Notes under the pieces: generated by a model
Databases searched by the model: none
What the model was told of the DNA's origin: nothing
The model's input: the letters and a program-made list of their open reading frames with translations, nothing else
Assembly: GCA_016179955.1 (NCBI GenBank)
Contig: JACPCD010000006.1
Coordinates: 1 to 47,259, forward strand
Source of the DNA: Candidatus Woesearchaeota archaeon
GTDB taxonomy: Archaea > Nanobdellota > Nanobdellia > Woesearchaeales > GW2011-AR9
DNA: 47,259 nucleotides
Reading direction: 5' to 3'
Part shown: piece by piece, positions 1-47,259 of the stretch
Position numbering within the stretch: position 1 is the stretch's first letter
Layout of the letters: each line of letters opens with the position of its first letter
Translations under genes and position numbers: made by a program

Positions 1-36
1 CGCGAGAAATGCAGCAGACGTTGTTTTAATGATGTA

Positions 37-92
37 ATGCGGGCGGTAGAAACCCCAAGCTTTAGCGCCCGGGGTAGCCCGCATTATTTTTT
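37..92. terminator. GC-rich hairpin followed by T-run
   Basis: An 8-bp stem ATGCGGGC (37-44) pairs with GCCCGCAT (77-84), with inner CCCC/GGGG pairing, followed by TATTTTTTAT. It lies immediately beyond the stop of the minus-strand translin-like gene. Confidence 0.35.
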
Positions 93-113
93 ATCTCATT
101 TTTTCTCTAAAAC

Positions 114-683
114 TTATCGTCCTTTCAGCTTCAGATCCAAGACCAAATCTTCCAGTTTCCGCAGTTCATACTTCACCGCATCCACTTTCCGGCGTATCTC
201 GTTGTCCCGGAAGTCAAACTTCAGCAGCTCCCCATAAATGGCATCGACTTCATCACGGATCTTCTTGACGCTTTCCACGTCGCCTTTCCCGGCCAGGAAG
301 ACCGCACGCCGGTTTAATTCTCCCGGTAAATCCGCTAAGCCCAGAATGAAATGCTCCGCCAACACTTTGAGTTCCGGCAGCTTTCCACTTTTCACAAATT
401 CATAATAGAGGATAGCTTCCACGTACTCCTGGATGGCAATCTTGTAACTGCCTTCATAGGTCATCTTGGCATCATGCGTGGCAATTCTCTCCAGCTCTTT
501 TTTTCCTTTTTCGATTTCCTTGACCAGCTCTGCTGCCGCTTTCATCTCATCACGGTGGACGGCATAGATGACCTGCTTGCTCAGCTTGAGTACATCTCTG
601 CTTTTCTTAATCAGCTTTTCCCGCTCTTCATCGTAGGCGTGGAATTCCTGCTGTAATTTGCTGAAATTGACCATAGTCTTCAA
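114..683 (-). CDS. translin-family nucleic-acid-binding protein (COG2178-like)
   Basis: 189-aa all-helical ORF whose length and pattern (YEGSYKIAIQEYVEA, GLADLPGELNR) are typical of archaeal translin homologues. Confidence 0.7.
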   Translation of the reverse strand: MKTMVNFSKLQQEFHAYDEEREKLIKKSRDVLKLSKQVIYAVHRDEMKAAAELVKEIEKGKKELERIATHDAKMTYEGSYKIAIQEYVEAILYYEFVKSGKLPELKVLAEHFILGLADLPGELNRRAVFLAGKGDVESVKKIRDEVDAIYGELLKFDFRDNEIRRKVDAVKYELRKLEDLVLDLKLKGR

Positions 684-762
684 TATCTAGTTTCTATTTA
701 TAATGGTTTCGACTGAATGCAGGTAGCGGGTTGGTCCTGCCGACCGATGCATCCGGCAAAGC

Positions 763-776
763 AAAACATTTATATA
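763..776 (+). promoter_or_regulatory. BRE/TATA promoter (AAAACATTTATATA) for the Sm-L37e operon
   Basis: The same 12-mer AAAACATTTATA recurs upstream of three other genes in this window. GGAGGTG lies at 803-809 ahead of the ATG at 819. Confidence 0.55.
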
Positions 777-818
777 CACGCCACCGTATTTTTATACTGC
801 ACGGAGGTGTGCACACCA

Positions 819-1046
819 ATGGATGAAAGTTCACGGCCTTTAGACACGTTAAATGCATCCCGTAACAAGACCGTTCTGGTTGAATTAAAGAACGGCTTGA
901 GCTACGTTGGCAAGTTACGCGCCTTTGACATCCACATTAACGTGGTTCTTGAAAACGCGGAAGAGTACCATAATGGAGAAGTGAAGCGTAAGCTCGGAAC
1001 CGTCTTCATCCGCGGGGATACCATTACAATTCTTTCTCCGGCATAA
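819..1046 (+). CDS. Sm-like (LSm/SmAP) RNA-binding protein
   Basis: Sm1/Sm2 pattern (VLVELKNGLSYVGKLRAFDIHINVVL ... VFIRGDTI). The ATG at 819 follows an SD-like GGAGGTG. The track ORF start at 717 lies upstream of the TATA box and is unlikely. Confidence 0.9.
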   Translation: MDESSRPLDTLNASRNKTVLVELKNGLSYVGKLRAFDIHINVVLENAEEYHNGEVKRKLGTVFIRGDTITILSPA

Positions 1047-1049
1047 ACC

Positions 1050-1220
1050 ATGACCAAAGGAACTGCTAGCCATGGACGGAAGAGCGGGAAGAAGACCCAC
1101 ATTCCTTGCCGCCGCTGCGGTCAGCGCGCATATCATGTTCGTAAGAAACGCTGTGCCTCCTGCGGGTATGGGGCGCAGGCAACTAGACGTTCGTTTGCCT
1201 GGATTAAGAAGGATAATTGA
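1050..1220 (+). CDS. rpl37e: 50S ribosomal protein L37e (below the 60-aa ORF-track cutoff)
   Basis: My translation gives MTKGTASHGRKSGKKTHIPCRRCGQRAYHVRKKRCASCGYGAQATRRSFAWIKKDN, a C4 zinc ribbon with the L37e signature. It starts 3 nt after the Sm stop, the classic archaeal Sm-L37e pairing. Confidence 0.9.
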   Translation: MTKGTASHGRKSGKKTHIPCRRCGQRAYHVRKKRCASCGYGAQATRRSFAWIKKDN

Positions 1221-1306
1221 TCTTCATTTTCTGGTTGGCTCCATTTACACTTAAATTGATTTCCTCTCACTACTAAATTCCCACTTTCTTAGAACTTGCT
1301 ATAATT

Positions 1307-2008
1307 TTACTTCTCCCGGAAATGCTGGTGGCACTGCTCCTTAATAAAAGGAATCTCAATAACATCACATAATCTTTCTTTACCCAAATACTTCGCCACG
1401 TTGCTCCGGCAGGCATCCCGGCTTACCGAGCCGCTGAGAGCATTACATATTTCGATTTTCCCCAGATTCCTGGCGATGGTAAAAACACAGCGCTCATTTT
1501 TTGCTTCCGGCAGGAACTCGCACAGTAACGCATTATTGGTATCCAGCGCAATCTGGATGAAGCAGTCTTCTTTCTGTTCTTTATTGCTGATTAGAGAGCA
1601 GTACACATCCTTGCTGTTGTTCACCGCCAGCTTAAAATGGCAGTTGTCTTCCCAGTACGTGTCCGAGATCTTAGTGCAGAGGGAATGGTCGTTCCGCAAC
1701 GTAGCAATTTCCTCCTGGCAGTATGCCTTGGCCCTATCGCTTACAATCAAGTTACAGACGGCAAGATCATTTTTTATTTTAGCCAACTCTACCACACAGC
1801 TGTCCCGGACAGTAACATCATGGATCTGACTGCACCGTTTGGCTTCGGCATAGCAGTTATCTTTCGCTGTTCCTTCGAGAGCACTGCAGGAATCGGTCGT
1901 TTGGTTAATGACGCCGGCCGGTGCACACGCCGCTACCAAAATAACTGCAATTAACAGTACCCCAAAGAGCAACTTCCTATAATTCATTATAACCCATTTC
2001 ATCTGCAA
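1307..2008 (-). CDS. cysteine-rich repeat lipoprotein or secreted protein, function unknown
   Basis: N-terminal hydrophobic signal with a lipobox-like VAAC. It is followed by roughly nine degenerate repeats of the type D-x-C-x(8-12)-C. The real start is probably internal (MNYRKLL at 1987). Confidence 0.6.
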   Translation of the reverse strand: MQMKWVIMNYRKLLFGVLLIAVILVAACAPAGVINQTTDSCSALEGTAKDNCYAEAKRCSQIHDVTVRDSCVVELAKIKNDLAVCNLIVSDRAKAYCQEEIATLRNDHSLCTKISDTYWEDNCHFKLAVNNSKDVYCSLISNKEQKEDCFIQIALDTNNALLCEFLPEAKNERCVFTIARNLGKIEICNALSGSVSRDACRSNVAKYLGKERLCDVIEIPFIKEQCHQHFREK

Positions 2009-2111
2009 AAGAGCTTTTAAGCTTTATGGAGATGAAGAGGATATGTTCTAATAGATATATGCCACCATAATAGAAAGATATAAAAAAGCTGGTGCAAACC
2101 ATTATGCCTAT

Positions 2112-2259
2112 GTGGGCGTGCCAGAGTGGTCAAATGGGATGGGCTTAGGGTGTAATGAGCCTGAATTGGCGATGAACAGAAGACACCCATTGGGTTAGTC
2201 CCTACGCAGGTAATCTGGAAAATAATTTTTAGGTCTGCAATCGAATCCTGCCGCCCACA
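2112..2259 (+). tRNA. tRNA-Leu (anticodon TAG) with two introns (2150-2184 at 37/38; 2212-2240 inside the T-loop)
   Basis: The 7-bp acceptor GTGGGCG pairs with CGCCCAC, followed by A73. The D-arm is CCA/TGG with loop GAGTGGTCAAA. The anticodon stem is ATGGG/CCCAT with loop CT-TAG-G[intron]A, and the long variable arm is TGGGTTAGTCCCTAC. The T-stem GCAGG/CCTGC and loop TTCGAAT are reconstituted only after removing 29 nt. TATA-like GATATAAAA lies about 27 nt upstream. Confidence 0.75.
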
Positions 2260-2272
2260 CTTTCACCTAATT

Positions 2273-3241
2273 TTATTCCCTACTCCACCAATATTTCCCC
2301 TCAGGATGTGGATCGGTGGCTCCGCTTTGTTCTAACCATAGATGCCCGGCCAGAACCACATAGGCATTGCCAGTGCTTCCAATAGTGATGGTTCGCTGGT
2401 AGAAAGCATCTAATGCCTGGGCCGACTTTCTTTGCAGCAGCCGTTCGATGGAATTTGGACCGCCATTATAATATTTGTAGGTGAAAAATAATATCTGTTC
2501 TCGGGGAATGGCTTCTACGTTAATTCCATTCCGTCCCAAATCTTCTTGAAATAAGTACTGGCGATGAGCTAACGTCGCAACGAATGCTTCAAATGCATCT
2601 TCTTTGCGCTCAAAATTCGCCGAAGTGACTCTGCGGTGCTGTTCATTGAAATGTTCTGAAGTCCTAAATCTATTTCTAAAAGAATCCGGTAAATAACCCC
2701 TGGCAGCAATTTTCGTAAATTCTGAGCCAAAAGTGTCTAACCCATAATTTGCAAAACCACCGGTTGCTGAAGAGTTCCTATCCACATCTAAGCTGTGCCC
2801 TTCATTGCATAATGCAGCGATGATGAAGCTCATGGGCAGTTCAATATGGTCTTTACGGGATTTTTCCAGAACTCTTGCTCTGGCCTGATACAACTGGGCG
2901 AGATTCTCTGCTTCCCGCGGTTCATCGATAAATCCAAACAGGCGTGGAGGCGTTATCAATGGGAATTGTCCGCGGATTCTTTTTTCCAGTCCGTCAATCT
3001 GGGGGCGTTTCTGTGGATGCTCTCGGATTCTTCGGCCATTCTCGAATATTTGCAACGCATATCGTGCCGCTTCTTGGCCATAACGCTCCCCAAGCCTTTC
3101 CCTTAATTCGTTAGCTCTATCCTCTGCTTGTTGTTCTGGAGAAACATAATTGCTTTGGTCGTAGGCACCGGCCTTATCATTATCGGAAGAACAGCCGGCA
3201 AGTGAAGTAATTAATGCACTATACTGTAGCAATCTTTTCAT
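2273..3241 (-). CDS. lipoprotein, possible lysozyme-like or lytic-transglycosylase-like fold
   Basis: Signal plus lipobox MKRLLQYSALITSLAGC. Weak SLT-like pattern: ALCNEGHS (E-G/S), GGFANYGLDTF, YKYYNGGPNSI (compare AYNAGP). Confidence 0.55.
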   Translation of the reverse strand: MKRLLQYSALITSLAGCSSDNDKAGAYDQSNYVSPEQQAEDRANELRERLGERYGQEAARYALQIFENGRRIREHPQKRPQIDGLEKRIRGQFPLITPPRLFGFIDEPREAENLAQLYQARARVLEKSRKDHIELPMSFIIAALCNEGHSLDVDRNSSATGGFANYGLDTFGSEFTKIAARGYLPDSFRNRFRTSEHFNEQHRRVTSANFERKEDAFEAFVATLAHRQYLFQEDLGRNGINVEAIPREQILFFTYKYYNGGPNSIERLLQRKSAQALDAFYQRTITIGSTGNAYVVLAGHLWLEQSGATDPHPEGKYWWSRE

Positions 3242-3371
3242 AATCAGTGTGTCTTCCGTTAGTTTATAAATGTTTCGCAAGTTTAACTACTATTGAGTAA
3301 TATTTATTTTATGAGTGGTAAGAGCCATTCTTCATTAAAATTTATATACCATTCAGCTTCCCTCTTGTCAA

Positions 3372-3500
3372 AAACCACCGGCCATAGGCTGGTGGAATGT
3401 TGCTGCGGTAGCTGCACCACGTGGTTTTTGAGCATGCTCAGAATTTTCCAGATGGAGGCGGTTGATGAGCAGGTGAAACCTGCCACCAGTCATAGACTGG
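3372..3500 (+). ncRNA. candidate structured small RNA or structured 5' leader
   Basis: TATA TTTATATA at 3341-3348 sits about 25-30 nt upstream. Perfect hairpins follow: CCACCGGCC-ATA-GGCTGGTGG (3375-3395), the palindrome CCACGTGG plus T5 (3417-3429), TGAGCATGCTCA (3429-3440), GCAGGT-GAA-ACCTGC (3469-3483) and CCAGTC-ATA-GACTGG (3486-3500). Confidence 0.3.
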
Positions 3501-3553
3501 ATGGAAAATTCTGACATTTTACCACGGCTAATGCCTAGACCATTCCCTAAACT

Positions 3554-4210
3554 ATGGAATTCAAGAAAGACGACGATCCGCTTAATTTTGTATGCCGGCA
3601 ATGTGCGAGATGCTGTCGGAATTCCGCCATTCGGCTGTCCCCGTACGACATTTTAAAAATATGCCATCACCGCGGCATTTCCACCACTCAATTTCACCAG
3701 CACCACAGCTCCTTCATTCTTGATGCCGAAAATCAGAACTTCCTGACCTGTATGCTGAAGACGTCGCCCCAGTGCCTCTTTCTGGATGGTACTGCCTGCA
3801 CAATCTATGAGTATCGGCCTCAGGGATGCCGGACCTTTCCTCTGGGGGCGCAGCATTTTTACGATGGGAAAGTGTTCCAGAACAATTATTATATCCTGGA
3901 GCGCTGCGGCGGGTTCAACACCACTGAAAAAATATCCGTGGGACAGTACAAGAAAGAGCAGGGAGTTTATTCAGACGACTTGATTGCTCCCTGGGCCAAA
4001 TTTAAGACGGAGGCTATTAACAAGAATCTGCCGAGCAGCGATGAGTTTTATCAGCGTTTTCTAACCGTCTGTTATGATTTTGACAACCCTATATTCCAGG
4101 AAGCTCTTCGTGATCAGGGCATCATCTGGCCCAGTACAATTGAAGAGCGATATTTTTTAATTATCCAGTGTGCCCAGCGCTTGTTGCTGGAACCCTACTC
4201 TACAAAGTGA
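3554..4210 (+). CDS. YkgJ/UPF0153 family cysteine-cluster (putative Fe-S/Zn) protein
   Basis: N-terminal CxxCxxCC motif (CRQCARCCRN) and downstream CTIYEYRPQGCRTFP, both typical of COG0727. Confidence 0.8.
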   Translation: MEFKKDDDPLNFVCRQCARCCRNSAIRLSPYDILKICHHRGISTTQFHQHHSSFILDAENQNFLTCMLKTSPQCLFLDGTACTIYEYRPQGCRTFPLGAQHFYDGKVFQNNYYILERCGGFNTTEKISVGQYKKEQGVYSDDLIAPWAKFKTEAINKNLPSSDEFYQRFLTVCYDFDNPIFQEALRDQGIIWPSTIEERYFLIIQCAQRLLLEPYSTK

Positions 4211-4213
4211 TTA

Positions 4214-4303
4214 TAGTAAATTGCATTTATTTTGGAACTTTTATTATGTAATTTACTATTCTAGCAAATCTCACAAATGTTCAATAATCAATGAGATTTG
4301 CTA
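4214..4303. terminator. two tandem hairpins in the convergent intergenic region
   Basis: TAGTAAATTGCAT (4214-4226) pairs with ATGTAATTTACTA (4246-4258) at 12/13 plus one G-U. TAGCAAATCTCA (4262-4273) pairs perfectly with TGAGATTTGCTA (4292-4303), 12 bp. Both sit in T-rich context. Confidence 0.5.
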
Positions 4304-4330
4304 TTATCTTCCCTCTTCCGCCGGGAAAAA

Positions 4331-4375
4331 TTACGCTTTCTTTAGCAACCCCGCTACTTTCTCTTTCCCAATCAC
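4331..4375 (-). pseudogene. relic of the ancestral 3' end of lysK (VIGKEKVAGLLKKA-stop), in frame immediately after the current stop
   Basis: 21-nt exact identity (4353-4373 equals 5157-5177). By my count 33/42 nt match the internal segment encoding AIGKEKVAKLLKDA (5138-5179). Confidence 0.7.
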
Positions 4376-6709
4376 TTAAAACGTATACGCTATCTTTTCC
4401 ACTTTTCCCCCACAATACTTAACAATCCATTGGCTCGCTAATTTCATCGCTTCCTGCAACTCTTCATTAGACGTTACTTGTGTACCATCAACGTAGAGAA
4501 TAAGCTCTTTTGTTTTCTCGGAGATTTTGGTAAGTTCGGAATCCCGGTAATTTAAATCTTGACAGAAAATTAATTCTCTTGCATCCGCATATACTAATTC
4601 CCCCGCTTTCAATGCCTTAGGTTTATCTTCCAGCAAAGGTGTAAATGTCTCTCCGGCCTGAGCGAAACGTAAATAAGTCGGAAATGTCAAACTAGGCAGA
4701 TTAAATGCACCCATGGACACTCGTGTTTTCATAACTGCTAAATTATACACATCCACAACTGTGTTTACGGTGTACAACTCTTTCCCCTCTTTTACTCTCT
4801 TCAACAAAGCTAAAGGACTAGGCTTCTGTTTGGTTGGATCTACTCCCGTTGCTTTGTAGATACGCTTATATTCTTCCAGTAGTGGTATATCTTCTAATTT
4901 TGTGTTTTTAAATTCTTCAATTAATTTCCCAACTACTTCTTTCTTGAACTGTTGAAGTTTTGGGATTTCCTTTCGAACGGTTACTCCTTTGATAATAGCA
5001 ATACCTACCTTAAGACCAGGAAATTTCTGGAGAACATCATCTTGAATTTCTAATATGCCTTTAATCGGCTGGTAATGAGAAACAGCACTGATCTTCTTTT
5101 GCGGGGTAGTGCTTGAATATTTTTCCTCGGTATGATTCGCATCTTTCAACAACTTTGCTACTTTCTCTTTCCCAATCGCCAGGATGAACGAGGCTAATCT
5201 GGGTCCTTTTTCCTGGTTGATCAGCACCCGGTAGCATAGCTTGAAAAAATCTCCCGTTGGAAAATCATTATTCTTGCAGAGAATGTACATCTCTTCATGC
5301 AGTTCCACGTCGGTCCATTTTCTTTCCACTAACTTATCAGCCAGCAAATGTAGAATTTTCTTTTCTTCTTTTCTGACAGTAACCATGCATTTTTCCTGAA
5401 CGGTGAAGGTGAACTCTTCCGGCGCATGGTGCTGCAGCCAGTTCTTAGCGCAGAGTGCCCGTACTTTCAACCGCCGCCGGTCATGCTCATTTTTGAGCTC
5501 GTGCTTAAAGTAGGCAATAGTCTTATCCACCTCCAAGCTATGGGTCTGCAGCAGGGTCGTCAAATGCCTGAATCCGGGCTGGTAGGGGATAGTTTTGGGT
5601 ATCTTTCCAATGTAACTCAATTCATAGGCTGCTTTCTGCTTGATGCTCTCTTTCTCGTTAACGTTCTCAACCCCATAATAAATGCGCTCACACTTGTCAA
5701 AGTCTTCATAGATCTTCAGCACATCGGCGTCAAAACTGATGGCAAATTCTTTATTCGGTCGGGTACCTGCAAACAGGTATCGGACCACTTCCGGCTCATA
5801 TACTTCTAAGACATCGGCCAAGGATAAGACTTCGCCGCTGGAACTGGACATCTTCCCTTTTCCCCCTTTGACGTTAATGAAATCATACATCACATAGGTA
5901 GGGGCATCAAAATCCCATATTTTTTTGACAATCTGCTTTCCGGTATCAAAGCTTCCGCCTACTGTTGAGTGGTCTTTGCCGCCAGGCTCAAAGTCTACTT
6001 TTTCATAGGCCCAGCGCATCGGCCAGTCAATGCGCCATTTCAATTTCACGATGGTTTTTTTGCGGAAATCAATCTCTTCCTGCTGCCCGCACTCGCATTT
6101 GTAATTGATGGTATATCCTTTGCTCCATTGTAAGTGGGTGATAGTATTTTTGCCGCACTGCGCACAGAATACCGAGATGGGCAGCCACCCCTGATGAAGC
6201 GGCTCTTCCCGGAACTGGTTTAATATCTCTTTGATTGTTTCCGTCTGCTCCAGCGCTTTCTTGATTTCAGAGGCATATTCCCCCGAGTTATATTTTTCCT
6301 GCTGATATAAGAATTCAGGAGTGATGCCAACTGTTGGCACGCTTTCTTCCACTGCCTTTTGGTTATGCTCTGCATAATTGGCATGGCAGCCAAAGGTGTC
6401 GGGAACACTGGTGATGGCTTTCCGTAGATATTTCTGCAACTCTTCCGGTTTGGGCATGTTTTTAGGAACTTTCCGGAAGACGTCATAATTGTCCCAGGAA
6501 TAGATGAATCTTACTTTTTTACCTCTCTTTTCCAAGGCCCGTTTAACTAAGTCCACGGTTATGATCTCCCGGAAATTGCCGATATGAACAACGCCGCTGG
6601 GGGTGATGCCTGCTGCGACGGTATACTTTTTCTTATCTCCTTTTTCGCGGAGGATGTTTTCTGCCGCTACATCAGTCCAATGGTATAAAAGCTCTTTTTC
6701 ATCTGCCAT
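4376..6709 (-). CDS. lysK: class I lysyl-tRNA synthetase fused to a C-terminal B3/4 (PheRS-beta-like, COG3382) domain
   Basis: HIGN (VVHIGNFRE) and KMSSSSG (KMSKS-type) motifs and class I LysRS architecture run to about residue 545. The C-terminal ~230 aa carry B3/4 signatures (YKATGVDPTKQKPSPLALLKRVKEGKELYTVNTVVDVYNLAVMKTRVSMGAFNL). The likely start is the ATG at 6709 (MADEKELLYHW). Confidence 0.9.
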   Translation of the reverse strand: MADEKELLYHWTDVAAENILREKGDKKKYTVAAGITPSGVVHIGNFREIITVDLVKRALEKRGKKVRFIYSWDNYDVFRKVPKNMPKPEELQKYLRKAITSVPDTFGCHANYAEHNQKAVEESVPTVGITPEFLYQQEKYNSGEYASEIKKALEQTETIKEILNQFREEPLHQGWLPISVFCAQCGKNTITHLQWSKGYTINYKCECGQQEEIDFRKKTIVKLKWRIDWPMRWAYEKVDFEPGGKDHSTVGGSFDTGKQIVKKIWDFDAPTYVMYDFINVKGGKGKMSSSSGEVLSLADVLEVYEPEVVRYLFAGTRPNKEFAISFDADVLKIYEDFDKCERIYYGVENVNEKESIKQKAAYELSYIGKIPKTIPYQPGFRHLTTLLQTHSLEVDKTIAYFKHELKNEHDRRRLKVRALCAKNWLQHHAPEEFTFTVQEKCMVTVRKEEKKILHLLADKLVERKWTDVELHEEMYILCKNNDFPTGDFFKLCYRVLINQEKGPRLASFILAIGKEKVAKLLKDANHTEEKYSSTTPQKKISAVSHYQPIKGILEIQDDVLQKFPGLKVGIAIIKGVTVRKEIPKLQQFKKEVVGKLIEEFKNTKLEDIPLLEEYKRIYKATGVDPTKQKPSPLALLKRVKEGKELYTVNTVVDVYNLAVMKTRVSMGAFNLPSLTFPTYLRFAQAGETFTPLLEDKPKALKAGELVYADARELIFCQDLNYRDSELTKISEKTKELILYVDGTQVTSNEELQEAMKLASQWIVKYCGGKVEKIAYTF

Positions 6710-6800
6710 ACTGCCCGATGAACGGAACGAATTATATAAACGTTTCCTCAACAACTTTTATAAACCAAAAAGATAATCTTAACATAAAAGAGGTTTGAGC

Positions 6801-7682
6801 ATGATCATAACTACTTGCGGCAATTCCATTCCTATCGCCCGGCGGCTGGCAGCTGCTTTGCATGCCACTTTTTCTCCATTAACTATCTCTTCCTTTCCGG
6901 ATGGCGACCTCTACCTAAAATACACTACGGCACTAAAAGGGCAGAACGTAATCATCGTTCATTCCTTCCAGCCCCATTCCAACCAATCGTTGTTTAATCT
7001 TATCTTTGCGGCGGAAACGGCGAAGGATTTAGGTGCCAAAAAAGTTATTTTAGTTTCCCCTTACTTAGCGTACATGCGCCAGGACACCCGTTTCCATCCC
7101 GGAGAAGCCATCTCCAGCAAAATCATGGCCAAACATCTCAATCGGTGCGTTGACAAAATCATTACCATAGACCCGCATCTGCATCGTTATAAATCATTAA
7201 AAGATATCTTTACGATTCCGGCAGTGAAGCTCACGGCCAATGCCTTAATTGCAGATTACATTCAAAAACATTGTAAGAACGAAGTAATCATCGGGCCGGA
7301 CAGTGAATCGTTCCAGTGGGCGGCAGAGATTGCCCGGCATCTCCGAGTTCAAGCAACCGTGTTGAAGAAAACCAGATTCTCATCCCGCCATGTGCAAGTG
7401 AAGATGATAAAACCAATTTCTATCCGGGGGAAGAACGTGGTGATTGTAGATGACATCATTTCTACCGGCCACACCATAGCGGAAGCAGCGGAGCAGGCGA
7501 AAAAGATGGGGGCGAAGAGCATTACCGCCATCGGTGTGCATGGATTGTTGGTCGAGGGGGCGATGGCAAAACTGCGCCGTGCCGGCGTTAATAAAGTCAT
7601 CACTACTAATTGTATTGAGCACTCTACCAATAAGATCGACGTGACTCCTCTCTTGTTGAGGGAGCTGCGCAAAGAACAATGA
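6801..7682 (+). CDS. prs: ribose-phosphate pyrophosphokinase (PRPP synthetase)
   Basis: FPDGDLYLKY, the PRPP-binding loop VVIVDDIISTGHTI, and overall length. A TTG at 6795 or the ATG at 6801 could be the start. Confidence 0.9.
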   Translation: MIITTCGNSIPIARRLAAALHATFSPLTISSFPDGDLYLKYTTALKGQNVIIVHSFQPHSNQSLFNLIFAAETAKDLGAKKVILVSPYLAYMRQDTRFHPGEAISSKIMAKHLNRCVDKIITIDPHLHRYKSLKDIFTIPAVKLTANALIADYIQKHCKNEVIIGPDSESFQWAAEIARHLRVQATVLKKTRFSSRHVQVKMIKPISIRGKNVVIVDDIISTGHTIAEAAEQAKKMGAKSITAIGVHGLLVEGAMAKLRRAGVNKVITTNCIEHSTNKIDVTPLLLRELRKEQ

Positions 7683-7779
7683 AAACTCCTCTCTCAAAGA
7701 AAAAGAAGAAGAAAAAAGAGTTGGATGAAGAGAATGAGATTGAAGAGGAAGGCACCCATCCGTATCACGAGCATTATGC

Positions 7780-8148
7780 TCATGAAGGAATAGTTAAGGA
7801 GTGAGTGGGAGAATAGTTTCCTACCAAGCGCCGTGAACCATACTGTTCTCTCATGAACGAGAGTACATCGTCCCACTGGTTGAAACAGACCCCATGGGAA
7901 TAATCTGCAGTATAATCTTCTTCCTCAATGATTGGTCTTACTATGTTGCCTCTCTCAAAATCAAGAACGCGGCCTCGCCGTGCCGAGACTTGATATCCAC
8001 AAGTGTCCAAAAGAGCACGCGGAAGCCGCTCGCGAACAATATCTTCTATGGTCTTTCCGGCATCCTCGGCCCCTTTTCCTTCATAAATCAAGACGAATTT
8101 AACAGCTTCAACATATCGCTTAAGCTCCGGTGGGATATATTTATCCAT
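7780..8148 (-). CDS. hypothetical protein
   Basis: ORF with a plausible start MDKYIPPELK at 8148. The longer track start at 8226 lies inside the TATA box of repeat R1. Confidence 0.45.
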   Translation of the reverse strand: MDKYIPPELKRYVEAVKFVLIYEGKGAEDAGKTIEDIVRERLPRALLDTCGYQVSARRGRVLDFERGNIVRPIIEEEDYTADYSHGVCFNQWDDVLSFMREQYGSRRLVGNYSPTHSLTIPS

Positions 8149-8205
8149 AATCTTATTCCTCCTGAAAATAGAGTATATAAGAATTATGAAAAAGAGGTTT
8201 GCATA

Positions 8206-8241
8206 TTCATCACTACCCAAAACCATATAAACTACGTTTAA
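8206..8241. repeat. 36-bp direct repeat R1 flanking the TA cassette (contains a TATA element)
   Basis: TTCATCACTACCCAAAACCATATAAACTACGTTTAA matches R2 at 9112-9147 at 33/36 positions. Confidence 0.8.
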
Positions 8242-8249
8242 ATAAAGAA

Positions 8250-8714
8250 TTACGCTAATAATGTCTGTTTTACCTCATCACTAAATTCATAATAATCTTT
8301 CTCTTTAAGTTCACGAATAATCTCTTGGATATCTATTTTAGAGAGAATTTTCTTTTTCTTACAATATAACAGGAATGTTGGTATATCCAATACAGTTACG
8401 CCTTTCTGTTCAGCATATCGGGTTGCAGATTGATCACTCATTAAGAGAATATCGCTGGTTTGTTCTGCTAAAGCTATACTTTCCATTTCGCCAGCACCAA
8501 ATTCTTCCGAGGAGATGCTTCCTTCAATGTTTTTAATCTCGAGGGCCTTGGAATCAATCAAGTTCAGAATATTGTCAAAGAAAGGTGCTTTCTCCAACTC
8601 ATGCAGCACCGAACTGACTATGGTAATTTTATTGGTATTGAATGCTTTTGGGATTAGATTTGTCCTCTTAATCTTGATAAAAGAACTCAAAAAATCAGTA
8701 TCGGCAATGGCCAT
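8250..8714 (-). CDS. PIN-domain toxin (DUF3368/COG2405-like)
   Basis: N-terminal acidic IADTDFL, a central D/E cluster, ~150 aa. It lies 3 nt downstream of a UPF0175-type antitoxin. Confidence 0.75.
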   Translation of the reverse strand: MAIADTDFLSSFIKIKRTNLIPKAFNTNKITIVSSVLHELEKAPFFDNILNLIDSKALEIKNIEGSISSEEFGAGEMESIALAEQTSDILLMSDQSATRYAEQKGVTVLDIPTFLLYCKKKKILSKIDIQEIIRELKEKDYYEFSDEVKQTLLA

Positions 8715-8717
8715 GGT

Positions 8718-9050
8718 TTACTTCGCCATTTTAATGAGTCTGGCTTCAATTTCTTTGCTTGTTTCTGCTCCTCTCCTCAATTTTATCCCTTTCTCCACCA
8801 GCATTTTTTTCATTTCTTCGTACCCTACATCTGCTATTTCAACTGCTTTTCCTAAAGAAATTTTGCCATCTCTATAGAGAACAGACGCCAAGGCTATTCG
8901 GAGGTCTTTTCTTGCTGCTAAAAGAGTTCTCATTGCGTCTCTCAAAAATTCAGAAGTGCTGTCATAATATCCAGTTTTAGGAATCGCACCTAATTCTAAT
9001 CGGAGCATCTCTGGTACAGTAAAACTTAAAGTTTCGCTTTTGATTACCAT
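8718..9050 (-). CDS. UPF0175-family antitoxin with RHH-like N-terminus
   Basis: The pattern ISLGKAVEIADVGYEEMKKMLVEKGI is typical of UPF0175 (COG2886), the usual partner of COG2405 PIN proteins. Confidence 0.75.
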   Translation of the reverse strand: MVIKSETLSFTVPEMLRLELGAIPKTGYYDSTSEFLRDAMRTLLAARKDLRIALASVLYRDGKISLGKAVEIADVGYEEMKKMLVEKGIKLRRGAETSKEIEARLIKMAK

Positions 9051-9111
9051 TGTTGCAGTATTGTTAAGGTATTATTTAAAACTTTCGGAAATTTTACGCT
9101 TCTGATAGGAT

Positions 9112-9147
9112 TTCATCACCACCAAAAACCATATAAACTACATTTAA
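9112..9147. repeat. 36-bp direct repeat R2 (likely bidirectional promoter)
   Basis: TTCATCACCACCAAAAACCATATAAACTACATTTAA is a copy of R1. The TATA element (9131-9138) is 23-30 nt upstream of the ATG at 9161 on the + strand and about 80 nt upstream of the antitoxin ATG on the - strand. Confidence 0.8.
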
Positions 9148-9160
9148 TTTCTGGACTTCT

Positions 9161-9442
9161 ATGGAAAAGGAAGGCAAAAGAGCTCGTCTCCAGGAGTTAT
9201 GTGTGCACTTGCAGACCGCCTATCGCCATTGGCAGCGGAACAAGCCGGATCATTTTGCCGGTGAGCTGAATGCTGCCCGTTTGCTCTTGGATGGCTTTCT
9301 CAGCGCGGAAAAAGAAACCCCGCTGCTCGCCGATAATCTTCGGGTAGTGCAGCTGGCAGTCGAAAAGAATCAAAAAGAGTTGGTGATGGCCGCCTTAGCC
9401 CGAGCCGTTTCCCGAGCGGAAAGGATGCTGCGAAGAGCTTAG
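9161..9442 (+). CDS. hypothetical small helical protein
   Basis: 93-aa ORF positioned as a leaderless gene behind the TATA in R2. No recognisable motif. Confidence 0.45.
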   Translation: MEKEGKRARLQELCVHLQTAYRHWQRNKPDHFAGELNAARLLLDGFLSAEKETPLLADNLRVVQLAVEKNQKELVMAALARAVSRAERMLRRA

Positions 9443-9511
9443 TTTTTATTTGTTTGTTGGGTCTAAAACCCCATTGCTTGCAATGCGTTTAATACATTAC
9501 CAACAAACATT

Positions 9512-9546
9512 AAAAAAACCCACAGCTTGCTGTGATTGGGTTTTTT
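9512..9546. terminator. A-tract/hairpin/T-tract terminator
   Basis: AAAAAAACCCACAGC-TTGC-TGTGATTGGGTTTTTT. It is preceded by the nested hairpin TGTTTGTTGG (9451-9460) / CCAACAAACA (9500-9509). Confidence 0.5.
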
Positions 9547-9604
9547 ATTTTCCAGCCCTTTGAAGTAGTAACTTTTATAAACACGGCGCATTTCAAGCTT
9601 CTTC

Positions 9605-10297
9605 ATGGCCACTTCCAGCGATCGGGTCACTTCGGAAATATTAACCGTCATGTTTATTGACATAGTTGGATATACGAAGACGACTGCTAACCTCAACCGG
9701 GACCTGTTCAATGAGATGCATGATGCCTTTGACAGTATTTCCCTGCCGATTTTCCAGAAGTATTCCGGCAATGTACTCAAGAAGATGGGCGATGCCTTTC
9801 TGATAACGTTTAAGTCGCCTACTGACGCCGTGTTGTGCGGGATTGAGTTGCAAAACGAATTTGACCGTTATAATAAATCCCATAAAGCAAAATATCCCTT
9901 AAAGATACGGGTCGCAGTTCATACCGGCGAAGTTCTGCTTCGTGGCGGGGATGTGTATGGTGATGCGGTTAACATCACTTCCCGGCTGGAAAATGTCGCC
10001 GGTCCAGGGGAGATCGTGTTTAGTGAAGCTCTCTTTTTAGCCATGAATAAAAATGAAGTTCCGTATGTGCATTTGGGCTATAAGAAATTACGCGGATCCA
10101 AGTATCCGGTCCGCGTGTTCCGGGTGAAAGGGCACTATGACAAAATCTTGCGACGGCGCAAAGTGTTCCGGCAGCGGATGCATCGGGTAAAGCGCTTTTT
10201 CCTGTTGTTGGTCTTATTTTTCTTTCTTGCTGTTATCCTCGGCCTGGCGTTGTGGTACCTCTGGGCGAACACGGATCTTTTTTCTGGCTTTTTTTGA
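9605..10297 (+). CDS. class III adenylate/guanylate cyclase catalytic domain with C-terminal TM anchor
   Basis: VMFIDIVGYT (metal Asp), KKMGDAFLITF, IRVAVHTGEV and YGDAVNITSRLE are all present. The C-terminal hydrophobic helix is FFLLLVLFFFLAVILGLALWYLW. TTTTATAAA lies about 25 nt upstream. Confidence 0.85.
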   Translation: MATSSDRVTSEILTVMFIDIVGYTKTTANLNRDLFNEMHDAFDSISLPIFQKYSGNVLKKMGDAFLITFKSPTDAVLCGIELQNEFDRYNKSHKAKYPLKIRVAVHTGEVLLRGGDVYGDAVNITSRLENVAGPGEIVFSEALFLAMNKNEVPYVHLGYKKLRGSKYPVRVFRVKGHYDKILRRRKVFRQRMHRVKRFFLLLVLFFFLAVILGLALWYLWANTDLFSGFF

Positions 10298-10366
10298 TTA
10301 TCCCACTACTGTATAGTGAATATTTTAGAAAAGTTTATATAGTTGGCTTTATTACTCCCTCGAACC

Positions 10367-11173
10367 ATGGGACTTCACCGCTCTGCTATTGCGTTAAGTG
10401 CTCTTCTCGTTGGATTAGCTCCGATTGCGATTGATAATAATGGGCGGGGTAGAAATGACGTTAGTAGAAAAGGCCCGCGTGATGCTGAAGTTATTCTGGC
10501 GCAGGCTGCTGATGCTCCAGCTAATGATTCAATTGATGGTGTAGTTAATGCCCCTACAGTGCAGGCAGTTCCACCTTCTTCACGATATAATGCGAATGTT
10601 CCATTACCGCAGTTGGTTGATTCCTATGTGCGCCAGCATGGCTCTGATACTTTAGAACGTAAAATTATAGTCCGGAAAGAATCGCATACGCTGGGAGTAT
10701 ACCTTAATGACACGCTGCTAAAAGAGTATCGTGTCGCACTGGGGCACAACTACCTCGGGTTTGACTCTACCGGAGACAAACAATACGAAGGCGACGGACG
10801 AACGCCGGTGGGAGAATTTTATGTGACCCTTAAAGTTCCGAATACCCGTTTTTATAAAGCACTGCTTATAAGCTATCCTGATACTCAGGATGCCCGGCGC
10901 GGCTTGGAATCAAGGTTAATTAGCCGAGCGCAGCATGATGCAATTGTTGCTGCCAATCGCAGTTGTATGATGCCCCCCCAGAACACCGAATTAGGCGGAT
11001 GGATAGAAATCCATGGCCGGAACCAGCCTGGAATTGGTGATTGGACTATCGGCTGCGTTGCACTTACGGATGCAGAGATGGATGAAGTATATGAATTTGC
11101 GCGGGCGGGATGTTTCCCCTGGCGTAGAGGAGAGGAACTCCGGCCGAGAACCAGGGTAATAATTATGGAATAG
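10367..11173 (+). CDS. YafK-type L,D-transpeptidase-fold (YkuD) protein, secreted
   Basis: Signal peptide MGLHRSAIALSALLVGLAPIA. YkuD motifs: GDGRTPVGEFYVT, LLISYPDTQD, IEIHG...TIGCVALTDAEMDEVYEF (His...Cys catalytic pair). TATA TTTATATA at 10333-10340 supports the ATG at 10367. Confidence 0.85.
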   Translation: MGLHRSAIALSALLVGLAPIAIDNNGRGRNDVSRKGPRDAEVILAQAADAPANDSIDGVVNAPTVQAVPPSSRYNANVPLPQLVDSYVRQHGSDTLERKIIVRKESHTLGVYLNDTLLKEYRVALGHNYLGFDSTGDKQYEGDGRTPVGEFYVTLKVPNTRFYKALLISYPDTQDARRGLESRLISRAQHDAIVAANRSCMMPPQNTELGGWIEIHGRNQPGIGDWTIGCVALTDAEMDEVYEFARAGCFPWRRGEELRPRTRVIIME

Positions 11174-11181
11174 GATTTTTT

Positions 11182-11314
11182 GTATTTGTTTAGCATCTTT
11201 GAAATTATTGATATAGTTATCGTTAGAATGACATCCCCGTAGGGGGCAAGTCCCCCTGTCACTCTCACAGAACTCACTAAAAAGAATTTCAACTTTATGA
11301 TGCTAAACAAATAC
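11182..11314. repeat. 133-bp palindromic element with 16-bp perfect terminal inverted repeats
   Basis: GTATTTGTTTAGCATC (11182-11197) pairs with GATGCTAAACAAATAC (11299-11314). There is an additional TTGAAATT/AATTTCAA pairing and a central CCCC-GTA-GGGG and GGGGG-CAAGT-CCCCC. T-runs flank it on both sides. Confidence 0.6.
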
Positions 11315-11341
11315 GATTTTTTTTATTTCAGCCTAAAAGAA

Positions 11342-13450
11342 TCAGCGCTGAGCTAGCGTGGTGCTGCCCGGACATTCTATATTTCCACTTCCACCCGTCA
11401 CGATAGTGCAGGTTTTACCATTTCTGGTCCAGAGCCAGCGCTCCCCGTCCCGGAAATACCAGGTTCGTCCACTAATGGTTCCAGCCTGGTGGTTTTGGAC
11501 ATTCTCGATACTTATTCGTGGCTGCTGGATGGCATCGCCCGGAGGAGCCGTTCCGCTCCATCCCTGCAGCTGCTTCAATTCCGGGTAGGTCTGCCGTGCT
11601 GCATCAAGGAGGGTAAATTCATTTTCTTTGGCGCTATTGCAGGAACTGAAAGTTATTGATTCAACATTTTCTCCAATGGGGAGATGGTCAAACGGAGAAC
11701 CAGAGCCGTCGGCGACAGCGCCAACATACAGGAAATCTACCGGCATATGCGCCTGACCCTGTCTATTCACAGATTCACGCCAGACGTAATCATGATCACC
11801 AAAATGGTGACCAGTAACTACCAGGTTTGTGCTGGTGGTGGTGGGAAGCGCATCCCGGCTGTTGATTATATAACAACCATTGCTCTGACACCAAGGTTCT
11901 AACGAACGGGCGACGGCAGACGTGTCGCCGCCGATGATAATAGTGGTTGCAGGTATTCTGCCAGGAGGTCCGATAACTTTTCCGAAATTCCGGGCGATCC
12001 TCTCTTCGCAATCAACGCCGAGCGTACAGCGCACCATGGCATTAGGCGCATCCCGGCCGAGATCTTCCCGGCGCGCGGCTAGAAAATAGCCCGCGACGTT
12101 CTGCTGCGTTGCAGAGGACCAGTGATGAAGAGTTTGCCGGCAGGATTCACCGGTGCAGGAAGGGTTTTCCGGGTACACCACATCAATTCTGCCAAAATTT
12201 ATGTGCTCAAGAGAATTTCCATGCGCCCGGATATCGTCCCGGGGACCAACGGTTATGCTCCCTAATGGTATATTGGTGGGACTTACGGAATTAATAGTTG
12301 CTTGTCCACTATGGGCATTAATCACTTCAACGTGCTCGTAATATGCAGGGGTCGTAAGAGTTATTCGATCATTATTAGTCATCCCGATGATTGCAAATCG
12401 TGTCCGCTGTTGCACGTCCAACGTGGCCGAAGCATCGATGATGCAGGTAAATCCAGTACGGCAGAAGGTGGCTTCTCCTCGTTCTCCTTGCTGGCTGAAA
12501 TATACTTGCGAGGTACTTTCAATGCGCAACGTGTTTTGTGGTTGAGAAAACTCCAACTGCCCATTCCTTTCTCCCGTAGGCTTTACCCTATTAAGTACTG
12601 CACTTCCCTCTATGATAAATTCTCCGGGAAGAGTATTTGGTGGATGGATAATTGTTCCTCTCACCTGCATATTAGAGTTATAGATAAACCGTTCTTGTCC
12701 TTCCCGGCTGGAGGCTCTCACTACTCCATTTTCATGGGAGAGGATAAAAGATCCACGGTATGAAGTTAAACGGCCACGTTCGCCCACGTAAACTACGCTA
12801 TTAGCCGCCTCTAGGTGAGCAGTGCTAGTGATTCGTGCTTCGCCACCCAGTATCTGCACGTAGCCATTATCACGATTGACTGCAAGTAAATCTGCGCCTT
12901 TGAAAGTATTCTGTTGGTATGTTATAGAACCATCTTGGTGGATGATTGCACCGGGAAAGTCATTAATGAGAAAGGTAGTCGCACTTTCTCCCTGCGTGGT
13001 TAATGATATCACATTATATCTCGAAAAAGTAGCTCCATTTTCCATCTGGATATGATATTTCCGTTCCAGCCAAGTTTTCGCTGCCTGTTGATTCTGATTG
13101 AGCAAGGCAATATCGTCCTGTACTGCTGCCTCAAATTCAATGATAACATTTGGATCACTCAACAGATCCGTATGTCCATCAAGGAAAGCCATGGCTTGTT
13201 CCCGGTTGGGTAGCGCAAACGCTTCTTCTAAAATACTTGGATTGGTTAACAAAAAGGGATTGTTTTCTAATGCTTCCCATGCTCTCGCCGGATCGGTTGC
13301 GAATACGGTGGCGGGATCCTGCTGCAGCGCATTTACAAACTGCTCATCATTAAGGGCGGAGTAGTCTTCGGCGACAGCTATAACAGCTAAAAGAGATACA
13401 ATTATAACAAATAATCCAATTACTATCACTCCATTAAAGTCTGTTTTCAT
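11342..13450 (-). CDS. large secreted or membrane-anchored protein, function unknown
   Basis: 702-aa ORF with N-terminal TM/signal (VIVIGLFVIIVSLLAVIAVA). Its ATGA start overlaps the stop of the upstream gene. The C-terminal region has a strand-His ... strand-Cys pattern (LVVTGHH ... ITFSSCNS). Confidence 0.7.
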   Translation of the reverse strand: MKTDFNGVIVIGLFVIIVSLLAVIAVAEDYSALNDEQFVNALQQDPATVFATDPARAWEALENNPFLLTNPSILEEAFALPNREQAMAFLDGHTDLLSDPNVIIEFEAAVQDDIALLNQNQQAAKTWLERKYHIQMENGATFSRYNVISLTTQGESATTFLINDFPGAIIHQDGSITYQQNTFKGADLLAVNRDNGYVQILGGEARITSTAHLEAANSVVYVGERGRLTSYRGSFILSHENGVVRASSREGQERFIYNSNMQVRGTIIHPPNTLPGEFIIEGSAVLNRVKPTGERNGQLEFSQPQNTLRIESTSQVYFSQQGERGEATFCRTGFTCIIDASATLDVQQRTRFAIIGMTNNDRITLTTPAYYEHVEVINAHSGQATINSVSPTNIPLGSITVGPRDDIRAHGNSLEHINFGRIDVVYPENPSCTGESCRQTLHHWSSATQQNVAGYFLAARREDLGRDAPNAMVRCTLGVDCEERIARNFGKVIGPPGRIPATTIIIGGDTSAVARSLEPWCQSNGCYIINSRDALPTTTSTNLVVTGHHFGDHDYVWRESVNRQGQAHMPVDFLYVGAVADGSGSPFDHLPIGENVESITFSSCNSAKENEFTLLDAARQTYPELKQLQGWSGTAPPGDAIQQPRISIENVQNHQAGTISGRTWYFRDGERWLWTRNGKTCTIVTGGSGNIECPGSTTLAQR

Positions 13451-14820
13451 CGTACCTCAAACTCCCATCGCACCCACGTCCGTCCAAACTTATTTTCCAC
13501 GTCAATGCGCATGGTCTGCGGTCCGATATCGTTTCGTGTCGGCGTGAACTTTATCTCCCCCGTCGCTTTGTTAATGGTGAACCGGGTGCTGTCGGTGGTG
13601 AACAAGAAAGGTCCAGTCTCTTTATTGCGTGGTTGCACTTTATACACTAACTCTTTACCCGCAGAAACATTTCCAACTGTAATTTGATTCAGCACCGGAT
13701 AATTTCCAGGATTGGCATTGACATTAATGATGATGGGTGCTTTCACGGTACGGTTTTCATTGTCCCGCACCTGCACATAATATAAATATTCATCATTGGG
13801 AAAATCACGGGTGTTTACGGTAATCACACCTGTCGCTGGATTGATGGGCAAATCGTTGGGCTCCGTTTCAAACGTTACCCCGGCACCAACTGCTTCTATT
13901 TTGAACGTATGGATCCCCGGCTGGGCGATGTTCCATGCTGGAGGAAAGATAAGCTGCAGCGGCGCTGCTGCTATCTGCAATTCTTCTTCGCTTCGTAAAT
14001 TTCCCCAATCATAACCCAGCGTAAAACTGTAAATCAAGGGATCACTTTTCAGCGGCTCACGGAACACTAAATCTACCACTACCTTTGATTCATTAAACGT
14101 ATTGAAGAACGCATCAAAGTTATTTTCTGCCGCAACCGATGACAATTTCCCCATCGCAAAATAGTCTGGAGCTTGTTCCTGCTGAGCTAAGAAGTCGCTC
14201 ACGGCGGCATGTTTCTTTCTGAAATCAAAGGGGATGGTGGCTGCAAATGTGTCCATGCTGGTTCTCTTCGCATCCGTCATGATCTCCAGTGGATAGTCTG
14301 CGAATACTTTAGTCGCTCTCTCCGTGAACTGGACTTGGATGCGGGGTGTATCTTTTATGGTAATCGTCTGAGGAAACTGCGAAAAGTGGTCAATACATTC
14401 TACGAAGAACGGCGTGGCAGCTTCTCCCACTGCCGTTGCTACTTCTTCTATGGGGGGCAGGGTTGATGTTCCTTCCTGAAAATAATATGGAAGCTGAAAC
14501 TCTTGCTGGTCTATGGTGAAGTCAAACACCTTGGTCGTAATCGGGAATGAATGATAGCCTCCTTTTCCCAGCGTTTCATACAGCCCATCAATAGTGCTTT
14601 TACGGAGACATCCCTCCACGAAGTTCTGGAGGGGGTTTTCAGCAGACGTTTTCTGTTGCGCCGTTAGTTGGGTGGTAAGGGCAGTATTCTTGAGAACCAA
14701 GGTTATGCCAATAGTTGCCACTATCAGGATGCCCACTATAATAAATATTGTAATCTGCCCCTTTTTGTCCATACCCTTCAAGAAGAGAAATTCTTTATTT
14801 AAATCATTCGGTAGGTTCAC
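13447..14820 (-). CDS. surface protein with class III (type IV pilin-like) signal peptide and C-terminal Ig/cadherin-like repeats
   Basis: MDKKGQ-ITIFIIVGILIVATIGITLVL resembles an archaeal prepilin signal (alternative start 14772). The C-terminus has two Ig-like segments (PINPATGVITVNT..., FTINKATGEIKFTP...). Confidence 0.7.
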   Translation of the reverse strand: MNLPNDLNKEFLFLKGMDKKGQITIFIIVGILIVATIGITLVLKNTALTTQLTAQQKTSAENPLQNFVEGCLRKSTIDGLYETLGKGGYHSFPITTKVFDFTIDQQEFQLPYYFQEGTSTLPPIEEVATAVGEAATPFFVECIDHFSQFPQTITIKDTPRIQVQFTERATKVFADYPLEIMTDAKRTSMDTFAATIPFDFRKKHAAVSDFLAQQEQAPDYFAMGKLSSVAAENNFDAFFNTFNESKVVVDLVFREPLKSDPLIYSFTLGYDWGNLRSEEELQIAAAPLQLIFPPAWNIAQPGIHTFKIEAVGAGVTFETEPNDLPINPATGVITVNTRDFPNDEYLYYVQVRDNENRTVKAPIIINVNANPGNYPVLNQITVGNVSAGKELVYKVQPRNKETGPFLFTTDSTRFTINKATGEIKFTPTRNDIGPQTMRIDVENKFGRTWVRWEFEVR

Positions 14821-16025
14821 AGCACAAAATACAGAATCACCGGCAGTATCAGGCAGCCCATCAGGTGATTTTTGCCCACGCCCCAGGCCGACGCGACTAC
14901 TCCAATAGACGTTGCCGTCCCTAAAATAACTAAGCCCATAAACCCGTCAAAATAAAAAGTGAGTGAGATAATAAAAAAAATAATCACTAAAATCAATTGT
15001 TGGTAATTCACTTTCACAATCAATCGGGCGAAGATCTTGGATAAATAAATCACGGCAATTGTTGCTATCCCTCCAGCCACTAATGAAACGGCTAAAAAAA
15101 CCAGCATCTGGGAAAACGTAATTCCGTCCATCAGTTGATTTACGGCAACGATGGCTCCGTTGCGGGCTTTATCCAGCGCATAGGCGGTGGCGATGGATAT
15201 AACCATGTTTGCCGTATTAATTCCCCCTACTAAACTAAGAAACCCTTCATCGCCAATCTCGCCAACAACTTGCGTTCCAATGATGGCTGCTTGTGACGAA
15301 CCAAATCCGGGAAGAAAGGCAGCGATGAATCCCATGCCGGACGCAGCGGAGACAGACTTAATTGTATTCTTCCTGGAAATGGTCAAGGGCTGGTGCACTT
15401 TCTGGGGAGGAATGATGGACTTTTGCATGAAGCTGAGCAACAGTAACGATACCCCAAACAATCCCGAAAGCAATGGAAACAAAGGCTGATGCAGATGTGG
15501 AATACTGAACACCAGCAATCCTAAACTTCCTGCCAATAAAAAGGCCACCAGGCTGGCTAACTTTTTCTTTTTCTCCCGGAGAATCATATAGGCCATGATG
15601 AAGATAAGCAAGTACCCTATCCAGCTGCTGATGAGCGGCTGTACTCGTATCATGGACCAGATGAAGATGGGAAATAAAATAATGCCTAACAGCAAACTGC
15701 CTAAAGAACCCAGGATGGTGTAGAGCACGGCACTATGTCCTAGGCCTTGCATCAGCAGGCGATGACCCGGCAGAACGTTCAACGCTTGCGCTTCATCCGG
15801 CGCGCCCAAGTAAATAGTGGGAAGAGTGTCCAGAAAGGTATGGGTAATTGCCAGACTGATGATAAACACTACCAGCGACAGCGCGGACGTGAATTGGAGC
15901 AAAAAGGGCGCCGATGCGACCACCAACACGGACACAAGATTGATATGGATTCCTGGCGCTATGCCGGTGACGATGCCGATGAGGATGCCGCCAAAAAGAG
16001 CTATTGCCACCTCTATGAACGCCAT
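14817..16025 (-). CDS. TctA/DUF112-family polytopic membrane protein (COG1784-like)
   Basis: 402 aa with about 10-12 TM segments. The N-terminal GIVTGIAPGIHINL and later GFLPGFGSSQAAI motifs are typical of DUF112. First gene of a 3-gene overlapping operon. Confidence 0.65.
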   Translation of the reverse strand: MAFIEVAIALFGGILIGIVTGIAPGIHINLVSVLVVASAPFLLQFTSALSLVVFIISLAITHTFLDTLPTIYLGAPDEAQALNVLPGHRLLMQGLGHSAVLYTILGSLGSLLLGIILFPIFIWSMIRVQPLISSWIGYLLIFIMAYMILREKKKKLASLVAFLLAGSLGLLVFSIPHLHQPLFPLLSGLFGVSLLLLSFMQKSIIPPQKVHQPLTISRKNTIKSVSAASGMGFIAAFLPGFGSSQAAIIGTQVVGEIGDEGFLSLVGGINTANMVISIATAYALDKARNGAIVAVNQLMDGITFSQMLVFLAVSLVAGGIATIAVIYLSKIFARLIVKVNYQQLILVIIFFIISLTFYFDGFMGLVILGTATSIGVVASAWGVGKNHLMGCLILPVILYFVL

Positions 16026-16268
16026 GCCTTAAATCTCTTCACGGGCCTATTTATTCTTTTCCTCGATGGAATGGTATTATCAAATGCTCTAGTTCAAAGA
16101 TAGTGTGTTTTATGTCCTTCGCTATAACTCCCTTCTTCCCTAAGAATTCTCTCAACATTGCTCCGAGCTTGCTTCTTATTCTTCAATGAGGAGGAGTTTC
16201 TCTAAAGCGTGTACCATCAATGATGATGCGAGCCAAAAACATGATACCGCTATTGGGCCCGCTCATAA

Positions 16269-16282
16269 AAAACATTTATATA
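16269..16282 (+). promoter_or_regulatory. BRE/TATA promoter AAAACATTTATATA
   Basis: Identical to the element at 763-776. It lies 24-31 nt upstream of the ATG at 16306, implying a leaderless transcript. Confidence 0.55.
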
Positions 16283-16305
16283 ATCCTACTCATTTTACTC
16301 TTACT

Positions 16306-18012
16306 ATGATAGGTGTTGACGGTGATATCTTCATTCAGATAGGCCTGATCTTTATTATTGCGGCGTTGGCTGCTTTCCTGCTCCGGTTAATCAAGCAGCC
16401 GCAAATCTTAGCCTATGTCTTAGTGGGAGTACTCCTTACGCCCGTGCTGCATCTCGTCACCAACACCAGCATCATTGAATCCATGTCTATCGTAGGCATT
16501 GCTTTCTTGTTATTTATTGTGGGATTGGAGATGGACCTGAAAGCGCTGAAGCACGTCGCCTTTGTCTCCAGCGTTGGTGGCTTGATCCAAATTATCATCC
16601 TCTTTGTGCTTGGCTATCTAGTCGCTTTGCTCTTGGGCTTTCTCAGTCTGGAAGCATCGTACATCGGGCTGGTGCTTTCTTTTTCCTCTACCATGGTGGT
16701 GCTTAAACTCTTATCGGACAGACGCCAGCTGAATACGCTCCATGGGCGCATCGCCGTCGGTATATTGTTGATGGAAGATGTGGTAGCTATCTTTGCCCTC
16801 TCGGTGTTAAGTTCCATTAACGACTTCAGCCTGGCCCTGTTGGGAATCCAATTGTTAAAGTTCCTCTCGCTGTTCATCATTGCTTTTCTGCTGAGCAAGT
16901 ATGTCTTTCCCAGCGTCTTCCGTTTCTCAGCAAAACATCAGGAACTGCTGTTAATCATGTCGCTGGCAGTCTGTTTCCTCTTTGCCTTAGGATATTTTTA
17001 TTTGGGTTTTTCTATCGCCATTGGTGCCTTTGTTGCGGGCGTTGCGTTGGGAAACTTGGATTATAATCTCGAAATCATCGGGAAAGTGAAAAGTCTTCGG
17101 GATTTCTTTTCCCTCATCTTCTTTGTCTCGCTGGGCATGGGCCTCTCCCTAAGTGCTTTACAACGTCAGTGGGTGCCTTTGGTCGTCTTGATTCTGATTA
17201 TCATTCTCATCAAGCCGTTTATCACCATGACGCTCTGCTCCTTGTTCAAGTACACGCAAAAGCCAGCCTTTCTTACTGCCGTTTCTCTCGCCCAAGTAAG
17301 TGAATTCTCCTTGATCATTGCCACGCAAGGATTGCTCTTCGGGCACATCTCCCAGGAAACGTTTTCTTTAATTGTGATGGTTACGTTAGTGTCGATGTCT
17401 CTAACTCCTTACTTTGTTAATTATGGCCAGTGGTTCTACCGGATCCTGCGCCGGCCCTTGCGGATATTTGAGGTTTTTACCACGGAAGGACTGGAGTATT
17501 TGCCCATGGATGTTAAACCCACCATTGTTCTTTGCGGGTATAACCGGATTGGCTATAGTATCTTACGGAATTTACAGCATCTCAAGAAAAAAGTGTTAGT
17601 GGTTGATTATAATCCTGAGATTATTTCGCTGCTCGTTAATCAGGGATATCATTGCATCTATGGCGATGTCTCGGATGAAGAGATTATTGCGCGGATGAAT
17701 CTCCGTAATTTGGAACTGCTGATCTCTACTGTTCCAGATATGCCGGATAACCTGTTGTTGATTCGGAAAGTACGGCAAGTTAACAAGAAAGCGAATATCA
17801 TCGTAACTGCGTCGGAGATTGATGGAGCGCTGAAGCTGTATGAGCATGGCGCTGATTATGTCATCCTGCCGCACTTCTTGGGCGGGGAGCATGTCTCGCA
17901 TCTCATTGGCAAAGTGCGGGAGAAAAAAATAAAGCTGGGGGAAGAGAGAAAGCGCCACATTGATGACCTATACCAGCGCAAGCAGATTGGCCATGAGCAC
18001 CCCAAACATTAA
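16306..18012 (+). CDS. Kef-type cation:proton antiporter (CPA2) with C-terminal RCK/TrkA-N domain
   Basis: About 12 TM Na+/H+ exchanger-like core, followed by a Rossmann-type IVLCGYNRIGYSILRNL...VVDYN...GD segment. The start is chosen from the TATA position. Confidence 0.85.
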   Translation: MIGVDGDIFIQIGLIFIIAALAAFLLRLIKQPQILAYVLVGVLLTPVLHLVTNTSIIESMSIVGIAFLLFIVGLEMDLKALKHVAFVSSVGGLIQIIILFVLGYLVALLLGFLSLEASYIGLVLSFSSTMVVLKLLSDRRQLNTLHGRIAVGILLMEDVVAIFALSVLSSINDFSLALLGIQLLKFLSLFIIAFLLSKYVFPSVFRFSAKHQELLLIMSLAVCFLFALGYFYLGFSIAIGAFVAGVALGNLDYNLEIIGKVKSLRDFFSLIFFVSLGMGLSLSALQRQWVPLVVLILIIILIKPFITMTLCSLFKYTQKPAFLTAVSLAQVSEFSLIIATQGLLFGHISQETFSLIVMVTLVSMSLTPYFVNYGQWFYRILRRPLRIFEVFTTEGLEYLPMDVKPTIVLCGYNRIGYSILRNLQHLKKKVLVVDYNPEIISLLVNQGYHCIYGDVSDEEIIARMNLRNLELLISTVPDMPDNLLLIRKVRQVNKKANIIVTASEIDGALKLYEHGADYVILPHFLGGEHVSHLIGKVREKKIKLGEERKRHIDDLYQRKQIGHEHPKH

Positions 18013-18038
18013 TAAATCAACCTTCTTTTTGCAAGGCT

Positions 18039-18995
18039 ATGAATTTTGAAAAAATCCCCCCCGTTCCTTCGGCAGATTTTTTGCTAGATTTAGCCTTCCG
18101 CCAGGCCCGAGAACAAGTTGCTGGACGTCGACTTTCCGGAGATAGAAAGAAAGCGCTGCTCAGCAAGGAGCGGAGCAAGCTGGACAGCATTAAAGATATA
18201 CTTATCACCCGATTAGGCCATATTCTGGAAACTTTTCCCAAAGAAGTGGAACTGCCGTCGTTTTACCCCAAGCTCTTCCATCTTACGCTGGACTATCCCC
18301 AATTTAAGAAATCTTTTGGGGCGGTGCATTGGGCTATTGGGAAAGTGCGTTCGTTGCACCAAGAGTACGGCAAGAAACTGCAGCGGGCAGCGGGATGGCC
18401 GGAATTGCGGGATATGTCTAAGCAATTCTATGGCCGGTTATCCTCGGTCATCAAGCAGATCAGCCAGAATCTCTCGTACTTGGAACAGTGCCGGCAGATC
18501 ATGCGCATGTATCCGGACATTAAAGAGATGTTTACGGTCTGCATTTACGGCTTTCCCAATGTCGGGAAAACCACGCTGCTCAATACATTAACCGGGACCA
18601 AAGCGAAAGTCGCAGCGTACTCTTTTACGACCAAGAGCATCAATGTTGGCTATTGTACTCTGGAGGGCATAAAAATTCAAATCATTGACGTGCCGGGAAC
18701 CTTGAACCGTCCTGACAAGATGAATCTCATCGAGCAGCAGGCCGAGTTGGTGCGGACGGACTTGGCGAAAGTGATAGTGTATGTCTTTGATGCGAGCGGC
18801 GAAAGTGGATATTCGCTGGAGCAGCAGGAGCAGTTGCTGCAGAAAATTACTGGGCCAGCGCCCGTGTTGACGTACCTTAGTAAGACCGATATTACTCCTC
18901 GTTCTGCACTCCAAAATTTCCCACATTCATTTTGCAGTTATTCCCACCTTACGGCAGAGATACGTAAGTGCGCTAAGGCAAAATTATCGGATTAA
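18039..18995 (+). CDS. NOG1-family GTP-binding protein (COG1084)
   Basis: NOG1-like N-terminal helical domain (IPPVPSADFLLDLAF...), G1 GFPNVGKTTLLN, G3 DVPG. Confidence 0.85.
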   Translation: MNFEKIPPVPSADFLLDLAFRQAREQVAGRRLSGDRKKALLSKERSKLDSIKDILITRLGHILETFPKEVELPSFYPKLFHLTLDYPQFKKSFGAVHWAIGKVRSLHQEYGKKLQRAAGWPELRDMSKQFYGRLSSVIKQISQNLSYLEQCRQIMRMYPDIKEMFTVCIYGFPNVGKTTLLNTLTGTKAKVAAYSFTTKSINVGYCTLEGIKIQIIDVPGTLNRPDKMNLIEQQAELVRTDLAKVIVYVFDASGESGYSLEQQEQLLQKITGPAPVLTYLSKTDITPRSALQNFPHSFCSYSHLTAEIRKCAKAKLSD

Positions 18996-19105
18996 TCCTG
19001 CATTTCATTTTGGTCTCAATATTATAGGATCATCAAATCTATCTTCTCTAACAGTACCACCAGATACTATAAAAATTTATAAGTCTCTTTCTTTCGTTAC
19101 TTTCC

Positions 19106-20206
19106 ATGCCCGTATCAGAATTCTACCAACGGCTGGAACACGCAGTGGAAAAGTATGGGGGCTTAGTGAATGCCCATCTGCACCTGGACCGTTCGGGAAC
19201 ACTCGATCCCCGCTACCTTAGCCACGTGAGCATGGATCCACTGCAAGCCTCGGCCTATCCACTGCGGGTAAAACAAAATCTGACGGGTGATCTTCATCGC
19301 GGGCCGGCTTATGATCCGGATGACCTGCGTCTCAGGATACGCCAACGCTTAGAAGAAATGGTTTCCGTCGGCACCAAGACTGCTTATTCTTTTATCGATG
19401 TTTCGGATGATAGGGTCGGATTAAGCGCGTTTGAGGTTGCGCTGCAGTTAAAAGCAGAAATGCACGATCGAATAGATTTTCAAGTTGGGGCGTATCCCAT
19501 CTTTGGATTTAAAGATACCAAGTCACGGCGCTGGGAATTATTTGTGGAAGCTGCCCGGCAGGCAGATTTTTTAGGTACGCTGCCGGAGCGTGATGATCAA
19601 GCATATCATCCGAGCCATATAGGGTATGATGAGCACGTGAAACGAACCTTGCGCTTAGCCCATGAACTGCAGAAGCCCATTCATTACCATCTGGATCAAG
19701 CTAACGATCCGCGAGAGAAGGGAACGGAAACCATTCTCAAAGCCGTGCGCTGGCTGGGGAGTCCAAAAGTGGAAGGGATTACTGGGCCTACTGTCTGGGG
19801 TGTGCATGTAATCTCCCCTTCAGCGTATGATGAGTCGCAGTTTGAGCACTTGCTGGAGAGCATACGTGCGTACAATATCGGCGTAGTGTGCTGTCCTAGT
19901 GCAGCCATCTCCATGCGCCAGTCTCGGCCGTTGGTATCTCCGACGCATAATAGCATCGCCCGGGTACTTGACATGCTGGAATGCGGAATTCCCGTACGCC
20001 TGGGCTCGGATAATATTGCCGATGTGTTTCTGCCCAGCACCACCTCTAATTTGTATGATGAGGCTTTTATTTTCTCCAATGCGCTCCGCTTTTATAATGT
20101 GGATATTTTGGCCAAGCTGATGTGCGCTGCGCCATTAAACGACATGGATCGAGAAGTCATCCGCAGCCATCTGCAGCAGGATAAGGATGCATTTAAAGAT
20201 CTTTGA
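19106..20206 (+). CDS. metal-dependent amidohydrolase, cytosine-deaminase-like
   Basis: Pattern of VNAHLHLD (HxH), HYHLDQ, VHV and GSDNIAD (metal Asp). Confidence 0.65.
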   Translation: MPVSEFYQRLEHAVEKYGGLVNAHLHLDRSGTLDPRYLSHVSMDPLQASAYPLRVKQNLTGDLHRGPAYDPDDLRLRIRQRLEEMVSVGTKTAYSFIDVSDDRVGLSAFEVALQLKAEMHDRIDFQVGAYPIFGFKDTKSRRWELFVEAARQADFLGTLPERDDQAYHPSHIGYDEHVKRTLRLAHELQKPIHYHLDQANDPREKGTETILKAVRWLGSPKVEGITGPTVWGVHVISPSAYDESQFEHLLESIRAYNIGVVCCPSAAISMRQSRPLVSPTHNSIARVLDMLECGIPVRLGSDNIADVFLPSTTSNLYDEAFIFSNALRFYNVDILAKLMCAAPLNDMDREVIRSHLQQDKDAFKDL

Positions 20207-20735
20207 GCAGGGTCTGAAAGCGTTGTCTTCCTTCTTCCATTCGTTTCATTTTCTGATTGATGAGACTCACCAGAAATTCTTTTGACCCGGCAAAGAGGAA
20301 TTGGGAGTTATTGTACAACGGCATCTCCAGGAATTCGCTCCCCCGTATTTCCACCAGAATCTTATTGCTGGCGCTGAGCAGGCAGCTCTTTTTGTAGATG
20401 GTATGTGCCAAATCGACTAAGGACGTAGCACTTTCCAAATCCCGGCAGGCGATATGGAGAATGAATGGTTCCAGGCGCAGCCAGATAAGTCCCGGTTCCT
20501 TGATGTTGAGAAAATTTTCTTGGATTAGGTCATGGCTTACTTTAATCCATTCCGTCTGGTTCTTCTTTCCGGTTCCCTTCCAGAGATAAACTCTGCCGGC
20601 GCACGAGGACGTCGTGTAATAGTTTTTATGGGCATTGATAAAGTCTACCACCGGACGTATCTGTTCGTCGATGGTGCCTTTCTTGGACTTATCTTTTTTG
20701 GCCAGAAAGGTCTTTTTCTCGTTGGGGAAGGTCAT
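20193..20735 (-). CDS. taw3: tRNA wyosine-derivative methyltransferase Taw3/TYW3
   Basis: DKSKKGTIDEQIRPVVDFIN...YYTTSSCAGRV signature. Start MTFPNEKK at 20735. Confidence 0.8.
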   Translation of the reverse strand: MTFPNEKKTFLAKKDKSKKGTIDEQIRPVVDFINAHKNYYTTSSCAGRVYLWKGTGKKNQTEWIKVSHDLIQENFLNIKEPGLIWLRLEPFILHIACRDLESATSLVDLAHTIYKKSCLLSASNKILVEIRGSEFLEMPLYNNSQFLFAGSKEFLVSLINQKMKRMEEGRQRFQTLLKDL

Positions 20736-20778
20736 TTTTACGTCATGGAAGAGAAGGTTTAAATAAGTTGCTCTGGTT

Positions 20779-20830
20779 TTACCCCTACATTTATTCAAAA
20801 GATATAAAATTCACAAAAGTGTAGGGGTAA
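20779..20830. promoter_or_regulatory. 11-bp perfect inverted repeat bracketing the divergent taw3/trmI promoter
   Basis: TTACCCCTACA (20779-20789) pairs with TGTAGGGGTAA (20820-20830). The 30-nt spacer contains TATA-like TTTATT and GATATAAAA. Confidence 0.4.
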
Positions 20831-20847
20831 GATAATTAATATAAACC

Positions 20848-21600
20848 ATGAAACTCCTTATCGAACAGCAGAGCGGCAAGAAATATTTGGTAAGAGACAT
20901 TACAGAAGATTTCCATACCTTCTCCGGCGTAATTTCCTGCAAAGACCTGAAATCAAAGAAGAACCTGGTCGTTTCCAATACCGGCAAAAAGTTTTTACAG
21001 TTTACGCCAACTTTTCCCGACATCTGGGAGCAGCTGCAGCGGGGGCCGCAGGCGGTGTTGCAGAAAGATATCGGGTTAATCATTGCCAAGACCGGGATTA
21101 ATGGTTCTTCGGTGGTGGTTGATGCCGGCGGCGGTTCCGGTTCGTTATGCTTAGCGCTCGCTAATCTCGCCAAAAAAGTTATCGTCTATGAACGCAATCC
21201 AGAGCATTATAAATTGTTGGCACGAAATATAACACAGTCGGGGATAAAAAATATTGAGCTGCATCAAGAGAATATTTATGATGGCATTGCTGCGAAAGAA
21301 GTTGATATAATTACGTTGGATCTGCCAGAGCCCTGGAGAGCTATTCCTGCAGCGGAGAAAGTGCTGGTTCTTGGTGGCCATCTGGTGGTGTATCTTCCGA
21401 ACCTTACCCAAGTTCAAATATTTACGGATGCGGTCCGCAAGAGCAGTATTAAAATCGTGGAGACCATCGAGTTGCTGGAGCGGAAATGGAAAGTTGAAGG
21501 AGAAATATTACGGCCGGAATTTCAGATGCTGGGGCATACGGGATTCTTGACGTTTTGCAGAAAATTGCACGATGATACCTATAAAGATAAAAAGAATTGA
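20848..21600 (+). CDS. trmI: tRNA (adenine-N1)-methyltransferase TrmI (GCD14 family)
   Basis: VVDAGGGSGSL SAM motif, LDLPEPW, and an N-terminal beta domain. Confidence 0.85.
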   Translation: MKLLIEQQSGKKYLVRDITEDFHTFSGVISCKDLKSKKNLVVSNTGKKFLQFTPTFPDIWEQLQRGPQAVLQKDIGLIIAKTGINGSSVVVDAGGGSGSLCLALANLAKKVIVYERNPEHYKLLARNITQSGIKNIELHQENIYDGIAAKEVDIITLDLPEPWRAIPAAEKVLVLGGHLVVYLPNLTQVQIFTDAVRKSSIKIVETIELLERKWKVEGEILRPEFQMLGHTGFLTFCRKLHDDTYKDKKN

Positions 21601-22006
21601 CCAATCCCTGCCTCTTCCCCAGTATAAGACAAAAGGGGCGGTAGCGGTTGATCTTTATGTACGAAAAACAGTAACTATCAAACCCCGGGAAATCCAATAT
21701 ATCCCCCTGAATGTCATTGTAGAAGTTCCGGACCATTGCTGGGTGCTGATAGCGCCACGGAGTTCGACTCACAAATTAGGTATCATGCAGGCCAACAGCA
21801 TCGGCATTGGTGATAGGGATTTTTGTGGCGCGAATGATGAGTACCATTTTGCGGCGTTTAATTTTACTGATCAGAACATAGTGGTAGAACGTGGCATGCG
21901 CATTGCGCAAATGATGATTTTGCAGTTTCAGCCCGTGGTCTTTGAGGAAGTGGAAAGTTTGGAGAAAGAAAGCCGGGGCGGGTTTGGAAGTACGGGGCTG
22001 CATTGA
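21572..22006 (+). CDS. dut: dUTP diphosphatase
   Basis: GAVAVDLY, APRSS, IGDRDF and the C-terminal RGGFGSTG motif. Overlaps trmI by 29 nt. Confidence 0.85.
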   Translation: MIPIKIKRIDQSLPLPQYKTKGAVAVDLYVRKTVTIKPREIQYIPLNVIVEVPDHCWVLIAPRSSTHKLGIMQANSIGIGDRDFCGANDEYHFAAFNFTDQNIVVERGMRIAQMMILQFQPVVFEEVESLEKESRGGFGSTGLH

Positions 22007-22064
22007 CATTGTAATTACTCATAAATAACAAAAAGTTTATAAAGTGGGATTTTCTTCTCTGGCT

Positions 22065-22607
22065 ATGGAAAGAAGAATATTAGAGCCCGAACAGATTATC
22101 GCCTCAGAGTATGATGTAGGAAATGAATCTATCTTAAAAATTTATTTCAGAATATTTGATAAAGGACACGGCTCCGACTTGCCACCCCCTATTGTCATAA
22201 GAAAAGATTTAGTTACGGGGAGGGCTTTGGAATTATTTTCAGAGGACCAAAGTGATGCTCAAAGACTTTATTCCGAACTAAGACAGCCAGGAGCTGATTA
22301 TTTCTTGATAGATGGCAATCATCGGGCGGTGGCGGCTGCTCTCTGCCATGTTGCACCAAATGTATTGGAATTAGAAACGGATCAAGATCTAAATGAAGTA
22401 AGAAAAATGGTGGAAGGGGGCGGATTATTTGATTTTCCTCATACAGAAAGAAGACTCTCTTCAATTGCGGATGAATTCGTTCGATTTTTATTTCGAAGAC
22501 GCTCCAGTAATTATTTTGGAACCTTACAGGAAAGAATTGATGCTTTAATCTCTAATGGAGACCTGCCACGATATATGACTCAAAAATATCTAAAAGAAAA
22601 ATATTAA
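22065..22607 (+). CDS. ParB/sulfiredoxin-fold (ParB N-terminal-like) domain protein
   Basis: LPPPIVIR ... YFLIDGNHRAVAAAL (DGxHR motif). TATA TTTATAAA at 22037-22044 supports the leaderless ATG at 22065. Confidence 0.5.
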   Translation: MERRILEPEQIIASEYDVGNESILKIYFRIFDKGHGSDLPPPIVIRKDLVTGRALELFSEDQSDAQRLYSELRQPGADYFLIDGNHRAVAAALCHVAPNVLELETDQDLNEVRKMVEGGGLFDFPHTERRLSSIADEFVRFLFRRRSSNYFGTLQERIDALISNGDLPRYMTQKYLKEKY

Positions 22608-22622
22608 ATCTCTCCACTAAAA

Positions 22623-24095
22623 CTATTGTATCTTATACCCTTTATCATGATAGACAAAGTTTTTGGCTAAATTCAACTTGAATCCACTCTCGGCGTAAAT
22701 CGTATACAATAAATCTCCCCGCTGCACCGGGTCATGCACCTTCTTGGCTAAACGAAGACCCGCTCCTTTATCAAAAGGCGCACCGGCAATGCGGGCAATC
22801 TTGGCAATACTTTCATTGTTTATCTCATGAACCCTGCCTATCTTCCCGGAGCGGACCGCCCAGGTGCATCTTCCTCTTTGGGGCATGGTTCTCGGACCTT
22901 GAGCCTGAATTATTTTCTTCATCTGCCGCCAGGCCTGACCGCTTTCTAATATCTCAGTGGCTGCTTTCAGCCCATTGCGGTACCCCCCACCCATTTCGAG
23001 TAAGAGACCTGCTAACATCAATGATTTCTTACGCAGGTCTGCCGGCGCTTCTGGTTTATTCTGCAATATGGCCAGCACATCTTCCGCTTCCAATAACGGC
23101 CCAATGCCATTGCCAATAGGCTGGGATCCATCAGTAATGATGACGCGGATGTTCATCCCCAGCTTTTTCCCTATGCCTTCAAACTTGGTGCGGAGATGCT
23201 TTGCTTTTTTCCAGGTATTGGCTTTGGTGCTTTTTCCCATGGGGATGTCAATCAAGATATGGCTGGCACTCACTGATAATTTTTTAGCCAATACTGACGC
23301 TAGCAGTTGCCCCTCGGCATCAATGGACAGGGGCTGTTCCACTTCAATTATCTTGTCATCTGCGGGCGCCAAGTTCATGCTGCCTCCGTGGACGATGCAG
23401 GCATGTGTCTTCCGGACGATACTCTTTATTTTTTCTTCCGGAAGCTCAACGTTGGCGAGGCATTCCATGGTATCGGCGGTTCCAGCAGGGGACGTAATGG
23501 CCCGGGAACTGGTTTTGGGAATGGTTAGACCAGCAGCAGCCACGATGGGAATGACAATCATCGTTGTTCTATTCCCGGGAATTCCTCCAATGCAGTGCTT
23601 GTCTAAAGTAGTGCTGGCAAATTTTATCTTTTTTCCAGTCTCCACCATCGCCCGGGTTAAATCTACAGTCTCTTCAATGCTTAGGCCGTGGGTAAAACTT
23701 GCGGCCACAAAGTATGTTTTTTCAATGTCCGTGAGGCGGTCATTGGTGATGTCGTCAACGATATGATACAGCTCTTGGTAGTGGAGACGCTTTCCGAACA
23801 GCTTGTCACGGATGTGGGTTACTGATTCCGGCTTTCCGGTAAATTTGATGTTGACGATGCTGCCGTTTCGTACCTGCAATCGGTCCAGGACTTCCTCGAA
23901 TAAGCCGATAGAGCCCTCCGGCACTGCTTTCCGGCTTTCCGAGAGGTCTAAGATGCAGGTGATTTCTTTATTATGATCCTTGACCAGAATGCGGTCGCCG
24001 GAATGAAGGTCCAGCTTTTTGGCATCGTTTTCATTGAGAATAGCAACCAGCGTGCCGCCGGTGGCGATGTCCATGTCTTTGACTTTGAATTTCAT
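22623..24095 (-). CDS. deoA: AMP phosphorylase (archaeal thymidine-phosphorylase family)
   Basis: N-terminal extension MKFKVKDMDIATGG typical of archaeal AMPpase, then DKHCIGGIPGNRTT, a TSSRAITSPAGTAD-like pattern, and a C-terminal alpha/beta domain. Confidence 0.85.
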   Translation of the reverse strand: MKFKVKDMDIATGGTLVAILNENDAKKLDLHSGDRILVKDHNKEITCILDLSESRKAVPEGSIGLFEEVLDRLQVRNGSIVNIKFTGKPESVTHIRDKLFGKRLHYQELYHIVDDITNDRLTDIEKTYFVAASFTHGLSIEETVDLTRAMVETGKKIKFASTTLDKHCIGGIPGNRTTMIVIPIVAAAGLTIPKTSSRAITSPAGTADTMECLANVELPEEKIKSIVRKTHACIVHGGSMNLAPADDKIIEVEQPLSIDAEGQLLASVLAKKLSVSASHILIDIPMGKSTKANTWKKAKHLRTKFEGIGKKLGMNIRVIITDGSQPIGNGIGPLLEAEDVLAILQNKPEAPADLRKKSLMLAGLLLEMGGGYRNGLKAATEILESGQAWRQMKKIIQAQGPRTMPQRGRCTWAVRSGKIGRVHEINNESIAKIARIAGAPFDKGAGLRLAKKVHDPVQRGDLLYTIYAESGFKLNLAKNFVYHDKGYKIQ

Positions 24096-24422
24096 CTGAG
24101 CCTCTTTTTGAAGAGATAAATGAATATGGTTTATTAAGTTTTGGGAAAAGATATGGTTGGTTTAATCTCAAAATTAGTTTTGGGGTGATAAAAGTTCCGT
24201 GATTATGTTTATTCATCATAACCGCCTGCGCTTATTTTGATCTGATCTTGAAGGAAGTTCTCCCAGTTTCCAGAGGTGATCAAATGTGGATAGATTATCT
24301 AATTGAAAAAGTAGCTTGATGGAAACCGTGAAAAGGATTGATTCCATGCTGTTAACCTACAGTTAGGACAGAGCCAGTCTTGCGGGGAAATATTTAAATA
24401 ACTCCTGGATCATCGTCTCAGT

Positions 24423-25115
24423 ATGGCAGAGGAAGCGGAAATTAAATCATATATCCAGCAGTATTATTCTGAAGGTGATTCCTGGCGGGAAGGATTCGCT
24501 GATACCAAAGGGATGTCTTTTACCTCTAGGATTATTAATTATTTAAAAAAAAGTGAATTCAAGTTGGTTTTTCAATTGTTAAAGAAATACCCTTATACGG
24601 GAACCTTCGTGGATGCCGGTTGCGGCAATGGCCTTTATAGTCTAGAATTAGCCCGAGAATATCCTGCAGCTTCTATTCAGGCGGTGGACTTTAGTCCGTT
24701 AATGTGCACCATTGTCCGAAAAAAAGCAGCAGCAGCCGGAGTAAGAAATATTACTGTTGTTCAGGGTGATATTGATCATTTGCCATTTCCTGAAAATTCC
24801 GTTAATGTTCTGTTATGTATTGATGCTCTGCATCATGTGCCAGATAGTGCCATCATGAAGACCTTAGCTGAATTACAGCGCGTTTTGAAGCACGGTGGCT
24901 TATTATTAATTGACTTTAAAAATAGGTACAACCTTTATGTTTATTATTCCCATAAAAAAAGAAATAGGGTTACCTATTATCGGGTAAATAGGACTTTACC
25001 GCAGGTTAAAAAGCAATTACGGCGGGCTGGATTTTCTTTCCTGAAAGCAAAAGGCGTGGGATTTCCGGGAACAGTGTTAGCGCCGTATGTGGTGGTGGCG
25101 GCTAAAAAATTATAA
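24423..25115 (+). CDS. class I SAM-dependent methyltransferase
   Basis: FVDAGCGNGLYS motif I, AVDFS and a Methyltransf_11-like layout. Confidence 0.8.
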   Translation: MAEEAEIKSYIQQYYSEGDSWREGFADTKGMSFTSRIINYLKKSEFKLVFQLLKKYPYTGTFVDAGCGNGLYSLELAREYPAASIQAVDFSPLMCTIVRKKAAAAGVRNITVVQGDIDHLPFPENSVNVLLCIDALHHVPDSAIMKTLAELQRVLKHGGLLLIDFKNRYNLYVYYSHKKRNRVTYYRVNRTLPQVKKQLRRAGFSFLKAKGVGFPGTVLAPYVVVAAKKL

Positions 25116-25190
25116 AGATCCTTGCTATCACGTATTAACAATGCTAAATGTCCCCTATTATATTTTTTACATTCGCTTCGAAGAAGAATT

Positions 25191-25919
25191 TTACTTTCCA
25201 TAATGGATGATTCCGTCTTTATTTTCTCCCCTTGTTTTTAAGAATTCCTCAATCTTTAGAATATCCTCTAAGCACCCCAAATCCAGCCAATAATCGTGTA
25301 AGCGGAGAACTTTGACTTTATGCTCTTGAGCTAAAAGACAGATGGCATCGGTAAGCTCATACTCGCCCCGGAGAGAAAGCCCAAGATTTTCTACCGCGGG
25401 CCAAATATCATAAGTGCATTTATACAGACCAACATTAATCATCTTCCCCACGAAATCTATGGGCTTTTCAACTATTTTGACTAAGTGATGGTCTTTGGAG
25501 ATTACTAACACCCCATACTTCTGCCAATCTTCCACTTCTTTTCCTATAACATAACAAAATCTATCTTTTTGTTGCACTGCCTTCAGGTCTTCCACCGAAT
25601 ATAAATTGTCCCCGTTCATGACTATAAAGTCATCCCGGTCGCAAAAAGATTTTGCCTGCCGAAGAGCATCTCCAGTGCCTTTTGCTTCCGGCTGGGTGAT
25701 CAAAGTTATTTTAAGTTTATGGGTCCGGATATACTCTGCTATCTTTTCTTTTTTGTAACCTACTACTATCCCTAGTTCCGTTATGCCCGCTTTTTTGAGA
25801 TTCTCCAGCAGGTAATATAAAAAAGGCTTGCCGTTGATTTCAATAAGTATCTTGGGCTTGTCTTTCGTCAAAGGAAGCATCCTTATCCCTTTCCCCGCGG
25901 CTAAAATGACGGCTTTCAT
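25191..25919 (-). CDS. sugar-1-phosphate nucleotidyltransferase
   Basis: MKAVILAAGKGIRMLPLTKDKPK signature. No LbH acetyltransferase domain is attached. Confidence 0.8.
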   Translation of the reverse strand: MKAVILAAGKGIRMLPLTKDKPKILIEINGKPFLYYLLENLKKAGITELGIVVGYKKEKIAEYIRTHKLKITLITQPEAKGTGDALRQAKSFCDRDDFIVMNGDNLYSVEDLKAVQQKDRFCYVIGKEVEDWQKYGVLVISKDHHLVKIVEKPIDFVGKMINVGLYKCTYDIWPAVENLGLSLRGEYELTDAICLLAQEHKVKVLRLHDYWLDLGCLEDILKIEEFLKTRGENKDGIIHYGK

Positions 25920-26248
25920 AGATCCATCCTAAATTCTTTCCCGTAATCTTTAAATCCTAACTTCCCATACCAGGCATGAACCAACGGCCGAGAATGCCGG
26001 CTGGTGCAAATTAATTTGTAACATTTCTTTTCCTTGGCCGCCATTATCACTTGATGTACTAACTCTGTTCCCAATCCTTGCTTCCGATACGTTTCCTCGA
26101 CAAACACATCTTCCAGTAGCCCAAATGGTTCTTGGTGAAGATCGTTGTACATCAAAAAAAGGTACGCTCGGGCTATTTCTTTCCCTTCCCGGGACAGAGA
26201 GAAACGTAACCCTTCTGCTTTTGCTTTAATAACATCCATCATAACCAC
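25916..26248 (-). CDS. small GNAT-family N-acetyltransferase
   Basis: The motif A pattern RKQGLGTELV and the C-terminal YGKLGF are present. Its ATGA start overlaps the next gene, and it overlaps the glmM stop. Confidence 0.75.
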   Translation of the reverse strand: MVMMDVIKAKAEGLRFSLSREGKEIARAYLFLMYNDLHQEPFGLLEDVFVEETYRKQGLGTELVHQVIMAAKEKKCYKLICTSRHSRPLVHAWYGKLGFKDYGKEFRMDL

Positions 26249-27590
26249 TCATTTTTTTCACTTCGGCGGCAATTTCTTGTGCGTACTGCTCAATCTCCAG
26301 TTTATTCTTCCCCTCCACCATGATGCGGAGGAGTGGTTCTGTTCCGGAATACCGCACGAATACCCTGCCCCATTTTCCGAGTCTTTGTTCTACCCCTTTA
26401 ATAATCTTTACTACGGTTGGCATATCGTCCAATGGTTTCTTTTCTGATACCCTTACATTTAACAGCACTTGGGGATAATCAGTAAAGATTGAGCTTAATT
26501 CTGATAGTTTATGGCCGCTTTCTTTCATAATCTGTAGGATTTGTAAGGCCGAAATAGTCCCATCACCGGTCGTGGAATGATCAGCAAAAATAATGTGGCC
26601 ACTCTGCTCCCCACCCAAATTATAATCACCTCGGCGCATCTCTTCAATGACGTACCTATCTCCCGTCTGGACCAAAACCACATTGATCCCTTGTTCTTCC
26701 ATGGCTTGAATCAACCCTAAATTGCTGTAAGGCGTAGCGACGATGGTGTTCTTATGCAAAGAACCACTCTTCTTAAGGTGTATGGCGGCAATGGCAAGTA
26801 TCTTGTCGCCATTGATAACGTTGCCTAATTCATCCAGCATGATGAGGCGGTCTCCATCGCCGTCCAACGCTATTGCTGCGTCTGCTTTTTCTCGTAGAAC
26901 GTCTTCTTTGAGTAATTCCGGATGCATTGCCCCGCAATACTCATTGATATTTTTTCCATCGGGGTTTGCATTCTTCAGCACCACTTTCGCTCCCAACTCG
27001 GTCAGAATGTACTTGGTGATATGATAGGTAGCGCCGTTGGCACAATCGAGAACGACAGTTATCCCTTCCAGGCTGCGGTTGCGGATAGAATTCTTGGCGA
27101 ATTCAATATATCTTCCTCGTGCGTCGTTGACTCTATGGGCTTGTCCAATTTCAGCAATATGATCGGTATCGATTCCGTTCAGGGCTAAGGTTTCAATTTT
27201 TTCCTCAACCTCATCCGCAAGTTTAAATCCCTCCTTATCAAAGAATTTTATGCCATTGTCATAATAAGGGTTGTGCGAGGCTGATATTACCACTCCGCCA
27301 TCAGCGGCAAATGATTTTGTTAAATGTGCAATAGCGGGTGTGGGCATAGGTCCAAGAAAATAAACTTCAACGCCAGTTGACAATATTCCTGCTGCAAGGG
27401 CAAATTCAAGCATATAGCCGCTTAAGCGGGTATCTTTTCCAATAACAACCTTACATTTATGCTGATGGCCGTTCTGGAACGTTATTCCTGCGGCCCGGCC
27501 AATCTTAAGCGCCATCTTCGCAGTCATAGGATAAAGATTGGCCTTTCCCCGGATTCCATCGGTTCCAAACAATGCTCCTGCCATTGCCAT
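26226..27590 (-). CDS. glmM: phosphoglucosamine/phosphohexose mutase
   Basis: FGTDGIRG, active-site SASHNPYYDNGIKF, metal loop LDGDGDR, GEQSGH. Confidence 0.85.
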   Translation of the reverse strand: MAMAGALFGTDGIRGKANLYPMTAKMALKIGRAAGITFQNGHQHKCKVVIGKDTRLSGYMLEFALAAGILSTGVEVYFLGPMPTPAIAHLTKSFAADGGVVISASHNPYYDNGIKFFDKEGFKLADEVEEKIETLALNGIDTDHIAEIGQAHRVNDARGRYIEFAKNSIRNRSLEGITVVLDCANGATYHITKYILTELGAKVVLKNANPDGKNINEYCGAMHPELLKEDVLREKADAAIALDGDGDRLIMLDELGNVINGDKILAIAAIHLKKSGSLHKNTIVATPYSNLGLIQAMEEQGINVVLVQTGDRYVIEEMRRGDYNLGGEQSGHIIFADHSTTGDGTISALQILQIMKESGHKLSELSSIFTDYPQVLLNVRVSEKKPLDDMPTVVKIIKGVEQRLGKWGRVFVRYSGTEPLLRIMVEGKNKLEIEQYAQEIAAEVKKMSGYDGCY

Positions 27591-27658
27591 GAATCCTCAA
27601 AATAATCATTTATAAGTATTATTAAAGAAGAGTTCAAAAAGAAAAAGATGAAAAATGC

Positions 27659-28261
27659 TCACTCTTCCATAAACTCTTCCAGTTTTGCTGGCATCTCTTC
27701 ATCGCTTTTCAGCAATCCGCGTTTCTTCATATACTCGCGGGCGATGAGATAAAATACCAATCCCATGGACTTCTTTCCTTTATTGTTGCAGGGAACGACT
27801 AAATCTAAATTATTAGACTGGTTATTGGTATCGCAGAGCGCAATGACGGGTAAGCCGATTTTTGCCGCATCTTCAACCACATTCTTGTCCGGCCAAGGAT
27901 CACCGACAAAGATTATCTTGGGCTCAATGAACGTCTCCAGATTGGAGTTGGTGAGAATTCCCGGCGGATAGCGGCCGATGATGGTATGGATGCCCGTCAG
28001 CTTGCTCAATAATTTCAATCCCTTCCAGCCGGTCTCCCGTCGGCAGACGATCAGGATATCTTCCGGGTTATAATTGGCCAGCAGATTTGCGGCTAATCCA
28101 ATCCGCTCGTCGACTTTCTTGAGGTTGAGGACGCTCAGTCTGTCTGGCCGAGTCTTGTAAATAAAGTTGGCCATATATCTGGTCTTGAACTTGGTGCCGA
28201 TATGGATACCGCTTTTCAGGTATTCATTTGATTCGATCAATAAGTTTTCTTGTTCGGTCAT
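27659..28261 (-). CDS. rps2: 30S ribosomal protein S2 (uS2, archaeal type)
   Basis: YLKSGIHIGTKFKT..., VGDPWPDKNVVEDAAKIGLPVIALCDTN. Confidence 0.9.
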   Translation of the reverse strand: MTEQENLLIESNEYLKSGIHIGTKFKTRYMANFIYKTRPDRLSVLNLKKVDERIGLAANLLANYNPEDILIVCRRETGWKGLKLLSKLTGIHTIIGRYPPGILTNSNLETFIEPKIIFVGDPWPDKNVVEDAAKIGLPVIALCDTNNQSNNLDLVVPCNNKGKKSMGLVFYLIAREYMKKRGLLKSDEEMPAKLEEFMEE

Positions 28262-28581
28262 TTTTAGTATTCCTCCGGTACGTGGATATATGCTTTTTCA
28301 GGCAAGGATAGCAGCAACAAGAAATAATACTTTTCTTGTCTGCGGTTTCTTTTGCCTCACGCAGCGCTACCTAACCCTAGAGCGGGCAGGTGTTGGCTAT
28401 GCTCTTTTAGTTTTGGCGGTTATTTATAAACGTTTGGGGAGAATTGCCGTTTTTTTCCTAAACGGGACTTGGTTTTACTCTACTTTTTCCACCCCTTCCT
28501 TTACTGAACTTGGTCGATAGTCTCCATTATACAAAATATTATAAAGAGGCAGGCTTTGCTTCTCAAAGAGGTGTAGGTACT

Positions 28582-28797
28582 ATGGAAATCAACCATGCCA
28601 AAGATGTAGAAGAACATATCGGATCAGATGTAAGAGAACTTAAAAAACTAATACTGAAAATTGAAGCGATAGCCAAAGTTTGTAGAAATCAACCGGCATC
28701 AAAAGTTAAAAAGGAATTTGAAAGTTATGTAGAAGAACTGGAGATGATACATTTCAATGCAAAACAAACTTTACAAGGCGATTCTTTTAAAGAATAG
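28582..28797 (+). CDS. hypothetical small protein
   Basis: 71-aa helical ORF with ATATTATAAA about 40 nt upstream. No motif. Confidence 0.35.
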   Translation: MEINHAKDVEEHIGSDVRELKKLILKIEAIAKVCRNQPASKVKKEFESYVEELEMIHFNAKQTLQGDSFKE

Positions 28798-28821
28798 CAA
28801 TTGAGATGCTGTGCTTTAATC

Positions 28822-29493
28822 TCATGCCACTTCCTCCACCCCTTCCTTCACAATCCTGAACCGGACTTCCTTCCCTTCCGGCAGGGAGCGGTGCTTCCGC
28901 AATATCAACCCGCGGCAATTGTTGAACTTCTGTAACTCCATAAGACATTTTGAGCCGTACTTCAATAAATCTCCGCCGACCATCTTGACCTGGTCGCGAT
29001 GATCAAAGTCAGTGTAGACCTGCGTCGTCAGCAATACCGGAATCTTTTTCCGGCGGGCAATCTCCACCACATACGCAATCTGCCGGCCTAATGAAGAATT
29101 GACTTCATACACTTCCTCGTTTTTTCCTAATTCTAGCCTATAGAGCATAGAGACAGAATCAACGATAATCATGCCAATATGCTCATTGACCATCTCTCGT
29201 AGGGTCTCAAAGATTGCCTTTTGCTCTTCAAACGTCAGCGGATTAAAGAAAATAATTTTAGGCAGCACGTCCTCATAATTGCAGATTTGCTTAATACGTT
29301 CCACGGCGATACCGCCTTCAGTGTCCATAAAGATGATTTTCTTTCCCTGCTGGGCCAGATGGACCGCTGCTATCAGGCAGAGATTGGTCTTGCCCGAGCC
29401 GGAAGGACCATATATAGTGGTTACGATGTCGTTATCATAGCCGCCCTCTAAGAACTGGTCCAGAAAGGGCGCGCCGGTGGATATTTTAGCCAT
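28822..29493 (-). CDS. radB: DNA repair and recombination protein RadB
   Basis: Short RecA-family core with Walker A GPSGSGKTN and Walker B IIVDS, ~220 aa, and no N-terminal HhH domain. Confidence 0.85.
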   Translation of the reverse strand: MAKISTGAPFLDQFLEGGYDNDIVTTIYGPSGSGKTNLCLIAAVHLAQQGKKIIFMDTEGGIAVERIKQICNYEDVLPKIIFFNPLTFEEQKAIFETLREMVNEHIGMIIVDSVSMLYRLELGKNEEVYEVNSSLGRQIAYVVEIARRKKIPVLLTTQVYTDFDHRDQVKMVGGDLLKYGSKCLMELQKFNNCRGLILRKHRSLPEGKEVRFRIVKEGVEEVA

Positions 29494-29681
29494 AGCGGTT
29501 CAGATGGCGTTGTGGATATAAATATTTCGAGAATTTAATCGCCGGATTGTCCCTGCACTGATTAAGACTTTTGCTGGCTCCATCTTTGGAGATAAAGTTT
29601 AGGGCGTATTAGCTGGTTTTACGTTTATTTCCCCCATTTGTTAGGCTAAACTATTTAAATTACTGACCACTGCCAGCAACT

Positions 29682-30794
29682 ATGTTCACCATTACCTCCA
29701 AAGATGGAAAAGCACGCACTGGTATCATAAAAACCCCTCACGGAGAAATACGCACCCCCTGCTTTGTCCCATTAGCCACGCAAGGCAGCGTGAAAGCGAT
29801 GTTTCCCGCACTGCTGGATCAGATAGGGTTTGATTCCGTGATGTGTAATGCCTATCATCTCTACCTCCAGCCCGGTGTCGAAACCATCCATAAATTAGGC
29901 GGATTACATTCTTTTATAGGATATCCCAAACCCTTGTGGATGGACTCGGGAGGATTTCAAGTGTTCAGCCTGAAAGACTGCAAGGTGTCAGAAAAAGGAG
30001 TTACGTTCCGTTCCCATATCGATGCGTCATCCCATGCTCTCACCCCCGAAATGGCCATTACCATTCAACAGAAATTAGGGGCGGACATTATCTTCACCTT
30101 TGATCACTGCCTGGCGCATGACTCTGAGTATGCCATTGCCAAAGATGCCATGGAACGAACGCATCGCTGGGCTGCGCGGTGTCTGCTAGAGTTTAATAAG
30201 AAAAAAAACAAGCAGCTGCTCTATGGCGTAATCCAAGGCGGTAAGTATCCTGAGTTGCGGAAGGAAAGCGCTAAATTCATCGCTTCCCTGCCATTTGATG
30301 GCTTTGGCATGGGCAGCCTGTTCGGCGATCCCAAGGAAGAAACGCAGAAAATCGCGAGAGCAATGATGGATATCCTGCCGGAGGAGAAGTCCAAGCATTT
30401 CCTAGGCATTGGCTCGATTGATGATTTTTTTTATTATGTGGAAATGGGCGGGGACACCTTTGACTGTGTGCTCCCTACGCGCCTAGGGCGGATCGGCTAT
30501 GCGTTTATCCGTCCGGAAAGCGGTGGCAATACGAAGAATAAATTTCGGATGCGGATAACCAACACTAAATTCAAGCTGGATAAAAAGCCCCTCGATAGGC
30601 ATTGTTCCTGTTATGTCTGCCAGCATTTTTCACGAGCTTATGTACGGCATTTATGGAAAGCGCAGGAATTGTCGTTTTATACTTTGGTAACGTACCATAA
30701 TTTATATTTCTTCTATACTCTCATGCAGGAGATGCGTCAGGCCATTGAAAAAAGAAAATTTAAAGAATTAAAGAAACGATGGTTAAAGAATTAA
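29682..30794 (+). CDS. tgt: tRNA-guanine transglycosylase (catalytic domain only; no C-terminal PUA domain seen by eye)
   Basis: DGKARTGIIKTPHGEIRTPCFVPLATQGSVK, DSGGFQ, and the Zn site CSCYVCQHFSRAYVRHL. Confidence 0.85.
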   Translation: MFTITSKDGKARTGIIKTPHGEIRTPCFVPLATQGSVKAMFPALLDQIGFDSVMCNAYHLYLQPGVETIHKLGGLHSFIGYPKPLWMDSGGFQVFSLKDCKVSEKGVTFRSHIDASSHALTPEMAITIQQKLGADIIFTFDHCLAHDSEYAIAKDAMERTHRWAARCLLEFNKKKNKQLLYGVIQGGKYPELRKESAKFIASLPFDGFGMGSLFGDPKEETQKIARAMMDILPEEKSKHFLGIGSIDDFFYYVEMGGDTFDCVLPTRLGRIGYAFIRPESGGNTKNKFRMRITNTKFKLDKKPLDRHCSCYVCQHFSRAYVRHLWKAQELSFYTLVTYHNLYFFYTLMQEMRQAIEKRKFKELKKRWLKN

Positions 30795-30835
30795 CACCCC
30801 ATTTAAAGAAAAAAATTAAAAGATGAGGCTTTTAG

Positions 30836-31222
30836 TTACAGGCTGAAAGCCCACGGCGTGCTGATGGCCAGGAACATCAAGGCTGATCCTAACAAGGCCA
30901 TGTTCTTCATGAAGTTAACCATCTCTACCATTTTCTGCTCCGGAGGAACGGCCCAGAAATTATGCATGATGAAACTCACGGGTATCAAAAAGACCGCAAT
31001 AAGCAGCACGCCGATTTGCGGATAATAGCCGAGCAGGAAACTAAGTCCGCCTAAGAGCAGCAGCAATCCGGTTGCGGGAACCGCGAGCTTCGCAAGGGGA
31101 ACATTCTTTGATTTTGCGTAGCCCACCATCATCTTCATCTTGGCAAAATGATTGAAGCCGTTCATGATGAAATATAATCCCACTATAACTCTTCCAATCA
31201 AAAATAGTATTTCGTATGCCAT
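30836..31222 (-). CDS. DoxX-family membrane protein
   Basis: 4 TM segments, N-terminal LIGRVIVGLYFIMNGFNHF. Confidence 0.7.
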   Translation of the reverse strand: MAYEILFLIGRVIVGLYFIMNGFNHFAKMKMMVGYAKSKNVPLAKLAVPATGLLLLLGGLSFLLGYYPQIGVLLIAVFLIPVSFIMHNFWAVPPEQKMVEMVNFMKNMALLGSALMFLAISTPWAFSL

Positions 31223-31345
31223 ACGCACCACCTCAATGTTTTGAAAGGCCTGGTAGTTTTTAAGGGTTGCGGTGAAATGTGCGGAAATTTTGAGGGGTAA
31301 AGTTATAGGAATCTTTATAAGTATTGAAATTTAATTCTACGTTAG

Positions 31346-32200
31346 ATGAAAACTGAACTCATTGTTACTTTACAAAAATCATTTGAAGAGTATGCCCATA
31401 CAGTAGATAACGTTGAATTTTGGTATGCCCGGGACTTGCAAAAACTTTTGGATTATGACAAGTGGGAGAATTTTGCCCACGTTATTGATAAAGCAAAGGT
31501 TACATGTCAAAATTCTAAGCAAAGTGTTGATGACCATTTTGCCGGCGTCAGGAAAATGGTTTCACTCGGTTCTGGCGCCGAACGTCAAATAGATGATTTC
31601 ATGCTTACTCGTTACGCCTGCTATCTCATCGCCCAAAATGGCGATCCAAGAAAAGAACAAATTGCTTTTGCCCAAAGCTATTTTGCAGTTCAAACCAGAA
31701 AACAGGAGATAATAGAGCAAAGAATAGCTCTCATTGAAAGATTGACCGCACGGCAGAAATTAGTGGCTTCTGAAACTGAACTCTCCAAACTAATTTATGA
31801 ACGAGGTGTAGACGAAGCTGGTTTTGCTAGAATCAGAAGCAAAGGTGATGAGGCTTTGTTTGGTGGACTTACTACGTTGGAAATGAAAAATAAGCTGAAA
31901 ATCTCACAAAAAAGACCACTGGCTGATTTTCTGCCCACTATTACAATTACTGCAAAGAACCTAGCCGCAGAGATTACGAACTTTAATGTCAAGAAAGAAG
32001 ATCTCACTGGAGAAACTCCCATCACTCAAGAGCATGTTAGAAATAATGTAGATGTCAGAAAACTTCTTGCTAAAAGCGGCATAAAGCCGGAAGAATTGCC
32101 CCCAGAAGAAGATATTCAGAAACTGCAACGAAAAGTAAAATCTGAAGAAGAGAAAATTGCAGAAACATCAAAAAGGAAAGTGCAAAAGAGGTTAGGATAA
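31346..32200 (+). CDS. DinD-like (DNA-damage-inducible protein D family) protein
   Basis: From memory of E. coli DinD: DDHF, LTRYACYLIAQNGDP and QSYFAVQTRKQE are all present in the same order. Confidence 0.8.
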   Translation: MKTELIVTLQKSFEEYAHTVDNVEFWYARDLQKLLDYDKWENFAHVIDKAKVTCQNSKQSVDDHFAGVRKMVSLGSGAERQIDDFMLTRYACYLIAQNGDPRKEQIAFAQSYFAVQTRKQEIIEQRIALIERLTARQKLVASETELSKLIYERGVDEAGFARIRSKGDEALFGGLTTLEMKNKLKISQKRPLADFLPTITITAKNLAAEITNFNVKKEDLTGETPITQEHVRNNVDVRKLLAKSGIKPEELPPEEDIQKLQRKVKSEEEKIAETSKRKVQKRLG

Positions 32201-32859
32201 TGCCCTATAAATTCAGCCCCTCATCGCTCAGTTTATTGAAAGACTGCCCCTGCTGCTTCTGGCTGCATTTCAATAAAAAGATAAAACGGCCCGAGACTAT
32301 TTTTCCCTCACTGCCTTCAGGAATGGATAAAGTCCTCAAAGAGCATTTTGATTATTTTCGCAGGGAAAAGAAATTGCCGCCGGAATTGAAAGAATTAAAG
32401 GGGGTCAGCTTGTTCGATGATGAAGAACTGCTCAAGGTCTGGCAGAATAACCGCAAAGGTATTCAATGGACTGATGCAGATGGAAATGTGTTTCGGGGCG
32501 CCCTGGACATGCTGTTGCAGAAAGGAAAAAAATTGATAGTGCTTGATTTCAAAACCCGGGGCTATCCTACCAAAGAGGACACGCACCTTCACTATAAAGA
32601 CCAGCTTGACATTTACAATTTTCTCTTGCGGAAGAATGGCTATGCCACGGAAGATTATTCTTACCTGCTCTTTTATCATCCGCTGGGCGTTGATGCGGAT
32701 GGCAAGGTGAATTTCCATGCGCATCTGGTGAAGATGGACGTTGAGATCAAGAATGCCGAGCGGATAATTAAAGAGGCATTGAATGTTTTAGCTGGTGAAA
32801 TGCCTCCGACAGCCGAGAAATGCGGATTTTGTGAATGGGCGAAATGTGCTTCCACGTAA
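32200..32859 (+). CDS. PD-(D/E)XK nuclease with Cas4-like Fe-S cysteine set
   Basis: The core has GALD ... VLDFKTRGY (D...DxK). The cysteines are DCPCC near the N-terminus and CGFCEWAKC at the C-terminus. Its start overlaps the dinD-like stop (TAATG). Confidence 0.7.
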   Translation: MPYKFSPSSLSLLKDCPCCFWLHFNKKIKRPETIFPSLPSGMDKVLKEHFDYFRREKKLPPELKELKGVSLFDDEELLKVWQNNRKGIQWTDADGNVFRGALDMLLQKGKKLIVLDFKTRGYPTKEDTHLHYKDQLDIYNFLLRKNGYATEDYSYLLFYHPLGVDADGKVNFHAHLVKMDVEIKNAERIIKEALNVLAGEMPPTAEKCGFCEWAKCAST

Positions 32860-32957
32860 TGGGCAATAAGAATCCCTAATTTTTCGCTTGAGCAACTCCT
32901 TCCCGAATTATGGTACGAAGGAAGAATACAACATTAATATTCTTTGGGAGAAGGTAC

Positions 32958-33569
32958 TCAATCAACGAGCATATAAATTCCAAGTCCGGCTGTTCCCAGA
33001 CCAACGACTACTCCGACAACCCCTAATTCCATTAATGAATTATCCGTCCTGCAGGAATAACTGCTGGAATGCCCGCTACAAACTGCAACCTCACCATCAG
33101 TAACCAGCGGTACACTAATTAAAGTTACTAATGCTCCCGTCACAATAAGAACATACCCCAAAGAATCATTTTGCGTATTCCGCCGTGGCTCCGCCGGTGG
33201 AAGCGGGCCGTTTGCTGGCGATGGTTGCTGGGAATAAGAAGATGCTGGCCCTGTTGGAGGTGGAGATTGGAGATAAGGTGGTGCAGGCTCTTCGGGAGTT
33301 GTTGACGGGGAATTAGGATTGATGTAATATGTCCTGGGGCGATCGTCTTCATTAGTAGGAACATTCTGGGCCAAGGCATCCAGGTTAAAATCAGGAACTA
33401 ATCTCCGATGGTGAAGTGCAGCATAGCTCCTCTTCTGGATTTCTGCTGACGGGGAATACGATGGTTCTGGCTCGGCAGAGGCGGCCGCAGAGGTTAGCAG
33501 CGTTCCGGCAACCACTACCGGCATGATTATGGTTCTGTTGAGACGCTGCACAATGTTCTCTAATCCCAT
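32958..33569 (-). CDS. proline-rich membrane protein, unknown
   Basis: Signal/TM, a long Pro/Ser-rich low-complexity tract, and two C-terminal TM helices. Confidence 0.45.
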   Translation of the reverse strand: MGLENIVQRLNRTIIMPVVVAGTLLTSAAASAEPEPSYSPSAEIQKRSYAALHHRRLVPDFNLDALAQNVPTNEDDRPRTYYINPNSPSTTPEEPAPPYLQSPPPTGPASSYSQQPSPANGPLPPAEPRRNTQNDSLGYVLIVTGALVTLISVPLVTDGEVAVCSGHSSSYSCRTDNSLMELGVVGVVVGLGTAGLGIYMLVD

Positions 33570-33662
33570 GGAATGGCAAAATTAATCTTTGTATATAAAC
33601 TTTTTGCTATTATTTAGTAAAGAAACATAACATTTAAATAGAAACTAATAACTGGGCTGTCA

Positions 33663-34115
33663 ATGGGAAAGACTATTGAAAATCTGGTCAGGAGTACTCA
33701 GGGGCTTGCCACTGCCCTTGCATTTGTTTCTTTAACGTCATGTGCAGTTTATGCCCGGAGAGATTACAACCAGTATCCTGCCCACCGCAAAGAAATTGCC
33801 ATGTCTAACATGAGGGCAATTGCCCGTGATGGAAGAAGTATAATTATTGATAATTCTTATCTTTCTTTTAATTTCAATGAGTGTGTACGGTATCGTAGAG
33901 TGACTTCAGGGGGGCCCGTACGTATGGACTATGATGTTTGTGACCAAGAAGTATCTCATTCGGGGGAGATGTACTGGGGTTCTATCCGGAGAATAACTAC
34001 TGATGAACGTAAGGTAATAGTCTGTGATGATTCTTCCCGGTGTGTAACTTTAGGGTTTCGTGATTCCCGACAGGCGGCTGACTTTGCCGAGGCAATGAGT
34101 GTTTATCTTCAATAA
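33663..34115 (+). CDS. putative lipoprotein, unknown
   Basis: Signal with lipobox-like LTSC. No known motif. Confidence 0.45.
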   Translation: MGKTIENLVRSTQGLATALAFVSLTSCAVYARRDYNQYPAHRKEIAMSNMRAIARDGRSIIIDNSYLSFNFNECVRYRRVTSGGPVRMDYDVCDQEVSHSGEMYWGSIRRITTDERKVIVCDDSSRCVTLGFRDSRQAADFAEAMSVYLQ

Positions 34116-34166
34116 AAATAATAATTTGCGGGCGCAGGATTAATTCCTCTTCTTCATTAAATGTAT

Positions 34167-36458
34167 TTATGCTTTCTTCCTCCCTTCCTTCTTCACCCAC
34201 TCTTTATACTCAAACAGAATTTTTGAACTATTAATTTTTCCTTCCTTATCTTTTACTTTATCGGCAATGAGGTTGTATTGATCATTTGCTTTGATCACAA
34301 ATCCGGCTTCCAACAACGAAGAATCTTTCCGCTCCACCGCAGCGTCCACAATCGCCTGCGCACAGTCTGCCCGCAGCTGAATGTTGTTCCAAATCGCATC
34401 CCAATCGCCGGCAAATTCTTTTATTCTGGACGCCATCCGTTTCAGGATATCGGAATTGCCATTGCGCAGCTCGTCGGTAACTTCCAATTGATCAGTAATG
34501 GGATTGTAGACCATCAAATCAACAAAAGCGCCTTCTTTCAGCGGGTCGTCATCCCATTCCTTGCGGACTTCGGTGATCCTCAGCACTCTCTTGAATCTCT
34601 TGAGGCCGGAAATGACCGGATTGGTGGTCACGATAATGTCAATGGCCTTGAACGAGGTCTTAGGAACTCCAATATCGTTCACGACGCGGTCGTAGACGCC
34701 ATATGGACTATCGGCATGAATCGTTCCCGCGACCACGTTGGCGGCTGCACCTACTCTCATCGCCTCAAATAAAGCGATCGCTTCTTTTGACCGGACTTCA
34801 CCGACAAAGATAGCAGAATCTCCCAACCGCAGCGTGGAGCGGATGCCAATCGATGGATCCACTTCCGAGCCTGGCGCACTTAACGCAGATGCAACTTTCA
34901 ATGATTCAATATTATAACCCAGCATACGCAGGGATTCCTGGGGCAATTCAAAGGTATCTTCAATCGTCAATATTCTGGTCCGGCGCATGATTTCAACTAA
35001 AAATGAGCCCAGCAAGGAGGTTTTCCCGCTGGAGCGCGTTCCCGCCACCAAAATGGTGGCGTTATTAGCGATCAGGAACCGCAGCAGTCCTGCGGCTAAG
35101 GCATTCATGTACTTTACCTTGGGCTGCATGTACAATGGAAAGGTCCAGGGAAAATCGCGATGCCGACGGAACGAGAACGCCAGCCCCGTCGGGTTCAATG
35201 GCGCCGAGATGGCTGCCACCCTCGAGGTGAATCCCGCTACCTTTAATTCCGTGTCCAGGATGGGATTGGCTTCGTCTAAAGGCCGGCCGGAAATTAATCG
35301 TAATTTAGTGGCCCAGCTCTCTACCTCTAATCGCGTGGGATAAATGTTAGTGTAGCAATCGCCGTAATCCTCGTGCACGATGAAGATAGGCAGTTCGCCG
35401 TTAGGGGAGTTGATGTTGACGTCCTGCACCTTGGGGTCGGACAGCAAGATCTCAATCAGGCCAAAACCAACGGTATAGCGCAGCAAGGCTTGGGCCAGCC
35501 CTTCCACCTTTTCATCATCTATCTCTAACCCCCGATGCTGCATCAGGTCATTCAACAGATCTTTTCCGATGTTCAAAAAGACTTCCCGCATCCGCTGCGG
35601 ATCAACGAACTCTTCTCTCGTCGGCTTATGCTCGGACAGGATGCGTTTGGCGTCATCGAGCAATCCATACTCTTCTTCCGAAAACCGGAATTCCGGCGGG
35701 GTGAGATGATATATCATCTTGATATCATCGTCAAATCCAAAGATATTCACTTCATTCTTCTCTCCATTCTCCCCTTCCCTGCCAAAAGAATAGCTCTCCA
35801 GCAGGTTTCCGGAAGGGAATTCAGAAATAAGTTTGGTATACATGAAGTCCGGCCGGGTGTTGGGATGGAAAATGGTGCCGTAAATCTGCCGCTGGCCGAA
35901 GGAGTATTCCTTAAGATGAGGCTGCAGCAGGGCAATGATCTTTAACTGCTCCACTTTCTGCAGCGCATCCTTGATCATGCCCAGGTATGCCTGCTGGCTG
36001 ACCGCATGCCGCTGATCCAGCAATCGGTCCAACTGTATGCTCTGGTCCCGCTCCAGCCGTTTCAGCTCGACGTAGGCTGCCAGGGGGTCTTCTTTAAGCC
36101 TGGTAGCAATAATGCGCTGAAACTTGGCATACGAACCTCGGATGTATCGCTCATGCGCCGGATCCGTAATGAGTTGTGAATACTGTTTACGTTCATCCTG
36201 GTTGAGCTTGCGGTGCAGCGATGCCAGTTCTGTCAGCAGCGTGGTTTGGGAGAAGTCATATTCATATTCCCGGAGCTGGGTGATGATGATGGTGGTGACG
36301 CCAGACACCTGCTGCAATATATCAATGACTTTGCTCAGGCAGAGTTCGCTGTATTCAATAGAAGGTGGGAAAGAACATTTTTCTGCAGAGATGCGCAGGA
36401 TTTTATTTTCTCCTTCGTGGTACGTCTCGTACTCAAAGCAGGGGTTGTCGGAGGGCAT
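34167..36458 (-). CDS. type II/IV secretion-family ATPase (GspE/VirB11/FlaI superfamily) with ~430-aa N-terminal extension
   Basis: Walker A GTRSSGKTSLL, Asp box ILTIEDTFEL, Walker B IFVGEVRSKEA, His box GTIHADSP. Confidence 0.85.
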   Translation of the reverse strand: MPSDNPCFEYETYHEGENKILRISAEKCSFPPSIEYSELCLSKVIDILQQVSGVTTIIITQLREYEYDFSQTTLLTELASLHRKLNQDERKQYSQLITDPAHERYIRGSYAKFQRIIATRLKEDPLAAYVELKRLERDQSIQLDRLLDQRHAVSQQAYLGMIKDALQKVEQLKIIALLQPHLKEYSFGQRQIYGTIFHPNTRPDFMYTKLISEFPSGNLLESYSFGREGENGEKNEVNIFGFDDDIKMIYHLTPPEFRFSEEEYGLLDDAKRILSEHKPTREEFVDPQRMREVFLNIGKDLLNDLMQHRGLEIDDEKVEGLAQALLRYTVGFGLIEILLSDPKVQDVNINSPNGELPIFIVHEDYGDCYTNIYPTRLEVESWATKLRLISGRPLDEANPILDTELKVAGFTSRVAAISAPLNPTGLAFSFRRHRDFPWTFPLYMQPKVKYMNALAAGLLRFLIANNATILVAGTRSSGKTSLLGSFLVEIMRRTRILTIEDTFELPQESLRMLGYNIESLKVASALSAPGSEVDPSIGIRSTLRLGDSAIFVGEVRSKEAIALFEAMRVGAAANVVAGTIHADSPYGVYDRVVNDIGVPKTSFKAIDIIVTTNPVISGLKRFKRVLRITEVRKEWDDDPLKEGAFVDLMVYNPITDQLEVTDELRNGNSDILKRMASRIKEFAGDWDAIWNNIQLRADCAQAIVDAAVERKDSSLLEAGFVIKANDQYNLIADKVKDKEGKINSSKILFEYKEWVKKEGRKKA

Positions 36459-36506
36459 GTTTAAGGTCAGGTTTACTCCAATATATTAATATCTATCGAC
36501 AGTTCA

Positions 36507-37031
36507 TTAGATCTCTTTTTCGCTGGATACAATAATTTCTGTGGTTATGTCTATCACTTCACGGCATATTTTAACGAAATATTCAAATTCTTCCATTTTC
36601 TTATATGCAGTTTCAGTGCCATATTGAAATTCTTCTCTTACTATAATTAGACTTTGATCTATTTCTTTTGCCTTGGTTATATTGAGAAGGTTTATGTATT
36701 TAAGATCAATTGTAATTAAGCCTTGCTCGGTGAGCATTTCCATTAGGGCTAAAGTGCATTCTTGATTTCTACTCTCGTAACCGAACTTTATTAATATTGC
36801 TAAAAAGCAATGATAGATGCAATAGAAAAAGGCACTTCCGGACCAGTCTGAATAATTGTTCTCCTTAAAAAAAAGTGCCGCGTTAAGATTATGCTCTGCT
36901 TTTTTCACGTGGTCTTGTGCCAATGTTTCCGATGGCCGAACTTTAATTAATCCTCGGTGTAAATCACTTTCCGCTAATTCTTTCTCTGCTTTCTTCAAGC
37001 ACCATTCAACTTTATTGTTGGAGTGTGTCAT
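36507..37031 (-). CDS. HEPN-domain protein (putative toxin of the MNT-HEPN pair)
   Basis: Four-helix pattern (AEHNLNAALFF...SGSAFFYCIYHCFLAILIKFG). Its start overlaps the stop of the MNT gene (TAATG). I could not locate a clean Rx4-6H motif. Confidence 0.6.
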   Translation of the reverse strand: MTHSNNKVEWCLKKAEKELAESDLHRGLIKVRPSETLAQDHVKKAEHNLNAALFFKENNYSDWSGSAFFYCIYHCFLAILIKFGYESRNQECTLALMEMLTEQGLITIDLKYINLLNITKAKEIDQSLIIVREEFQYGTETAYKKMEEFEYFVKICREVIDITTEIIVSSEKEI

Positions 37032-37684
37032 TATAACCTTGACTTCGGCTCGGGAACTGCGAAATTGCCATAAGCCTGCTGCGCTTGATATACTGCCTTA
37101 ATGAGTTTCTCATATCCATAAAGTACATAGCCAAACCGCAGAGCATTAAGTACAACTGGATCCGGCTTTTTCAAATTTGTAATAAGATCTTGGGATGTTT
37201 GATTGATCGGATGGATCGGCTTAAGAAGTATGCGGTTTTTCATAGTTATCCATTCGAGGATAGTTTTGAATTTGGTTTTAGTGAACACCAGTAGCAGATC
37301 GATATCATGGGCTTTATCATAATCTCTGACTGTTGAACCGAAAAGAATGATAATTTGCAGTTGGGGAAATAGTTCTTTAAATTCAAATAGCCAGCGAGCT
37401 GCTTTCTCTTTTGACTCTTCCATTAGCAGTATTTCAATCATTTTACGCGCGTATATTTCATTAAGATTTATTTTATAAAATACGGCTTTCCCATATTGGC
37501 GTCCCAGGAGTAATCCTTGTTTTTCTAATTTCTTAACTATTTTTAATGCGCCTCGACGGGACATTTGCAGCTTTTTGGAGACAGAATTGGCATTATAATC
37601 TTTACTAAAATCTTTGAAGAGGAGGAGCAGTACTTCTCTCTCTTTGGTGGCGAGTGGGGGCATGTGTGAACCTATAGTTCCCAT
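37031..37684 (-). CDS. wHTH-fused minimal nucleotidyltransferase (MNT)
   Basis: N-terminal winged-helix (NSVSKKLQMSRRGALKIVKKLEKQGLL), then LFGSTVRDYDKAHDIDLLLVF (GS...DxD). Confidence 0.75.
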   Translation of the reverse strand: MGTIGSHMPPLATKEREVLLLLFKDFSKDYNANSVSKKLQMSRRGALKIVKKLEKQGLLLGRQYGKAVFYKINLNEIYARKMIEILLMEESKEKAARWLFEFKELFPQLQIIILFGSTVRDYDKAHDIDLLLVFTKTKFKTILEWITMKNRILLKPIHPINQTSQDLITNLKKPDPVVLNALRFGYVLYGYEKLIKAVYQAQQAYGNFAVPEPKSRL

Positions 37685-37725
37685 ATGTGAATTAATAGTA
37701 TATAAAGGTTGCGTAACTTAACCTT

Positions 37726-38457
37726 TTAAGATATAGTCTTCCATAAATACTCAAAATACTTTCGATAATTTTTAGCCAAGGTCTCATGTTTCACTACAAA
37801 AGCAACCGGTTTTTCCAGCCAGAGCACGTTTGCAACATAGTCGCCATAAATATAAATGACGTTCAGTCCACTAATGATTTTTGGGAGCACTCTGTACTCA
37901 TAATATTTTGATTTGGTGATAGGCTTATTTCTAGATTCGTGGACGAGCAAGAGCCTCCACTTGCATTTGAGTTTTTCTCTTTTCTTGTTGTAATGAGGCC
38001 AGAAATACGGTAATCTGTTTTCAACGTCACCTGTTGCCCCTATAAACAATACTTCCTGATAATTTAAGCAATCTTTAAGAATGGTCTTAATTCCTTCATT
38101 CCCCCGGTATATCTGGGCTTCAATTTCTGGAGATAAGGAGAGGAATTTTTGCTTGAGAGCAGGAATTTCTTTTTTCAGTTGTGATTTTTCCTCATCGATT
38201 TTTGCTTTCTTTTCGTCGAGGTAGCGCAGGATATTTTCGGGATCTTTTGGCTGGAAATATTTAATCTTGTTTTCAATGACATAGGTAACCAGCCCTTTGT
38301 CAGCGAGTTTTTGAAGTGCCTCATACGCATTCTTACGATGAACACCAGAATTTTCTACCAGTTTCCCGGCAGAGGTAACTCCCAGTGATAAAATGCTGTA
38401 ATAAACTTTAATCTCTGTTTCTGTTAACCCTATACTTCGTAATAGTGAGCGGCTCAT
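37726..38457 (-). CDS. TrmB-family transcriptional regulator
   Basis: LGLTETEIKVYYSILSLGVTSAGKLVENSGVHRKNAYEALQKLADKGLV plus a C-terminal TrmB-like domain. Confidence 0.8.
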   Translation of the reverse strand: MSRSLLRSIGLTETEIKVYYSILSLGVTSAGKLVENSGVHRKNAYEALQKLADKGLVTYVIENKIKYFQPKDPENILRYLDEKKAKIDEEKSQLKKEIPALKQKFLSLSPEIEAQIYRGNEGIKTILKDCLNYQEVLFIGATGDVENRLPYFWPHYNKKREKLKCKWRLLLVHESRNKPITKSKYYEYRVLPKIISGLNVIYIYGDYVANVLWLEKPVAFVVKHETLAKNYRKYFEYLWKTIS

Positions 38458-38550
38458 GCACTTTCAGAGAGCTGTACGCTATATAAAGATTGTGGTGGTA
38501 TATAGTGACCACAAAGATTAATCAATATCGGTTGTTTGGTAAAGGCTACT

Positions 38551-39219
38551 ATGACCGAAACACTTAATGCTTTACAATATCTGGTTGATGAGAATCCTAT
38601 TCTTCAACACCCCTTGCTGGTCTCTTTTGCTGATTTACGCAAAAGTCAGGTAAAATCGTGGGCGAGGGAGCAATACTACTTGTCACTTTCATTTGCAGAT
38701 ACACTGGCCATACTTTTTGCCAGAGTTCCCTTTACATACGTTGCCGAAAAAAGACAGTTGGCAGATATGTTTTATACAGAAGTGAGAGGTGGGAATGATC
38801 TTTACTCTCATGAAGCTGAGTTTGCAGCAATGGCCTCATTTTTAGAACTTAATCTGGAGCAGCTGCAACAAGAAAGGCCTAAAACACATACTCAACAATT
38901 TATCGATGACCGGTTAGCTCTATGCTCGCAAAAACCAATTGCACAGAGTTTGGCGGCGATGGCGCTGGGAAATGAGTATCTTAATCTTTCTATTTTTAAA
39001 TCCTATCGTGATGGAATTCCTAAAATATCTGGCTTGGCGAGTTGCCCCTTGGGATATTTTGATGCCCATCTGCGCGATGAATATGATGATTTTAAAATCA
39101 TGGATGCTGCCTTTCAAAAAGTAAGTAGTGGCCTTGATAATGGCGTAGAGCGAGCGGTGAGAAAATTATTAGAAATTAGAACCCACTATTTTGATGCTCT
39201 TTGGGAAGATTTGAAATAA
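38551..39219 (+). CDS. heme-oxygenase-like fold protein (TenA/PqqC-like iron-containing redox enzyme family)
   Basis: All-helical, ~220 aa, with the patterns HPLL..., WAREQYYLS and H/E/D positions typical of this fold. Weak call. Confidence 0.5.
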   Translation: MTETLNALQYLVDENPILQHPLLVSFADLRKSQVKSWAREQYYLSLSFADTLAILFARVPFTYVAEKRQLADMFYTEVRGGNDLYSHEAEFAAMASFLELNLEQLQQERPKTHTQQFIDDRLALCSQKPIAQSLAAMALGNEYLNLSIFKSYRDGIPKISGLASCPLGYFDAHLRDEYDDFKIMDAAFQKVSSGLDNGVERAVRKLLEIRTHYFDALWEDLK

Positions 39220-39402
39220 GAGTAGGAGGCATATTTATTTCTGATACGTCTCAGCAATAATTCTCAGCATATATTGCTGGTCTCGTTGAAGTGTTTCAAC
39301 GAATTGATTAATAACGCCCTCTTTAATCTTTTTAAACTTTTATGAAATACCACTCCAAAATACTCACATAACTTTATTTAACTGCCGGCCATTTATACGG
39401 TT

Positions 39403-39771
39403 ATGGCAGCTGCTCCCGCTCTTCCCCAGGGTTTTGAACCTGCAAAGCTCTACGTCTGGGTGAAAAGCCTGGAAAGCAAAGTTAACGTGCTGTTGCGGGA
39501 AGTGGATGTGCTCAAGAATGATTTCGTGAAGCGCAACCAGGATTTACGCCAGGACGTCAGGGTCTTGTCTGAGGATCTTCTCGAGGTGAAGCATCAGCAC
39601 GAAAAGATGCTGCAGACGATGGACTTGGTCATTAAGGAACTCAAGCAGACCGCTGGCGTTGAAGAGGTGCAGGTGCTCAAGAAGTACGTGGAGTTTTGGA
39701 ATCCAATGCAGTTTGTAACCCAGCAGGACTTAGATCGAGCACTGGAAAGCAAGCCCATGGGAAAGAATTAA
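39403..39771 (+). CDS. coiled-coil protein, unknown
   Basis: Heptad-rich 122-aa ORF, first of a tandem pair. Confidence 0.5.
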   Translation: MAAAPALPQGFEPAKLYVWVKSLESKVNVLLREVDVLKNDFVKRNQDLRQDVRVLSEDLLEVKHQHEKMLQTMDLVIKELKQTAGVEEVQVLKKYVEFWNPMQFVTQQDLDRALESKPMGKN

Positions 39772-39807
39772 AAAGAACCTCTTTCATACTACCAAAAAAG
39801 GTGATTG

Positions 39808-40356
39808 ATGATGGTATTACCGGCACAAAATCTCGTTTCCGAAGTACTGGCGTTGCGCAGCCAGGGGCTTACTGATAATCTTATCATGGAAGAATTGAAA
39901 AGCCAGGGCTATACTCCGCCGCAAGTCAGCCTGGCCATTGCCCAGGCAGATTCTCCGTCCCCGTCATTTCAGGATGCTGCTCAATATGCTGGGTCCGCTT
40001 CCGGATACTCTTCCTCTGGCGCTGCTGATGAAGGCAACATCTATGAGCGTCTCGAAGAATTCACGGAGAATATGATTGACCAGAAATGGGATGAGCTGAT
40101 TGCGGAAGTGAAGAAAATCGTTTCCTGGAAGGAGAAGATGGAAAGCCAGCAGCAGCAGTTGCAGAATGATGTAACTAAGCTCAAAGAGGATTTTCGGGTT
40201 CTGCATCAGGGCGTTCTGGGCCAGCTGGAGGAATATGACACCCGCATGCGGGACGTGGGCACGGAGCTTAAGGCAGTAGGAAAAGTCTTCAAGGATGTGA
40301 TTCCGGAATTCGTGCAGAACGTGAAGGAATTGAAAGGGCTGACGCTGAAGAAGTGA
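39808..40356 (+). CDS. coiled-coil protein with small N-terminal helical (UBA-like) module, unknown
   Basis: GGTGA SD at 39800-39804. N-terminal LRSQGLTDNLIMEELKSQGYTPPQVSLAIAQA, an S/A/G linker, then coiled coil. Confidence 0.5.
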   Translation: MMVLPAQNLVSEVLALRSQGLTDNLIMEELKSQGYTPPQVSLAIAQADSPSPSFQDAAQYAGSASGYSSSGAADEGNIYERLEEFTENMIDQKWDELIAEVKKIVSWKEKMESQQQQLQNDVTKLKEDFRVLHQGVLGQLEEYDTRMRDVGTELKAVGKVFKDVIPEFVQNVKELKGLTLKK

Positions 40357-40493
40357 TTCTATTGATAATTTTATGGCACGAGTTTATTTAGATTAAATAA
40401 TATGTCGGGTTGGTGTCCAGAAAACATACTTAAAATGGTCCTCCAAAGAAAGTTCTCTGCCCAATAAAAGTATTTTAGTAACTAAAAAGTGAC

Positions 40494-40507
40494 AAAACAT
40501 TTATAAA
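40494..40507 (+). promoter_or_regulatory. BRE/TATA promoter AAAACATTTATAAA
   Basis: Lies 26 nt upstream of the ATG at 40533. Confidence 0.5.
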
Positions 40508-40532
40508 GTAGCGATGGTTTTAGGATATTAAA

Positions 40533-41108
40533 ATGAACCCAGAACAACTTCCTGTTTATACACCTGAATATCAACATTGTCCTCAACTAAATGGTACATG
40601 GCACGTCCGCAGGGTATCTTCCGGATTAGTAGCTAAACTTTCTAGATCGTGGGAATTTTTTGTTGATATGGACACTGATGAAGAGGAAAGAAGAAAGTCA
40701 AACGAAGCTGTAAGAGATAGTTTGCTAATAGGTCTTGAAAATGAGTATTCAATGTTAAAAGCAGTCTATGAAGCAGGTGTATCTGTTCCGAAGCCGGAAG
40801 GGGTATTTCTTGTTCCAGTTCCTAGAGACGGAATCTTAAATTATCTTCAGGGGAGAAAGCTTCTTACGCCAGGAATTCTTATGCAGTACATAGCGGGAAT
40901 TCCAATGAATAAGTTAAGAGGTAAGCGGTTAGACGAGGCTTTTCGTCTTCGCCATGAAGAATTAAGGAAATGTAAAATAGCCGGATTCGACCCTTTGGAC
41001 ACCATCGAAAGAAATGCTATTTATAGTCCACTGGAAAATAAGGTTTATCTTGTTGATGTTGAGAATTGGCAAACTATAGACCCAGCTAATCCAGTACTTT
41101 TGCCGTAA
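40533..41108 (+). CDS. hypothetical protein, possible truncated RIO/Kdo-kinase-like fold
   Basis: The ENEYSMLKAVYEAGVSVPKP pattern resembles the small-kinase alpha-C/hinge region. The catalytic motifs are not clear. Confidence 0.35.
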   Translation: MNPEQLPVYTPEYQHCPQLNGTWHVRRVSSGLVAKLSRSWEFFVDMDTDEEERRKSNEAVRDSLLIGLENEYSMLKAVYEAGVSVPKPEGVFLVPVPRDGILNYLQGRKLLTPGILMQYIAGIPMNKLRGKRLDEAFRLRHEELRKCKIAGFDPLDTIERNAIYSPLENKVYLVDVENWQTIDPANPVLLP

Positions 41109-41153
41109 CGCCATAAATTTTCTTTAGTGCCAAATTATTTACAAGAAAAAATC

Positions 41154-41711
41154 TCATCCCTGCGTCAATAAAGCTACCGCAAAGATCGCAATGATGAATA
41201 ACACTATCATCCCAATGACCTTCGGATGAAATAACGTCCCCGTAATGTTCTTTTCGAAATTGGCAGACGTCGTCGTACCGCCCGTCGCGTTAACCGATGA
41301 CTGCTGCACTGCACCGCCCGCTTCCAAAAAAGATTGCCCAAAGACATTGCCAAAGGCAGCAATGGCAATAATCAAGCCAACTCCAATCAAAGTCCAGTAA
41401 ACACCTTTATCTTTTGCAGCCGAGGCTAAGTCCGATTCTTTCAGCCCGAACATCATGAAAATCAGCAGCAGCAGCACAAAGAAGATGATAGCAACCGCAA
41501 ACCAGGGGATCATGAAATTAATCATCTCTACCACGTTGCGGGAGAGCAGAATCATAAACGCTACTGCCGCACTGATGATCCCGTTAATTCCCGGCGAACC
41601 CCCCGATACCTTGGTCTTCTGCAGGATGGCAAAGGTAAGCGCCCACACCAGAATAAATGGAAAGATAACGTCAAACGTCTTTAGTAATCCGATATCCAGC
41701 ACCGTTGCCAT
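41154..41711 (-). CDS. membrane protein, paralogue 3 of a tandem triplet
   Basis: Shares the N-terminal motif D-x-(I/F)-(L/F)-P-F-(I/L)-L-V-(F/W)-x-(I/L)-x-F-A-(I/V)-(L/M)-(Q/E)-(K/R)-T-K-(I/V) with its two neighbours. 4-5 TM segments. Confidence 0.65.
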   Translation of the reverse strand: MATVLDIGLLKTFDVIFPFILVWALTFAILQKTKVSGGSPGINGIISAAVAFMILLSRNVVEMINFMIPWFAVAIIFFVLLLLIFMMFGLKESDLASAAKDKGVYWTLIGVGLIIAIAAFGNVFGQSFLEAGGAVQQSSVNATGGTTTSANFEKNITGTLFHPKVIGMIVLFIIAIFAVALLTQG

Positions 41712-41760
41712 GTAGTTGTATCCTTATCTTTTTTTAATCTCTTATTTTTTCTCAAACACT

Positions 41761-42330
41761 CTATTTCTTCTCAAAGAGCTTGGCCAGGCCTTCCATGATT
41801 CCCTGACCAGGTGTTTTCGAGCCCGGTTCCCGGGTGATAAACCAGACAATGACTCCAAAGACCAGGATGACGATGATTAATTCCGTTAAATCCGGCGTCC
41901 ACCAGGAAAAGGCAGCATAGGGGCCAGTCCACAAGTTTAACGCTGCACCAAAGATGTACAGCACAAAGCCAATGGCAACTACGGCAATGATGGGCGCAGC
42001 CGTCTTGGAAAAATCAGTGCTAAAGATTCCCATCAGCAGCAACAGCATGATGGATGCGATGGCCACTAACGAAATGCTCGGGAGCGATTGATTCATAACT
42101 GCTACCGGATCGTAACCCAGAGGATAGCTGCCCGTGATATGGGGGATGACAAATAATAACCCTAATACCAGGGCGATAATGACATTGAAATTTTTGTTCT
42201 CGCCCAGAATCTTGGTTCGTTGCATCACCGCAAACACGATGGTAAACACTAAAATAAAAGGGAGCAGGAAATCAACCACTCCAAAATTCTGCAGGGACGC
42301 CGCCACATTGGAAAATGCAGGATATGCCAT
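41761..42330 (-). CDS. membrane protein, paralogue 2 of a tandem triplet
   Basis: FGVVDFLLPFILVFTIVFAVMQRTKILG, 189 aa, 4-5 TM segments. Confidence 0.65.
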   Translation of the reverse strand: MAYPAFSNVAASLQNFGVVDFLLPFILVFTIVFAVMQRTKILGENKNFNVIIALVLGLLFVIPHITGSYPLGYDPVAVMNQSLPSISLVAIASIMLLLLMGIFSTDFSKTAAPIIAVVAIGFVLYIFGAALNLWTGPYAAFSWWTPDLTELIIVILVFGVIVWFITREPGSKTPGQGIMEGLAKLFEKK

Positions 42331-42345
42331 AGTAATAACCTCCGT

Positions 42346-42906
42346 TTAATCTTTTTTTGCCTCTTTCTTGCCGCTGTTGGGGTCTCTGATCACAAACCAC
42401 ATGAAACCCAGGATGATGATGACAAAAATGATAGTGATGGCCCATTCTTCATTCCAGAAGACAAACAAGGCAAAGACATACTTTAGCCAATCTAATGCGT
42501 TCAGAAAAATGACCACGATGCCCAGGAACATTACCACCATGAAAAACGTGATCCAGCCGGGATAATCCTTCAGCGTGAATTCCTTGCTGCCGAAAAATAC
42601 GCCCACTAACAGCAGAAATGAAATGGCCAGGATAAGTAACAGCACGATGTTGGCCATCACCTGGTTTATCACCGCGACTAGTTGGGTCGATGCAATGACT
42701 AGAAAAGCAACCACAAAGGCGACCATGGCATTGAGGTTCTTCTTGGTTATTTCCCGCTCCCCTACTTTCTCCATGCCCAGGATTTTAGTCTTTTCCAATA
42801 TGGCAAAGACAATGGTGAATACTAATAGAAACGGCAGGATGACATCATATACTCCCAGCTTGCCCAAGAACCCTATAGCGCTGCGAAAGCCGCTTTCTTC
42901 CACCAT
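42346..42906 (-). CDS. membrane protein, paralogue 1 of a tandem triplet
   Basis: LGVYDVILPFLLVFTIVFAILEKTKILG, 186 aa, 4-5 TM segments. Confidence 0.65.
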   Translation of the reverse strand: MVEESGFRSAIGFLGKLGVYDVILPFLLVFTIVFAILEKTKILGMEKVGEREITKKNLNAMVAFVVAFLVIASTQLVAVINQVMANIVLLLILAISFLLLVGVFFGSKEFTLKDYPGWITFFMVVMFLGIVVIFLNALDWLKYVFALFVFWNEEWAITIIFVIIILGFMWFVIRDPNSGKKEAKKD

Positions 42907-43093
42907 CTACCAAAAACCCCCTGGATTTTTGGAAGATGCTAAAAAATCTCTATTTTTTATCATCTCATTCAGCCTCATTTTTCCTGAAGCAGACTAAAAG
43001 AACATAATATATAAATGTTTCTTTTCTCCCGCTTAAAAACGAATACTTTAAATAGTAGTAACCCTATCTTCTGCCACCGGAGGCTGGTCAAAA

Positions 43094-44515
43094 GTGAGGT
43101 GGAGATTTTTCATTGCATTAGTTCTGCTGGTCTTATCTTCCTCTTTTGTACTCGCCCAGTCCACCATTGACGTTACTCCACTCGACTACCAAATAACTAC
43201 GGCTGAAGAAGCATCTTTTGAAGTTACCGTGAGCAATACGGAAAACGTTACCCGGGTGTATACACTCTATGGGTTGGATGCCGTCTGGGGCGTTGACGTG
43301 GCGGATAGAAAATTTTCTCTCAATCCCGAGCAGTCGAAGACGACCACGGTGCGCGTAAAACCTCTCGGCCCCTTCCAGCCGTCAACGTATGCCATTAAAT
43401 TGTATGTCGATGCCAGTACGCCGGGTGATACTGCTCCGGTCGAACGCTACCAGCGGGACTTGACGGTTGTCTTATACCCGGAGCAGCCCGTCGAATATCT
43501 TCCGTCCATTGGCGTTACCGTGGACGTGAATGAGAAAATCAGCCCCCGCAATCCGTTGTCCATCAAGCTCTTCCTGGAAAATCGCAATCCTTTGAATCTT
43601 GCGGGAATGACCGTGCGCATCGAGAGTGACATCCCTGAATTTGCCCAGGACGCAGTGGTAGATCTTCCGCCCCGGGAGCAGAAGACGGTAGAATTTTCCA
43701 TTACCCCTAATCCTTATCAGCAGCCTCGAGAGTATACGCTTTTCTTTGTCTTTGAACGGAATGGTGAAACCATCAAGGTGGTGGAGAAGAAGATAGAGAT
43801 ATTGCCGCTCCTTCCCGGATTTCGGGTAGAGCCAATTGAGGAAACTATTTTCTTGAAAAAATTTACCCAGGTTCGCATTACGAATGAAGGGAATGTCTTG
43901 AATACGCAGGACGTGAAAGTGCCCGTTTCCTTGCCTGCCGCTTTGTTTACCAGCGGAGTTGACGTAGGGAGTGAACAGGGCCGTTTTTACCTGCATTGGA
44001 GCCTAGCCCTGCGTCCGAATGAATCAACGACTATCGAGTACGTGACCAATTATCGCATCCTGCTGTACATCATAGTGCTGCTGGCGCTGTTTGGCCTCTT
44101 TTACTGGGCAGTACAGCCGCCGGTACAGGTGCGCAAGCATGCGGTGGCTGTAAAGGCAGGAGAAGATGGTACATTATCAGAACTTAAGGTTACTTTGGAA
44201 GTCCGCAACCGCAGCCGGAGGCAGTTGAAAAATATTGTCGTCACTGATATCGTGCCCAGCATTGCCAACGTGACCAAGAACCTGGAGTTAGGCACCTTAA
44301 AGCCGCTGGAGATCAAGGAAACCCACCGGGGAACCAAGATCAGCTGGTCTCTCCCGGAGTTGGACGGTCATGAACATAGGATCATTACGTATGCGCTGCG
44401 AACGAAATTAAACGTTTTGGGCGATTTTAGCCTGCCCCGGGCCACGATTGAATATGGCAAGCGCCGGGGAAAAGTAGGGAAGGCCTATTCCAACATCTTT
44501 CGTTTGAGTAGCTGA
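43094..44515 (+). CDS. secreted surface protein with beta-sandwich repeats and one near-C-terminal TM (COG1470-like)
   Basis: GTG start. Signal MRWRFFIALVLLVLSSSFVLAQS, repeated beta-rich modules, and TM ILLYIIVLLALFGLFYWAV followed by a further ~130 aa. Confidence 0.65.
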   Translation: MRWRFFIALVLLVLSSSFVLAQSTIDVTPLDYQITTAEEASFEVTVSNTENVTRVYTLYGLDAVWGVDVADRKFSLNPEQSKTTTVRVKPLGPFQPSTYAIKLYVDASTPGDTAPVERYQRDLTVVLYPEQPVEYLPSIGVTVDVNEKISPRNPLSIKLFLENRNPLNLAGMTVRIESDIPEFAQDAVVDLPPREQKTVEFSITPNPYQQPREYTLFFVFERNGETIKVVEKKIEILPLLPGFRVEPIEETIFLKKFTQVRITNEGNVLNTQDVKVPVSLPAALFTSGVDVGSEQGRFYLHWSLALRPNESTTIEYVTNYRILLYIIVLLALFGLFYWAVQPPVQVRKHAVAVKAGEDGTLSELKVTLEVRNRSRRQLKNIVVTDIVPSIANVTKNLELGTLKPLEIKETHRGTKISWSLPELDGHEHRIITYALRTKLNVLGDFSLPRATIEYGKRRGKVGKAYSNIFRLSS

Positions 44516-44534
44516 ATGTGATTGTTGCATCATA

Positions 44535-44548
44535 AAAACATTTATATA
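44535..44548 (+). promoter_or_regulatory. BRE/TATA promoter AAAACATTTATATA
   Basis: Identical 14-mer to 763-776 and 16269-16282, 37 nt upstream of the sepF ATG. Confidence 0.5.
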
Positions 44549-44584
44549 TGAGTTTGCGTATGTAGGGCACAGAGGGATTAAAAC

Positions 44585-44980
44585 ATGAAAGATTTTTTTT
44601 TACGCTTGCGAGAAAAATTTACTCAGCCGGTGGGGGAAGAGGGAGTTGAACCGCAAAATTACGTGGAAGTGACTTCCGGTTCGAAGGAAGAGAAGTCCAA
44701 GGTGGTCGTCCGTCCGTTCGTGATGGAAGAATTTGAGGATATCAAGGAAGTCTTGGACGTGATTCGGGAAGGTTCTACCATTGCCCTGATCAACATCAAG
44801 CCGCTGAAAGACAAGGACATCGTGGAACTGAAGCGGGCCATTTCTAAGTTACGGAAGACCTGTGAAGCTATTGAAGGCGACATTGCCGGCTTTGGCGAGG
44901 ATTATGTGGTTGCCGTTCCGTACTTTGCCAGCATTTACCGCAGTAAGGCGATGGCCGAGAAGGCGCAGCAGAAAGAATAA
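44585..44980 (+). CDS. sepF: cell division protein SepF (DUF552)
   Basis: VVVRPFVMEEFEDIKEVLDVIREGSTIALINIKPL...DIAGFGEDYVVAVP. Confidence 0.85.
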   Translation: MKDFFLRLREKFTQPVGEEGVEPQNYVEVTSGSKEEKSKVVVRPFVMEEFEDIKEVLDVIREGSTIALINIKPLKDKDIVELKRAISKLRKTCEAIEGDIAGFGEDYVVAVPYFASIYRSKAMAEKAQQKE

Positions 44981-45202
44981 ATTTTTTAGTGTGGTTTTGG
45001 TTTTCTGTTTATTTTTCGGATGTTAATTTATACCTCTTTTTTTTAATTTTCAATAGATTAAAAATAATCTAATATTACGAAATCTTCCTGGAAGACTGGG
45101 GTGTTGCGGCACGTTTAGGGTTTGGGCCAGTTTTTCTTCAATGGTCTTTTCCACTAAATTTTTCCAAAATTTTATAAACTATTATCATTCTGTCTCTGGT
45201 AC

Positions 45203-45371
45203 GCCACGGTGGCACAATCTGGTACTGCGCAGGATTGCTAGGTGCGCTGATGCGAACCACGATGAACATCAGTTCCGCGCAGAGATCCTGTCCCTCTGGG
45301 ATTCCCAGTTCAAATAGGGGCGGTTAAGGCAGTACGCCTTGAACGTCCGTGAGAAAGTCTGGGCCGTGGCG
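45203..45371 (+). tRNA. tRNA-Ser (anticodon GCT) with two introns (45241-45284 at 37/38; 45316-45358 at the T-loop/T-stem junction)
   Basis: The acceptor GCCACGG pairs with CCGTGGC, followed by G73. The D-arm is GCA/TGC with loop AATCTGGTA. The anticodon stem is CAGGA/TCCTG with loop TT-GCT-A[intron]A, and the variable arm is TCCCTCTGGGATT. The T-arm is CCCAG-TTCAAAT-[43 nt]-CTGGG. TATA TTTATAAA at 45171-45178 and a T9 run after the gene. Confidence 0.7.
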
Positions 45372-45436
45372 TTTTTTTTTCTTTTTCATTCAATTCCCTA
45401 TATATTCCCTATAACTATAAACTAGGTAGTGTACTA

Positions 45437-46346
45437 TCACGTTTTTAGTTCGCTTATAATGCCTCACTTTGGTGAGGCTATATGTATGAACTAACTTTTA
45501 AGAAAAGAGTGTGGATAGTTAAGCAATATTTGGGCGGTGTTTCCACTTCAAAAATTGCTTTAGCTCAGAATATAAGTTGTAGAACGGTGCAGAAATTAGC
45601 GAAGATTTATGCTCAAGATGGCTGGGATGCTCTTAAAGATCATAAGACGGGTCGTTCTGAGACTATTCTAAACGAGAGCGCGGTCATTATCATTCTTGAT
45701 CTGCGTAAGCGCTTTGGCTACGGCGCTTGCCATATTGAGCAAATCCTCAAACAAAAAGGATTTGCCATTTCGCACCGGCAAATCGAAAAAGTGCTGGTGC
45801 GAAATGACATGGTAAAGCCAAATATCAAGAAACAGAAGCCACGTAAATGGGTACGTTATGAACTTCCAAATCCTAACGACCTCTGGCATACTGATTGGTC
45901 ATTCGACCCATTCACGAATCAAAATGTAGCAGTATACATAGATGATAGAACACGTCTTATTACTTGCTTCGGCGTGTTTAAGAGAGCAACCGCAGAAAAT
46001 AGTGTTGCTCTCTTGTACTCAGGTATTGCTGAGTATGGCAAGCCAAAAGCAGTGATGACTGATCATGGTTCACAATATTATGCTAATCACCCTAATGCTG
46101 AGCAGGAAAAAACACTATTCAGATCTACGCTTGATATTTTAGGCATTAAACATTGTTTGGCTCGGGTCAACAGACCCCAAACGAATGGAAAAGTAGAGAG
46201 ATTCTTTCGGACTTACAAAGAAGAGTATACCATTGGCACATTCTCTTCTTTAGGGGATTATATTAAACATTATAATGAAGTGAGGCTCCATATGAGCCTC
46301 CATTATAAGACCCCTAAAGAAGTGTGGAGCGAATTAGTTTCGTGAT
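45437..46346 (+). mobile_element. IS481-like insertion sequence (boundaries tentative)
   Basis: Candidate imperfect inverted repeats are ATCACGTTTTTAGTTCGC (45437-45454) and GCGAATTAGTTTCGTGAT (46329-46346), matching at 13/18. I found no clear target-site duplication. Confidence 0.45.
45482..46345 (+). CDS. IS481-family DDE transposase (HTH plus rve integrase core)
   Basis: N-terminal HTH, then DLWHTDWS (D), VMTDHGSQY (D) and NRPQTNGKVERFFRTYKEE (E). Confidence 0.85.
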   Translation: MYELTFKKRVWIVKQYLGGVSTSKIALAQNISCRTVQKLAKIYAQDGWDALKDHKTGRSETILNESAVIIILDLRKRFGYGACHIEQILKQKGFAISHRQIEKVLVRNDMVKPNIKKQKPRKWVRYELPNPNDLWHTDWSFDPFTNQNVAVYIDDRTRLITCFGVFKRATAENSVALLYSGIAEYGKPKAVMTDHGSQYYANHPNAEQEKTLFRSTLDILGIKHCLARVNRPQTNGKVERFFRTYKEEYTIGTFSSLGDYIKHYNEVRLHMSLHYKTPKEVWSELVS

Positions 46347-46399
46347 GCGAACCAGTTTCGGGATAATAGAGTTAAATGCGGCGCGGTGGTTAGTTCAGC

Positions 46400-46534
46400 C
46401 TATTTAATTTCTTTCTCATACCCGCAATCCAGACACGCCTGCACCTTCTTCCCTTTGTACTCATAAATGTCAACATGAGAAGAGCCGCATTTAGCACATT
46501 TATATTTATCACCCGGTAAAGCAGTATGAACCAT
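46400..46534 (-). CDS. 44-aa zinc-ribbon protein (below ORF-track cutoff)
   Basis: My translation gives MVHTALPGDKYKCAKCGSSHVDIYEYKGKKVQACLDCGYEKEIK, with CxxC...CxxC. It starts 12 nt after the stop of the upstream GST-like gene. Confidence 0.5.
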   Translation of the reverse strand: MVHTALPGDKYKCAKCGSSHVDIYEYKGKKVQACLDCGYEKEIK

Positions 46535-46546
46535 GGTAAACTCAAA

Positions 46547-47194
46547 TCAGATGCTCCGAACACCTTTCTCATTCTCCGGCGGAAACATCCGGGCAATTTT
46601 CTCCTGCTCTAATAGTGTGTCCTGCCACTCTTTCCAGGCCCCAATATCCATCCCAAATGAAACGGTGCTTCGCAACAACGCTAACACTGCCGCATCTGCT
46701 GCGGAGAATCGGCGAATACAGAACTGCTGCGGGCCATAGAACTCTCTGATCCTATTTAAACGATAGGATATTTCTGCCTGCAGGTCTTTCTTCTGCTCAG
46801 GAGAGTATTGGAATACCCGGAACGATTTTCCTGACTTTTGCATCCGTTCGGCTATGCTCGGATTTTCCATATAGAAGGGCCCAAAATAAGATGCAATTTT
46901 ATTACATGCTTCCATAACGGTAAGAATTTTGATTCGTTCCCGTTCATTGCCCCCTAACATTTGGTACGTCGCCGTGTAATGCCGATCTAAATAATCGAGA
47001 GCGTGCAAACTATCACACAGAACAATATCTCCATACTGGACTACCGGAACGGTTTCAATTGGGGTCAAACGCAAAAATTCTGCTGATTTTTTTCCAAGGT
47101 CGACATTGACGTGTTCAAACGGCAGATCTTTCCAGATGAGCGCTGCGCGTACTCGGGCGGCGTACGGTGAACCGATACCATAGATAGTTATCAT
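46547..47194 (-). CDS. glutathione S-transferase-like (thioredoxin-fold N-domain) protein
   Basis: ITIYGIGSPYAARVRAAL...TVPVVQYGDIVLCDSLHALDYL is a typical GST N-terminal domain. Start MITIYG at 47194. Confidence 0.65.
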   Translation of the reverse strand: MITIYGIGSPYAARVRAALIWKDLPFEHVNVDLGKKSAEFLRLTPIETVPVVQYGDIVLCDSLHALDYLDRHYTATYQMLGGNERERIKILTVMEACNKIASYFGPFYMENPSIAERMQKSGKSFRVFQYSPEQKKDLQAEISYRLNRIREFYGPQQFCIRRFSAADAAVLALLRSTVSFGMDIGAWKEWQDTLLEQEKIARMFPPENEKGVRSI

Positions 47195-47259
47195 TGTTTT
47201 ACATTTGTAAAAAAGTGGCGGTGGCGTGATTTTCAATGTTCCCCCCAGGTCGAGGGCGA

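Follow-up and report, generated by a model that had tools for sequence, protein, structure and literature searches.

A tRNA-Leu(UAG) gene with two BHB introns, one of them in the T-loop, in a Woesearchaeota archaeon

Positions 2112-2259 on the forward strand of the window, by which we mean the whole 47,259-nucleotide stretch of DNA analyzed, hold the parts of a single tRNA-Leu(UAG) gene separated by two inserted segments. The locus raises the question whether a working tRNA is made from it by removal of both segments, or whether it is the remains of a gene. The DNA stems from a metagenome-assembled genome of a Woesearchaeota (DPANN) archaeon with a small genome. The assembly contains 953,950 bases in 42 contigs with 44% G+C, is estimated to be 81% complete, and includes the window as contig C27.

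Anatomy and detection of the gene

Exon 1 (2112-2149, plus strand as for all features of the gene; 38 nt) contains the 5' strand of the acceptor stem, the D-arm, the 5' strand of the anticodon stem and the anticodon loop through G37, with the anticodon TAG at 2146-2148, as seen in the ARAGORN cloverleaf of the spliced product. Where aligned whole, it was 87-100% identical among orthologues. Intron 1 (2150-2184; 35 nt) follows G37 and occupies the canonical position 37/38. Exon 2 (2185-2211; 27 nt) was placed by the ARAGORN cloverleaf and the spliced alignment, and comprises A38, the 3' strand of the anticodon stem, the long variable arm, the 5' strand of the T-stem (GCAGG, 2206-2210) and T54 (2211). 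Intron 2 (2212-2240; 29 nt) lies at position 54/55, between T54 and T55 of the TTCGAAT T-loop. Exon 3 (2241-2259; 19 nt), defined by sequence, ARAGORN and spliced alignment, carries T55-T60 (TCGAAT), the 3' strand of the T-stem (CCTGC), the 3' strand of the acceptor stem (CGCCCAC) and the discriminator A73; CCA is not encoded at its 3' end. The gene reads GTGGGCGTGCCAGAGTGGTCAAATGGGATGGGCTTAGG, 35 nt of intron 1, ACCCATTGGGTTAGTCCCTACGCAGGT, 29 nt of intron 2 and TCGAATCCTGCCGCCCACA.

Joined in silico, the three exons form an 84-mer that ARAGORN called tRNA-Leu(tag). Its acceptor stem has 7 bp and its long variable arm a 3-bp stem and a 5-nt loop; the T-loop is TTCGAAT, and A73 is the last nucleotide. 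The Leu anticodon, long variable arm and A73 identify the 84-mer as a class II tRNA-Leu. ARAGORN runs on spliced and partly spliced sequence showed that the gene, the anticodon and the coordinates of both introns had been given exactly in the original prediction, and the 84-mer matches the mature size of about 84 nt proposed there. The same prediction had listed A73, G37 and the long variable arm as Leu identity features. A73 and the variable arm are indeed archaeal Leu identity elements and were present; G37 was present as well but is a common feature of CUN-reading Leu tRNAs, not an identity element.

The gene had been expected to be overlooked by default gene finders, and this was the case. 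ARAGORN found no tRNA at the locus in the raw DNA of the window, and Rfam found none at gathering scores and none even at E<=10 within 1900-2500. When intron 2 alone was removed, ARAGORN found the gene with a 35-nt anticodon-loop intron, while removal of intron 1 alone gave no ARAGORN call at the locus. We scanned both strands of the whole genome for bulge-helix-bulge (BHB) introns of 12-130 nt, defined by a 4-bp central helix (H) flanked by 3-nt bulges, in which each strand is cut 2 nt 3' of H; each candidate was cut out and the remainder given to ARAGORN with the anticodon-intron option. Without use of the predicted coordinates the scan recovered a tRNA-Leu(tag) at C27:2112, with the intron 2212-2240 plus i(39,35). 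A control scan of the reversed genome gave 8 loci only, all of low GC and with over-long mature products (87-96 nt). Because the control gave these 8 loci, and a relaxed BHB census yields false positives, only candidates with a GC content of at least 0.55 and a normal mature length were counted.

Upstream of the gene, a purine-rich BRE-like AGAAAG (2072-2077) and a TATA-like ATATAAAAAA (2078-2087), whose end lies about 25 nt from the 5' end of the tRNA, were read from the sequence. The combined block AGAAAGATATAAAAAA (2072-2087) is probably an archaeal promoter, judged by the archaeal promoter consensus, and a AGAAAGATATAAAAA block was found at equal distance upstream of most orthologues. Downstream, the T-rich stretch TTTTATT (2271-2277) is a likely transcription terminator; T-runs followed nearly all orthologues. 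No second copy of the exons and no uninterrupted Leu(UAG) gene was found in the 81% complete assembly, so that the intact copy elsewhere which had been named as a sign of a pseudogene did not turn up in this sequence. The codon CUA accounted for 626 of 134,856 codons in 261 long ORFs (4.6 per 1000). If the CUN box is otherwise served by GAG and CAG anticodons, wobble rules demand a UAG anticodon for CUA.

Structure of the two introns

BHB motifs had been suggested as a check on the introns, and they fold at the junctions of both (H 3/4 for intron 1 and H 4/4 for intron 2). In the orthologues, every class of intron fits this geometry as well. In intron 1, the central helix consists of C32-U33-U34 paired with A2180-A2181-G2182, plus an A35.G2179 mismatch. 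The anticodon stem acts as outer helix (6 bp), GG^G and AC^A form the bulges, and UGU (2151-2153) pairs with ACA (2176-2178) in an inner helix of 3 bp. Intron 1 is therefore of a near-strict hBHBh' form, with outer and inner helices of 6 and 3 bp and an A.G mismatch in H. Most orthologues share the A35 mismatch. When the anticodon arm with intron 1 was folded by itself, RNAfold favored a GGGUGU:ACACCC helix (-13.0 kcal/mol) over the BHB fold (-9.4 kcal/mol).

Most of intron 1 is taken up by a conserved module (2151-2178), with the layout UGUAAUGA - GCC(loop)GGC - GAUGA - ACA. Its parts are a stem closed by GC, the 3-nt bulge GAU and two GA dinucleotides that face each other (GGC-GAU-GA against GA-GCC), and the module would resemble a K-turn or box D'/C' motif. 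The pattern was matched in 15 of 25 orthologous 37/38 introns, the window included, and a GUGA variant was seen in two of the 10 that missed it (L098 and the mis-split L083). The stem covaries, its third pair being C:G, U:A or A:U. A search of Rfam with gathering scores and E<=10 gave no match to the module. Genes for L7Ae and fibrillarin are present in the genome. A conserved GGUGU in front of the D-like AUGA could pair with the 3' junction AC|ACC, to which it is complementary, and C39 would then be the fifth nucleotide from the box. The introns of Leu(CAA) are out of this guide register, and positions 38-40 are invariant among orthologues, which leaves no room for covariation in the guide pairing.

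Intron 2 is built differently. Its central helix is complete, the exon sequence GCAG (G49-C-A-G52, 2206-2209) being paired with CUGC of the intron (2235-2238). The 5' bulge is G2210-U2211^A2212, the 3' site is A2239-A2240^U2241, and the inner helix has 9 bp (2213-2221 with 2226-2234) closed by the loop 2222-2225. An outer helix was looked for by geometry scoring and by folding, and had 0 bp; because it is absent, intron 2 is of the relaxed HBh' form. The H-bulge-h' structure was the minimum-free-energy fold in RNAfold, both locally (2206-2242, z = -3.3) and in the full 148-nt precursor.

Introns of this type form a small family. The pattern GCAGGTAA..CTGCAATCRAA was found in 6 of 114 family genomes, with 0 matches for the backwards control, and the six introns are distributed with two each in Leu(UAG), Leu(CAA) and Leu(CAG), all sharing the GCAGG T-stem. 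Their RNAalifold consensus, ((((...((((((((..(....))))))))))))), has 4 covarying pairs and is the same structure as that of intron 2. The confinement of the 54/55 intron to Leu genes fits the need of CUGC for the T-stem GCAG as its partner. Empty 54/55 sites were seen in many orthologues, and the distribution of the family resembles the intron transposition described for Thermoproteales (PMC4033280, PMC4090602).

Conservation among relatives and the tRNA set

Matches to the locus were found in 98 of 101 genomes of the same family, many of them stopping exactly at 2211 (query position 112). Using blastn-short and a purpose-built spliced aligner, we aligned 29 loci. The UAG-type orthologues, from 27 related genomes, carry 0-3 introns each, at seven or more positions. 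L101 and L109 are intron-free, while L082, L087, L092, L097, L098 and L104 have three introns. Site 37/38 contains 20-54 nt of inserted sequence or is empty (L099, L101, L109, L110). Introns were further located at 53/54 (L083), at 54/55 (the window and L082, and the Leu(CAA)/Leu(CAG) genes L091, L105 and L106), at 59/60 (many loci), in the D-loop (L091, L092, L098, L105), at 30/31 (L087, L104) and in the variable loop (L082, L097).

All aligned loci splice in silico to exactly 84 nt, and 25 of the 27 UAG-type loci were directly called Leu(tag) by ARAGORN. L087 and L104 appeared as Ser(aga) under automatic boundaries, another intron breaking the outer helix of their 37/38 intron; with the 37/38 boundary set by hand, the sequence reads as that of Leu(UAG). 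Removal of the introns yields a standard cloverleaf that is conserved in relatives, as judged by ARAGORN and by the 27-sequence alignment. In this alignment the cloverleaf positions were paired in 100% of 575 cells, and 9 pairs were changed on both sides, among them acceptor pairs that link exon 1 to exon 3. In 500 shuffles, the pairing and covariation values of the cloverleaf were never reached, and slid controls paired in 31-51% of cells. In the nearest relative (G020) exons 1 and 3 and intron 1 are identical to those of the window, and exon 2 has one substitution. Its intron 2 has two substitutions, both strengthening pairs of the inner helix, and a third intron of 48 nt is present in the variable loop. 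Altogether, these observations show that selection acts on the spliced cloverleaf and on the intron helices.

Interrupted tRNA genes are the rule in this genome. In the 954-kb assembly, default ARAGORN found 3 tRNA genes, ARAGORN with introns 11, and Rfam 12 above cut-off. About 20 further credible genes came from the BHB-aware scan; most of them combine a T-loop intron at 59/60 with a 37/38 intron, and they include Asn, Thr, Ala, His, Tyr, Cys, Arg, Gly, Ser, Phe (53/54) and Leu(CAG). The census covered genes with at most one non-anticodon intron to be removed, so that genes with three or more introns are not counted in these figures. Only about 3 tRNA genes of the genome are uninterrupted. 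The window itself contains a second two-intron gene, tRNA-Ser(GCT), at 45203-45371. In 40 family genomes that were at least 93% complete, Rfam found 3-31 tRNAs with a median of 11.

A class I LysRS gene neighbors the locus (4376-6754, minus strand). Its product was 50-74% identical to matches on contigs mostly labeled Woesearchaeota, Nanoarchaeota or Nanoarchaeia; many matching contigs were labeled 'uncultured Methanosarcinales', and one was labeled as an Omnitrophota bacterium.

Multiple-intron tRNA genes were reportedly described for Thermoproteales (Pyrobaculum, Thermofilum, Caldivirga) by Sugahara in 2007/2008. In that order tRNA genes have non-canonical BHB introns, with up to three introns per gene and more than half of the genes affected (PMC4033280). 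The intron positions listed include 20/21, 30/31, 45/46, 53/54, 56/57 and 59/60, with 54/55 absent from the list (PMC4090602). The Woesearchaeota family is similar with respect to BHB introns at canonical and non-canonical sites (D-arm, 30/31, variable region, 53/54, 59/60), up to three introns per gene, more than half of the genes affected, and similar introns in different isoacceptors, which suggests transposition. It differs in that the host belongs to DPANN and has one alpha-type EndA without the Crenarchaea-specific loop, not an (alpha-beta)2 enzyme. Such tRNAs had been called a hallmark of a few archaeal lineages; the lineage found here is Woesearchaeota, not one of the classic Thermoproteales.

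Splicing enzymes and interpretation of the locus

The genome has a single EndA gene (G000:C2, E 7.7e-30) encoding both the N-terminal and the C-terminal domain (PF02778 and PF01974); read from Met22 of a 235-aa frame, the protein has 214 aa. Exactly one strong PF01974 match was found in each of 61 family genomes, and these genomes contained no second EndA-like gene at E<=1 apart from scattered weak matches. The Tyr-His-Lys triad is intact, with FRVYDRG..DHAKW and STKK conserved in 13 of 13 family EndAs, and the core is colinear with the alpha4 enzyme of M. jannaschii (1a79). By sequence, the enzyme appears to be alpha4-like and single-unit, which is the answer to the suggestion that the endA type of the genome be checked; the single gene copy suggests that it may form a homotetramer.

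Broad substrate specificity has been ascribed to inserts, namely a CSL of about 10 aa, an ASL, and 5-6 aa between the catalytic Tyr and His (PMC5829648, PMC3488258). The Tyr-His insert is a loop with K241/K244 in ARMAN-2 (PMC3488258) and was renamed L3 later (PMC5829648). By the published paradigm, an alpha4-type EndA without inserts cuts strict motifs only (PMC5829648). An alignment comparison revealed none of the three inserts (L1/CSL, L2/ASL, L3) in the EndA of this genome. Relative to it, S. tokodaii EndA has 10 extra residues (CSL, L1), N. equitans EndA is longer by 6 residues between the catalytic Tyr and His (L3), and ARMAN-2 EndA has extra residues at both the ASL and the Tyr-His site. 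In all 13 family EndAs the Tyr-His spacing is 10, as in M. jannaschii, within the motif FRVYDRG[VI]KPG[EQ]DHA[KR]W. At the place corresponding to the ASL, all 13 also carry GKVEL with its Lys invariant, and their N-terminal tails are rich in K/E and variable. A broad-specificity endonuclease had been deduced from the introns; it is implied by need, not by features of the EndA, which is single-unit, alpha4-like and devoid of the L1 and L3 inserts. The ligase gene rtcB is present as well (C23, E 2e-167). The rtcB gene is itself interrupted by a 30-nt BHB insert.

An alpha4-type EndA has been described in several DPANN lineages, with one Woesearchaeota genome among them, and was linked to more tRNA disruption (Kaneta 2018, PMC5829648). 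The same study, which also covered a Pacearchaeota genome, noted that prediction of full tRNA sets was not possible and that some disrupted genes are still to be identified, and concluded that the subunit type contributes least to substrate recognition. The present family agrees with it in superphylum and in the presence of an alpha4-type EndA alongside many disrupted tRNA genes, but the L3 insert reported there for diverse DPANN EndAs is missing from the 13 family EndAs, which have no Tyr-His insert (PMC5829648). Multi-intron archaeal tRNAs, DPANN included, were thus already known; Kaneta 2018 gives no gene-level description of this tRNA-Leu, its orthologues or the 54/55 intron family, and our literature search found no gene-level account of multi-intron tRNAs for Woesearchaeota. 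In ARMAN-2 (Micrarchaeum), a T-loop intron of pre-tRNA-Cys is cut by a three-unit epsilon2 EndA in which Lys161 of the ASL is needed for relaxed motifs (PMC3488258). Intron 2 is comparable in that it, too, is a relaxed BHB intron that interrupts the T-loop in a tRNA from DPANN. Here, in contrast to ARMAN-2, the EndA has one unit, and its ASL-equivalent loop is 2-3 residues shorter in the HMMER alignment, yet has the invariant Lys.

Based on the anatomy, the BHB geometry, the conservation, the covariation and the enzyme genes, we consider 2112-2259 to be a functional two-intron tRNA-Leu(UAG) gene, with a probability of about 0.9. We infer that it serves as a single-copy gene whose product is transcribed, cleaved, ligated and provided with CCA. 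Transcription from its own BRE/TATA promoter would give a precursor of about 150 nt with two BHB introns. The single EndA would cut each intron 2 nt 3' of the 4-bp central helix on each strand. Intron 1 would use the anticodon stem as outer helix, and intron 2, with its 9-bp inner hairpin, would borrow the T-stem 5' strand GCAG for pairing with its own CUGC. RtcB would then join the three exons into the 84-nt class II tRNA, the T-stem would re-form after ligation, and CCA would be added.

Some observations speak against the two-intron reading. Intron 2 is without an outer helix and the central helix of intron 1 has an A.G mismatch, and the sole EndA is alpha4-like and lacks L1/L3, a type that by the published paradigm cuts strict motifs only (PMC5829648). 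RNAfold prefers a competing helix in the isolated intron-1 arm, and an uninterrupted copy could lie on DNA missing from the 81% complete assembly. The incompleteness, the silence of the gene finders at the locus and the uninterrupted genes of some relatives (L101, L109) would all be expected of a decaying tRNA pseudogene with two insertions that is no longer processed into a working tRNA. We regard this as very improbable, since the exons retain 100% of their pairing capacity and are almost the same as in the orthologues, the inserts have BHB geometry with compensatory changes in the nearest relative, and promoter and terminator are conserved. Moreover, the gene is the sole CUA decoder in the assembly, and nearly all tRNA genes of the genome are built alike. 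Even less credit is due to the idea that the interruption is an assembly or binning artefact, produced by a chimeric contig or wrongly joined reads. The metagenome-assembled genome is fragmented into 42 contigs, but independent assemblies from many studies have the same exons with inserts at the same sites, G020 carries a near-identical copy, and the 54/55 intron family occurs in five other genomes.

A more substantial doubt concerns the enzyme. The gene may be real while the alpha4-like EndA alone does not remove intron 2, so that a helper or an alternative precursor fold is involved; we consider this unlikely, if less so than the pseudogene. Help might come from a structural subunit that escaped detection, from L7Ae or a different RNA-binding protein, or from the basic tail at the N-terminus of EndA, and an alternative fold would supply intron 2 with the full hBHBh' motif. 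Such assistance would account for the 0 bp of outer helix and for an EndA without L1/L3 whose Tyr-to-His spacing is that of the strict M. jannaschii enzyme, given that the literature ties relaxed-motif cleavage to inserts (PMC5829648, PMC3488258). The variable K/E-rich tail and the invariant GKVEL Lys of 13/13 family EndAs are in line with it. However, the search of the 61 family genomes at E<=1 gave only scattered weak matches as candidates for a second EndA-like gene, relaxed motifs are so common in the family that one enzyme must handle them routinely, and subunit type is the feature said to contribute least to recognition (Kaneta 2018, PMC5829648).

The reading of the locus as a functional two-intron gene leaves a misfit with the published rule, in that relaxed motifs occur alongside an EndA without any known insert. 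One tentative proposal, which we would rate as distinctly short of an even chance, joins a loop-less one-gene EndA with a new broad-specificity route to the module of intron 1 as a cis-acting guide. Woesearchaeales would accordingly maintain a tRNA set in which nearly every gene is interrupted, many by relaxed HBh'/hBH introns, with an insert-less EndA. The broad range might come from the invariant Lys of the short GKVEL loop or from the basic N-terminal tail. The module may be a single-K-turn half box-C/D guide, in which GGUGU pairs with the 3' splice junction, and may place C39 at the methylation position before splicing, by analogy with the tRNA-Trp intron of Haloferax. In Haloferax volcanii and other Euryarchaeota, the intron of pre-tRNA-Trp reportedly contains a box C/D guide (Clouet d'Orval 2001); of the two nucleotides targeted in tRNA-Trp, one is nucleotide 39. 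Both introns would have a K-turn-type module at 37/38 with nucleotide 39 at the guide position (C39 in tRNA-Leu), whereas intron 1 is only 35 nt long and has one K-turn-like module, without the full C, D', C', D set.

For the family, the findings have consequences beyond this gene. Because Rfam and ARAGORN find few tRNA genes (3/11/12 in this assembly and a median of 11 in 40 genomes), tRNA counts of these DPANN genomes and claims of missing decoding capacity are artefacts unless BHB-aware searches are used. One orthologous gene with 0-3 introns at seven or more positions and with clean empty sites is a natural data set for the gain, loss and movement of BHB introns, and the occurrence of one intron family in three Leu isoacceptors that share a T-arm is informative on intron movement. 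Finally, a loop-less single-unit EndA facing relaxed motifs offers a direct test case for the rule that insert loops confer broad specificity.

A conserved module and a variably present intron in tRNA-Leu(UAG)

The first intron of tRNA-Leu(UAG) carries a conserved module, GGUGU-[A/G/U]A[U/A]GA-GC(stem-loop)GC-nAUGA (window 2151-2178, + strand), that was traced by pattern matching in the orthologous 37/38 introns of loci L082-L104. The pattern was found in 15 of the 25 introns, including that of the window, while two more carried GUGA variants, and the third pair of the stem showed covariation. By sequence the module looks like a K-turn or half box C/D motif. Its GGUGU is complementary to AC|ACC at the 3' junction, and in this pairing C39 would be the fifth nucleotide from the D-like box. 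The genes for L7Ae and fibrillarin were both found in the genome.

The orthologues from the nearest relative (L082, genome G020) and from locus L097 have an intron in the variable loop with an inner helix of 8-11 bp. This intron, 48 nt long in the nearest relative, is absent from the window gene; very closely related genomes have therefore diverged by intron gain or loss.

tRNA-Ser(GCT) is the second two-intron tRNA of the window (45203-45371, + strand). It has a 44-nt intron at position 37/38 and a 43-nt T-loop intron at position 59/60 (45315-45357, + strand) with three of four pairs in the central helix and an outer helix of 5 bp. ARAGORN detected the gene only once the T-loop intron was removed.

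The splicing endonuclease and an insert in the ligase gene

The gene for the splicing endonuclease EndA (contig C2, L111:1336-2043, - strand) was compared with those of family loci L112-L123. In the EndA of this family, the N-terminal tail is variable, rich in Lys and Glu and about 30-90 residues long; it precedes a highly conserved core of 165 residues. The Lys in GKVEL is invariant in L111-L123 and lies at the position of the specificity loop in the EndA of ARMAN-2.

The gene for the RtcB ligase (contig C23, about 38,525-40,042, + strand, corresponding to L130:1333-2850) is split by a 30-nt insert with bulge-helix-bulge (BHB) geometry (L130 1567-1596, + strand). The insert contains an in-frame TAA and lies between the codons for PDGH and WGYGFPIGG. 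The central helix is GGUC:GACC (4/4), with an inner helix of 6 bp and with AU^U and AG^U as the bulges. The flanking motifs were located in 28 loci, counting that of this assembly; four of these carry an insert of 30-32 nt and 24 are empty at the same spot. The four inserts differ in sequence and share the position. A literature search found no paper on a BHB insert splitting the RtcB ligase gene.

Interrupted tRNA genes in the assembly and the family

Default ARAGORN found only three tRNA genes in the whole assembly. A BHB-aware scan, which covered genes with a single non-anticodon intron, added about 20 genes with such an intron, located on contigs such as C5, C20, C26, C28, C32, C34, C37, C39, C40, and C42. 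Most of these introns were at position 59/60, and most of the genes also had a 37/38 intron. tRNA-Phe(GAA) on C37 has a 24-nt intron at position 53/54. In 40 family genomes, each at least 93% complete, the Rfam tRNA model found only 3-31 tRNAs per genome (median 11), and interrupted tRNA genes are therefore hidden family-wide.

What the first reader, a model, noticed from the sequence alone, without database searches (positions are those of the whole stretch)
4331..6709. Class I LysRS fused to a B3/4 (PheRS-beta-like) domain, with an in-frame fossil of the old lysK terminus after the new stop
The 777-aa product (from ATG 6709; 792-aa track ORF) has a complete class I LysRS (HIGN, KMSSSSG) up to ...FILAIGKEKVAKLLKDA. 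A ~20-aa linker and a ~230-aa domain with clear B3/4 signatures follow (...PSPLALLKRVKEGKELYTVNTVVDVYNLAVMK...). On the minus strand directly after the TAA stop, and in the same frame, the sequence reads VIGKEKVAGLLKKA-TAA (4331-4375). This is a near copy of the internal codons for AIGKEKVAKLLKDA (5138-5179), with a 21-nt exact run (4353-4373 equals 5157-5177) and 33/42 nt by my count. That internal segment sits exactly where LysRS homology ends. The simplest reading is that a ~0.78-kb linker-plus-B3/4 module was inserted just before the native stop, duplicating the last 14 codons. B3/4 domains bind the tRNA 3' end and carry the editing site in PheRS-beta. A LysRS-appended copy would therefore be an unusual cis tRNA-binding or proofreading module. 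I do not know of this architecture being described.
Basis: partly seen in the sequence, partly recalled or inferred. Interest (0 to 1): 0.8.

Follow-up and report, generated by a model that had tools for sequence, protein, structure and literature searches.

The report
LysRS with acquired CtdA-like editing domain
An archaeal lysyl-tRNA synthetase gene has recently picked up, by recombination, a ready-made domain related to a known tRNA-proofreading enzyme, and the gene's displaced old end is still readable just after the new stop codon.

Summary
The minus-strand gene 4376-6709 encodes a complete class I LysRS (aa 1-524), a 21-aa linker and a 232-aa B3/4 domain. Directly after its TAA, in frame, lies VIGKEKVAGLLKKA-TAA, sharing a 21-nt exact run with the internal LysRS terminus.

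The fusion was not born here. The same C-terminal architecture occurs in at least 14 other Woesearchaeota contigs. Related modules sit on bacterial class I LysRS, on class II LysRS, and, from another subfamily, on the N-terminus of archaeal LysRS. The nearest characterised relative is the free-standing canavanyl-tRNA(Arg) deacylase CtdA, not PheRS-beta, and most CtdA pocket residues are kept.

In this genome the linker plus module is a low-GC island. Its GC3 is 0.35, against 0.55 for the LysRS body and both neighbouring genes. The break falls at the domain junction. The relic is a near-intact native terminus, 13/14 identical to that of an unfused homologue, not a decayed duplicate.

Best reading: a fused relative donated an ~0.8-kb cassette that recombined into a resident plain lysK and displaced its last 14 codons. 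Cis-editing of mischarged tRNA(Lys) is the likely function, but this is inferred. I found no description of this fusion in the searched literature.

The parts
4376..6709 (-). Fused gene lysK-B3/4: 777 codons plus TAA stop (4376-4378)
   Evidence: ORF list and sequence. Pfam and NCBIfam hits. Full-length homologues of 770-804 aa with the same architecture.
5138..6709 (-). Class I lysyl-tRNA synthetase portion (aa 1-524), with host-like composition (GC3 0.553)
   Evidence: TIGR00467 aa 10-522, 578 bits; PF01921 E 1e-129. Its GC3 equals that of both neighbouring genes, 0.571 and 0.551.
5138..5179 (-). Internal copy of the LysRS C-terminus (AIGKEKVAKLLKDA), now followed by the linker instead of a stop
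   Evidence: It lies at the position where 86/111 homologues terminate.
5075..5137 (-). Linker, aa 525-545 (NHTEEKYSSTTPQKKISAVSH); variable in length and sequence among orthologues
   Evidence: Alignment of the junctions of nine C-terminal fusions.
4379..5074 (-). CtdA-like B3/4 module, aa 546-777 (Pfam B3_4 core aa 614-767 = nt 4409-4870); foreign composition (with the linker, GC3 0.35)
   Evidence: PF03483 at 79-81 bits. PDB sequence hits 9mkl and 9f7e, both CtdA. Foldseek E 2e-14, TM 0.72-0.75 to CtdA. GC3 and change-point analysis.
4331..4375 (-). Relic of a native lysK terminus (VIGKEKVAGLLKKA plus TAA), in frame directly after the new stop
   Evidence: PSSM score 28.9 bits, within the native range; 13/14 identical to the terminus of plain LysRS P0039. 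z = 6.9 against shuffles.
4353..4373 (-). 21-nt exact repeat, second copy at 5157-5177; possible crossover region
   Evidence: two copies only, 0 expected. The crossover role is inference.
4326..4330 (-). T5 run immediately after the relic's TAA; probably the original lysK oligo-T terminator, still serving the fused gene
   Evidence: Read from the sequence. The terminator role is inferred from general knowledge of archaeal oligo-T termination. The bacterial-type hairpin scan found nothing.
4211..5140 (.). Low-GC island (about 0.375) flanked by host-like DNA (0.44-0.48) on both sides
   Evidence: Composition profile. ML GC3 change point after codon 540, support codons 509-554 = nt 5048-5183; 0/500 permutations reach the observed value.

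Best explanation
The gene is an intact lysK of a DPANN (Woesearchaeota-type) archaeon. Its class I LysRS carries a C-terminal domain of the CtdA / COG3382 branch of the B3/4 fold, via a 21-aa linker.

Shown:
- The linker-plus-domain segment is compositionally foreign to the LysRS body and to both neighbouring genes.
- The same module type sits on unrelated lysK lineages.
- A near-intact native lysK terminus with its own stop lies just after the new stop. A T-run that may be the old terminator follows it (its terminator role is inferred).

Inferred: a DNA segment from a related archaeon that already had the fusion recombined into a resident unfused lysK. That segment carried the 3' end of lysK, the linker, the module and the stop. 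The left crossover was in or near the conserved terminus-coding sequence. The resident last 14 codons were pushed downstream as a silent relic. The direct repeat of the terminus that results would let the cassette be lost or moved again by homologous recombination.

Inferred function: after LysRS charges tRNA(Lys), the CCA end can swing into the appended domain, which hydrolyses wrongly attached amino acids. This would be cis post-transfer editing, probably of cationic near-cognates of lysine. It would do in cis what free-standing CtdA does in trans for canavanyl-tRNA(Arg).
For: Architecture and family:
- Searches give the domain hits. One search gives HMM hits to CtdA chains 9mkl (E 5e-8) and 9f7e (E 9e-6), ahead of PheRS-beta.
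- In one search Foldseek ranks CtdA first (E 2e-14, TM 0.72-0.75).

Pocket residues:
- Module residues S88, L92, N113, G124, C173, N177 and R179 are invariant in nine orthologues. They align with CtdA S80, L84, N105, G116, C166, N170 and R172.
- Of these, N105, G116 and C166 were shown by mutagenesis to be functionally important (PMC12449066).

Recurrent fusion to LysRS:
- 72 of 92 module loci are single ORFs with class I LysRS. Seven are class II LysRS, four of the five tested above the TIGR00499 cutoff. N-terminal fusions use a different, CtdA-1-like subfamily.
- ArgRS and TyrRS fusions also exist.

Lateral acquisition here:
- GC3 is 0.553 in the LysRS body and 0.348 in the module (z 5.4); the neighbouring genes have 0.571 and 0.551.
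- The change point falls at codon 540 (support 509-554), and 0/500 permutations reach it. The low-GC island has host-like flanks on both sides.

Phylogeny:
- C-fusions are never monophyletic on the LysRS tree (0/200 bootstraps).
- The P0003 LysRS is 89% identical to plain LysRSs (bootstrap 98), yet its module is 84% identical to those of P0001, P0002 and P0005, whose LysRS parts are only 71-72% identical to that of P0003.

Relic:
- It is native-like.
- Only the two loci with a relic (the window and L001) show a strong drop in GC3 from the LysRS part to the module, among 11 compared.
Against: - There is no biochemical evidence for any LysRS-fused B3/4 domain.
- Two CtdA pocket positions differ: E118 is Phe and Q173 is Asp. 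Bacterial fusions replace the Cys with Asn. The chemistry and substrate are therefore open.
- A tRNA_bind domain occupies the same C-terminal position in other LysRSs (P0092, P0135). This fits a pure tRNA-affinity role.
- The donor is not identified; the nearest module is 84% identical.
- Only two relic-bearing loci exist. In L001 the flanks are compositionally heterogeneous, so which side is foreign there is unclear.
- The trees are simple NJ trees, and rate variation could mimic some of the incongruence.
- The contig is a metagenome assembly that I could not check against reads.
Confidence: 0.55

Rival explanations
1. The appended B3/4 domain is a non-catalytic helper. It only adds affinity for tRNA(Lys), or positions its acceptor end. 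This resembles the OB-fold or tRNA_bind extensions of other synthetases in small-genome organisms.
For: Other LysRSs in the same homologue set carry PF01588 tRNA_bind at the C-terminus (P0092; P0135). Mukai et al. 2017 (PMC5370408) noted a PheRS-beta B2-like OB domain on CPR LysRSs. Bacterial fusions lack the CtdA Cys.
Against: The CtdA catalytic and pocket residues (Asn, Gly, Cys, Asn-aromatic-Arg) are invariant in the archaeal C-terminal modules. The nearest characterised homologue is an active deacylase. P0135 carries both tRNA_bind and B3_4, so the two are not redundant.
Confidence: 0.25
2. The fusion was created in this lineage by inserting the module just before the stop, with a tandem duplication of the last 14 codons. 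The downstream copy has since decayed neutrally.
For: The module is flanked by a direct repeat of 42 nt with a 21-nt exact core. The low-GC island shows that an insertion happened.
Against: The architecture pre-exists in many lineages, with LysRS parts as divergent as 43-49%. The differences between the copies are of the selected type: 3 amino-acid changes, all at variable positions, and 4 synonymous changes; P 0.0005-0.01 under random decay. The relic matches another lineage's native terminus at 13/14. L001 has the same junction although synonymous sites between the two genomes are saturated (4-fold site identity 0.35-0.40).
Confidence: 0.1
3. The post-stop 14 codons are kept by selection. 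They might be translated by occasional stop-codon read-through, or serve as a 3'-UTR or terminator element. They would then not be a mere scar.
For: The relic is in frame, of native length and ends with a stop in both the window and L001. The two relics differ partly by synonymous-type changes. A T5 run follows the relic in the window.
Against: It is absent or unreadable in 12 of 14 other C-terminal fusion loci. The stop codon and its context differ (TAA GTG in the window, TAG ATT in L001). The L001 relic is clearly degraded (PSSM 2.3 bits against a native mean of 37). No conserved structure or downstream sequence was found.
Confidence: 0.05
4. The relic and the composition break are assembly artefacts. 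Two co-occurring strains, one fused and one plain, would have been joined through the shared 21-mer.
For: The contig is a metagenome assembly, and the repeat is an exact 21-mer located at the composition break.
Against: Host-like composition resumes on the far side of the module, so two joins would be needed. The junction TTTTAA|GTGATTGGG must exist in reads for either join. An independent assembly (L001, GCA_053532275.1) has the same layout without any long exact repeat. Modern assemblers finish with k well above 21 (general knowledge).
Confidence: 0.04

Closest known systems
CtdA, canavanyl-tRNA(Arg) deacylase (PDB 9mkl, 9f7e; PMC10018355, PMC12449066)
   Same: It has the same B3/B4-derived fold (Foldseek E 2e-14, TM about 0.75). 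Its size is about 230 aa. The pocket residues S80, L84, N105, G116, C166, N170 and R172 are shared by alignment.
   Different: CtdA is free-standing and acts in trans on tRNA(Arg). Here the domain is covalently fused to LysRS. Sequence identity is 19-23%. E118 and Q173 are replaced by Phe and Asp. The substrate is unknown.
B3/B4 editing domain of the PheRS beta subunit
   Same: It belongs to the same Pfam family (PF03483) and the same fold. Like the PheRS domain, the module is a cis domain of a synthetase. The catalytic-water Asn is shared.
   Different: It is not part of a PheRS beta chain (pheT_bact 27-31 bits against a cutoff of 403). E. coli H265 aligns with Gly. Structural similarity is weaker (TM 0.5-0.6).
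Synthetases with appended post-transfer editing domains (LeuRS, IleRS, ValRS, ThrRS, AlaRS, ProRS, PheRS) and their trans-acting homologues (AlaX, ProXp/YbaK, ThrRS-ed)
   Same: The logic is the same: a synthetic site plus a separate hydrolytic domain. The same domain family also exists both fused and free-standing.
   Different: LysRS is not on the list of synthetases with an editing domain (review PMC11415595). The known LysRS proofreading is pre-transfer (that review and general knowledge).
Other LysRS fusions: LysX (MprF-LysRS) and CPR LysRS with a PheRS-beta B2-like OB domain (Mukai et al. 2017, PMC5370408)
   Same: LysRS serves as a platform for C- or N-terminal accessory domains. The B2 case also borrows a PheRS-beta domain in uncultivated small-genome lineages.
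   Different: Those domains are a lipid-lysylation enzyme and an RNA-binding OB fold. They are not a deacylase-type B3/4 domain.
Campbell-type insertions that regenerate a target gene's 3' end and leave the displaced end as a repeat (for example, elements integrated in tRNA genes)
   Same: The inserted DNA is flanked by direct repeats of the target gene's 3' end. The functional copy lies at the left and the displaced native end at the right.
   Different: There is no integrase or other mobility gene. The insert is a single protein domain read in frame with the target. The repeat is 42 nt of coding sequence.

Membership tests
Class I lysyl-tRNA synthetase (TIGR00467 / PF01921) | Full-length match to the curated equivalog model above its cutoff | tested here: met
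   578.1 bits against a cutoff of 147.55, aa 10-522 on model positions 2-512 of 515. PF01921 E 1.4e-129.
Class I lysyl-tRNA synthetase (TIGR00467 / PF01921) | HIGH-type and KMSKS-type signature motifs | tested here: met
   HIGN and KMSSS are read in the translation.
Class I lysyl-tRNA synthetase (TIGR00467 / PF01921) | Lysine activation and tRNA(Lys) charging | not testable with these tools
   This requires an enzyme assay.
Pfam B3_4 (PF03483) | Score above the gathering threshold | tested here: met
   78.8 bits (full protein) and 81 bits (C-terminal 253 aa) against a threshold of 29.3.
CtdA family of aminoacyl-tRNA deacylases | CtdA-like B3/B4 fold over the whole ~230-aa protein | tested here: met
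   AF2 model with pLDDT 74. Foldseek top three hits are CtdA 9mkl and 9f7e, E 2e-14 to 5e-14, TM 0.72-0.77 over 234-236 columns.
CtdA family of aminoacyl-tRNA deacylases | Functionally important pocket residues N105, G116 and C166 | tested here: met
   They align with invariant N113, G124 and C173 of the module alignment. Their roles are described in PMC12449066.
CtdA family of aminoacyl-tRNA deacylases | Side-chain-facing residues E118 and Q173 (Gln or Glu) | tested here: not met
   The aligned residues are invariant F126 and D180.
CtdA family of aminoacyl-tRNA deacylases | Free-standing single-domain protein acting in trans | tested here: not met
   The domain lies in one ORF with LysRS, here and in 72 of 92 related loci.
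CtdA family of aminoacyl-tRNA deacylases | Hydrolysis of canavanyl-tRNA(Arg) | not testable with these tools
   This requires a deacylation assay.
PheRS beta-subunit editing domain | Embedded in a PheRS beta chain | tested here: not met
   pheT_bact scores 27-31 bits against a cutoff of 402.65, and only over the B3/4 region.
PheRS beta-subunit editing domain | Editing-site His (E. coli H265) | tested here: not met
   H265 aligns with CtdA G116 (PMC12449066), which is Gly124 in the module. In one search the PheRS 'MHAFD' motif aligns with 'MGAFD'.
Integrase-mediated integrative element | Direct repeats of the target's 3' end flanking the insert | tested here: met
   The 42-nt repeat at 5138-5179 and 4334-4375 has 33/42 identity and a 21-nt exact core.
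Integrase-mediated integrative element | Integrase or other mobility gene within the insert | tested here: not met
   The 0.8-kb insert encodes only the linker and the B3/4 domain.

The most novel reading that the evidence does not exclude
The linker-B3/4 segment is a self-contained editing-domain cassette. The direct repeat of the lysK terminus that it creates lets it be excised from, and inserted into, lysK genes of different lineages by plain homologous recombination. Small-genome archaea could thereby gain or lose post-transfer proofreading on LysRS, a synthetase not known to have any editing domain.
Probability: 0.2. Interest if true: 0.85.

Novelty: new variant of a known kind. Interest (0 to 1): 0.62.

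Why it matters
LysRS, in either of its two unrelated classes, is not among the synthetases credited with a post-transfer editing domain. Here a CtdA-type deacylase fold is fused to archaeal class I, bacterial class I and class II LysRS, at either end, through several independent events. Recurrent fusions of this kind ('Rosetta stone' evidence) argue strongly that this branch of the family works on tRNA(Lys). The fusions also give a concrete, assayable candidate function for hundreds of unannotated COG3382 proteins and for the uncharacterised non-CtdA-1 part of the family.

It is also notable that symbiotic, genome-reduced DPANN and CPR organisms gain an editing module, since host-restricted microbes are usually described as losing editing.

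The window itself captures the acquisition almost in the act. It shows a compositionally foreign domain, a breakpoint at the domain boundary and the displaced native gene end. This is a rare, clean natural example of how a domain is grafted onto an essential gene without disrupting it.

Tried and rejected
- **Circular permutation by tandem duplication** (B3/4-LysRS becoming LysRS-B3/4, with the relic as the end of a second LysRS copy). Rejected. N-terminal and C-terminal modules are only 26-34% identical and belong to different subfamilies: CRRWNWRE against FCxDLNYRD.
- **Ongoing gene conversion from the internal copy.** Not supported. The L001 relic is no closer to its own internal terminus (24/42) than to others (up to 29/42). 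The 21-nt run is largely the codon-conserved core that internal copies of different genomes also share, in runs of 14-16 nt.
- **Shared neutral relic from a common ancestor of the window and L001.** Rejected, because 4-fold sites are saturated (0.35-0.40 identity).
- **Relics in other fused loci.** A DNA repeat search and a protein-level search of the 120-150 nt after the stop in 90 loci found only the window (z 6.9) and L001 (z 4.7).
- **Downstream synteny or conserved non-coding sequence between the window and L001.** None was found.
- **A sliding-window identity scan for a sharp recombination breakpoint in the protein.** No clear breakpoint; the signal is noisy.
- **tRNA, Rfam and promoter/terminator scans around the relic.** Nothing was found.
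- **Literature.** Searches for COG3382 and for combinations of B3/B4 with LysRS, ArgRS, DPANN or CPR returned nothing on this fusion. The three CtdA papers do not mention fusions.
- **An empty-site relative of this genome.** None could be found, because the nearest LysRS in the databases is only 78% identical.
Full report

Yes. The minus-strand ORF 4376..6754 gives a 777-aa product from ATG 6709. Residues 10-522 match the archaeal class I LysRS equivalog TIGR00467 at 578 bits (cutoff 147.55), and PF01921 at E 1e-129. Residues 614-767 match Pfam B3_4 at 78.8 bits (cutoff 29.3).

The TAA at 4378-4376 is followed in frame by 14 codons reading VIGKEKVAGLLKKA and a second TAA (4375-4331). The internal codons for AIGKEKVAKLLKDA are at 5179-5138. 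The two stretches share 33/42 nt and a 21-nt exact run. That run occurs only twice in the 47-kb window, even allowing three mismatches, with none expected by chance.

The internal copy is where LysRS normally ends. Of the homologues that end with the LysRS part, 86 of 111 stop exactly 14 residues after the GPRLxxFIL motif.

**2. How common is the architecture?**

The best 120 homologues are DPANN sequences, labelled Woesearchaeota or Nanoarchaeota where named. They fall into three architectures:
- plain LysRS of about 523 aa;
- LysRS with a C-terminal B3/4 module (nine clusters, including the window);
- B3/4-LysRS with the module at the N-terminus (26 clusters).

A profile of the C-terminal module retrieved 82 further loci, making 92 held with the ten fetched earlier.
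- Five are more marine Woesearchaeota C-fusions.
- 72 of the 92 loci then held are single ORFs of class I LysRS plus module. Most of these are a bacterial-type class I LysRS only 23-29% identical to the window's. The names given by sources point to CPR bacteria: Peribacteria (L092) and Roizmanbacteria (P0124).
- Seven loci with no class I hit are class II LysRS plus the same module. Five were run against TIGR00499; four score above its cutoff and one falls just below. Two of the seven also carry DUF2000.

An exhaustive search of 1.84 billion representative proteins gave 2177 relatives at E up to 0.001. It also showed fusions to ArgRS, TyrRS and the N-terminus of a class II D/K/N synthetase.

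So the fusion is not peculiar to this genome. It is a widespread architecture that sources annotate only as 'lysine--tRNA ligase'.

**3. What is the module?**

By sequence profile, the best solved relatives are the canavanyl-tRNA(Arg) deacylase CtdA (9mkl E 5e-8, 9f7e E 9e-6), ahead of PheRS beta chains.

An AlphaFold model from the nine-sequence alignment has mean pLDDT 74. It matches CtdA first (E 2e-14, TM 0.72-0.77 over the whole length). PheRS beta follows at TM 0.5-0.6.

CtdA is an experimentally proven free-standing editing enzyme (PMC10018355, PMC12449066). I mapped its published pocket through the HMM alignment onto the nine-sequence alignment.
- Kept, by alignment: S80, L84, N105, G116, C166, N170 and R172 correspond to invariant S88, L92, N113, G124, C173, N177 and R179.
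- Changed: E118 and Q173 are invariant Phe126 and Asp180.

The scaffold and the catalytic-water Asn are therefore kept, while side-chain-facing positions differ. This is what a deacylase with another amino-acid specificity would look like.

The N-terminal fusions belong to a different, CtdA-1-like subfamily (FGAKPKKYKSS, ILCRRWNWRE). Bacterial C-fusions replace the Cys by Asn. Hence there were at least four independent fusions of this family to LysRS, across both unrelated LysRS classes. This is the strongest argument that the module's job concerns tRNA(Lys) or lysine analogues rather than a structural feature of one enzyme.

**4. What is the relic?**

The relic is rare. Among the 90 fused loci with enough sequence after the stop, only the window (z 6.9) and L001 have a terminus-like sequence there. 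L001 is the contig of the closest homologue, P0002, and reads TAG then in frame ITGEEKVVELLEKV-TGA (z 4.7).

The two genomes are saturated at synonymous sites (4-fold identity 0.35-0.40). DNA and genes downstream of the relic are unrelated. A neutral relic inherited from their common ancestor should therefore be unrecognisable.

The window's relic is nearly perfect.
- It scores 28.9 bits on a PSSM of 86 native termini (native mean 37.2, sd 4.5, minimum 25.5).
- It is 13/14 identical to the native end of the plain LysRS P0039 (EIGKEKVAGLLKKA). Only the junction-adjacent first residue (Val) is non-native.
- Its nine differences from the internal copy are four synonymous changes plus five changes in three naturally variable codons.
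- In simulations of nine random substitutions, three or fewer amino-acid changes occur with P = 0.0098. A PSSM score this high occurs with P = 0.0005.

The two copies thus diverged as working gene ends in different lineages and were then brought together. This is not an in-situ duplication followed by decay.

**5. Independent evidence for recent lateral acquisition.**

Third-position GC is 0.553 in the LysRS part and 0.348 in linker plus module (z 5.4). The flanking genes, a CxxCxxCC-domain protein and ribose-phosphate pyrophosphokinase, have 0.571 and 0.551.

A maximum-likelihood change point falls after codon 540 (support 509-554; LysRS ends at 524). None of 500 permutations reaches the observed likelihood. 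The GC profile shows an island of about 0.375 between flanks of 0.44-0.48, so a single chimeric join cannot explain it.

Among eleven C-fusion loci, only the window and L001 show a strong drop in GC3 from the LysRS part to the module; in L001 the difference is +0.169 (z 4.4), with the change point at codon 541 and LysRS ending at 543. These are exactly the two loci with a relic. In L001 the flanks are heterogeneous, so the direction of transfer there is unclear.

On an NJ tree of the LysRS parts, the C-fusions are scattered among plain enzymes (0/200 bootstraps monophyletic).
- The P0003 LysRS is 88-89% identical to plain P0054 and P0038 (bootstrap 98).
- P0007 is 84% identical to plain P0037.
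- The modules of P0001, P0002, P0003 and P0005 are 81-84% identical, although their LysRS parts are 68-77% identical.
- Those four modules also share a GC3 of 0.35-0.42, whatever the composition of the host gene.

L094 (plain, P0054) and L002 (fused, P0003) share both upstream prs and a downstream intron-containing tRNA-like gene. This gives an empty-site against filled-site pair.

**6. Mechanism proposed.**

Shown:
- an insertion of a foreign ~0.8-kb linker-plus-module at the end of a resident lysK;
- a displaced native terminus, with its stop and a T5 run (4326-4330), just downstream.

Inferred:
- The donor already had the fusion.
- The left crossover lay in or near the conserved terminus-coding sequence; the 21-nt identical core is a candidate site.
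- The right junction (stop, then terminus) was either inherited from a donor with the same repeat structure or generated by single-crossover insertion of a circularised fragment.

Either route would reproduce the same in-frame junction in different lineages, as seen in L001. Either would leave a 42-nt direct repeat able to delete the cassette precisely.

The function as a cis-editing domain is inferred from homology, pocket conservation and the recurrent fusions. The substrate is unknown. The acidic Asp180 in the pocket and the family's known preference for canavanine and arginine suggest cationic lysine look-alikes, but that is speculation.

**7. Comparison with what is known.**

[quoted passage not shown] It names CtdA as a free-standing relative of the PheRS domain.

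The CtdA papers do not mention fusions or LysRS. One of them defines a second, uncharacterised clade (CtdA-2) that includes its archaeal members. I did not test whether the module belongs to that clade.

The nearest literature precedent I found is a remark that a few CPR LysRSs carry a PheRS-beta B2-like OB domain at the C-terminus (PMC5370408). That is a different domain.

My searches cover only open-access papers and bioRxiv, so absence there is not proof of novelty.

**8. Verdict.**

There really was an insertion and the relic really is an old gene end. However, the fusion is an established, laterally spreading architecture rather than a local invention. Its closest characterised relative is CtdA.

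I rate it a new variant of a known kind: a synthetase with an appended editing-type domain, on a synthetase not known to have one. Interest is moderate to high, because it yields a direct, assayable hypothesis and a clean snapshot of domain grafting.

Noticed in passing
P0008-P0015 and about 18 other clusters; alignment: Many Woesearchaeota LysRSs carry the B3/4 domain at the N-terminus instead. That domain is a different, CtdA-1-like subfamily, with the CtdA motif CRRWNWR almost unchanged. Two subfamilies were therefore fused independently to the same enzyme, in opposite orders.
   Followed up: partly
L034, L042, L047, L051, L053, L060, L090; P0133, P0135, P0147, P0165: Class II LysRS, which is unrelated to class I, carries the same C-terminal module. 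It sometimes has additional domains: DUF2000 (weakly similar to PDB 2gax Atu0240), tRNA_bind and HD.
   Followed up: partly
P0171, P0236, P0200, P0205, P0251: Relatives of the module are also fused to the N-terminus of ArgRS (P0171 with two B3/4 copies), to TyrRS, to a class II D/K/N synthetase, and to ankyrin repeats. The ArgRS fusions would be a cis version of CtdA's known trans-editing.
   Followed up: no
P0092: A 636-aa Woesearchaeota-type LysRS has a PF01588 tRNA_bind domain at the C-terminus, in the place the B3/4 module occupies here.
   Followed up: no
L002:3094-3310, L003:4806-5160, L094:3420-3700 (opposite strand): Downstream of lysK in three related contigs lies a conserved tRNA-like gene on the opposite strand. 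It has GGTTCGAATCC T-arm and acceptor sequences, looks like a long-variable-arm type and has insertions that look like introns. ARAGORN does not call it. A second partial copy of its 3' end (ATGCGGAC...) sits next to the lysK stop.
   Followed up: partly
window 7800-9050: This is a second low-GC stretch (0.34-0.39). It contains a UPF0175 antitoxin-like ORF (8718-9050, minus strand) directly upstream of a 154-aa ORF with no Pfam hit (8250-8714, minus strand). The pair looks like a toxin-antitoxin module and may also be acquired DNA.
   Followed up: partly
window 1-47259: ARAGORN finds no tRNA gene and no Rfam family reaches its gathering score anywhere in the 47-kb contig.
   Followed up: no
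L001:1-3534 and 6378-6869: The contig with the second relic is compositionally patchy: gene GC3 ranges from 0.23 to 0.52. It carries small DUF433 and PIN-type genes upstream of lysK, unlike the prs-lysK synteny shared by the window, L002, L003, L006, L093 and L094.
   Followed up: no

Follow-up and report, generated by a model that had tools for sequence, protein, structure and literature searches.

Positions 45203-45371 (+) of the window, the whole 47,259-nt stretch of DNA that we analyzed, hold what sequence comparisons confirm as a genuine tRNA-Ser(GCU) gene interrupted by two bulge-helix-bulge (BHB) introns. The host is a tiny, uncultured DPANN archaeon of Woesearchaeota type, and its genome (G000; other G numbers denote related genomes used for comparison) is represented by a 954-kb assembly with 44% GC that is ~81% complete and contains archaeal SSU rRNA. 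The locus reads GCCACGG-TG-GCAC-AATCTGGTA-CTGC-G-CAGGA-TTGCTA-[44 nt]-A-TCCTG-TCCCTCTGGGATT-CCCAG-TTCAAA-[43 nt]-T-CTGGG-CCGTGGC-G, with the following features:

45170..45178, + strand: TATA-like box TTTTATAAA, read from the sequence; its center is ~29 nt upstream of the tRNA 5′ end
45203..45240, + strand: exon 1, tRNA positions 1-37 (acceptor 5′ strand, D arm, anticodon stem 5′ strand, anticodon GCT, A37), from the ARAGORN cloverleaf after intron removal
45241..45284, + strand: intron 1, 44 nt, canonical position 37/38, strict hBHBh′ motif, from the fold and orthologues
45285..45314, + strand: exon 2, tRNA positions 38-59 (anticodon stem 3′ strand, long variable arm, T stem 5′ strand, T-loop TTCAAA), from ARAGORN after intron removal and orthologues
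45315..45357, + strand: intron 2, 43 nt, non-canonical T-loop position 59/60, relaxed BHB motif, from the fold and orthologues
45358..45371, + strand: exon 3, tRNA positions 60-73 (T60, T stem 3′ strand, acceptor 3′ strand, discriminator G73), from the sequence and ARAGORN after intron removal
45372..45380, + strand: run of nine T immediately 3′ of G73, read from the sequence

CCA is not encoded in the gene. In orthologues, a similar AT box, ...CATTTAAAAAA, lies equally far from the tRNA, and TTTTATAAA is a probable archaeal promoter. T-runs also close the orthologue genes, and the nine-T run is a probable archaeal transcription terminator. A SepF gene (PF04472, 44585-44980) lies immediately upstream of the tRNA gene, and a gene for an rve-type DDE transposase with an N-terminal HTH (PF00665, PF13683, PF13518; 45482-46345, + strand) begins 110 nt past it.

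The original prediction described a perfect 7-bp acceptor stem with G73, and an anticodon arm and a T-arm each split by an insert (CAGGA-TTGCTA[44 nt]A-TCCTG and CCCAG-TTCAAAT[43 nt]-CTGGG). All of this can be read in the sequence, with GCCACGG pairing to CCGTGGC in the acceptor stem. The D stem has 3 bp plus a C13.C22 mismatch, and the variable arm, U-CCC-UCU-GGG-AUU, forms the stem-loop CCC-TCT-GGG. The gene thereby combines the traits of a class II tRNA-Ser (long variable arm, 3-bp D stem, 13-22 mismatch, G73 and GCU anticodon), which are kept in 12/12 orthologues.

Neither ARAGORN nor Rfam at the gathering threshold reported a tRNA in the unspliced window as a whole, and none was found at the unspliced locus by ARAGORN with or without -i or by Rfam at the gathering threshold and at E≤1. 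Upon removal of both inserts, ARAGORN calls an 82-nt class II tRNA-Ser(gct). With the T-loop insert alone removed, it calls the same tRNA-Ser(gct) with a 44-nt anticodon-loop intron; with intron 1 alone removed, it reports nothing. The Rfam tRNA model (RF00005, cut-off 29 bits) scored 40.5-42.1 bits on the three first-read orthologues without intron 2, including 41.0 bits for a near-identical one, a result by which the prediction is not refuted under the covariance-model check it had proposed; the model had no match in the three first-read orthologues with intron 2. As Rfam matches only orthologues without this intron, the T-loop insert alone hides the gene.

The minimum free energy (MFE) fold of the unconstrained 169-nt precursor is a cloverleaf with two lengthened arms (-68.7 kcal/mol). 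Two hairpins that had been noticed in the inserts, CTGATG/CATCAG and AAGGC/GCCTT, are both part of this fold. A third, CTGGG-ATT-CCCAG, which had been put forward as a competing structure, is present at 45296-45308 but plays no part in the MFE fold and is not kept in relatives (G001 reads CTGGG..CCCGG).

Using BLAST across 41 related genomes, we read 12 tRNA-Ser(GCU) genes, G000 included. In 7/12 an insert lies at exactly 59/60, and these inserts comprise at least six unrelated sequences:

G000: 43 nt
G017: 43 nt, homologous to G000
G023: 34 nt
G022: ~75 nt
G016: 22 nt
G011: ~79 nt
G037: ~95 nt
G001, G003, G024, G010 and G009: none; TTCAAAT intact

In the last five genomes the T-loop exons are already joined (CC(C/G)GG-TTCAAAT-CCGG..). 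The 37/38 intron is also absent in G009 and G011. ARAGORN calls all the spliced orthologues tRNA-Ser(gct), and because orthologues exist with and without the insert, the intron boundaries are settled. The claim of a tRNA-Ser(GCT) with two introns therefore holds on the cloverleaf obtained after removal, the BHB motif at both inserts and the orthologues with and without intron 2.

The spliced G000 tRNA differs from that of G001 at two bases, which form one compensatory T-stem pair (A-U vs G-C). Between genera, exons are 85-98% identical and introns 50-71%, and both the T stem and the helices of intron 2 show compensatory changes. The tRNA-Ser(UGA) and tRNA-Ser(CGA) genes of G017 carry near-identical copies of the 43-nt intron at 59/60, placing its homologues in three tRNA-Ser genes of that genome. 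A consensus fold of the four copies (one from G000, three from G017) keeps the architecture, with compensatory changes. We also observed partial direct duplicates of the tRNA 5′ end (GCCACGGTCGCATA + hairpin + TCGCGTCCGCGTCTC) upstream of tRNA-Ser(GCU) in G022:C18 (L143), where they occur twice, and in G010:C4 (L144). The G010 gene is also followed, 47 nt downstream and ahead of the T-run, by a copy of its 3′ end (CCGGTCCGTGGCA).

Splice motifs and the predicted splicing pathway

Archaeal tRNA introns are recognized via the BHB, in which two 3-nt bulges flank a 4-bp helix (PMC5829648, PMC4090602). In the modeled folds, intron 1 has this motif in its strict form and intron 2 in an accepted relaxed form. 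For intron 1, the 5-bp anticodon stem serves as the outer helix h; the central helix H consists of U32.G, U33-A, G34-C and C35-G; the bulges are UA|G and AG|A; and h′ has 3 bp (G-C, U.G, G-C), beyond which lies the inner hairpin CUGAUG/CAUCAG. This strict motif, together with the 44-nt intron that ARAGORN reports in the anticodon loop, agrees with the position 37/38 originally given for the first intron. Intron 1 is shared with G017 and G001, its ends are conserved, and its inner stem covaries as CUGGUU/AACCAG.

For intron 2, h is the 5-bp T stem, and the central helix pairs U54-A, U55-A and C56-G, followed by an A57.A mismatch. The 3′ bulge, AG|U, has 3 nt, and the 5′ site, AA|U, falls within an asymmetric internal loop in G000 and G017. 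An inner helix, GGGCG/CGUCC, and the hairpin UUAAGGC/GCCUUGA follow; the inner helix is one base out of register in G000 and G017. In G023, the inner helix of the 59/60 intron is in perfect register with six pairs, giving a near-perfect hBHBh′. We also considered a different central helix for intron 2, UUCA/UGAG with 5-nt bulges, and rejected it as non-canonical and worse in energy (-22.6 vs -26.1 kcal/mol).

A repeated T lets the boundary of intron 2 slide by one base (T|...T), so that 59/60 and 60/61 are both possible placements, and the mature product is identical in either register. The original prediction had placed it at 60/61, the junction of T-loop and T-stem. In all three genera first examined, BHB geometry is present only in the 59/60 register (45315-45357), so we moved the intron one base 5′. 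Given the 59/60 motif with its offset inner helix, intron 2 is best described as a relaxed BHB of the published hBH kind.

The genome encodes both a splicing endonuclease and an RNA ligase. EndA has 235 aa (C2:1336-2043, - strand; PF01974 at 102.8 bits, PF02778 at 58.6 bits), and RtcB is found at C23:38693-40039 (555.6 bits). Exactly one EndA catalytic domain is present in 25/26 genomes of the family, including 22/22 high-quality ones, and no EndA paralogue was detectable in G000. The sole, weak candidate for a second subunit (C30, E=0.03) lacks an EndA domain in Pfam and was discarded. EndA is closest to the enzymes of M. kandleri, N. equitans (α) and M. jannaschii (α4), and the closest solved subunits include N. 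equitans α (3iey_A). It aligns to the M. jannaschii α4 enzyme without gaps across the catalytic Tyr-His loop, a region with insertions in the N. equitans and ARMAN-2 enzymes; an L3-type insertion in the G000 EndA was not confirmed by the alignment. Judging from its sequence, the enzyme may be α4-like in oligomeric state.

The EndA types shown to cut relaxed or non-canonical motifs are α2β2 with the CSL, ε2 with the ASL and loop-bearing α4. The M. jannaschii α4 EndA has strict specificity and, by published rules, is not expected to cut relaxed motifs. Ahead of its M. jannaschii α4-like core, the G000 EndA has an N-terminal extension of ~40-60 aa that is Lys-rich and apparently disordered and that might contribute RNA binding for relaxed motifs. 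EndA ORFs in the family range in length from 199 to 266 aa.

The rtcB gene itself contains a 30-nt in-frame insert with a TAA stop (C23:~38759-38794), located within the conserved metal-binding MPDxH-WGYG motif, such that it reads ..YCMPDGH|FVGE*SQRDQ|WGYGFPIGG.. The insert shows BHB-like geometry for removal of 30 nt (p=38764, q=38795), with an ambiguous exact junction. The mRNA of the splicing ligase must probably itself be spliced.

We propose the following pathway. A ~170-nt precursor would be transcribed from the upstream TATA box and end at the T-run. Each insert, with its flanking exon, would fold into a BHB: intron 1 (44 nt, 37/38) as a strict hBHBh′ stacked on the anticodon stem, and intron 2 (43 nt, 59/60) as a relaxed motif with the T stem as outer helix and U54-U55-C56(-A57) pairing with the 3′-terminal AGAA of the intron. 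The single α-type EndA of the genome would then cut in the four bulges, RtcB would ligate the three exons, and CCA would be added post-transcriptionally. Both the splicing of the two introns and the order of their removal we infer from sequence.

Introns at position 59/60 and their families

Standard tools recover few tRNA genes from G000: ARAGORN -i finds 11, and Rfam matches 17 loci, 12 of them above the cut-off. We therefore ran a SPLITS-like census over 162 kb of non-ORF DNA, deleting each BHB-like candidate and submitting the result to ARAGORN -i, then going through the procedure once more to catch genes with three introns. The census was run without a local GC filter, since the AT-rich 3′ flank makes such a filter miss tRNA-Ser(GCU). 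At least 15 tRNA genes were recovered only by a 59/60 deletion (Asn, Thr, three Ala, three Ser, His, Gly, Tyr, two Leu, Arg and Cys), and ~7 more with a 59/60 intron need an additional deletion. From these recoveries, ~22 of ~37 tRNA genes of G000 have a 59/60 intron. The earlier suggestion of a lineage-wide feature rather than decay is thereby upheld, and the two-intron arrangement is ordinary for the lineage, in which over half of the tRNA genes have an intron at this T-loop site.

The comparison of intron positions across the tRNAs of the genome, which the prediction had called for, shows 59/60 to be recurrent but not uniform. The other tRNA gene of the window, tRNA-Leu(TAG) at 2112-2260 (+), had been credited with the same two-intron layout. 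It has a 35-nt intron at 37/38, but its second intron (29 nt) is at T54/T55, where the T-stem 5′ strand GCAG pairs with CTGC of the intron as the central helix of an HBh′-type motif. Along with this tRNA-Leu(TAG), the census recovered a tRNA-Met with a T-stem insert and a tRNA-Pro with a D-arm intron. tRNA-Ala(TGC) (C20:19075-19189) has a 42-43-nt T-loop intron at or beside 59/60 and no canonical intron; upstream of it, the SSU rRNA match (C20:16266-17890) spans 1625 nt vs 1478 model positions and may contain an insertion.

Many of these introns share a module, ATAAG-N9-CCCTTATCAACCC, consisting of a 9-bp hairpin, CAACCC and a second, variable hairpin, with ~27 perfect copies in G000. Approximately 14 copies lie in sense orientation exactly at the T-loop position 59/60 of tRNAs of varied isotypes (Asn, Thr, Ala, His, Gly, Cys, Leu and others), and one is the 37/38 intron of tRNA-Met. 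This pattern looks like an intron family spreading among tRNA genes. The module matches no Rfam family. Examples are found at:

C26:31562-31639: copy of the module
C28:10630-10684 (-): copy of the module
C39:33375-33427: copy of the module
C42:13759-13806 (-): copy of the module
C33:8214-8253: copy of the module

Beyond G000, the matches listed place the module in more than 108 stretches of DNA from other genomes (L033-L140). Nearly all of the genomes among these matches are Ca. Woesearchaeota or Nanoarchaeota MAGs; a few are labeled Methanosarcinales, Altiarchaeota, Micrarchaeota or Iainarchaeum, and two are Clostridiales MAGs. Sense T-loop introns account for 6/120 copies in other genomes, again among the matches listed. 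Elsewhere the module is often antisense and adjoins a duplicated tRNA 3′ end that starts at nucleotide 60, and many copies follow ..GGATTCNCAC, which is antisense to a tRNA 3′ end. Other copies in these genomes have conserved flanks of their own, repeated many times per genome.

In G000, related units follow intact tRNA genes: one lies 3′ of tRNA-Pro(CGG) (C42:10812-10895, - strand), and three in tandem lie 3′ of tRNA-Leu(GAG) (C18:~60-330). Each unit comprises an antisense module, GTG(A/G)GAA, a duplicate of the tRNA 3′ end from exactly nucleotide 60 and a T-run. These units could be an integration or recombination footprint at 59/60, or spare 3′ exons. A second homologous family of 59/60 introns, GCCAGTTACACTAGGCG... 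(..GCCAGTTACACTAGGCGAGTCGTA..GTGGGG..CCCCACGA..), ~80-88 nt long, is common to tRNA-Arg(TCT), two other G000 tRNAs and, in another genus, the tRNA-Ser(GCU) of G011 (L015). Its G000 loci are:

C39:31774-31853: copy of the GCCAGTTACACTAGGCG family
C31:~32413-32500 (-): copy of the GCCAGTTACACTAGGCG family
C34:~7967-8046 (-): copy of the GCCAGTTACACTAGGCG family

Function of the locus and origin of intron 2

We consider it very probable that the locus is a functional tRNA-Ser(GCU) gene whose two introns are spliced out by EndA and whose exons are joined by RtcB. AGY codons occur at 21 per 1000 codons in G000 (~36% of serine codons), and neither G000 nor G017, which is rated 100% complete and has the same two-intron gene, yielded a second tRNA-Ser(GCU) gene. 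Counting against this interpretation are the non-canonical motif of intron 2 (the A.A in its central helix and, in G000 and G017, the offset inner helix), the single α-type EndA with its M. jannaschii α4-like Tyr-His loop as the only one found, the stop-bearing 30-nt insert in rtcB, and an assembly that is only ~81% complete.

The same locus could be a decaying pseudogene whose inserts are never removed, with the working tRNA-Ser(GCU) in the unassembled ~19% of the genome. The incompleteness of the assembly, the rejection of the locus by standard tRNA finders and the transposase gene 110 nt downstream speak for this reading. However, the exons are intact and differ from those of the G001 orthologue only by the compensatory pair, both inserts have splice motifs, most tRNA genes of G000 are built alike, and G017, rated 100% complete, has the same two-intron gene and no other GCU gene; we regard decay as extremely unlikely. 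A narrower doubt concerns the cut itself, which might fall at 60/61 or at another nearby phosphate. The one-base slide would yield the same mature tRNA, and ARAGORN accepts a 58/59-type deletion too. Yet at 60/61 neither the outer nor the central helix forms in the three genera tested, which led us to reject that register, and the near-perfect G023 motif, with its six-pair inner helix, is at 59/60. All the other 59/60 inserts terminate in ..GAA-NN|T. A cut elsewhere is unlikely.

Accepting a functional gene leaves room for different accounts of why the introns are there. One intron might be retained because it encodes a small RNA with a function of its own, for instance a C/D-box guide RNA. 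The tRNA-Trp intron of Haloferax carries a C/D-box guide RNA, and intron 1 here has conserved ends and GAUGA-like elements in three genera (CGAUGAA in G000, AGAUGAA in G017, AAUGAUA in G001). However, it is only 44 nt long with a center that is not conserved, it has no clear C and D boxes at the correct spacing, and neither intron matches an Rfam family even at E≤1. We rejected a C/D-box guide RNA in intron 1, as convincing boxes and an Rfam match are both absent, and a small-RNA role for either intron is very unlikely. Intron 2 may instead be primarily a selfish, portable insert that homes into conserved T-loops and is tolerated as spliceable, with no role in the cell, an account of its origin that is compatible with a functional gene. 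Near-identical 43-nt copies sit in three different tRNA-Ser genes of G017, the 7/12 occupied orthologues hold at least six unrelated sequences, and ~14 G000 tRNAs of differing isotypes share one 59/60 module. On the other hand, no mobility enzyme is linked to the intron, an empty/filled-site polymorphism within one species was not seen, and the three G017 copies, all being in similar serine tRNA genes, are explicable by gene conversion. We judge the chance of a selfish origin to fall slightly short of even.

Returning to the functional gene, we tentatively hypothesize that in Woesearchaeota the T-loop position 59/60 serves as a universal docking site at which portable introns settle, all of them processed by one M. 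jannaschii-like α-type EndA, although the odds seem to us somewhat below one half. With about the same reserve, this hypothesis would cover an EndA without the known broad-specificity loops and would make intron 2 of tRNA-Ser(GCU) one passenger among others. As the outer helix (T stem) and the 5′ strand of the central helix (U54-U55-C56-R57) are supplied by sequence that hardly varies among tRNAs, an insert ending in YGAA-NN would be spliceable from any tRNA. If so, intron families such as the ATAAG-N9-CCCTTATCAACCC module could pass from one tRNA gene to an unrelated one. Among the tRNA-Ser(GCU) orthologues, genes with no, one or two introns make up a compact natural series, in which a single site holds at least six unrelated inserts. 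Such a series can be used to study the gain and loss of archaeal tRNA introns and to test a plain α4-like EndA on relaxed T-loop motifs, which specificity rules do not predict it to cut.

Relation to known systems

Multi-intron tRNA genes of Thermoproteales were reportedly found with SPLITS/SPLITSX in the work of Sugahara et al. in 2007 and 2008 and of Marck and Grosjean in 2003. Archaeal tRNA genes with multiple introns, relaxed BHB motifs and introns at position 59/60 have already been published (PMC4090602). As in Thermoproteales, the genes described here combine BHB introns at 37/38 with introns at non-canonical sites, have relaxed motifs (hBH/HBh′) and are missed by standard tRNA finders (PMC4090602). 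They differ in their host, which belongs to DPANN/Woesearchaeota and not to TACK, in the dominance of 59/60 over the many scattered sites of Thermoproteales, and in a single α-type EndA in place of an α2β2 enzyme with the crenarchaeal loop. According to the part of PMC4090602 that cites Fujishima 2010, similar introns are common to several tRNA genes in Thermoproteales. Near-same introns across isotypes within one genome are likewise seen here, in the ATAAG-N9-CCCTTATCAACCC module and the three-copy intron of G017; unlike in Thermoproteales, nearly all copies are at 59/60, and the module is also found outside introns and in many Woesearchaeota/Nanoarchaeota MAGs.

Within DPANN, disrupted tRNA genes are known alongside α4(L3) or ε2 EndA (Fujishima et al. 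2011, PMC3239211; Kaneta et al. 2018, PMC5829648). Kaneta et al. associate L3-loop α4-type EndAs in DPANN with heavy tRNA disruption and take incomplete tRNA sets to indicate undetected disrupted genes (PMC5829648). Our host is of the same superphylum, and one Woesearchaeota genome was included in their set (PMC5829648). Both papers give tRNAscan-SE counts, and the present gene and the 59/60 preference do not appear in them (PMC3239211, PMC5829648). Because standard tools find only 11-17 of an estimated ≥37 tRNA genes here, DPANN genomes are liable to be wrongly scored as lacking essential tRNAs.

The split tRNAs of N. equitans, a DPANN relative, are joined from halves at BHB-like motifs by EndA and a ligase. 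In contrast, the tRNA-Ser(GCU) gene is contiguous and would be cis-spliced, without separate halves. This two-intron gene adds one example to the published class of multiple-intron archaeal tRNA genes.
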